10,588 bases of DNA from a virus. Below are positions 1 through 10,588 of this stretch, piece by piece. The translations under genes were made by a program, and so were the position numbers. Positions within the stretch are counted from its first letter, which is position 1. Each line of letters opens with the position of its first letter. The DNA is taken from the UHGV virus genome UHGV-0127658; one strand, written 5' to 3'. The notes under the pieces are model-generated. The model was not told the origin of the DNA. It saw nothing but the letters and a program-made list of their open reading frames with translations, and searched no databases.

Positions 1-618
1 CTTCACCATGTCAAACATCCACTCTGCGGCGGTCAGGTCTTCTGCTGTCCCCCACTTGCTGCCGCTCTGAATTGCAGCATCCGGTTTCACCACAGAAAGG
101 TCGTTTTCTGGCTGGTCAGAGGATTCGCCAGAATTCTCTGACGAATAATCTTTTCTTTTTTCTTTTGTAATAGTGTCTTTTGTGTCCCCCTGTTTTGAGG
201 GATAGCAATCCCCCAATTTGAGGGATGTTTTATCCCTCGTTTTAGGGGATTTTCCCTCGTTTTGAGGGATGCACCATTCTGAGATGTTTTTATTTGGTCC
301 AAACATGCCGCCTTGCTGCTTGATAATATTCATTCTGACGAGTTCTAACTTGGCTTCATTGCACCGTTTGACAGGTAACTTTGTAATCTCGCTAAGTTGA
401 GAATCGGTGATTCTGTCCATTGGTTTATTCCACCCATAGGTTTTACGCAGAATGGCAAGCAGCACTTTAAACTGTCGCTTGGTCAGATCTGCGCCCGAAT
501 AAGCCTCAAGCAGCATATTTGATAGTCTGGCGTAACCATCATCGAGATCTGCCACATTACGCTCCTGTCCGGCAAAGTTACCTCTGCCGAAGTTGAGTAT
601 TTTTGCTGTATTTGTCAT
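1..618 (-). CDS. O: Replication initiation protein O, N-terminal ~206 codons (3' end lies beyond the window start)
   Basis: Minus-strand ATG at 618-616 preceded by AGGAG (628-624). Frame stays open to position 1 (hand-translated; ends ...SKWGTAEDLTAAEWMFDMVK at positions 60-1). Translation begins MTNTAKILNFGRGNFAGQERNVADLDDGYARLSNML..., which I recognise as lambda O. Absent from the ORF track because no stop is reached inside the window. Confidence 0.9.
   Translation of the reverse strand, partial: MTNTAKILNFGRGNFAGQERNVADLDDGYARLSNMLLEAYSGADLTKRQFKVLLAILRKTYGWNKPMDRITDSQLSEITKLPVKRCNEAKLELVRMNIIKQQGGMFGPNKNISEWCIPQNEGKSPKTRDKTSLKLGDCYPSKQGDTKDTITKEKRKDYSSENSGESSDQPENDLSVVKPDAAIQSGSKWGTAEDLTAAEWMFDMVK
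184..270. repeat. Replication origin iterons: four ~19-bp direct repeats (consensus on the O-sense strand ATCCCTCAAAACGAGGGA), flanked at 130-180 by an AT-rich tract
   Basis: Four copies read directly at 184-203, 207-226, 232-250 and 251-270, each with internal dyad symmetry (TCCC...GGGA). Adjacent AT-rich stretch cttttcttttttcttttgtaatagtgtcttttgtg. They lie inside the O reading frame, as in ori-lambda. Confidence 0.85.
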
Positions 619-650
619 AATGACTCCTGTTGATAGATCCAGTAATGACC

Positions 651-947
651 TCAGAACTCCATCTGGATTTGTTCAGAACGCTCGGTTGCCGCCGGGCGTT
701 TTTTATTGGTGAGTCCATCAAGCGCATACTTAAAAGCCCTGCTAATCGGACTGATGTCTGATGCCATTCCGAAAGCACACAAGACCGAAGCAATAAATCT
801 CCAATCCGTTCTGCTTATCTTCGATTCATGACAGCCAATCATCTTTGCCAGACCGCGCTGGGTAATAGCTGACAGATTGATAAGTAAATCTGTTTCTGCG
901 CGATCAACGTCACGCTGTGATAGTTTGCTGTAACTTGTTCTTTCCAT
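651..947 (-). CDS. cII: CII transcriptional activator (lysogeny establishment), chimeric: lambda-type C-terminus with a divergent N-terminal two-thirds
   Basis: 98-aa minus-strand ORF. The last ~20 residues, TNKKRPAATERSEQIQMEF, match what I recall of lambda CII; the preceding part does not. The spacer to the O start (619-650) also looks lambda-like. Position between cro and O is canonical. Confidence 0.85.
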   Translation of the reverse strand: MERTSYSKLSQRDVDRAETDLLINLSAITQRGLAKMIGCHESKISRTDWRFIASVLCAFGMASDISPISRAFKYALDGLTNKKRPAATERSEQIQMEF

Positions 948-1032
948 TTCTTAAGATTTCCAATAGTGAATAGTTAGTTGAAAGGTATGCGTGGAAACGC
1001 ATATGGCCTTAGTTGGTCAGATATCTTGGAAC

Positions 1033-1077
1033 TCGCTTTTCAGCGACGTAGGACGAATGTCCGTTGTTACAAAGAGC
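1033..1077 (-). promoter_or_regulatory. nutR-like N-utilisation site: boxA (1077-1064, GCTCTTTGTAACAA) and boxB hairpin (1046-1033, UCGCUGAAAAGCGA)
   Basis: Lies immediately downstream of the cro stop on the transcribed (minus) strand. boxA resembles the consensus CGCTCTTTAACAA. boxB is a 4-bp stem with a UGAAAA loop and is nearly identical to the nutL hairpin at 3875-3888; both are preceded by CTACG. Confidence 0.6.
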
Positions 1078-1088
1078 GGATCCGCTTA

Positions 1089-1304
1089 TTAAGCGGCTTT
1101 GTGTTCCGGCGGGAACACGTCATCAAGACTGACTTTTGCGCCTAACTTGTTTAGGCACGCAACAAGAGCACGGCATGTTTTAAGGTCTGGGAAGCGACGA
1201 CCAGATTCCCAATGTCCGATAGCTCCCTGTGTGCATCCAACTGCCTTAGCAAGTGTTGTTTGAGAGATATTCAGTGACTCTCGATATTTTCGTAGGTTGC
1301 TCAT
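1089..1304 (-). CDS. cro: Cro-like HTH (XRE-type) repressor, 71 aa
   Basis: The ORF-track entry 1089..1397 is trimmed to the internal ATG at 1304-1302, which is preceded by GGAGGG (1313-1308). Protein MSNLRKYRESLNISQTTLAKAVGCTQGAIGHWESG... has a helix-turn-helix whose recognition-helix motif TQGAIGHW is mirrored in the divergent cI (TQGGIGHW). Position and divergent orientation relative to cI fit cro. Not lambda Cro by sequence. Confidence 0.75.
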   Translation of the reverse strand: MSNLRKYRESLNISQTTLAKAVGCTQGAIGHWESGRRFPDLKTCRALVACLNKLGAKVSLDDVFPPEHKAA

Positions 1305-1420
1305 ATGCCCTCCATAGTAAACACGAATAAAAAATACAATATGTACTTTACGAATACAAGTAAAAATACACATTGTGCATGGATGGTTCCAGTACAAAGC
1401 GTAATAATAAGGACATGAAA
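1305..1420. promoter_or_regulatory. OR operator / divergent pR-pRM control region
   Basis: 116-bp AT-rich spacer between the divergent cro and cI starts. Candidate pR on the minus strand: -35 TTGTAT (1359-1354), 17-bp spacer, -10 TATTTT (1336-1331). The 13-mer ATATGTACTTTAC (1339-1351) sits in the pR spacer and recurs inverted at the pL region (3777-3789). pRM elements could not be assigned confidently. Confidence 0.6.
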
Positions 1421-2074
1421 ATGAAATGGTATGAACTGGCTAGATCCAGAATGAAAGAGCTCGGCATAACTCAAGAGAAGTTAGCCGAAGAGCTAGGTAT
1501 GACGCAGGGTGGGATTGGACACTGGTTGCGCGGATCTCGTCATCCATCTCTTAGTGATATTGGTGTGGTGTTTAAATACCTTGGTATTGATAACATATCA
1601 TTCAACCACGACGGGACATTTTCACCTGTTGGCGAATACTCATCGGCCCCAGTTAAAAAACAATATGAGTACCCTGTTTTTTCTCATGTTCAGGCTGGGA
1701 TGTTCTCTCCAGAACTCAGAACCTTTACCAAAGGCGATGCGGAGAGATTGGTAAGCACAACCAAAAAAGCCAGTGACTCTGCATTCTGGCTTGAGGTTGA
1801 AGGTAACTCAATGACCGCACCAACAGGTTCCAAGCCCAGCTTTCCTGACGGGATGTTAATTCTGGTTGACCCTGAGCAGGCTGTTGAGCCAGGCGATTTC
1901 TGTATAGCCAGACTTGGTGGTGATGAGTTTACCTTCAAGAAACTGATCAGGGATAGCGGTCAGATGTTTCTACAGCCACTAAACCCACAATACCCAATGA
2001 TCCCATGCAATGAGAGTTGTTCCGTTGTGGGGAAAGTTATCGCTAGTCAGTGGCCTGAAGAGACGTTTGGGTGA
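1421..2074 (+). CDS. cI: CI prophage repressor (HTH DNA-binding domain + LexA/S24-like autocleavage domain), chimeric
   Basis: ORF-track 1373..2074 starts at TTG; I prefer ATG 1421 (AAGGA at 1408-1412, MKWYELAR...). The C-terminal ~135 aa ([28 protein letters not shown]...GNSMTAP...[12 protein letters not shown]...[12 protein letters not shown]) is near-identical to my recollection of lambda CI, including the Ser/Lys catalytic dyad context. The N-terminal ~80 aa is unrelated to lambda CI but carries an HTH. Confidence 0.85.
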
Positions 2075-2173
2075 TGTGACTGCATGTAATTTATCAAAAG
2101 CGCACATACCCTATGCTAAACAACTTACTGATTAATTTACTGAAAATCATTTATTAAAAAATAAGGATTGCCA

Positions 2174-3025
2174 ATGAATTTTTCGGAAGAAAAAAATAAA
2201 GATTTCCCCAAAAAAGTACAAACTTCGCTATTTGAAGTAGATTGTAATGACGGATACTCATTTGTAGATGTCTTGAAGACATGCGAAAATTTCAAACAAA
2301 ACTATGACTTTGAGTACTCTAACGACACTCGGGCAAGGATAAAAAGTCTAATAGTTAACGATGACCAAATCTTTGCTGGGATAACACTCTATGAGCCCAA
2401 AGCTTTGGTCCCGGTAACTCCAAAAGATGGAGACCATAACGATTTGCAGGATGTAGATAATTATGATAAATGCCATATATTCTTGCTTGCAACAGAAAGC
2501 AATATTCTAACAATTTTTCAACTATCAGGAACTCATCCTTTATCTAAGTTAAAAAAAATATTTAGCCTCATGAATATCAATGTGAATATTTCTGAGAAAC
2601 TCAACAAAGATGCACTTGGCAAGATAATAAAAGATGGAATACGCTCCATCAGCCTAAGTATTGAAACAACAAAAGAAGATCTAGAAGAGACAAAAGCAAC
2701 ATCATTAGGTATCACTGGAAAAGCTAAAGAAGCTTTGTCAAGATTATTTGAGAAAGAGCAAGATGATGACAACTCTTTCTATGGGCTTCTGACTCTTGAC
2801 AAGAGACATAACCCAAAACTCTTAAATATTGCGAACAAAAATCCAAGCCTGATCATTGATGAATTATCGGAAGAGTTCTTCATCACAACATCAAAAGGCC
2901 AAGCGATCAAAAGCTCTGAAATCAAAACAAAAAAAGATTATTACACAAGAAAGTATGGCTCTACCACCATAAAAGCGGAACACGCTAAGGAAATTCTTGA
3001 GCACTTCAAGGATTTCATACTATAA
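2174..3025 (+). CDS. Hypothetical soluble protein (~283 aa) at the rexA position; candidate sensor component of a prophage exclusion/abortive-infection pair
   Basis: ORF-track 2168..3025 (TTG start); I prefer ATG 2174 with AAGGA at 2163-2167. Lys/Glu/Asp-rich, no TM segments, no P-loop or other motif I can recognise. Co-directional and immediately downstream of cI. Sampled 60-bp lines give roughly 27% G+C versus roughly 55% in the flanking lambda-like genes (hand count, not a full computation). Confidence 0.7.
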   Translation: MNFSEEKNKDFPKKVQTSLFEVDCNDGYSFVDVLKTCENFKQNYDFEYSNDTRARIKSLIVNDDQIFAGITLYEPKALVPVTPKDGDHNDLQDVDNYDKCHIFLLATESNILTIFQLSGTHPLSKLKKIFSLMNINVNISEKLNKDALGKIIKDGIRSISLSIETTKEDLEETKATSLGITGKAKEALSRLFEKEQDDDNSFYGLLTLDKRHNPKLLNIANKNPSLIIDELSEEFFITTSKGQAIKSSEIKTKKDYYTRKYGSTTIKAEHAKEILEHFKDFIL

Positions 3026-3062
3026 TGGAGGGTTGTACGTATAACCAAAGGGGGAGGTGTGA

Positions 3063-3554
3063 ATGAGAGGTAAAGATTGGAGTTATATTTTTTCCATAAT
3101 CTTTTTTATCTGCCTTTCTCTTGTATTAACTTATTATTTACATGATAAGGTTAGATATAACAAAGAGTTGCTTGGACTTGTGGCAAATATATTTTCAATA
3201 TTAACAGGGTTTCTGTTACTTGTTATAACCACAAGTGGAGACGTAGCATCGTTTACAGAAGGTAAATCAAGATCAGAAAAGTATGCAACTAAGAGGAAAT
3301 TCGAAATTCGGTTTTCTCGTTACATGATGCTTTTTTACCTCTATCTTACAGTCTTGTGCTTAATATTCTTCTACTACATGCTGCTGCCACCAGGAGACAC
3401 CAGTAAAATCTTAGCAAGCAAGCCGCCTGTGACCAACCTGAGTCTGGCACTTGAGTTTATTATATGCTGGCTAAGCATAATTTCATTTGGATGCTCTTTT
3501 TTCATACCAATAAAGCTGAAACAGATTTATAACGAAAAACTCAAGCAACAATAA
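3063..3554 (+). CDS. Hypothetical small inner-membrane protein (163 aa, four predicted TM helices) at the rexB position; candidate membrane effector
   Basis: ATG 3063 preceded by GGGGGAGG (3050-3057). Four hydrophobic stretches of about 20 aa: WSYIFSIIFFICLSLVLTYYL, LLGLVANIFSILTGFLLLVITT, YMMLFYLYLTVLCLIFFYYMLL, LSLALEFIICWLSIISFGCSFFIPI. Same AT-rich composition as the upstream gene. Topology resembles RexB-type proteins, but the sequence is not what I recall for lambda RexB. Confidence 0.75.
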   Translation: MRGKDWSYIFSIIFFICLSLVLTYYLHDKVRYNKELLGLVANIFSILTGFLLLVITTSGDVASFTEGKSRSEKYATKRKFEIRFSRYMMLFYLYLTVLCLIFFYYMLLPPGDTSKILASKPPVTNLSLALEFIICWLSIISFGCSFFIPIKLKQIYNEKLKQQ

Positions 3555-3580
3555 CCCGGTCTCAGCGCCGGGTTTTCTTT
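3554..3580 (+). terminator. Rho-independent terminator closing the cI / rex-position operon (t-imm analogue)
   Basis: Stem ACCCGG (3554-3559) / CCGGGT (3568-3573) with loop tctcagcg, followed by TTTCTTT (3574-3580), directly after the membrane-protein stop. Confidence 0.6.
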
Positions 3581-3763
3581 GCCTCACGATCGCCCCACCT
3601 AAAAACACATAACCAATTGTATTTATTGAAAAATAAATAGATGCAACCCACTAAACCACGCAATTCTGATCTCTCCTTACATCGCCGAGGCAATACATCC
3701 ACGCTAAAAAACAACACTATTAAATACAAAGCGTTATAAAAAACCACGCCAACTTACAACAAA

Positions 3764-3797
3764 TTGTATTGATCTTGTAAAGTACATATCGTACTAT
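3764..3797 (+). promoter_or_regulatory. Candidate pL promoter with overlapping OL operator
   Basis: -35 TTGATC (3769-3774), 17-bp spacer, -10 TACTAT (3792-3797). The 15-bp palindrome AGTACatatcGTACT (3781-3795) and the inverted copy of the OR 13-mer (3777-3789) overlap the spacer and -10. It is upstream of nutL and N. Confidence 0.5.
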
Positions 3798-3843
3798 TTA
3801 ATCGTCAGCAGGACGCTGGAAGCCAAATGGAACAGACTGGCAG

Positions 3844-3888
3844 GCTCTTTAAACAACGTCGACTCTCGACTACGTGGCTGAAAAGCCA
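3844..3888 (+). promoter_or_regulatory. nutL-like site: boxA (3844-3856, GCTCTTTAAACAA) and boxB hairpin (3875-3888, UGGCUGAAAAGCCA)
   Basis: Located between the candidate pL and the N start. boxA is close to the consensus; boxB matches the nutR hairpin except for the compensating stem pair. An alternative small hairpin GTCGActcTCGAC lies at 3858-3870. Confidence 0.6.
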
Positions 3889-3986
3889 GATCACCCAACC
3901 ACATAAGCTGTGGGATGCAATGCCGAAGCAACCGTCTCAGGAGGAGCTTCGAGATTGCATCGCCAAAGTTTATTCGGGAGGAATCC

Positions 3987-4259
3987 ATGTCCAGAAAAAC
4001 AGAATTTAAAGGCACCGCAGCTTCTCGCCGTAGAGCTCGTCGCGCAAATCTGCAAAGTCAGGAGGCGATCAGCTCCGACAAGCTACACAGGCCAACCCCT
4101 TCACGAGTGGTCTTGCAATGCAAGCGCAAACCAGCAATGAGAGCAGAAGTGATAACTCTGACAACGTTGACCAGAAAATATGAAGGTTCAACTTGTCTTC
4201 CGAACGTAGCCATTTACGCGGCAGGCTACAGGAAATCAAAACAACTGACGGCGAGATGA
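3987..4259 (+). CDS. N: N-type transcription antitermination protein (P22 gp24-like C-terminus), 90 aa
   Basis: The ORF-track entry 3915..4259 is trimmed to ATG 3987, preceded by GGGAGG (3976-3981). Arginine-rich motif near the N-terminus (TAASRRRARRANLQ). The C-terminus LPNVAIYAAGYRKSKQLTAR closely resembles what I recall of the P22 gene 24 product (…LPGVALYAAGHRKSKQITAR). First gene after pL/nutL. Confidence 0.75.
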   Translation: MSRKTEFKGTAASRRRARRANLQSQEAISSDKLHRPTPSRVVLQCKRKPAMRAEVITLTTLTRKYEGSTCLPNVAIYAAGYRKSKQLTAR

Positions 4260-4274
4260 TAAATCATTTGCTAA

Positions 4275-4856
4275 TTACTTGTTTTTGCCATGCTTATCCT
4301 GAGCGATAAGTTCATCCATAAGACTGTCTTTCTTCCCAGCAAACCTAATGTAGCACTCATTTCTATAGCGTTCCGGGATAACAAAACGGTCGATTTCAGG
4401 ATATCCAGTAGCAGAAGGTATCCGAATAAGAAGCCCTTTTTCGAGCAATGAGATTGCTTCAGGGCTTCCCTTTTCTGTCTTTAGCTGGTTATTCGCGGCT
4501 ACAGCGAATGCCAAATACGCTCTTTCTCCAAGAGTTAACGAATCAAACAAATCTTGCACATATTTTTCTTCTTTAGATTTGCGCTTCTGAGCAGCGGATA
4601 CCTCAATTCTTTCAGTCACAGCGTGATAAGCGGAATTAACAACACCGTTAAGCACATAGCTAACGCAGAACAACAGGATGTAATACATCCAATAATGAGG
4701 AAGGATTTCTGGATTATGCAGGTTTATCCATTCTTTTACGCTTACCGGCATAACAATAATCAATATGATCAGGATGATTAGCATATGAATCAACTGTTTA
4801 AGTGTCATTCCTTGCAGGAAAAAATGCATTAGTTCCTGCCACCATGAGTTGTTCAT
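4275..4856 (-). CDS. sieB: SieB-like superinfection exclusion membrane protein (193 aa), antisense to the pL operon
   Basis: Position between N and ral on the opposite strand is as in lambda and P22. Size is close to the ~192 aa I recall for P22 SieB. N-terminal hydrophobic segments (LIHMLIILIILIIVMPVSV, WMYYILLFCVSYVLNGVV). An alternative in-frame start exists at 4829. Assignment rests on synteny and topology, not verified homology. Confidence 0.55.
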   Translation of the reverse strand: MNNSWWQELMHFFLQGMTLKQLIHMLIILIILIIVMPVSVKEWINLHNPEILPHYWMYYILLFCVSYVLNGVVNSAYHAVTERIEVSAAQKRKSKEEKYVQDLFDSLTLGERAYLAFAVAANNQLKTEKGSPEAISLLEKGLLIRIPSATGYPEIDRFVIPERYRNECYIRFAGKKDSLMDELIAQDKHGKNK

Positions 4857-5069
4857 CGGCGTTTCTCTTTTGCTCTCTGTAGGGGTGAATAGAGTTTATC
4901 CGATTTCTCGCTGTAGGGGTACACGAGAACCACCGAGCCTGATGTGGTTAAAAGACAGGCACAATCTTTACTACCGCAATCCACTATTTAAGGTGATATA
5001 TGGAAGAAGAATTTGAAGAGTTCGAAGAGCATCCTCAGGATGTGATGGAACAATACCAGGACTATCCGT

Positions 5070-5270
5070 ATGACTACGACTATTGATAAAAATCAATGGT
5101 GTGGACAATTCAAGCGATGCAATGGATGCAAGCTGCAATCGGAATGCATGGTTAAGCCTGAAGAAATGTTTCCTGTAATGGAAGATGGGAAATATGTCGA
5201 TAAATGGGCAATACGAACGACGGCAATGATTGCCAGAGAACTTGGTAAACAGAACAACAAAGCTGCCTGA
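5070..5270 (+). CDS. ral: Ral-like restriction-alleviation protein, 66 aa
   Basis: 66-aa ORF at the lambda ral position (after N and sieB), the same length I recall for lambda Ral. Cys-rich N-terminal part (CGQFKRCNGCKLQSEC). Recognition is by synteny and size; I cannot verify the sequence from memory. Confidence 0.6.
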   Translation: MTTTIDKNQWCGQFKRCNGCKLQSECMVKPEEMFPVMEDGKYVDKWAIRTTAMIARELGKQNNKAA

Positions 5271-5406
5271 TAGTGGCCTTTATTTTTGGCATAAATAACA
5301 GAATAAACACTGCACTGTGTATTCATTCCAACGAGTGAATACACGGAGAAGTGTCGCTCGTAACTAAACAGGAGCCGACTTGTTCTGATTATTGGAAATC
5401 TTCTTT

Positions 5407-5433
5407 GCCCTCCAATGTGAGGGCGATTTTTTA
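5407..5433 (+). terminator. Intrinsic terminator-like hairpin within the pL operon (tL-type, presumably read through by N-modified polymerase)
   Basis: Stem GCCCTC (5407-5412) / GAGGGC (5419-5424) with loop caatgt, followed by GATTTTTTA (5425-5433); lies between ral and ea10. Confidence 0.45.
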
Positions 5434-5452
5434 TCTGTGAGGATATGAACAG

Positions 5453-5821
5453 ATGTCAAACATCAAAAAATACATCATTGATTACGACTGGAAATCATCA
5501 ATAGAAATTGAAATCGACCATGACGTAATGACAGAGGAAAAACTTCACCAGATTAATAATTTCTGGTCAGACTCTGAATACCGACTCAATAAACACGGCT
5601 CTGTATTAAATGCTGTATTAATCATGCTGGCGCAACATGCTCTGCTTATAGCAATTTCAAGCGACTTAAATGCATATGGTGTTGTGTGTGAGTTCGACTG
5701 GAATGATGGAAATGGTCAGGAAGGATGGCCTCCAATGGATGGTAGCGAAGGAATAAGAATTACCGATATCGATACATCAGGAATATTTGATTCAGATGAT
5801 ATGACTATCAAAGCCGCCTGA
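5453..5821 (+). CDS. ea10: Ea10-like early protein (lambda ea10 position), 122 aa
   Basis: ATG 5453 preceded by GAGGA (5440-5444). Length equals what I recall for lambda Ea10, and it sits between ral and cIII. Acidic C-terminal half. Assigned by synteny and size. Confidence 0.5.
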   Translation: MSNIKKYIIDYDWKSSIEIEIDHDVMTEEKLHQINNFWSDSEYRLNKHGSVLNAVLIMLAQHALLIAISSDLNAYGVVCEFDWNDGNGQEGWPPMDGSEGIRITDIDTSGIFDSDDMTIKAA

Positions 5822-5896
5822 GTGCGGCTTTACCGCATACCAATAACGCTTCACTCGAGGCGTTTTCGTTATGCAATCAAACAGAAGGAGCATCCT

Positions 5897-6067
5897 ATGC
5901 AACAGTTCGCTATTGCAGGGGCGGCATCGGTTCGCCCTTTCAACCCGATTTTATCGGTGCAGCATTCACGAAAAAATATTTTAACCGGAGCAGACTTTAA
6001 ACAACCTCGCGTTAAGAGCTTGCTGGATCGTCTTGTTGAGTTTCTGAATCAAAAGGTACAGCCATGA
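5897..6067 (+). CDS. cIII: CIII-like protein (FtsH inhibitor protecting CII), 56 aa
   Basis: The ORF-track entry 5822..6067 is trimmed to ATG 5897, preceded by AAGGAG (5885-5890). MQQFAIAGAAS... parallels the lambda CIII start MQYAIAGW..., and a predicted amphipathic helix (SLLDRLVEFLNQ) follows, as in CIII proteins. Confidence 0.75.
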   Translation: MQQFAIAGAASVRPFNPILSVQHSRKNILTGADFKQPRVKSLLDRLVEFLNQKVQP

Positions 6068-6228
6068 AAAAACCAACTTACGAGGAACTGGAAGAAGCCC
6101 TGAAAGAGCTTAGAAGAATGGCTTTCGCCCGACGCACTAACTCTCACAACTGCGGCCCATTTCAGTACTCGGATTTATGCGAGGACATCATTGAGGTAAC
6201 TCAACTGATTAAGGTCGTTAAGCAATGA
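6064..6228 (+). CDS. Small hypothetical protein (54 aa) at the kil position, translationally coupled to cIII
   Basis: ATG 6064 overlaps the cIII stop (ATGA). Hand translation MKKPTYEELEEALKELRRMAFARRTNSHNCGPFQYSDLCEDIIEVTQLIKVVKQ with stop TGA at 6226-6228. Below the ORF-track size cutoff. Confidence 0.4.
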   Translation: MKKPTYEELEEALKELRRMAFARRTNSHNCGPFQYSDLCEDIIEVTQLIKVVKQ

Positions 6229-6309
6229 GCATTGCGGATACATGGTCAGACGAAGAATTCATTCGTCAGATGAACAAAATGCTCAATCAGCACAAAGAAC
6301 AGGAGAAAG

Positions 6310-6621
6310 ATGATGATTCTGACTCTGAATGATAAGCGTGAAATATCGCAAATCATCGCAAGTTTTACTGATGAAGATTACGAACGAATCAACAGTGAAG
6401 TTGATCGCCTCTGCAAACGGTGCGCCCCAATAAGCGAAATGCTTCGCTCATATAAACCAGATGAACACACTAAGGACGCTATCGACTGGCTGGAAGATGA
6501 TGACTGTGACTATCAGGAAAAAGCCGCTGAATGGTTCTGGTATGCAATAACCAAAAGAGTTAAGGCTGAATATGCCTTCGCAATATTCAAACGCAGACAC
6601 ATTTTTGGAGAAGCAGCATGA
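6310..6621 (+). CDS. Hypothetical protein (103 aa) immediately upstream of, and coupled to, the recombinase gene
   Basis: SD AGGAGAAAG (6301-6309); ATG at 6310 or 6313. Stop overlaps the recT start (ATGA at 6618-6621). Acidic and Trp-rich (DWLEDDDCDYQEKAAEWFWY). No family recognised. Confidence 0.6.
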   Translation: MMILTLNDKREISQIIASFTDEDYERINSEVDRLCKRCAPISEMLRSYKPDEHTKDAIDWLEDDDCDYQEKAAEWFWYAITKRVKAEYAFAIFKRRHIFGEAA

Positions 6622-7520
6622 GCAATATCGTTGAATTCGTTAAACAGCAAGAGCAGTTATTCTGCGGAGCATTGACTGAACAGACGGTGACATGGGCTAA
6701 GGAAAGCCAGTTTGCAATTCAGTATTTCCAGAAAAATGATTACCTGGCTAAAACAGCACTGGCAAATCCAACCAGCGCACAGAACGCCATCATCAATGTT
6801 GCGGCGATCGGAATCACCTTGAACCCGGCCAGCAAACTGGCTTATCTGGTTCCGCGCGACGGCATGGTGTGCCTTGATATCAGCTATATGGGATTACTTC
6901 ACCTTGCACAGTCGACAGGATCAATTAAGTGGGGGCAATGCAAACTGGTGTACTCAAACGACACCTATGAATCAAATGGCCTTGATTCAGCACCAACCCA
7001 CAAATACAACGCATTTGGTGAGCGAGGCTCTATTGTTGGTGGTTATTGCACGGTTAAAACAGCAGATGGTGACTACCTGACTGAAGAAATGAGTCTGGCA
7101 GAAATTAAAGCTGTGGAAGCAACGAGCAAGGCAAAGAATGGACCGTGGAAAACATTCTGGGAAGAGATGGCGCGTAAAACAATAGTTAAACGCGCCAGCA
7201 AATACTGGCCTAAAGCCCAGCGACTGGATAATGCCATTCACCTGCTTAACGAAGATGAAGGTATGCATCAGGAACCAGTTATGCCGCACAAATCAGAGGA
7301 AGATATCCGCGAAGATGAACGGAAACGCCAGCAGGAAATAATGGATAAAGCACAACTTCTTTGTGATGAAATGGCTCAGGCAGAAAACATGGATGATTTG
7401 AAGCGATATTTTGCAGAAGCATATCGTCTGACATCTGGAATGAAATTGCAGCAGAACGTACAAGCCATTTACATAGAATGCAAAGCGAAACTGGAGGTTG
7501 CCAGTGAGCAAACTGTATGA
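6618..7520 (+). CDS. recT: RecT-family single-strand annealing protein (recombinase), 300 aa
   Basis: GGAGAAG 6606-6612 before ATG 6618. The C-terminal motif GPWKTFWEEMARKTIVKRASKYWP is the RecT-family signature as I recall it from Rac RecT and Gram-positive phage RecT proteins. Sits where lambda has bet. Confidence 0.8.
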   Translation: MSNIVEFVKQQEQLFCGALTEQTVTWAKESQFAIQYFQKNDYLAKTALANPTSAQNAIINVAAIGITLNPASKLAYLVPRDGMVCLDISYMGLLHLAQSTGSIKWGQCKLVYSNDTYESNGLDSAPTHKYNAFGERGSIVGGYCTVKTADGDYLTEEMSLAEIKAVEATSKAKNGPWKTFWEEMARKTIVKRASKYWPKAQRLDNAIHLLNEDEGMHQEPVMPHKSEEDIREDERKRQQEIMDKAQLLCDEMAQAENMDDLKRYFAEAYRLTSGMKLQQNVQAIYIECKAKLEVASEQTV

Positions 7521-7986
7521 AATTGCCAATGAATACGCAAAATTGATGGATTCAGATTTAGAACCAGAGATGATTGCTGACACAATAGAAGGCATGGAAG
7601 GAGAATTTACCAATAAAATAGAGCAACTTCTTTCCGTCATTAAAAATGAATCTGGTTATGCCGAACGCCTCAAGGAAGAGGCAAAGTCACTGAATGAGCG
7701 AGCTGCAGTAATTCAAAATAAGATTGACAGCATCAAATCATATATAGCGTCATCGCTTGAAATGGTTGGCAAGAAAAATATTCGAGCAGGTATTCACCAG
7801 GTAACAATCCGCAAACCGTCAGAAATTGTAGAAATCATCGACTCAAGCGCCCTTCCTCCAGAATACGTTGAGTTTGAAACAACAATAAAAGCCGACAAAC
7901 TGGCAATCAAACACCAACTAAAAGCAGGAATAAATATCCCCGGCGCTCAACTCAAAGTTGGGAAACCTTCACTTCTTATCAAATAA
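7504..7986 (+). CDS. Siphovirus Gp157-like protein (recombinase-associated), ~160 aa
   Basis: ORF-track 7498..7986 starts at TTG; GTG 7504 has better spacing from GGAGG (7490-7494). It overlaps the recT 3' end. N-terminal SKLYEIANEYAKLMDSDLEPEMIADTIEGMEGEF and overall helical, coiled-coil character match the Gp157 family found next to phage annealing proteins. Confidence 0.6.
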   Translation: MSKLYEIANEYAKLMDSDLEPEMIADTIEGMEGEFTNKIEQLLSVIKNESGYAERLKEEAKSLNERAAVIQNKIDSIKSYIASSLEMVGKKNIRAGIHQVTIRKPSEIVEIIDSSALPPEYVEFETTIKADKLAIKHQLKAGINIPGAQLKVGKPSLLIK

Positions 7987-7997
7987 CGGTATCGCCT

Positions 7998-8312
7998 ATG
8001 AAAAAGACTCCATGGGAGAAATGGGAAGTCGATTTCTTGCGCGAAGTAGCGACAACAATGCCAGTTGAAGTTATCGCTGAAAAACTGGAAAGGACTGAAA
8101 AAGCAGTAATGGCGAAAGCAACAAGGATTGGCGCTGACATTGTTAGCCGACTTCGTGGAAGACGCTGGACAAGAGCCGAAGTATCACTTTTCGGTAAGTT
8201 CTCCGCAGAAGAAATAGCAATTGCAACCTGCCGCTCAATTTATTCAGTGAGAGCTATGCGATACAAGCTAAAAAAAATCGATGAAGAAAGAGCAGGCATA
8301 CAAATAAATTAA
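7998..8312 (+). CDS. Putative DNA-binding protein with two tandem ~40-aa HTH repeats (GcrA-N-terminal / Myb-like pattern), 104 aa
   Basis: Internal duplication visible by eye: W-E-V-D-F-L-R-E...VEVIAEKLERTEKAVMAKATRIG versus W-T-R-A-E-V-S-L-F...AEEIAIATCRSIYSVRAMRYKL. The pattern W-T-x-x-E ... EIA ... R-(T/S)-x-x-(A/S)-V resembles GcrA-type or Myb-type helical DNA-binding repeats. Confidence 0.6.
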   Translation: MKKTPWEKWEVDFLREVATTMPVEVIAEKLERTEKAVMAKATRIGADIVSRLRGRRWTRAEVSLFGKFSAEEIAIATCRSIYSVRAMRYKLKKIDEERAGIQIN

Positions 8313-8328
8313 CATGGAGTAATTAACA

Positions 8329-8610
8329 ATGAAGCTAAACATCGACCTCGGCAAATACGTTATTACCGGAACCAAACACGACCTGATTCTTAGTGAAAGA
8401 GGAATTATCAAAGAAGGCGAGAATGCAGGGAAAGAAACACTAAGCCGTATCGGTTATTACAGCAAGTTTGAGCATCTGGTTAAAGAGTTATGCAACCGTG
8501 AAATCCTGTTATCTCAGGCGCAGACGCTACAGGATATTCAGCAGCATATCGAGACTTTAGGTATGTCACTTAGCATGGCTATTGACCAGTTAGTGGAGAG
8601 TAAATCATGA
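8329..8610 (+). CDS. Hypothetical protein, 93 aa
   Basis: ATG 8329 with GGAG at 8315-8318; co-directional in a tight gene string; stop overlaps the next start. No motif recognised. Confidence 0.55.
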
Positions 8611-8771
8611 GAGGACTTGCATACAATCCAGGCATTCTTCCGGCAGAAATGATTATTCGCCAACGCGTAAAGCCAATGCCATCGAGAGAGGAATTGCTTA
8701 AGAGAAATTCTTTTCCATCAGTAAATCAAAACAAATATCTGAATGCGATGTGGCGGAGTGGGAAGAAATGA
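8607..8771 (+). CDS. Small hypothetical protein (54 aa), coupled at both ends (ATGA overlaps)
   Basis: Hand translation [54 protein letters not shown]. Start ATG 8607 overlaps the upstream stop; stop TGA 8769-8771 overlaps the next ATG at 8768. Below the ORF-track cutoff. Confidence 0.35.
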
Positions 8772-9361
8772 GACAAATGACACTAATTGAGATGGATGGT
8801 TTTCTGAAAGGTAAATGCATCCCACGAGATTTAAAGGTTAACGAAACAAACGCTGAATATCTGGTGCGTAAATTTGCTGAAGCGGAGGCCAAGATTTCGG
8901 CTCTGTCCGAAGACCAGCAGAAAGCGATTGAGTCAATTAAGCAGGCTGATTCGGCTGTTAAGTTGGCACACGAGAAGTTTTCAGCGCTGGCGGCGGAGAA
9001 TGCGATGTTGAAGCAACGGACACAGCAACTTATCGACATCATTAGTAATACTGACAATGACTACTGCATGTGTGGTTCTGCTATGAAAGACCACGTGCAC
9101 AGCGGATGTGGTTATCCTACTGGCATGTTCGATTATTACTACAACCAGTGGCTGGAGTCAGATAACAAAACCCCAGCCACCGACGCTTTCCTGGCTGAAG
9201 TACGGGCGCAGGGGGTTGAGATGCTGGCAAAAAATCATCAGAGTATCGTCAATGCACTTAAGGGAGATTCTTTATTTTCTGATGGTGAATGCCGACATGC
9301 AGCTATTGTTTCCGCAGCTGTATATTTCGCCGCAGAGCTTCGCAAAGGAGGCAACCAGTGA
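8768..9361 (+). CDS. Ea22-like protein: N-terminal coiled coil plus C-terminal Cys/His-containing domain, ~197 aa
   Basis: The ORF-track entry 8750..9361 (GTG) is trimmed to the coupled ATG 8768. The central region ([52 protein letters not shown]) looks like heptad-repeat coiled coil. A Cys/His cluster [22 protein letters not shown] follows. Position is in the lambdoid ea region. Confidence 0.55.
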
Positions 9362-9597
9362 GCGGAAAAAGAATGACTAACAGAGAGCTTGTCGATGCCG
9401 TGGTTGACAGAATTGCTGATTTAGAAGCTAAACAGCCATCGCCAGTAGTGCCGGAAGGACTGGTTCAAGCAGTGCGCTTCTATGAGCAGGTAAAACGTGA
9501 GAATCCGCCAGCCGAAACCGGAGCATGGAAAGACGCTGTTGACTGGGTGCTCAAAGAGGCTTGTCAGGTTGTAAACACTGGCATCAAAGGAGAGTGA
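9358..9597 (+). CDS. Hypothetical protein, ~79 aa
   Basis: GTG 9358 overlaps the upstream stop (GTGA) and follows AGGAGG (9344-9349); an alternative ATG lies at 9373. The ORF-track entry 9289..9597 is in the same frame. Confidence 0.5.
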   Translation: MSGKRMTNRELVDAVVDRIADLEAKQPSPVVPEGLVQAVRFYEQVKRENPPAETGAWKDAVDWVLKEACQVVNTGIKGE

Positions 9598-9598
9598 T

Positions 9599-10114
9599 AT
9601 GGCGCTAACACACCGCGAACTCTGTCAGATTGCGTACAAGTTCCTTAAGCGCAACGGGTTCAAGGTTTGTTTTCATGACCGCTTTATAGCTGTAACCAGT
9701 ACCGGAGAACAGCCAGATGCTATGGGATTCAGAAATTCAGCATCATGCCTGATAGAGGCGAAGTGTTCTCGTGCTGACTTGTTGGCAGATAGAAAAAAGC
9801 GTTTTCGTAAAAATCCGTCTCTTGGAATGGGCGACTGGCGATTCTTTATTAGTGAGCCGGGAATTATTTCAATTGAGGATTTACCACCTGGCTGGGGATT
9901 ACTTCACGTTGTTAACGGAAGAGTACGGAAAGTACATGGGTGGCCCAAGGGTAATTGCTGTTGGGGTAATCCTGACGATAAGCCATTTACTGGAAATAAG
10001 CAGGTTGAATGCGATTACATGTTATCTGCATTAAGGCGCATGGAGTTGAGAGGGCACCTTAATGAAATATATGACGGTGTAATTGTTAATAAGAAAGAAG
10101 GAAACGCGGCATGA
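9599..10114 (+). CDS. PD-(D/E)xK nuclease-fold protein (MmcB-like), 171 aa
   Basis: ATG 9599 lies 1 nt after the upstream stop. Candidate catalytic motif: GEQPD(44)AMGF ... LIE(58)AK(60)CS, i.e. PD followed ~14 residues later by ExK. Cys/Trp-rich C-terminus (GWPKGNCCWGNPDD). Confidence 0.65.
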   Translation: MALTHRELCQIAYKFLKRNGFKVCFHDRFIAVTSTGEQPDAMGFRNSASCLIEAKCSRADLLADRKKRFRKNPSLGMGDWRFFISEPGIISIEDLPPGWGLLHVVNGRVRKVHGWPKGNCCWGNPDDKPFTGNKQVECDYMLSALRRMELRGHLNEIYDGVIVNKKEGNAA

Positions 10115-10588
10115 TCACTATTACCAAAGAGCGACTACTGACAATCAAGCAGTGGCGCGAAACATACGGACCTGATAGCAACGTTGTACTGCCAGCAGAA
10201 GAAGCGGAAGAACTGGCGCGGATTGCGCTGGCATCACTGGAACGCGAACTGATTCGCCACGAGCATGCCAAATGGTCTGACTCCACATTTGGCTGCGTTG
10301 GCCCCATTGGTCCACTGAAACACCTCTCAAAAGAGGCTCTGGAAGCCGCAGCCGAACCAGACGATCTCAGCGAGTGGGCTGATATGCAGTTCCTGTTGTG
10401 GGATGCACAGCGCCGTGCTGGTATCAGTGATGCTGAAATTACCGCTGCTATGGAAAATAAATTGAAGATCAACATGGAACGCCAGTGGCCTGAACCAAAA
10501 GATGGTGAGCCTCGCTTGCACATTAAAGAACCCGGCAACTCTCCGGTAATTCCGGATGGTTTATCCACGGTATGCGCTGAGGCTTATC
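10111..10588 (+). CDS. MazG-like / DUF550-type nucleoside triphosphate pyrophosphohydrolase, 5' portion (runs off the window end)
   Basis: ATG 10111 overlaps the upstream stop (ATGA). The plus-strand frame is open to 10588, so it is missing from the ORF track. Region KHLSKEALEAAAEPDDLSEWADMQFLLWDAQRRAGISDAEITAAMENKLKINMERQW matches the MazG-like helical NTP-pyrophosphatase pattern (acidic metal-binding helices). This is the family often annotated as dATP/dGTP pyrophosphohydrolase in lambdoid prophages. Confidence 0.65.
   Translation, partial: MITITKERLLTIKQWRETYGPDSNVVLPAEEAEELARIALASLERELIRHEHAKWSDSTFGCVGPIGPLKHLSKEALEAAAEPDDLSEWADMQFLLWDAQRRAGISDAEITAAMENKLKINMERQWPEPKDGEPRLHIKEPGNSPVIPDGLSTVCAEAY

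Follow-up and report, generated by a model that had tools for sequence, protein, structure and literature searches.

The 13-bp sequence shared by the two divergent control regions of UHGV virus genome UHGV-0127658 is very probably a piece of the promoter-proximal operators OR1 and OL1, each a dyad of 15-17 bp, in a lambda-type switch of the VT2-Sakai (Sp5) kind. The window analysed, a stretch of 10,588 nucleotides of this genome, contains a lambdoid immunity region in which minus-strand cII and cro are followed by OR, cI, two cargo genes, OL/pL, and N. Six operator sites were located, three between cro and cI and three upstream of N, where they overlap pR, pRM, and pL (Table 1). Judged by its cI domain, Cro, and operators, the window belongs to the VT2-Sakai (Sp5) immunity type.

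As in lambdoid operator sets, OR is flanked by a divergent cI, which carries an HTH_3 domain and an S24 self-cleavage domain, and by a small helix-turn-helix Cro. The DNA-binding domain of cI is an HTH_3 of the phage L / ST64T / epsilon34 / VT2-Sa type and was 100% identical to that of many Stx2a phages and 98.9% identical to that of VT2-Sakai. Residues 82-217 could be aligned almost residue for residue with the lambda cI structures 3bdn and 8gmu, and cI has the Ala-Gly site (in VQAGMF) as well as the motifs GNSM and FKKL. The helix-turn-helix segments of the two regulators are alike, reading TQGAIGHW in Cro and TQGGIGHW in cI.

Table 1. Coordinates of genes, promoters, 13-mer copies, and operator dyads in the window
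Feature	Position	Strand	Sequence	Remarks
Cro	1089-1304	-		71 aa; Pfam HTH_3; PDB match
pR	1331-1359	-	TTGTAT-17-TATTTT	Transcribes cro; read from sequence
OR1	1332-1348 (centre 1340)		AAATACAATATGTACTT; core AATACA-ATA-TGTACT (1333-1347)	Spacer and -10 of pR
13-mer at OR	1339-1351	+	ATATGTACTTTAC	1339-1348 within OR1; 1349-1351 pR spacer flank
OR2	1364-1380 (centre 1372)		AAATACACATTGTGCAT; core AATACA-CAT-TGTGCA	Between -35 of pR and -35 of pRM
pRM	1380-1408	+	TGGATG-17-AATAAT	Putative cI maintenance promoter; mapped from AP000422.1
OR3	1390-1406 (centre 1398)		CAGTACAAAGCGTAATA; core AGTACA-AAG-CGTAAT	Overlaps spacer and -10 of pRM
cI repressor	1421-2074	+		217 aa; Pfam HTH_3 and C-terminal Peptidase_S24
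OL3	3722-3738 (centre 3730)		AAATACAAAGCGTTATA; core AATACA-AAG-CGTTAT
OL2	3755-3771 (centre 3763)		TACAACAAATTGTATTG; core ACAACA-AAT-TGTATT	Overlaps -35 of pL
pL	3769-3797	+	TTGATC-17-TACTAT	Transcribes nutL and N; read from sequence
13-mer at OL	3777-3789	-	GTAAAGTACATAT (reverse complement)	3780-3789 within OL1; 3777-3779 pL spacer flank
OL1	3780-3796 (centre 3788)		AAGTACATATCGTACTA; core AGTACA-TAT-CGTACT (3781-3795)	Spacer and -10 of pL
N antiterminator	3987-4259	+		First gene of pL operon; Pfam N_peptide E = 8e-32; annotated N in PhiR11_1

The shared 13-mer and the operator dyads

Both copies of the 13-mer are exact, and each lies in the 17-bp spacer of its promoter, pR or pL, according to the sequence and to the annotated promoters of VT2-Sakai. 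The palindrome AGTACatatcGTACT described at 3781-3795 is likewise present and forms the core of OL1, with perfect 5-bp arms AGTAC/GTACT (AGTACATATCGTACT). In the original prediction the 13-mer was taken as a candidate repressor operator; it was found to be part of a repressor operator at both divergent control regions but not the unit of recognition. Ten of its nucleotides take in the centre of the OR1/OL1 dyad and a single half-site, and the remaining three are non-operator flank.

The operator units are six imperfect dyads of 15-17 bp in a 6-3-6 layout, with the half-site A(A/G)TAC(A/G) and the consensus A(A/G)TAC(A/G)-N3-(C/T)GTA(C/T)T. Across the 12 half-sites, position 1 is A in 11, position 2 is G in five and A in four, position 3 is T in nine, positions 4 and 5 are A and C in all 12, and position 6 is A in nine and G in three. 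OR1 and OL1 match the consensus without mismatch, and OR1 received the top score in the dyad scan. In a dyad-matrix scan of the window the six sites accounted for six of the top seven scores, a result that is partly circular since the matrix was trained on the same six sites. OR2, which by sequence alone is a weak site, OL2, and OL3 each carry two mismatches to the consensus, a level at which seven other matches occur in the window (approximately 5.5 expected); by sequence alone these three sites therefore do not rise above background, and they were assigned on the strength of position, conservation, and annotation.

It had been proposed that near-matches to the 13-mer would define the full set of operator sites. 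With up to three mismatches allowed, four matches were observed in the whole window compared with 2.85 expected, which is the background level, and since these were the two exact copies and two background matches, a search with the 13-mer is unable to define the set; it missed the other four sites, which were recovered with the dyad half-site model. The longest direct word common to the OR and OL regions was a 10-mer, TACAAAGCGT, located at 1393-1402 in OR3 and at 3725-3734 in OL3. A generic repeat finder applied to OR and OL returned no clear dyads, flagging the relation between OR1 and OR3 and several AT-rich pairs. None of pR, pRM, and pL, all of them weak matches, was picked up by a generic sigma-70 scan.

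Several further candidates were considered and set aside. The palindrome TACAAcaaaTTGTA (3755-3768) was rejected as OL2 because most variants have G at position 3757 and a 6-3-6 register is the better fit. An isolated AATACA half-site over the -35 of pR (1353-1358) was not accepted as a seventh site, as its positions 1355 and 1356 vary and it is not conserved. A dyad-like match at 4670-4684 inside sieB was at chance level, and an inverted pair of 13-mers at 953 and 5390 was treated as chance, the copy at 5390 adjoining a terminator-like hairpin upstream of ea10 and having no cII box.

Conservation across related loci and alternative explanations

The footprint sample comprised 80 IMG/VR loci in which cI has the same DNA-binding domain; they yielded 28 distinct OR variants and 35 distinct OL variants in the alignments. 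The N-terminal domain of cI in these loci was either identical or different at three residues (45, 46, and 59), all outside TQGGIGHW, and Cro was nearly invariant; identity ranged from 86.6 to 100% in OR and from 78 to 99% in OL. Within the half-sites 10 of 72 columns were variable, compared with 67 of 122 other intergenic columns (Fisher p = 1e-8, which is optimistic since the loci are related and the alignment columns are thus not independent). In the central 3 bp of the dyads 6 of 18 columns varied, and the changes within half-sites fell mostly at the degenerate positions 2 and 6. Compared with the non-coding DNA around them, the half-site positions of phages with this immunity are thus under purifying selection. 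Together the roughly 80 loci support the sites as annotated and reduce the recognition core to 6-3-6 bp.

Site by site, the half-site columns of OR1 vary only at 1338 (A or G) across the 28 distinct OR variants, the half-sites of OR2 are invariant with variation at the centre bases 1371 and 1372, and OR3 varies only at the degenerate half-site position 1392, which is G or A, and at the centre position 1397. In OL1 the centre base 3787 varies and single-sequence variants occur, the rest being conserved. OL3 lies within a conserved block in the 35 OL variants, and in OL2 position 3757 is C in the window and G in 26 of the 35 variants, giving the better half-site AGAACA.

These alignments bear directly on whether the 13-mer itself could be an asymmetric recognition unit, placed in opposite orientation at pR and pL. 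The match between the two copies is exact at 13 of 13 positions and is rare between the two regions, a common word of 13 being reached in 5 of 5000 shuffles of 1305-1420 (cro-cI) and 3700-3826 (upstream of N). However, the full 13-mer is retained at both places in only 10 of the 80 loci, compared with 52 for its 10-nt operator part, and its last three to four bases vary freely (flank columns 1349-1352 are variable in 10-60% of distinct variants), whereas the half of the dyad that the 13-mer omits (1333-1338 and 3790-3795) is conserved. In VT2-Sakai the flanks of OR1 and OL1 in the promoter spacers differ from those in the window, so that only an 11-mer, GAAGTACATAT, is common to its OR1 and OL1. 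OR and OL moreover hold no further near-copies of the 13-mer, yet contain four more dyads. Recognition of the 13-mer as such is therefore very unlikely. An origin of the identity in common ancestry or in gene conversion of pR and pL cassettes, consisting of spacer, operator, and -10, rather than in operator function as such was given about an even chance. The likeness does extend beyond the dyad, 24 of 28 positions being identical in the same register between 1324-1351 and the reverse complement of 3777-3804, a stretch that spans promoter spacer, -10, and operator at both promoters. Such an origin is compatible with the operator reading and would explain the three flank bases, but it gives no account of the selective conservation of half-sites over centres and flanks across lineages. 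Under the dyad reading, the three bases that extend the 10-mer to a 13-mer would be promoter-spacer flank that is identical by happenstance in this lineage.

A chance match in AT-rich DNA has a negligible probability. A repeated 13-mer is not rare in an AT-rich sequence of 10.6 kb, where seven 13-mer pairs (four direct and three inverted) were counted and, as noted above, near-matches do not exceed background; but both copies fall in control regions of about 120 bp and keep a common register with the -35 and -10 hexamers (p ~0.001), and they coincide with annotated operators, so that location, conservation, and annotation together refute this explanation. There is next to no likelihood either that the sites are LexA (SOS) boxes of the host, an idea to which the resemblance of the AT-rich dyad to TACTGTATAT-like sequences and the label 'LexA family' given to the repressor in RefSeq records might lead; no CTGT-N8-ACAG was found in OR or OL at two or fewer mismatches, and the label reflects the S24 self-cleavage domain of cI.

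Relation to VT2-Sakai, lambda, and P22-like phages

The immunity specificity had been described as unusual, which did not hold, and the operator candidate is not new. The six sites, pR, pRM, and pL, as well as the nut sites, are already putative features of the VT2-Sakai record GenBank AP000422.1, so that little of this is new. The RefSeq record NC_000902.1 and AP000363.1 have no operator features. The specificity is the common one of VT2-Sakai (Sp5), Stx2 phage 1717, and CP-933H, with at least 56 phage records and 776-1191 of the 5426 complete E. coli genomes carrying it. The window can be placed in a named immunity group that is very common and to which the Stx2 prophage Sp5 of E. coli O157:H7 Sakai also belongs.

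Table S1 of PMC10742460 gives the six VT2-SA operator 17-mers, and when placed on the sites of the window they showed 0, 0, 1, 0, 1, and 1 mismatches. The six sites stand in the same order as in VT2-Sakai; OR1, OR2, and OL1 are identical to their counterparts, and OR3 (at its central base, 1397), OL2 (at 3757), and OL3 each differ at one base. The window also has the same pR, pRM, pL, nutL, nutR, tR1, and cII site, and Cro is of the same family by annotation. The promoters pR and pL, derived independently from the sequence, coincide with those annotated in AP000422.1, pR with the 'putative major rightward promoter' (three mismatches, all in the spacer) and pL with the 'putative major leftward promoter' (four mismatches), and pRM maps from the 'putative maintenance promoter for cI' (one mismatch). 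VT2-Sakai has other spacer flanks and also other cargo genes between cI and OL, and the backbone of the window is not that of an Stx phage, the nearest records being Escherichia phages 2G7b and PhiR11_1.

The exact operator strings gave no match in a full-text literature search. Binding or footprinting data for the cognate cI or Cro were not found in the literature covered, a small but real gap for a switch that governs the induction of Shiga-toxin phages, and the EMSA that was found concerned lambda cI, with a micromolar Kd, and not the cognate repressor. PMC10742460 credits Fattah et al. 2000 with the description of the repressor as a hybrid that has a lambda-like C-terminal half and a different DNA-binding half.

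In common with lambda, the window has three plus three imperfect dyads of 17 bp with an odd centre, O1 over the -10 of pR and pL, OR2 adjoining the -35 of pRM, OR3 over pRM, an OL-OR distance of approximately 2.4 kb, and a nearly identical C-terminal domain of cI. It differs from lambda in its half-site, which is A(A/G)TAC(A/G) instead of TATCAC, in an N-terminal domain of cI that is only distantly related, in OR2, which is clear of the -35 of pR, and in two unrelated genes that take the place of rexA and rexB. The lambda pR and pL share CTGGCGGTGATA plus flanks, and the lambda operators are spaced at 24/23 and 24/20 bp, compared with the 32/26 and 25/33 bp measured here from centre to centre (OR1-OR2 and OR2-OR3, then OL1-OL2 and OL2-OL3). 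The lambda operators in Table S1 of PMC10742460 likewise include a near-identical OR1 and OL1.

The P22-like Salmonella phages epsilon34 and ST64T, whose C2/Cro are of the phage L type, show the same half-site, ATACA / TGTAT, around a centre of 3 bp. The epsilon34 record lists 13-bp 'potential repressor-binding sites', for example ATACAAATTGTAT and ATACACATCGTAT, with two per control region, and OR of ST64T contains AATACATTTCGTACT and AATACAATATGTGTG. The corresponding helix-turn-helix segment is TQGAIGHW in ST64T and TKGAVSHW in epsilon34, compared with TQGGIGHW in the cI of the window. The N-terminal domains of these repressors are 46% (ST64T) and 52% (epsilon34) identical to that of cI here, and the backbones differ.

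Predicted operation of the switch

In the switch proposed here, for which protein binding, the affinity order of the sites, and the transcription start sites are predictions, cI would read the dyad as dimers of its HTH_3 N-terminal domain, and Cro, with nearly the same helix-turn-helix segment, would read the same dyad. The predicted starts are close to 1324 (minus strand) for pR, 3804 (plus) for pL, and 1415 (plus) for pRM; with a start at 1415 the pRM transcript would be leaderless, as it is in lambda. Repressor bound at OR1 and OL1, which cover the spacer and -10 of pR and pL, should exclude RNA polymerase, and OL2 overlaps the -35 of pL. OR2 borders the -35 of pRM; lambda cI activates its own promoter from this position, and the cI of the window could act in the same way. 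OR3, lying over the -10 of pRM, would allow negative autoregulation and shut-off by Cro. Because the C-terminal domain of cI is essentially that of lambda, cooperativity between dimers, looping between OL and OR over approximately 2.45 kb, and RecA-stimulated self-cleavage are expected to operate in the lambda manner.

The spacings are unlike the 23-24 bp of lambda, and cooperativity between OR1 and OR2 in the manner of lambda is therefore not assured. Across the variants no indels were found in the spacings of 25-26 bp, compared with indels of 1-2 bp in some variants for those of 32-33 bp. Pairwise cooperativity could be wired differently from that of lambda, for example between OR2 and OR3 instead of OR1 and OR2, in which case pR would be repressed via OR1 alone; such an arrangement was considered improbable. 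A simpler account of the fixed spacings is that each pair brackets one promoter, OR2-OR3 bracketing pRM and OL1-OL2 bracketing pL.

Putative operator sites in OR and OL

According to the ORF map and family scans, the window is a lambdoid immunity region in reversed orientation relative to that usual for lambda, with an AT-rich control region between the terminator and N. The closest phage records were Escherichia phages 2G7b and PhiR11_1 (99.6% over 3.3 kb). The original prediction placed a common repressor operator, the 13-mer ATATGTACTTTAC, at OR (the cro-cI intergenic control region, with pR and pRM) and OL (the control region upstream of N, with pL). The 13-mer was present at 1339-1351 and as its exact reverse complement at 3777-3789, within the 17-bp spacer of pR and of pL, respectively, and the palindrome AGTACATATCGTACT was present at 3781-3795. 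Seven shared 13-mer pairs were found across the whole window, so one such pair is unremarkable window-wide; a 13-mer match between two control regions of ~120 bp is rare (13 was reached in 5 of 5000 shuffles), and, in the same register, the two copies with their surroundings agreed at 24 of 28 positions.

When OR and OL were read for a common dyad, six sites fitting A(A/G)TAC(A/G)-N3-(C/T)GTA(C/T)T were obtained. Half-site positions 4 and 5 were A and C in all 12 half-sites, position 1 was A in 11/12, position 3 was T in 9/12, and position 6 was A or G. A matrix scan of the window placed the six sites among the 7 best positions, which is partly circular, the matrix having been trained on the same six. 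In a consensus search, only OR1 and OL1 (0 mismatches) and OR3 (1 mismatch) were clearly over background; OR2, OL2, and OL3 had 2 mismatches, where ~5.5 chance matches are expected. The centres of OR1 and OL1 were 2448 bp apart. The idea of a repressor operator held, with the annotated 17-bp dyad and not the 13-mer as its unit: 10 of its 13 nt fall within OR1/OL1, taking in the centre and a single half-site, the other 3 nt are flank, and the second half-site is omitted.

Features of the window (cores of operators are 6-3-6 bp)
Feature	Position	Strand	Sequence, match, or basis
OR1	1333-1347		AATACA-ATA-TGTACT; VT2-SA 17-mer 1332-1348, 0 mismatches
OR2	1365-1379		AATACA-CAT-TGTGCA; VT2-SA 17-mer 1364-1380, 0 mismatches
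OR3	1391-1405		AGTACA-AAG-CGTAAT; VT2-SA 17-mer 1390-1406, 1 mismatch
OL1	3781-3795		AGTACA-TAT-CGTACT; VT2-SA 17-mer 3780-3796, 0 mismatches
OL2	3756-3770		ACAACA-AAT-TGTATT; VT2-SA 17-mer 3755-3771, 1 mismatch
OL3	3723-3737		AATACA-AAG-CGTTAT; VT2-SA 17-mer 3722-3738, 1 mismatch
pR	1359 to 1331	minus	TTGTAT-17-TATTTT
pL	3769-3797	plus	TTGATC-17-TACTAT
nutL	3843-3883	plus	identical to VT2-Sakai 'putative N-utilization' feature
nutR	1039-1078	minus	identical to VT2-Sakai 'putative N-utilization' feature
boxB-like hairpin, nutL	3874-3885		GGCTGAAAAGCC
boxB-like hairpin, nutR	reverse complement of 1034-1045		CGCTGAAAAGCG
tR1	978-1003		mapped from VT2-Sakai features
promoter adjoining CII site, taken to be pRE	929-957		mapped from VT2-Sakai features
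CII box	925-938		TTGCTGTAACTTGT; mapped from VT2-Sakai features
O, replication gene, iterons within		minus	named O in PhiR11_1 annotation
cII	651-947	minus	ORF map, family scans
cro	1089-1304	minus	ORF map, family scans
cI	1421-2074	plus	ORF map, family scans
two genes, function unknown	2174-3025 and 3063-3554	plus	
terminator	3553-3574	plus	after the two genes 3' of cI
N	3987-4259	plus	Pfam N_peptide, E = 8e-32
sieB	beyond N	minus	

A second exact inverted 13-mer pair, AAGATTTCCAATA, was located at 953-965, immediately downstream of the pRE -10 region, and at 5390-5402, adjoining a terminator-like hairpin (GCCCTCCAATGTGAGGGC) and T run upstream of ea10. This pair is probably due to chance, because a search for a cII box at the 5390-5402 copy found none.

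Conservation and frequency of the immunity type

IMG/VR was scanned with the N-terminal 93 residues of cI, which yielded 80 loci. This domain was identical in 69 of them, and the other 11 carried S45D, D46E, and I59V, all outside the TQGGIGHW helix-turn-helix segment; Cro was almost invariant. DNA identity ranged from 86.6 to 100% in OR and from 78 to 99% in OL. Distinct sequences (28 for OR, 35 for OL) were aligned and variable columns counted: 10/72 half-site columns, 6/18 columns of the central 3 bp, and 67/122 other intergenic columns varied. For half-site versus other intergenic columns, Fisher p was ~1e-8, a value made optimistic by the relatedness of the sequences. Half-site changes fell mostly at the degenerate positions 2 and 6 (e.g., 1338 A/G, 1392 G/A, 3732 C/T, 3765 T/C), and one in OL2, 3757 C to G, produces AGAACA, nearer the consensus. 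The tail of the 13-mer was unconserved: the 13-mer occurred at both places in only 10/80 loci and the 10-mer ATATGTACTT in 52/80, with highly diverse flanks and, in other loci, copies 1586-2441 bp apart. Two of the 80 loci had a frameshifted cro with OR and cI intact, and are probably decaying prophages that retain immunity.

The region 1200-1700 (cro 5' part, OR, and cI N-terminal domain) was compared with 5426 complete E. coli genomes and matched in 1191, with at least 80% query coverage in 776; at least 56 phage records had the cI N-terminal domain at 99% identity or higher. The description of this immunity specificity as unusual is therefore not supported.

Related phages and the proposed switch

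The cI N-terminal domain of the Stx2 phage VT2-Sakai (VT2-SA) is 98.9% identical to that of the window, and that of many Stx2a phages is 100% identical. Six 17-bp VT2-SA operators are listed in Table S1 of PMC10742460; they correspond exactly to the six window dyads plus one base on each side, and are labelled "putative operator" in GenBank AP000422.1. The latter record further annotates pR, pL, pRM, nutL, nutR, tR1, a CII site, and, adjoining it, a second "putative maintenance promoter for cI", taken to be pRE. Each of these promoter, nut, tR1, and CII features has a counterpart in the window, where pR and pL coincide with the positions derived independently. The whole OR/OL arrangement is thus already on record for VT2-Sakai. 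The only word common to OR1 and OL1 in VT2-Sakai is GAAGTACATAT, which confirms that the 13-mer is lineage-specific. The annotated coordinates of the 13-bp "potential repressor-binding sites" of epsilon34 read ATACACATCGTAT, ATACAAATTGTAT, and ATACAAAATGTAT, and OR of ST64T contains AATACATTTCGTACT and AATACAATATGTGTG. The repressors of both have helix-turn-helix segments related to that of the window cI (N-terminal domain identity 52% for epsilon34 and 46% for ST64T), and together these likenesses point to the half-site as a property of the repressor clade to which all three belong.

cI dimers on OR1 and OL1 would block pR and pL at the spacer and -10, with OL2 lying over the -35 of pL and OR3 over the spacer and -10 of pRM. 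OR2 (1364-1380) would adjoin the pRM -35 (1380-1385), as it does in lambda. Cro, with nearly the same helix-turn-helix segment as cI, presumably binds the same sites. Residues 82-217 of the window cI match the C-terminal domain of lambda cI almost completely. The protein would therefore be expected to bind cooperatively, to loop OL to OR through octamers, and to undergo RecA-stimulated cleavage, as in lambda. Unlike in lambda, the sites are spaced by 32/26 bp (OR) and 25/33 bp (OL), and the cooperative wiring may be different. In the alignments, the short spacings had no indels in any variant and the long spacings had indels in a few; the fixed short spacings are most simply explained by the two sites of each short pair flanking a single promoter. 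According to Fattah et al. 2000, as cited in PMC10742460, the C-terminal half of VT2-Sa cI is lambda-like, the N-terminal half is dissimilar, and VT2-Sa has cross-immunity with lambda. EMSAs of lambda cI on VT2-SA operator oligonucleotides gave 3.7-6.4 micromolar (PMC10742460), values that say little about binding of the cognate repressor.

cI records, neighbouring genes, and signals

Public VT2-Sakai sequences conflict on cI (NC_000902.1, 2901-3596, versus AP000422.1, 3456-4109): a truncated, 169-aa cI is annotated in NC_000902.1 and AP000363.1, with a separate 'c1 repressor protein fragment' in the former, whereas the 654-bp gene is intact in AP000422.1. The conflict stems from a frameshift or from a difference in sequencing. 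The cI start also differs among records (window 1373-1421). That of PhiR11_1 is at 1379 (231 aa), which would place OR3 within the coding sequence, and that of AP000422.1 is at the ATG corresponding to 1421 (217 aa). The short form is favoured by the variants at 1389-1390, 1392, and 1397, each of which would be non-synonymous in the long frame. A transcript from the annotated pRM would start near 1415 (an ATG) and is possibly leaderless, as in lambda.

The two genes between cI and its terminator occupy the lambda rexA/rexB slot. The product of 2174-3025 (283 aa) matched only phrog_23561 (unknown function) and nothing in Pfam or PADLOC. That of 3063-3554 (163 aa) had no match of any kind (Pfam, PADLOC, phrog) and is probably a membrane protein, because hydrophobic stretches are abundant. 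In phages of the same immunity, this slot holds other cargo, namely DUF1828 or NYN-domain genes, and the distance between the OR1 and OL1 10-mers varies (1586-2441 bp). The slot resembles an exchangeable site for moron or exclusion genes.

The nut features contain the boxA-like sequences GCTCTTTAA and CGCTCTTTGTAA, and their boxB-like hairpins start within the features and extend a few bases past the downstream ends. Iteron-like direct repeats of the CCCTCAAAAC / GTTTTGAGGGAT type lie at 190-290 within O, with the 12-mer GTTTTGAGGGAT at 192 and 259, and represent the expected lambdoid ori.

Follow-up and report, generated by a model that had tools for sequence, protein, structure and literature searches.

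The window analyzed here, a stretch of 10,588 nucleotides (10.6 kb) from the virus genome UHGV-0127658, corresponds to the immunity region and early-left genes of a lambdoid prophage. Its repressor gene raises the question of how a protein with the C-terminal domain of lambda CI comes to carry a different DNA-binding domain, and what this means for the immunity that it confers.

Organization of the Locus

The gene order is that of lambda, cII-cro-OR-cI-(rex position)-OL-N, with sieB and then recombination genes beyond.

651-947, minus strand: cII
1089-1304, minus strand: cro, encoding 71 amino acids of the HTH_3 type
1305-1420: OR, the 116-bp region between cro and cI
1421-2074, plus strand: cI repressor gene, 217 amino acids plus stop, from the list of open reading frames
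2174-3025, plus strand: unannotated gene in the rexA position, 283 amino acids, a candidate divergent RexA-like protein
3063-3554, plus strand: unannotated gene in the rexB position, 163 amino acids, a protein of four hydrophobic helices by its hydropathy profile
3553-3574: terminator hairpin, from a terminator scan
about 3720-3800: OL
3987-4259, plus strand: N, identified by Pfam
4275-4856, minus strand: sieB

With cro divergent from cI, three operator repeats in the space separating the two genes and a further three ahead of N, this is a lambdoid immunity region. The start of cI is slightly ambiguous. The ATG at 1421 gives a protein of 217 residues and the ATG at 1415 one of 219 residues, whose sequence (MKMKWY...) matches the start of the 219-residue homologs (MKTEWY...); many database entries begin at the ATG at 1379, giving 231 residues. 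Translation may in fact begin at 1415 instead of at 1421. Within CI, Pfam places an HTH_3 domain at residues 9-56 (E = 1.9e-10) and a Peptidase_S24 domain at residues 85-207 (E = 2.6e-28), the domain pair of LexA/CI-type (S24) repressors.

The Two Parts of the Repressor

Against the lambda cI reference, taken from NC_001416, the window CI scores E = 1e-108 (BLASTP), and the resemblance divides the protein into two unequal parts. The features that follow from this comparison are:

1421-1663, plus strand: DNA-binding head, residues 1-81, HTH_3, of the "MKWYEL" type
1661-1669, plus strand: bracket of the recombination junction, codons 81-83, corresponding to lambda CI mature residues 100/101, from three-way site comparison and the start of the BLASTN block at 1664
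1664-2075, plus strand: lambda-allele block, comprising the linker with the cleavage site and the S24 protease/oligomerization domain, from BLASTN
1694-1699, plus strand: Ala92-Gly93, in VQAGMF, aligned with the lambda Ala111-Gly112 self-cleavage bond
1808-1810, plus strand: Ser130, aligned with the lambda nucleophile Ser149 in an invariant column
1937-1939, plus strand: Lys173, aligned with the lambda general base Lys192 in an invariant column

Residues 82-217 are identical to lambda CI mature residues 101-236 (precursor 102-237) at 134 of 136 positions (98.5%). The earlier note had claimed near-identity to lambda CI from about residue 80, and the alignment bears this out. The two replacements, in lambda mature numbering, are W129L (L110 here) and V201M (M182 here). 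At the nucleotide level, the block matches lambda 37637-37226 without gaps at 94.66% identity (BLASTN), with 22 mismatches; 20 of these are synonymous, which points to purifying selection on cI. The right-hand edge of the homology lies one base past the cI stop codon. The block is coextensive with the lambda CI fragments 101-236 and 101-229 seen in structures 8gmu and 2ho0, and the window protein shares with lambda CI (NP_040628; 3bdn, 1f39, 2ho0, 8gmu) the tail, the cleavage bond, the Ser149/Lys192 pair and the oligomerization surfaces. The Ala-Gly bond is invariant in 12 homologs. By alignment, both the predicted Ser/Lys dyad of S24 proteases and the predicted linker cleavage bond of LexA/CI-type repressors are in place.

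The head is a different matter. Over residues 1-81, identity to lambda CI is just 20-25%, varying with the alignment used, and 40% at the nucleotide level; the head is 20 residues shorter than that of lambda and has no counterpart of the first lambda residues (STKKKPL...). It had been described as unrelated to lambda, which goes too far: the low identity stands, but both heads are HTH_3 domains in Pfam. On these comparisons they are remote protein-level homologs with no detectable nucleotide relationship. The head is 100% identical in Stx phages and ∼50-56% identical to the repressors of Salmonella phages, including the C2 proteins of phage L/ST64T.

Cro and the Operators

The recognition helix of the head lies around the motif TQGGIGHW, which reappears in Cro as TQGAIGHW, as the earlier note had pointed out. 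The CI head and Cro are 35% identical over 62 amino acids (E = 1e-12), and by this similarity Cro is a paralog of the CI head. Phage 434 shows the same kind of relationship between its repressor and its Cro. Cro itself is an HTH_3 protein (Pfam, E = 4e-12) of the type found in 434 and P22, rather than one with the lambda Cro fold.

Six putative operators of 17 bp with a TACA-N3-YGTA core lie in OR and OL:

1332-1348: putative OR1 (AAATACAATATGTACTT), proximal to cro, identical to an operator annotated in AP005153 and an exact match to TACANNNYGTA
1364-1380: putative OR2 (AAATACACATTGTGCAT), identical to an operator annotated in AP005153
1390-1406: putative OR3 (CAGTACAAAGCGTAATA), proximal to cI, one base different from an AP005153 operator and an exact match to the pattern
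3722-3796: putative OL with three sites, from the sequence, the AP005153 annotation and pattern matches
3722-3738: putative OL site AAATACAAAGCGTTATA
3755-3771: putative OL site with core AACAAATTGTA
3780-3796: putative OL site AAGTACATATCGTACTA

TACANNNYGTA has four exact matches in the 10.6 kb, against 0.36 expected, and every one is located in an intergenic region, either cro-cI or rexB-N. Three of the six putative operators are identical to those annotated in AP005153 and the remainder nearly so. They also resemble the operator consensus of the epsilon34 repressor, WTACRAWWTGTAT (PMC2629481). A fourth candidate between OR1 and OR2, GAATACAAGTAAAAATA, has no right half-site and was rejected.

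Both the operators and the HTH_3-type Cro are unlike those of lambda. No member of the lambda operator family (TATCACCGCCAGTGGTA) occurs in the window within 3 mismatches, and with a head only 20-25% identical to that of lambda the locus falls outside imm-lambda. Together, the head, cro and the six operators are consistent with an immunity module whose specificity is unlike that of lambda, which lends indirect support to the proposal that the repressor is heteroimmune. A consensus sigma-70 promoter scan finds neither PR nor PRM in OR, and these promoters were placed only by the AP005153 annotation, by analogy and by eye. A weak −10-like element lies at 1402-1407 (TAATAA); a cI mRNA started from it would be near-leaderless, as in lambda.

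Proposed Mode of Action

By analogy with lambda CI, dimers of the window repressor would bind these operators through the head, whereas the tail would mediate dimerization and pairwise cooperativity and, probably, looping between OL and OR. Activated RecA would then stimulate self-cleavage at A92-G93, parting head from tail and leading to prophage induction.

The arrangement of the operators bears on this scheme. The centre-to-centre spacings are 32 bp between OR1 and OR2, 26 bp between OR2 and OR3, 25 bp between OL1 and OL2 and 33 bp between OL2 and OL3. The corresponding spacing in lambda is shorter, at 23-24 bp, so that pairwise cooperativity identical to that of lambda is not to be assumed. 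A reading in which the repressor dimerizes as lambda CI does, but binds without lambda-type cooperativity or looping, so that the switch is more like the non-cooperative one of 933W, draws on these spacings, cites the W129L and V201M changes beside them, and is in keeping with the varied strategies of Stx phage repressors (PMC5977221). We nevertheless consider it rather unlikely, given a tail 98.5% identical to that of lambda; the cooperative scheme modeled on lambda CI remains our preferred one.

The Junction and Its Origin

Where the two parts of the repressor meet, the change is abrupt. Measured in windows of 10 codons, identity to the lambda nucleotide sequence leaps at residue 82, from 0.23-0.57 to 0.83-1.0, a step-like profile rather than uniform divergence along the gene. 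The boundary can be placed more closely by a three-way nucleotide comparison of the window, lambda and L003, the Citrobacter prophage locus that encodes homolog P0002. At sites that distinguish lambda from L003, the window is L003-like almost without exception up to nucleotide 1661 and lambda-like from 1669. The junction therefore lies within the inter-domain linker, where the earlier note had expected it, 10 residues ahead of the Ala-Gly cleavage site and at the 5′ edge of a stretch of linker coding sequence that is conserved in all tail alleles.

The relatives of the two parts differ accordingly. Among 120 listed homologs, out of 863, those whose heads come nearest to that of the window CI (P0002-P0007, 77-83% head identity) have tails just 79-85% identical, whereas lambda shows the opposite pattern, with a head 20% and a tail 98.5% identical. 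Taken together, these comparisons make it very probable that cI encodes a natural domain chimera, a lambdoid prophage maintenance repressor in which a separate immunity module is joined to a lambda-allele tail. Such a gene would have arisen when heteroimmune lambdoid phages recombined, the left crossover falling where the conserved linker coding sequence begins. The lambda tail may have entered this lineage, or transfer may have run in the reverse direction; the donor lineage of the tail cannot be assigned, because both head families are also joined to the P0002-type tail allele. At the nucleotide level the tail block differs from lambda by 5%, nearly always at synonymous sites, which indicates that the exchange is not recent. 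Elsewhere in the window, identity to lambda is 100% over 1-713 and 98.5% over 4877-5357, against ∼5% silent divergence in the cI tail, and this inequality implies that the pieces of the mosaic are of different ages.

Two other accounts of the gene fare much worse. It could be a decayed, non-functional remnant of a cryptic prophage, with a likeness to lambda that serves no present function, as database labels like "putative cI repressor protein for prophage CP-933H" and the premature stop reported in the VT2-Sa copy (PMC3430580) might suggest. This is very improbable, since the open reading frame is intact with every catalytic residue present, the excess of synonymous differences from lambda speaks for purifying selection, cro, cII, N and the operators around cI are all intact, and the same gene occurs in isolated phages that are plaque-forming or inducible (2G7b, PhiR11_1, Stx2 II and 1717). 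Vertical descent from a lambda-like cI, with a head diverging fast under immunity selection and a conserved tail, would fit the shared HTH_3 fold at 20-25% identity and the generally greater variability of heads than tails across the homolog set, but is effectively refuted by these alignments: third-codon-position identity to lambda is 86% in the tail block and 33% in codons 1-81, changing exactly at codon 82, so that silent sites differ too; the window tracks the Citrobacter relative (75-85% nucleotide identity) before the junction and lambda after it; and the tails of the head relatives are far less similar to that of the window than is the tail of lambda.

Occurrence of the Chimeric Repressor

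This chimera is already known. The cro-cI segment is 97.5-99.6% identical at the nucleotide level to 62 phage records, including the Stx1 phage AP005153, Stx2 II (AP005154), 1717, YYZ-2008, the PA series, 2G7b and PhiR11_1. Smith et al. (2012; PMC3430580) named this repressor variant CI2c, and stated that the lambda repressor, CI2a, has its carboxy terminus in common with CI2c and an amino terminus of its own that is unique, implying different DNA binding. GenBank likewise annotates a lambda-like CI, the AP005153 entry reading "CI protein; similar to phage lambda CI" and including putative operators. The window gene is the same gene as CI2c, which is found in AP005153, AP005154, 1717, YYZ-2008 and VT2-Sakai and in the non-Stx phages 2G7b, PhiR11_1 and ev017: identity over cro-cI is 97.5-97.6% with Stx2 II, 1717 and YYZ-2008, and a single residue (M182, where AP005153 has V) separates the window CI from that of AP005153. 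The window does differ from the Stx phages in its downstream cassette, which matches only 2G7b and PhiR11_1. A 2022 survey assigns this repressor to clade I of the Stx-phage CI proteins, with 61% overall identity to lambda CI (PMC8951638). The BAA2326 (O104:H4) repressor, also reported to be 61% identical to lambda CI, was considered and rejected as the same protein, its footprinted operators (ATAACTGTGCGTAATG and others) and neighboring BsuBI genes being at odds with the window.

The same architecture, a head of this sub-family followed by a lambda/HK97-like protease tail, is found in the epsilon34 repressor and in C2 of phage L/ST64T. The epsilon34 repressor has a lambda-like C-terminal domain, and its head is akin to the heads of L and VT2-Sa (PMC2629481), but its tail is ∼80% identical to that of lambda (PMC2629481), compared with 98.5% for the window. 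Modular exchange of the same kind has been described for the BP-4795 (cI1a) and 933W (cI1b) repressors, with carboxy-terminal halves that are 100% identical and amino termini that differ (PMC3430580), although there the 933W-type tail is unrelated to the lambda allele.

The chimera is also common. Of 5426 complete E. coli genomes, 776 contain the junction-spanning segment 1421-1700 at coverage of at least 80%, among them Nissle 1917 and ATCC 11775, and 1201 contain the lambda-allele tail, at 1423 places and in up to three copies per genome, joined to at least three different heads. From these counts, the head described here is the commonest partner of the "lambda" tail. Its combination with that tail is commoner than lambda's own in sequenced E. 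coli genomes, and CI2c ranks among the most frequent repressors of E. coli prophages. The locus is in this sense a textbook case of modular evolution, in which immunity specificity (head, cro and operators) is swapped independently of the induction and oligomerization module, and the CI2c repressor controls the stability of many Stx1 and Stx2 prophages as well as of prophages in strains such as Nissle 1917.

The presence of several tail copies in one genome means that some strains hold multiple repressors with the same oligomerization domain. Co-resident heteroimmune prophages could conceivably form mixed dimers, or cooperative or looped complexes, through these identical tails, an idea that follows solely from the near-identity of the oligomerization domains and that we regard as decidedly unlikely. 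If true, such mixed complexes would couple or mutually destabilize lysogenic switches, through subunit poisoning or synchronized induction.

Head and Tail Shuffling among Homologs

Among the 120 homologs there are at least four head types and two tail alleles, the lambda type and the P0002 type. One E. coli protein, P0115 (L005/L006, 3001-3645), has a third head type (MKTMHEIIGERIKSL...), and its identity to lambda CI, at 100%, is confined to the final 97 residues. This puts its junction close to lambda residue 140, within the tail and downstream of the linker junction of the window. As judged from these alignments, P0115 stems from a separate exchange that had another crossover point, and head/tail shuffling is recurrent in this family of CI repressors.

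The Rex-Position Cassette and cII

Homology to lambda ends at the cI stop and resumes at 3546, 9 nt before the stop of the 163-residue open reading frame. From this gap, the cassette at 2174-3554 replaces rexA-rexB gene for gene. Its first gene is probably co-transcribed with cI, and its G+C content is 0.33-0.36, against ∼0.46 for cI. Neither protein has a Pfam or PADLOC match or a significant BLASTP match to lambda RexA or RexB, which places the pair outside the RexA and RexB sequence families. The 283-residue protein has no sequence match in the PDB and just nine homologous clusters in 5.8 billion proteins. Fold comparison of the rex-position genes was the sole search to give a lead; Foldseek against BFVD returned uncharacterized phage proteins and RdgC, at low TM-scores. 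In the 163-residue protein, hydropathy comparison reveals four hydrophobic segments arranged like those of RexB. The cassette probably encodes a Rex-like exclusion pair, very divergent and missed by present annotation.

At 3546-3675 lies a 130-bp stretch with 90% identity to lambda 35833-35708, which comprises the last part of rexB and sequence downstream of that gene; the stretch contains the terminator hairpin, which is lambda-like. Many heteroimmune phages share this stretch, and in the mEp332 immunity region it bears the annotation "terminator." Swapping of the rex-position cassette may use it as a right-hand homology anchor.

On the other side of the immunity region, cII is also an intragenic chimera, with its junction at nucleotides 713/714. 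The lambda-identical segment 1-713 corresponds to lambda 39303-38591 and covers the N terminus of O and the last ∼21 codons of cII (...LTNKKRPAATERSEQIQMEF), and for the remainder of cII the AP005153 annotation gives similarity to HK022 CII.

What the first reader, a model, noticed from the sequence alone, without database searches (positions are those of the whole stretch)
2075..3600. AT-rich two-gene cassette at the rexA-rexB locus: candidate undescribed prophage exclusion / abortive-infection module
Directly downstream of cI and before a clean intrinsic terminator (3554-3580) sit a ~283-aa soluble protein (2174-3025) and a 163-aa four-TM membrane protein (3063-3554). This is the exact locus, order and rough size pattern of lambda rexA (279 aa) and rexB (144 aa, 4 TM), which are co-transcribed with cI in lysogens and abort superinfecting phage. 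Neither protein matches what I recall of lambda RexA or RexB, and I see no known catalytic motif. Composition is sharply foreign (about 27% versus about 55% G+C on sampled lines). This points to a horizontally acquired cargo cassette in a known defence hotspot. A cytoplasmic sensor plus a small membrane effector is the recurrent abortive-infection layout.
Basis: partly seen in the sequence, partly recalled or inferred. Interest (0 to 1): 0.85.

Follow-up and report, generated by a model that had tools for sequence, protein, structure and literature searches.

The report
Sequence-divergent RexAB-type cassette at rex locus
A lambda-like E. coli prophage has had its classic rexA-rexB phage-exclusion genes replaced, exactly between the repressor gene and the terminator, by a rare two-gene cassette with no detectable sequence similarity to Rex, yet its soluble protein is predicted to adopt the RexA fold and its partner is a four-helix membrane protein, so it is most likely an uncharacterised, very distant Rex-type defence pair rather than a wholly new kind of system.

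Summary
Two real, co-directional genes lie between cI (stop 2074) and an intrinsic terminator (3553-3580): A at 2174-3025 (283 aa, soluble) and B at 3063-3554 (163 aa, 4 TM). The composition claim was exaggerated: the cassette is 34.6% G+C against 44.3% for the rest of the window, not 27% against 55%.

The cassette exactly replaces lambda rexA-rexB. Homology to lambda stops one base after the cI stop codon and resumes at the last codons of rexB and the t_imm terminator.

A is immediately followed by B in 29 of 29 loci, across at least three confirmed prophage cargo sites, and the cassette is always AT-rich.

The family is tiny, is restricted to Enterobacterales in every named record, and I found no study of it.

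Verdict: a new, sequence-unrecognisable variant of the known RexAB-type abortive-infection systems. Function is inferred, not shown. Interest is moderate.

The parts
1379..2074 (+). cI-type repressor (HTH + S24 peptidase). It is the upstream gene whose promoter most likely drives the cassette in lysogens. Its C-terminal half (1664-2075) is 94.7% identical to lambda cI.
   Evidence: Pfam HTH_3 and Peptidase_S24; RefSeq annotation of the identical E. coli A11 locus; blastn against lambda.
2075..2173 (+). Left junction and 99-nt AT-rich (29% G+C) spacer between cI and gene A. No terminator is predicted here. Homology to lambda and to other lambdoid prophages ends one base after the cI stop codon.
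2174..3025 (+). Gene A: 283-aa soluble, acidic (pI 5.6) protein with a predicted RexA/RdgC-like two-domain fold. Proposed cytoplasmic sensor/activator.
2997..3026 (+). Sigma-70-like TTGAGC-18-TATAAT inside the 3' end of gene A, just upstream of B. Possible positional analogue of lambda pLIT (rexB-only transcript). Consensus match only.
   Evidence: partial conservation of the -10-like hexamer in 6 diverged orthologues, but it overlaps coding sequence.
3063..3554 (+). Gene B: 163-aa basic (pI 9.4) inner-membrane protein with four TM helices and predicted N-in/C-in topology. It has a K/R-rich TM2-TM3 loop and an invariant TM2 motif, ANIFS-LTGFLLLVI. Proposed membrane effector.
3553..3580 (+). 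Intrinsic terminator (AACCCGG...CCGGGTT followed by TTCTTTG) that ends the cI-A-B unit. It is homologous to the lambda t_imm terminator at the end of rexB.
3546..3675 (+). Right junction and conserved flank shared with lambda (90%) and with hundreds of E. coli lambdoid prophages that carry other cargo.

Best explanation
The cassette is a very divergent RexAB-type two-component phage-exclusion (abortive-infection) system carried as prophage cargo.

Proposed mechanism:
- In the lysogen, A and B are transcribed together with cI from the repressor maintenance promoter, and transcription stops at the t_imm-type terminator. This is inferred from gene order, the absence of an intervening terminator, and analogy with lambda.
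- A is a cytoplasmic protein with the RexA/RdgC fold. The fold is shown at the level of structure prediction.
- A acts as the infection sensor, probably as a dimer that recognises a phage protein or a protein-DNA replication/recombination intermediate (inferred).
- Activated A engages B, a four-helix inner-membrane protein that probably oligomerises into a pore or channel. Membrane depolarisation or permeabilisation then stops growth and aborts the superinfecting phage (inferred by analogy with lambda RexAB, Sbash gp30/31, CarolAnn gp44/43 and P. putida RexABpp).

The pair moves as one unit between prophage cargo slots.
For: 2. Size and domain layout. A is 283 aa against 279 aa for RexA. The model has seven strands in residues 1-141, an alpha/beta insert at about 145-228, and a C-terminal return. 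RexA has a split globular domain (1-139 and 248-279) and a dimerisation domain (143-234).
3. Partner. B is a 4-TM, basic protein with a K/R-rich TM2-TM3 loop, as RexB is.
4. Locus. The cassette exactly replaces rexA-rexB between the cI stop codon and t_imm.
5. Obligate pair. A is directly upstream of B on the same strand in 29 of 29 loci retrieved through B, down to 25% and 42% identity.
6. Mobile cargo. The pair occurs downstream of cI (E. coli, Budvicia, L057), antisense between Q and the lysis genes (Pantoea and others), and between an integrase and tail-fibre genes (L059). It also occurs beside a umuC-like polymerase gene. It is always 10-18 G+C points below its flanks.
8. Slot. The cI-N interval is a documented hotspot that also holds the BstA abortive-infection gene (PMC8585504).
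Against: - No sequence-level homology is detectable. BLASTP is not significant. The Pfam and PADLOC RexA and RexB models hit the lambda controls but not A or B. hhalign of the A family against a RexA alignment gives probability below 1%. hhalign of the B family against a RexB alignment gives probability 0.5%.
- Foldseek against the PDB found nothing.
- The middle domain of the model has low confidence (pLDDT 56-72 for residues 161-210).
- The B model has no significant match in BFVD, and lambda RexB is not among the top 50 hits. The similarity between B and RexB therefore rests on topology alone.
- A is acidic (pI 5.6) whereas RexA is basic (pI 8.6) and binds DNA, so DNA binding may not be conserved.
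- No phenotype data exist. The fold is shared with non-defence proteins such as RdgC and kinetochore subunits.
Confidence: 0.65

Rival explanations
1. A genuinely new kind of two-gene prophage defence system that is unrelated to Rex. The fold resemblance of A to RexA would be convergent, or a generic reuse of an alpha/beta scaffold, and B would act through a different membrane mechanism.
Confidence: 0.12
2. A Rex-type pair with inverted logic, as in mycobacteriophage Butters gp30/gp31. The cytosolic A would be the toxic effector, and membrane protein B would only sequester or neutralise it until infection. This would work like a toxin-antitoxin or addiction module.
For: The Butters system is described as a Rex-like pair in which the RexA-like protein is the effector and the membrane protein is dispensable for defence (PMC12894663). 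Strict A-to-B co-occurrence fits any two-partner logic. In locus L057 A appears truncated while B is intact, which is tolerable if A is the toxic partner.
Against: Four of the five described Rex-type systems use the membrane protein as the effector. B is the more conserved partner and has an invariant TM2 motif, which suggests a functional membrane machine rather than a passive anchor.
Confidence: 0.1
3. A non-defence cargo gene pair: either a lysis-lysogeny switch modulator (lambda RexA has such a RexB-independent role) or a host-fitness or membrane-stress factor.
For: Lambda RexA biases the bistable switch independently of RexB (PMC11077077, abstract). No defence phenotype is known for this family. 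PADLOC has no match.
Against: The pair also sits far from any repressor, for example antisense between Q and the lysis genes and between an integrase and tail-fibre genes. That argues against a switch-specific role. The obligate membrane partner and the placement in cargo slots fit defence better.
Confidence: 0.1
4. The frames are not functional genes (chance ORFs in AT-rich DNA, or decaying pseudogenes).
For: AT-rich DNA has few stop-free frames by chance, but none of the data favour this reading. One locus (L057) has a truncated A.
Against: Both ORFs have Shine-Dalgarno sites. Both are conserved at full length in many genera, with saturated synonymous change and constrained protein sequence. 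Both give confident structure predictions.
Confidence: 0.02

Closest known systems
Bacteriophage lambda RexA/RexB exclusion system (Pfam PF15969 / PF15968; RexA structure PDB 8TWQ)
   Same: - Identical genomic slot, between the cI stop codon and the t_imm terminator, and the same orientation as cI.
- Same gene order: a soluble protein of about 280 aa followed by a 4-TM protein of about 150 aa.
- Same N-in/C-in 4-TM topology with a basic TM2-TM3 loop for B.
- AT-rich relative to the phage backbone.
   Different: - No detectable sequence similarity for either protein, even profile against profile.
- A is acidic (pI 5.6) whereas RexA is basic (pI 8.6).
- B is 19 residues longer than RexB. It has a longer TM3-TM4 loop and a different invariant motif.
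- Only about half of A superposes on the RexA crystal structure.
- This pair also occurs in other prophage slots (Q-lysis interval, integrase/tail-fibre end).
Pseudomonas putida prophage P1 RexABpp (PP_5643/PP_5644), PMC12894663
   Same: - Prophage-borne, located near a cI-like repressor.
   Different: - RexApp was also detectable by HHpred (98% probability), whereas A is not detectable by hhalign with the alignments available here.
- RexABpp has experimental support (defence, DNA binding, B-dependent membrane damage); this pair has none.
- I could not compare the sequences directly.
Actinobacteriophage Rex-like pairs (Sbash gp30/gp31, CarolAnn gp44/gp43, Butters gp30/gp31)
   Same: A two-gene layout of cytosolic and 4-TM membrane proteins in the immunity region of temperate phages. 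These pairs give broad heterotypic exclusion, and their RexA-like partners dimerise and bind DNA (PMC11077077, PMC12894663).
   Different: Their RexA-like proteins are larger (337-372 aa) and were found by BLAST from RexA. Their hosts are Actinobacteria. In Butters the roles of the two partners are reversed. A 165-aa Sbash protein appeared only as a non-significant BFVD match to the B model (rank 31, E 0.92).
RdgC recombination-associated DNA-binding protein (PDB 2OWL)
   Different: RdgC is a chromosomal housekeeping protein that forms a ring-shaped dimer. It has no membrane partner and is not prophage cargo.

Membership tests
RexA family (Pfam PF15969; PADLOC PDLC02339) | Significant match to the family profile | tested here: not met
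   Pfam and PADLOC scans of A returned nothing at E up to 1. The same models hit lambda RexA at 1e-97 and 9e-110. None of the 25 family members hits PF15969. hhalign of A1 and of A4 against RexA alignment A3 gives probability 0.1-0.4%.
RexA family (Pfam PF15969; PADLOC PDLC02339) | RexA/RdgC-type two-domain fold (split globular domain plus inserted dimerisation domain) | tested here: met
   [not shown]
RexA family (Pfam PF15969; PADLOC PDLC02339) | Homodimer that binds DNA non-specifically | not testable with these tools
   No multimer or DNA-complex prediction was available. The pI of A is 5.6 against 8.6 for RexA, which leaves DNA binding in doubt.
RexB family (Pfam PF15968; PADLOC PDLC02340) | Significant match to the family profile | tested here: not met
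   No hit for B. The lambda RexB control hits at 8.5e-92 and 8.6e-61. hhalign of the B alignment against a 16-sequence RexB alignment gives probability 0.5%.
RexB family (Pfam PF15968; PADLOC PDLC02340) | Small inner-membrane protein with four TM helices, both termini cytoplasmic, and a basic cytoplasmic TM2-TM3 loop | tested here: met
   The AF2 model has four long helices. Hydropathy and the positive-inside rule give TM segments at 8-30, 37-61, 90-108 and 132-150 for B, with 8 K/R in the 65-89 loop. RexB has TM segments at 8-26, 42-66, 84-102 and 116-134, with 5 K/R in the 67-83 loop.
RexB family (Pfam PF15968; PADLOC PDLC02340) | Structural similarity to RexB | tested here: inconclusive
   Foldseek of the B model against BFVD found no match at E of 0.001 or better, and lambda RexB is absent from the top 50. 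The AFDB library was unavailable. Four-helix membrane bundles discriminate poorly between families.
RexAB-type system (operational sense of PMC12894663 and PMC11077077) | Adjacent, co-directional genes for a RexA-fold cytosolic protein and a 4-TM membrane protein, on a temperate phage or prophage | tested here: met
   The A-to-B gap is 37 nt in the window. A is directly upstream of B in 29 of 29 loci. In most loci examined the neighbouring genes are phage genes.
RexAB-type system (operational sense of PMC12894663 and PMC11077077) | Located downstream of, and co-oriented with, the cI-like repressor in the immunity region | tested here: met
   In the window the cassette lies between the cI stop at 2074 and the terminator at 3553-3580, replacing lambda rexAB exactly. 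The same holds in Budvicia (L008) and in L057. It does not hold for all family members: some lie in the Q-lysis interval or between an integrase and tail-fibre genes.
RexAB-type system (operational sense of PMC12894663 and PMC11077077) | Both genes required for exclusion of superinfecting phage; activation causes membrane depolarisation or growth arrest | not testable with these tools
   This needs plaque assays and membrane-potential assays.
Any other catalogued defence system (PADLOC-DB v2.0.0) | Match to any of the 5,027 defence-protein models | tested here: not met
   No hit for A or B, nor for the Pantoea orthologues, at E up to 1.

The most novel reading that the evidence does not exclude
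The A-B pair may be mechanistically distinct from lambda Rex despite reusing the RexA/RdgC scaffold. Under this reading the acidic A does not bind DNA but senses a different phage trigger. B, which has no detectable relationship to RexB and carries an invariant TM2 motif (ANIFS-LTGFLLLVI), is an independently recruited membrane effector. The rex slot would then have been refilled by an analogous sensor-plus-membrane-effector design. The family would define a new defence system that is already present in cultivable lambda-like coliphages (2G7b, PhiR11_1).
Probability: 0.2. Interest if true: 0.7.

Novelty: new variant of a known kind. Interest (0 to 1): 0.5.

Why it matters
Rex was the first abortive-infection system discovered, and its trigger and the way RexA activates RexB are still unresolved after about 70 years. 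Only five Rex-type systems have been described (PMC12894663).

This cassette would add a sixth lineage, with several useful properties:
- Current annotation and defence-finding tools cannot see it.
- It sits in lambda's own rex slot, in natural lambda-like coliphages. One of them (PhiR11_1) is recorded with E. coli K-12 MG1655 as host, and it carries lambda-like O, P, N, gam, bet and exo genes.
- It therefore offers an isogenic swap experiment (rexAB against A-B in the same phage backbone and host). That experiment can ask which features of a Rex-type system are essential: fold, topology and stoichiometry, or sequence.
- It also shows that the cI-to-t_imm interval is a cargo-exchange slot with fixed junctions, and that other unannotated cargo sits there.

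If no defence phenotype exists, the pair is still a conserved, mobile prophage gene pair of unknown role.

Tried and rejected
- Sequence links to Rex: BLASTP of A against RexA and of B against RexB showed nothing.
- Family libraries: Pfam, PADLOC and NCBIfam scans of A and B gave no family; PHROGs gave only an unknown-function family for A. Weak sub-threshold DUF4064 hits for B were ignored.
- Profile-profile comparison: hhalign of A against RexA, first with 15 sequences and then with a 25-sequence alignment enriched from the 1.84-billion-protein search, was negative. hhalign of B against a RexB alignment built from IMG/VR loci was negative.
- Solved structures by sequence: an HMM of the A family against PDB sequences gave only a spurious CD2 match.
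- Structure searches: Foldseek of model A against the PDB found nothing. Foldseek of model B against BFVD found nothing significant. The afdb50 library was not available.
- Locus scans: the search for related loci with the wide A alignment failed because it had no conserved stretch. The genome-contig scan with B found only Budvicia.
- Literature: searches for PhiR11, ECOR13, protein accessions and 2G7b found no paper on these genes.
- Internal promoter: I considered a promoter in the 3' end of A (2997-3026) as an analogue of lambda pLIT. I kept it only as a lead, because it overlaps coding sequence.
- dN/dS ratios: exact values were not usable because synonymous sites are saturated.

Full report
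**What is there.** The window is the immunity and early region of a lambdoid prophage.
- It is 99.99% identical over all 10,588 bases to E. coli strain A11; the 1,526-base finding region is 100% identical.
- It is 98.8% identical over window 1-5302 to the cultivated lambda-like phage PhiR11_1; phage 2G7b matches the cassette region at 99.7%.
- Gene order is cII (651-947, -), cro (-), cI (1379-2074, +; HTH_3 and Peptidase_S24), gene A (2174-3025, +), gene B (3063-3554, +), an intrinsic terminator (stem 3553-3574 plus T-run), N (+) and sieB (4275-4856, -).
- Both A and B have good Shine-Dalgarno sites.
- No terminator is predicted between cI and A.

The composition contrast is real but overstated: the cassette is 34.6% G+C and the rest of the window is 44.3%.

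**The cassette exactly replaces rexA-rexB.**
- blastn against lambda shows 94.7% identity over window 1664-2075, which is the C-terminal half of cI through its stop codon. There is then nothing until 3546-3675, which is 90% identical to the last codons of rexB, the t_imm terminator and the sequence beyond.
- I aligned four lambdoid elements: this window, lambda, and E. coli strains 2009C-3133 and 2014C-3061. They share identical flanks up to 'TGAT' after cI and from 'TAACCCGG...' onward, and carry four unrelated cargoes in between.
- About 830 of 5,426 complete E. coli genomes contain the right-hand flank, but only 7 carry this cassette.
- The interval is therefore a cargo-exchange slot with fixed junctions. 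This agrees with the published description of the cI-N interval as a mosaic hotspot that also holds bstA (PMC8585504).

**Are these real genes, and is the pair a unit?**
- A has only 16 clusters at 90% identity in 5.8 billion proteins, and 19 representatives at 50% identity in 1.84 billion. Every record that names an organism is from Enterobacterales.
- B has 30 clusters. It is found in only one of 185,579 species-representative genomes, Budvicia.
- In all 29 loci retrieved through B, an A homologue lies immediately upstream on the same strand. This holds down to 25% identity for A and 42% for B.
- Non-synonymous divergence is 0.22-0.85 while synonymous sites are saturated, so both proteins are under purifying selection.
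- B carries an invariant TM2 motif, ANIFS-LTGFLLLVI.
- The pair occupies several prophage slots:
  - downstream of a cI-type repressor in E. coli, Budvicia and L057;
  - antisense between antiterminator Q and the lysis genes in Pantoea and in L064 and L066;
  - between an integrase and tail-fibre genes in L059;
  - in Morganella, after two long unannotated ORFs a few kilobases from a type I-F CRISPR-Cas locus, which I read as a prophage end;
  - next to a umuC-like polymerase gene, about 1.6 kb downstream of a tail-tube gene, and beside an S-pyocin/PAAR gene.
- The cassette is 28-37% G+C against 41-51% for its flanks in every context.

This is the behaviour of an autonomous, horizontally moving accessory cassette carried by prophages.

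**What are the proteins?** No sequence method gives a link to Rex.
- BLASTP against lambda RexA and RexB shows nothing.
- Pfam, PADLOC and NCBIfam give no family for A or B, and the only PHROG is of unknown function.
- The Pfam and PADLOC RexA and RexB models do recover the lambda proteins as positive controls.
- Profile-profile comparison is negative for A against a 22-sequence RexA alignment, even after I enriched the A alignment to 25 diverse members.
- It is also negative for B against a 16-sequence RexB alignment that I extracted from IMG/VR loci.

Structure prediction changes the picture.
- The RexA structure paper lists RdgC, that epimerase, IML3 and CHL4 as RexA's own structural relatives (PMC11077077).
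- The domain layout also agrees. A has seven strands in residues 1-141, an alpha/beta insert at about 145-228, and a C-terminal return. RexA has a split globular domain (1-139 and 248-279) and a dimerisation domain (143-234).

For B, the model is a four-helix bundle (pLDDT 74.8).
- Hydropathy and the positive-inside rule give an N-in/C-in topology with a K/R-rich TM2-TM3 loop. RexB has the same topology.
- No significant structural match was obtained.
- The resemblance between B and RexB is therefore architectural only.

**Interpretation.**
- The combination seen here defines a 'RexAB-type' system in the sense used in the recent literature: a RexA-fold cytosolic protein, an obligate 4-TM partner with RexB-like topology, the same gene order and sizes, and the very slot that holds rexAB in lambda.
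- I therefore favour (0.65) a Rex-type abortive-infection mechanism: expression with cI in the lysogen, sensing of infection by A, activation of B, and membrane depolarisation with growth arrest. Only the gene structure, the conservation of the pair, the junctions and the predicted fold are shown here. Co-transcription, dimerisation, sensing, the A-B interaction and the defence phenotype are inferred.
- Rival readings are:
  - an unrelated new system with a convergent fold (0.12);
  - a Butters-like inversion of roles, or toxin-antitoxin logic (0.10);
  - a non-defence cargo function such as switch modulation (0.10), which the locations far from any repressor argue against;
  - non-genes (0.02, already refuted).

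**Novelty and interest.**
- The family is unstudied as far as I could find and is invisible to current defence-annotation resources.
- It is not a categorically new design. It is a sequence-unrecognisable variant of the oldest known abortive-infection system.
- Its value is practical. It occurs in cultivable lambda-like coliphages and can be swapped for rexAB in an isogenic background, which gives a comparative handle on the unresolved Rex mechanism.
- Interest is about 0.5.

Noticed in passing
window 2072-2078 and 3552-3600; L074 2426-3510; L075; L076 2876-3500: The interval from the cI stop codon to the t_imm terminator is a cargo-exchange slot with fixed junctions. Other E. coli lambdoid prophages share identical flanks but carry different unannotated cargo. 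Strains 2014C-3061 and PK8277 carry a 144-aa ORF followed by a 200- or 206-aa ORF. Strain 2009C-3133 carries a single 126-aa ORF and has the same cro and cII proteins as this window. None of these cargo proteins hits PADLOC, and none has a Pfam match that reaches the gathering score.
   Followed up: partly
window 2997-3026 (+): A sigma-70-like TTGAGC-18-TATAAT lies inside the last codons of gene A, 37 nt upstream of B. This resembles the position of lambda pLIT, which gives a rexB-only transcript. A -10-like T-A...T hexamer is retained in six diverged orthologues, but it overlaps coding sequence, so this remains only a lead.
   Followed up: partly
window 4275-4856 (-): A SieB superinfection-exclusion gene (Pfam PF14163, 1.4e-25; PHROG 1301) lies directly after N. 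The early-left region therefore carries a second candidate exclusion function within about 700 bp of the cassette.
   Followed up: no
window 5302-7986: Homology to the lambda-like phage PhiR11_1 ends at about 5920. This prophage has a RecT (6618-7520) and a Gp157-family protein (7498-7986) where PhiR11_1 has Gam/Bet/Exo. The same immunity region and cassette thus sit on different recombination modules.
   Followed up: partly
window 9599-10114 (+): An intact 171-aa ORF with no Pfam match lies where the RefSeq annotation of the nearly identical strain A11 marks a 'frameshifted' hypothetical pseudogene. The one difference between the window and A11 may lie here.
   Followed up: no
L057 4195-5568: In one IMG/VR prophage contig, also downstream of a cI-type repressor, gene A is cut short (203 aa, with a 277-nt gap before B) while B is intact. 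This may be a decaying copy, or a sign that A is the costlier partner.
   Followed up: no
L010-L012 (Morganella) 5126-6501 and 10504-12501: In Morganella morganii the A-B pair lies after two long unannotated ORFs, at what I read as a prophage end. It is about 4 kb from a type I-F CRISPR-Cas (Csy1-3) locus, so the neighbourhood looks like a defence island.
   Followed up: no

What the first reader, a model, noticed from the sequence alone, without database searches (positions are those of the whole stretch)
4275..4922. Antisense SieB-like exclusion gene with a tandem 14-bp direct repeat in its upstream region
A 193-aa membrane protein is encoded antisense to the pL operon between N and ral, the position of sieB in lambda and P22. 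Just upstream of its start (on its own strand) the motif CTCNCTGTAGGGGT occurs twice as a direct repeat (4873-4886 and 4907-4920, 34 bp apart). That looks like a paired binding site or promoter element for lysogen-specific expression.
Basis: partly seen in the sequence, partly recalled or inferred. Interest (0 to 1): 0.45.

Follow-up and report, generated by a model that had tools for sequence, protein, structure and literature searches.

The report
SieB exclusion gene with sas antisense-RNA module
This is the well-known prophage superinfection-exclusion gene sieB, and the two repeats upstream of it are real, conserved parts of its already described promoter and antisense-RNA (sas) control region rather than a new pair of protein-binding sites.

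Summary
A 193-aa ORF (4275-4856, minus strand) lies between N and ral, and CTCTCTGTAGGGGT / CTCGCTGTAGGGGT sit at 4873-4886 and 4907-4920. The ORF is SieB (Pfam 1.4e-25, PHROG 2e-123, 85% identical to P22 SieB). The P22 record maps the sieB promoter and RNA start. Transferred by alignment, the proximal repeat is +1..+14 of the sieB mRNA and the distal repeat is -34..-21, overlapping the annotated -35. Both repeats also lie inside the homologue (123/127 nt) of the published P22 sas antisense RNA, which runs in the pL direction. Across 55 distinct relatives, covariation supports an RNA made from the plus strand: the distal repeat forms the top of a hairpin with a GGGG loop, followed by a pseudoknot. 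The proximal repeat is unpaired but is an island of conservation (0.89 identity, flanks 0.39 and 0.47). The same ~100-nt module precedes very different SieB proteins and unrelated genes, from E. coli to Yersinia and Arsenophonus. I infer, without direct evidence, that the distal hairpin offers a second pairing site for the mRNA 5' end. The system is already known. The repeat's role and the module's portability appear undescribed in the papers I could reach.

The parts
4275..4856 (-). sieB coding sequence (193 aa, stop included)
   Evidence: ORF list; Pfam SieB PF14163 E=1.4e-25; phrog_1301 'superinfection exclusion' E=2.1e-123; 99.3% DNA identity to phage HK140, where it is annotated as such; 85% aa identity to P22 SieB
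4275..4784 (-). esc-equivalent: in-frame internal start at Met25 of SieB (P22 Esc, the inhibitor of SieB)
   Evidence: P22 record BK000583 annotates esc starting 72 nt after the sieB ATG. The window has the same Met25 in an identical local sequence. Inferred by homology only.
4857..4886 (-). sieB 5' untranslated leader (30 nt); RNA start equivalent at 4886
   Evidence: The P22 'sieB RNA start site' at 29727 is the A of ACCCCTACAG. It aligns to window 4886.
4873..4886 (.). proximal repeat (core 4877-4886): +1..+14 of sieB mRNA on the minus strand; on the plus strand, part of the unpaired 5' arm of the sas-like RNA
   Evidence: Core identity 0.89 between flanks at 0.39 and 0.47. RNAalifold predicts it unpaired.
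4893..4898 (-). -10 hexamer TAAACT of the sieB promoter
   Evidence: Identical to the 3' end of the promoter feature in the P22 record. The position is kept but the sequence varies in relatives (TATAAT, TAAAAT, TAACAT).
4893..4923 (-). equivalent of the P22-annotated sieB promoter (TGTACC ... TAAACT)
   Evidence: BK000583 promoter feature 29690-29720 transferred by alignment A1. The generic sigma-70 consensus scan does not detect it.
4907..4920 (.). distal repeat (core 4911-4920): -34..-21 of the sieB promoter; on the plus strand, the 5' arm and GGGG loop of a conserved hairpin
   Evidence: Core identity 0.96 in motif-unbiased lineages.
4905..4929 (+). conserved hairpin (UUCUCG-c-UGUA / GGGG / UACA-CGAGAA) of the sas-like RNA
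   Evidence: 11 pairs with 95.8% of cells paired. One-sided changes are all G.U-compatible on this strand, and there is a compensatory CUCG/CGAG to CUCU/AGAG change. RNAalifold predicts it independently.
4930..4960 (+). H-type pseudoknot: CCAC 4930-4933 with GUGG 4944-4947, and GCCUG 4937-4941 with CAGGC 4956-4960
   Evidence: Both helices show compensatory double changes, for example GCCUG/CAGGC to GCCGGG/CCCGGC and CCAC/GUGG to CCUCA/UGAGG. The CCAC/GUGG helix was not in the covariance model yet has 3 of 4 pairs with double changes.
4852..4978 (+). homologue of the published P22 sas antisense RNA contig (127 nt); the covariance-model hit for the conserved module is 4871-4970
   Evidence: The P22A-sas sequence in PMC13397905 Table 2 is found in the P22 record and is 123/127 identical to the window. 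The model hit scores 115.8 bits and is the only one in the window.
3987..4259 (+). N-type antiterminator gene (P22 gene 24 type); shows that pL transcription runs on the + strand across sieB
   Evidence: Pfam N_peptide E=5.6e-32. Coordinates come from the HK140 annotation offset.
5000..5270 (+). orf28-like 28-aa ORF (5000-5086) and ral (5070-5270), the next pL-operon genes
   Evidence: phrog_16060 E=7e-19; Pfam Ral E=1.6e-48; lambda annotation

Best explanation
The locus is the sieB/esc superinfection-exclusion gene with its known control region. A ~100-nt module (about 4871-4970) does two jobs. Read on the minus strand, it carries the sieB promoter that is active in the lysogen (-10 at 4893-4898, RNA start at 4886). 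Read on the plus strand, when a derepressed or superinfecting phage transcribes from pL through N, it gives the sas antisense RNA. That RNA covers the sieB leader, ribosome-binding site and AUG, and in P22 it switches translation from SieB to its inhibitor Esc. The two repeats are two 10-nt cores of this module. The distal core forms the upper stem and GGGG loop of a conserved sas hairpin and also lies over the -35 position. The proximal core is the first ten bases of the sieB mRNA, and its complement lies in the unpaired target-recognition arm of sas. Because the cores are identical, the 5' end of the mRNA is complementary to both places in sas. I infer that the distal hairpin acts as a second, possibly nucleating, pairing site for the mRNA 5' end, as the RNA-OUT loop does for the 5' end of RNA-IN in IS10. 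What is shown: gene identity, positions relative to the P22-mapped promoter and RNA start, homology to sas, RNA structure by covariation, and conservation of both cores. What is inferred: that sas is made here from pL, the Esc switch, and the loop/5'-end pairing role of the repeat.
For: SieB identity. P22 promoter, RNA start and esc annotation with direct read; transfer to the window. Published P22 sas sequence and its detection only in infected cells (PMC13397905); listed size 105 nt and function (PMC12197685); 123/127 identity to the window. Structure: 95.9% of cells paired against 22-48% when the partner is slid, 7 pairs with double changes, 0/500 shuffles; RNAalifold agrees. G.U 32 against A.C 5 fixes the strand. 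Motif-unbiased loci (Rac, Yersinia, Phytobacter, Arsenophonus, phrog_1244 cargo) all carry the module with both cores, and the cores are conservation islands. The four natural variants of the proximal core seen in motif-unbiased loci (Rac, L318, L319, L233) each include a C-to-U change in the mRNA, which would still pair with the distal core as G.U; L319 also has an extra base. Cofolding the first 20 nt of the mRNA with a sas fragment that holds only the distal copy gives ddG -15.3 kcal/mol, against -4.7 +/- 2.5 for shuffles.
Against: No expression data exist for this window. I could not read the two 1993 primary papers, so the ends, origin and any published structure of sas rest on database annotation and later papers. 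Single-sequence folding is no better than shuffles (z -0.47), and the ensemble does not expose either GGGG. A 4-nt loop is small for a kissing contact. The cognate antisense site is already perfectly complementary, so a second site is not obviously needed. The wobble-compatible variants are few and are transitions, so they are weak evidence. The fixed 33-35 bp spacing of the cores follows promoter geometry, which also fits a DNA-level role.
Confidence: 0.6

Rival explanations
1. The repeats work as DNA. They are two sites for a host or phage DNA-binding protein, or unusual RNA polymerase contacts, that set sieB transcription in the lysogen. One site is at the -35 position and one at the start site.
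For: The positions -34..-21 and +1..+14 relative to the P22-mapped start are where regulators act. The -35 region is very poor and the consensus scan misses the promoter, so extra contacts or an activator are plausible. Core spacing is held at 33-35 bp. The proximal core is conserved although no RNA helix explains it.
Against: No candidate protein is known, and the phages that share the module share no regulator (lambda, P22, Rac, Arsenophonus prophages). The motif occurs nowhere else in the window. Direct repeats 34 bp apart lie on different faces of the helix. The distal copy shows strand-specific RNA covariation. This reading is not exclusive of the RNA explanation.
Confidence: 0.2
2. The identity of the two cores has no joint function. 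The distal core is kept because it builds the sas hairpin. The proximal core is kept for a separate reason, such as start-site choice, promoter escape, or stability or translation of the short-leader mRNA. The resemblance is a relic of an old duplication.
For: The cores do not change together. Proximal variants (Rac, L318, L319, L233) leave the distal core unchanged or changed differently. The proximal core is unpaired in the consensus fold. All cargo genes have short leaders of 14-31 nt that start with this sequence.
Against: Ten of ten bases stay identical in both places across lineages whose SieB proteins are only 16-20% identical. A relic is unlikely to survive that without selection for sameness. 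No known start-site or leader element has this sequence.
Confidence: 0.15
3. The cores are short homology patches that serve as recombination linkers for swapping cargo genes between lambdoid phages.
For: Mosaic junctions lie at the core edges. Lambda and P22 diverge right after the proximal core. L049 and L080 lose everything upstream of a core. One module precedes at least five unrelated or very divergent cargo genes.
Against: Ten base pairs is very short for homologous exchange. Junctions next to conserved blocks are expected wherever selection keeps a block. This idea does not explain the hairpin and pseudoknot covariation.
Confidence: 0.05

Closest known systems
Phage P22 sieB / esc / sas system (Ranade & Poteete 1993; annotated in GenBank BK000583)
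   Same: Same gene (85% aa), same position between gene 24/N and ral on the opposite strand, same promoter sequence and start-site context, same internal Esc start. The sas region is 123/127 identical and includes both repeats.
   Different: Nothing essential. The leader is one base shorter and there are three substitutions in the antisense arm. Function is assumed by homology and was not tested here.
Lambda sieB (git) and Rac prophage sieB of E. coli K-12
   Same: The same ~100-nt upstream module with both cores. Lambda is identical over the distal part. Rac is diverged but keeps the hairpin, the pseudoknot and both cores, with one mismatch.
   Different: The proteins are only 20% and 16% identical to the window's SieB. 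The leader downstream of the proximal core is unrelated. An Esc/sas switch has not, to my knowledge, been shown for them.
IS10 RNA-IN / RNA-OUT (own knowledge, not tested here)
   Same: An antisense RNA covers the 5' end and ribosome-binding site of a weakly expressed mRNA. In IS10, pairing starts between the 5' end of the mRNA and the loop of the antisense hairpin, which is the mechanism I infer for the distal repeat.
   Different: In IS10 the loop is the true antisense partner of the mRNA 5' end. Here the hairpin lies upstream of the mRNA start, so the complementarity comes from a duplicated motif. There is no sequence relationship.
Lambda OOP/cII and P22 sar/ant antisense RNAs (own knowledge; both RNAs are named)
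   Same: Short phage-encoded cis-antisense RNAs that tune an immunity-related gene at the post-transcriptional level.
   Different: OOP and sar have their own promoters and intrinsic terminators. The sas-like module shows no U-tract terminator and ends in a pseudoknot.
KilS small RNA of Rac (b4833)
   Same: Lies on the same (pL-direction) strand beside sieB in Rac, and a KilS-like sequence abuts the module in several phage contigs.
   Different: It is a separate RNA about 60 nt beyond the module, with its own promoter and terminator, detected in Hfq-based RIL-seq data (PMC8175672). It is not antisense to sieB.

Membership tests
SieB superinfection-exclusion protein family | Sequence match to the family profile | tested here: met
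   Pfam PF14163 E=1.4e-25, 90 bits against a cut-off of 26; phrog_1301 E=2.1e-123
SieB superinfection-exclusion protein family | Gene lies between N and ral, on the strand opposite to pL transcription | tested here: met
   N at 3987-4259 (+), sieB at 4275-4856 (-), ral at 5070-5270 (+); same order in lambda and P22
SieB superinfection-exclusion protein family | Membrane protein with N-terminal hydrophobic helices | not tested
   Hydrophobic stretches (LIHMLIILIILIIVMPV, YWMYYILLFCVSYVLNGVV) are visible in the translation. No transmembrane predictor was run.
SieB superinfection-exclusion protein family | Aborts lytic growth of superinfecting phages in a lysogen | not testable with these tools
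   Phenotype known for P22 (PMC10461980). It requires infection assays.
P22-type sieB/esc dual-product gene | In-frame internal start giving Esc (P22 codon 25) | tested here: met
   P22 esc CDS starts 72 nt after the sieB ATG. The window has Met25 in the same context. Actual use of the start was not tested.
sas antisense RNA (P22) | Sequence homology to the P22 sas RNA | tested here: met
   123/127 nt identical to the published P22A-sas contig, which maps to the P22 record
sas antisense RNA (P22) | Complementary to the sieB leader, ribosome-binding site and start codon | tested here: met
   The homologous region 4852-4886 (+) is the exact complement of sieB mRNA +1..+35
sas antisense RNA (P22) | Made by the infecting or derepressed phage, not by the repressed prophage | not testable with these tools
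   In P22 the reads occur only in infected cells (PMC13397905). The orientation downstream of pL-N fits. No data exist for this window.
sas antisense RNA (P22) | Conserved secondary structure on the antisense strand | tested here: met
   Hairpin plus pseudoknot: 95.9% paired, 7 pairs with double changes, 0/500 shuffles, G.U 32 against A.C 5; RNAalifold agrees. No Rfam family exists for comparison.
Sigma-70 promoter (PsieB) | -10 hexamer at the right distance from the mapped start | tested here: met
   TAAACT at 4893-4898, six bases before the start-equivalent at 4886, identical to P22
Sigma-70 promoter (PsieB) | Recognisable -35 hexamer / consensus match | tested here: not met
   The consensus scan finds no promoter here. 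The -35 position reads TACCCC or TGTACC. The promoter is accepted only because it is annotated in the P22 record.
Paired direct-repeat operator for a DNA-binding protein | Repeated sites with a cognate binding protein and helical phasing | tested here: inconclusive
   Two copies 33-35 bp apart, about 3.2 turns. No third copy. No candidate protein. Binding cannot be tested here.

The most novel reading that the evidence does not exclude
The ~100-nt element is a portable 'express in the lysogen, silence in lytic growth' cassette. It is a weak promoter fused back-to-back with a structured antisense RNA (hairpin plus pseudoknot), and lambdoid phages attach it to whatever exclusion or accessory gene they carry. 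The 10-nt repeat would be a cargo-independent RNA handle. Every cargo mRNA starts with ACCCCUACAG, and every sas-like RNA displays its complement twice. Any incoming phage with the module could then pair with, and perhaps silence, the resident prophage's exclusion mRNA even when the genes differ.
Probability: 0.2. Interest if true: 0.6.

Novelty: already known. Interest (0 to 1): 0.3.

Why it matters
As a gene call this is routine: sieB, its promoter and the sas RNA were worked out in P22 in 1993, and the window is a near copy. Three points may be useful. First, the control region is far better conserved than the protein it controls: it is identical between lambda and P22, whose SieB proteins share about 20% identity. 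Second, it has a covariation-supported hairpin and pseudoknot, has no Rfam family, and is unannotated in about 18% of complete E. coli genomes. Third, it also drives unrelated genes. If the repeated motif proves to be an RNA-RNA recognition handle, it would explain how phages escape their own, and perhaps each other's, exclusion systems. It would also give a simple marker for finding prophage accessory and defence genes.

Tried and rejected
1. A small hairpin around the proximal copy (CTCT...AGAG in the window). The best flank stem averages 4.19 bp, against 4.22 for cross-lineage flank pairs and 4.17 for shuffles, so it is not supported.
2. Single-sequence folding of either strand is not better than shuffles (z -0.47 and -0.11), and the ensemble does not expose the GGGG runs. 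The structure rests on covariation only.
3. Rfam at E<=1 gives no relevant family.
4. The generic promoter/terminator scan finds neither PsieB nor a terminator for sas.
5. Coding explanation for the plus-strand ORF 4849-5016 that spans both repeats: rejected. The copies are 34 nt apart, so they are in different frames, and relatives differ by single-base indels.
6. KilS of Rac as the sas equivalent: rejected. It lies about 60 nt beyond the module and has its own promoter.
7. The primary papers (PMID 8335629, 8339929) and the E. coli start-site paper (PMC4288677) are not held. Four further text searches added nothing on the repeat.
8. A 13-sequence SieB alignment was too diverse for the locus search. 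The narrower alignment found only 5 species genomes, so the motif-unbiased sample is small.
9. Single-protein locus searches returned mostly near-identical copies.
10. PADLOC gave no meaningful hit for SieB or the alternative cargo.
11. The viral-contig motif scan also picked up Thr/Pro-rich coding repeats (L095, L111, L136, L167, L183). These were discarded.

Full report
**Observation.** The window is the immunity/early-left region of a lambdoid prophage, with pL transcription on the + strand. It holds a cI-type repressor (1373-2074), an N-type antiterminator (3987-4259), a 193-aa ORF on the opposite strand (4275-4856), a 28-aa orf28-like ORF (5000-5086) and ral (5070-5270). The repeat finder extends them to 15/17 identical over 17 nt, 34 nt apart. 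Nothing else in the window matches, even with two mismatches (0.09 expected, 0/200 shuffles with two hits).

**The gene.** The ORF is SieB: Pfam PF14163 at E=1.4e-25 and phrog_1301 at E=2e-123. The 900-nt region is 99.3% identical to phage HK140 and about 90% to P22-like Salmonella phages, all annotated as sieB between N and ral. The protein is 85% identical to P22 SieB but only 20% and 16% to the lambda and Rac SieB proteins.

**Where the repeats sit.**
- The curated P22 record BK000583 annotates a sieB promoter (29690-29720), a 'sieB RNA start site' (29727), the sieB CDS (29758) and an internal esc CDS (29830).
- Reading that DNA shows the promoter feature runs TGTACC...TAAACT, and the start is the A of ACCCCTACAG.
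- The window aligns to this region with a one-base indel in the leader.
- In window coordinates this gives: -10 TAAACT at 4893-4898, RNA start at 4886, a 30-nt leader and the Esc start at Met25.
- The proximal repeat is therefore +1..+14 of the sieB mRNA. The distal repeat is -34..-21 and overlaps the annotated -35.
- The generic sigma-70 scan does not find this promoter, because its -35 is very poor.

**The antisense RNA.** P22 makes an antisense RNA, sas, that switches translation of the sieB message from SieB to Esc (Ranade & Poteete 1993, as summarised in PMC12197685 and PMC7067206). A 2026 small-RNA study prints the P22 sas sequence as a 127-nt contig seen only in infected cells (PMC13397905). 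That sequence is present in the P22 record and is 123/127 identical to window 4852-4978 on the + strand. It contains both repeats.

**Comparative analysis.**
Five of them are coding Thr/Pro repeats and were discarded. The rest share a ~100-nt module.
- On the sieB strand the module reads GCCTG-n-CCAC-n-CAGGC-n-GTGG-TTCTCG-tgt-ACCCCTACAG-CGAGAA-n-[-10]-n6-ACCCCTACAG.
- In an alignment of 45 distinct modules, and again in a covariance-model alignment of 55 distinct hits, three helices are supported on the + strand. One is a hairpin whose upper stem and GGGG loop are the distal repeat. The other two together make an H-type pseudoknot.
- The figures are 95.9% of cells paired against 22-48% when partners are slid, seven pairs with changes on both sides, and 0/500 shuffles reaching the observed values.
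- One pseudoknot helix was not in the model, yet 3 of its 4 pairs show compensatory change. RNAalifold predicts the hairpin and the 3' helix on its own.
- G.U cells outnumber A.C cells 32 to 5. The folded molecule is therefore the + strand RNA, that is the pL-direction or sas transcript, not the sieB mRNA.
- The distance from the sieB start codon to the end of the pseudoknot (4852-4960) is about 109 nt. This is close to the 105 nt listed for sas.

**Are both cores selected?** The scan was biased towards the motif, so I also collected loci by annotation or by protein only. These were lambda, Rac of E. coli K-12, phrog_1244-cargo loci, and SieB loci from Yersinia pekkanenii, Phytobacter and two Arsenophonus genomes. 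All of them carry the module (65-113 bits). Mean pairwise identity in this set is 0.96 for the distal core and 0.89 for the proximal core, against 0.39 and 0.47 for the sequences on either side of the proximal core. Lambda and P22 are identical through the distal part, keep the proximal core, and diverge completely right after it. Only the 10-nt core is conserved; the extra four bases of the 14-mer are specific to P22-type loci.

**What does not hold.** The small hairpin that the window sequence suggests around the proximal copy is no better than chance across lineages, and the consensus fold leaves that copy unpaired. Single-sequence folding is not significant. Rfam has no family for the module.

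**Mechanism.** The well-supported part is that the repeats belong to a two-way module: a lysogen-active promoter on one strand and the structured sas RNA on the other. The inferred part concerns why the two cores are identical. The mRNA's first ten bases are complementary both to their true antisense site and to the distal hairpin. Cofolding predicts that the mRNA 5' end can invade that hairpin (ddG about -13 to -15 kcal/mol, against -4.7 +/- 2.5 for shuffles). The lambda leader is predicted to bind the window's sas at the distal copy. All four proximal-core variants in motif-unbiased loci include a C-to-U change in the mRNA, which would still pair with the distal copy as G.U. This suggests a second or nucleating pairing site, as in IS10 RNA-IN/RNA-OUT. 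It is a hypothesis only: the variants are few, the loop is only four bases, and the fixed 33-35-bp spacing follows promoter geometry.

**Portability.** The module precedes P22-type, lambda-type, Rac-type and a divergent 'MPNWIEAV' type of SieB. It also precedes a non-SieB protein family (phrog_1244, with a C-terminal CxxC...CxxC) and two singletons. The leader is always short, 14-31 nt. Each locus has exactly one module. By megablast, this lineage of the module is present in 991 of 5,426 complete E. coli genomes, and no feature was annotated under the match in any of the 12 sampled records.

**Verdict.** The repeats are real and selected, but they belong to an already characterised promoter/antisense-RNA region. 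The locus itself is already known, at 99.3% identity to an annotated phage. In the literature I could reach, three things appear undescribed: the role of the repeated core, the pseudoknotted structure, and the use of the module with unrelated cargo. They justify a modest interest score.

Noticed in passing
window 2168-3025 and 3063-3554 (+): Two ORFs between the repressor and N, at the position of lambda rexAB. One is 285 aa (phrog_23561, unknown function). The other is a 163-aa hydrophobic protein with no family hit. GC is about 35% here against about 44% around it. No PADLOC match. This looks like an acquired accessory or defence pair.
   Followed up: partly
window 4814-4839: A 13+13-nt near-perfect palindrome (GCAGGAAAAAATG/CATTAGTTCCTGC) inside sieB codons 6-15. 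It lies between the SieB and Esc start codons and just upstream of the sas 5' end on the + strand. It could matter for the translational switch or for sas processing.
   Followed up: no
loci L096, L144, L161, L208-L233 (viral contigs): The same promoter/antisense module drives a non-SieB gene family (phrog_1244, 164-189 aa, coiled-coil N-terminus, C-terminal CxxC...CxxC, unknown function). Singletons of 83 aa (L087) and 105 aa (L177, membrane protein) are driven by it too.
   Followed up: partly
L207 4406-4503 (E. coli K-12 Rac, NC_000913 1418405-1418502): The annotated small RNA KilS, known from Hfq-based RIL-seq data, lies about 60 nt beyond the module on the pL-direction strand. A KilS-like sequence with a terminator directly abuts the module in L113, L116, L132, L153, L189 and L204.
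   Followed up: partly
L003 672-690 (lambda); L049 and L080 upstream of sieB: Mosaic junctions coincide with the edges of the repeat cores. Lambda and P22 diverge immediately after the proximal core. L049 has foreign DNA replacing everything upstream of the last bases of the distal core. L080 has foreign DNA up to a few bases before the proximal core.
   Followed up: no
window 4857-4970 versus E. coli genomes: This lineage of the module occurs in 991 of 5,426 complete E. coli genomes (up to 3 copies per genome, 7 places on plasmids). None of the 12 sampled records has an annotated feature under the match. There is no Rfam family for it.
   Followed up: partly
L315 (JAJXBQ010000254.1): A 4.2-kb contig binned into a 'Segatella copri' MAG carries an E. 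coli-type sieB (92% aa) and a near-identical module. It is probably a binning contaminant rather than a Bacteroidota prophage.
   Followed up: no
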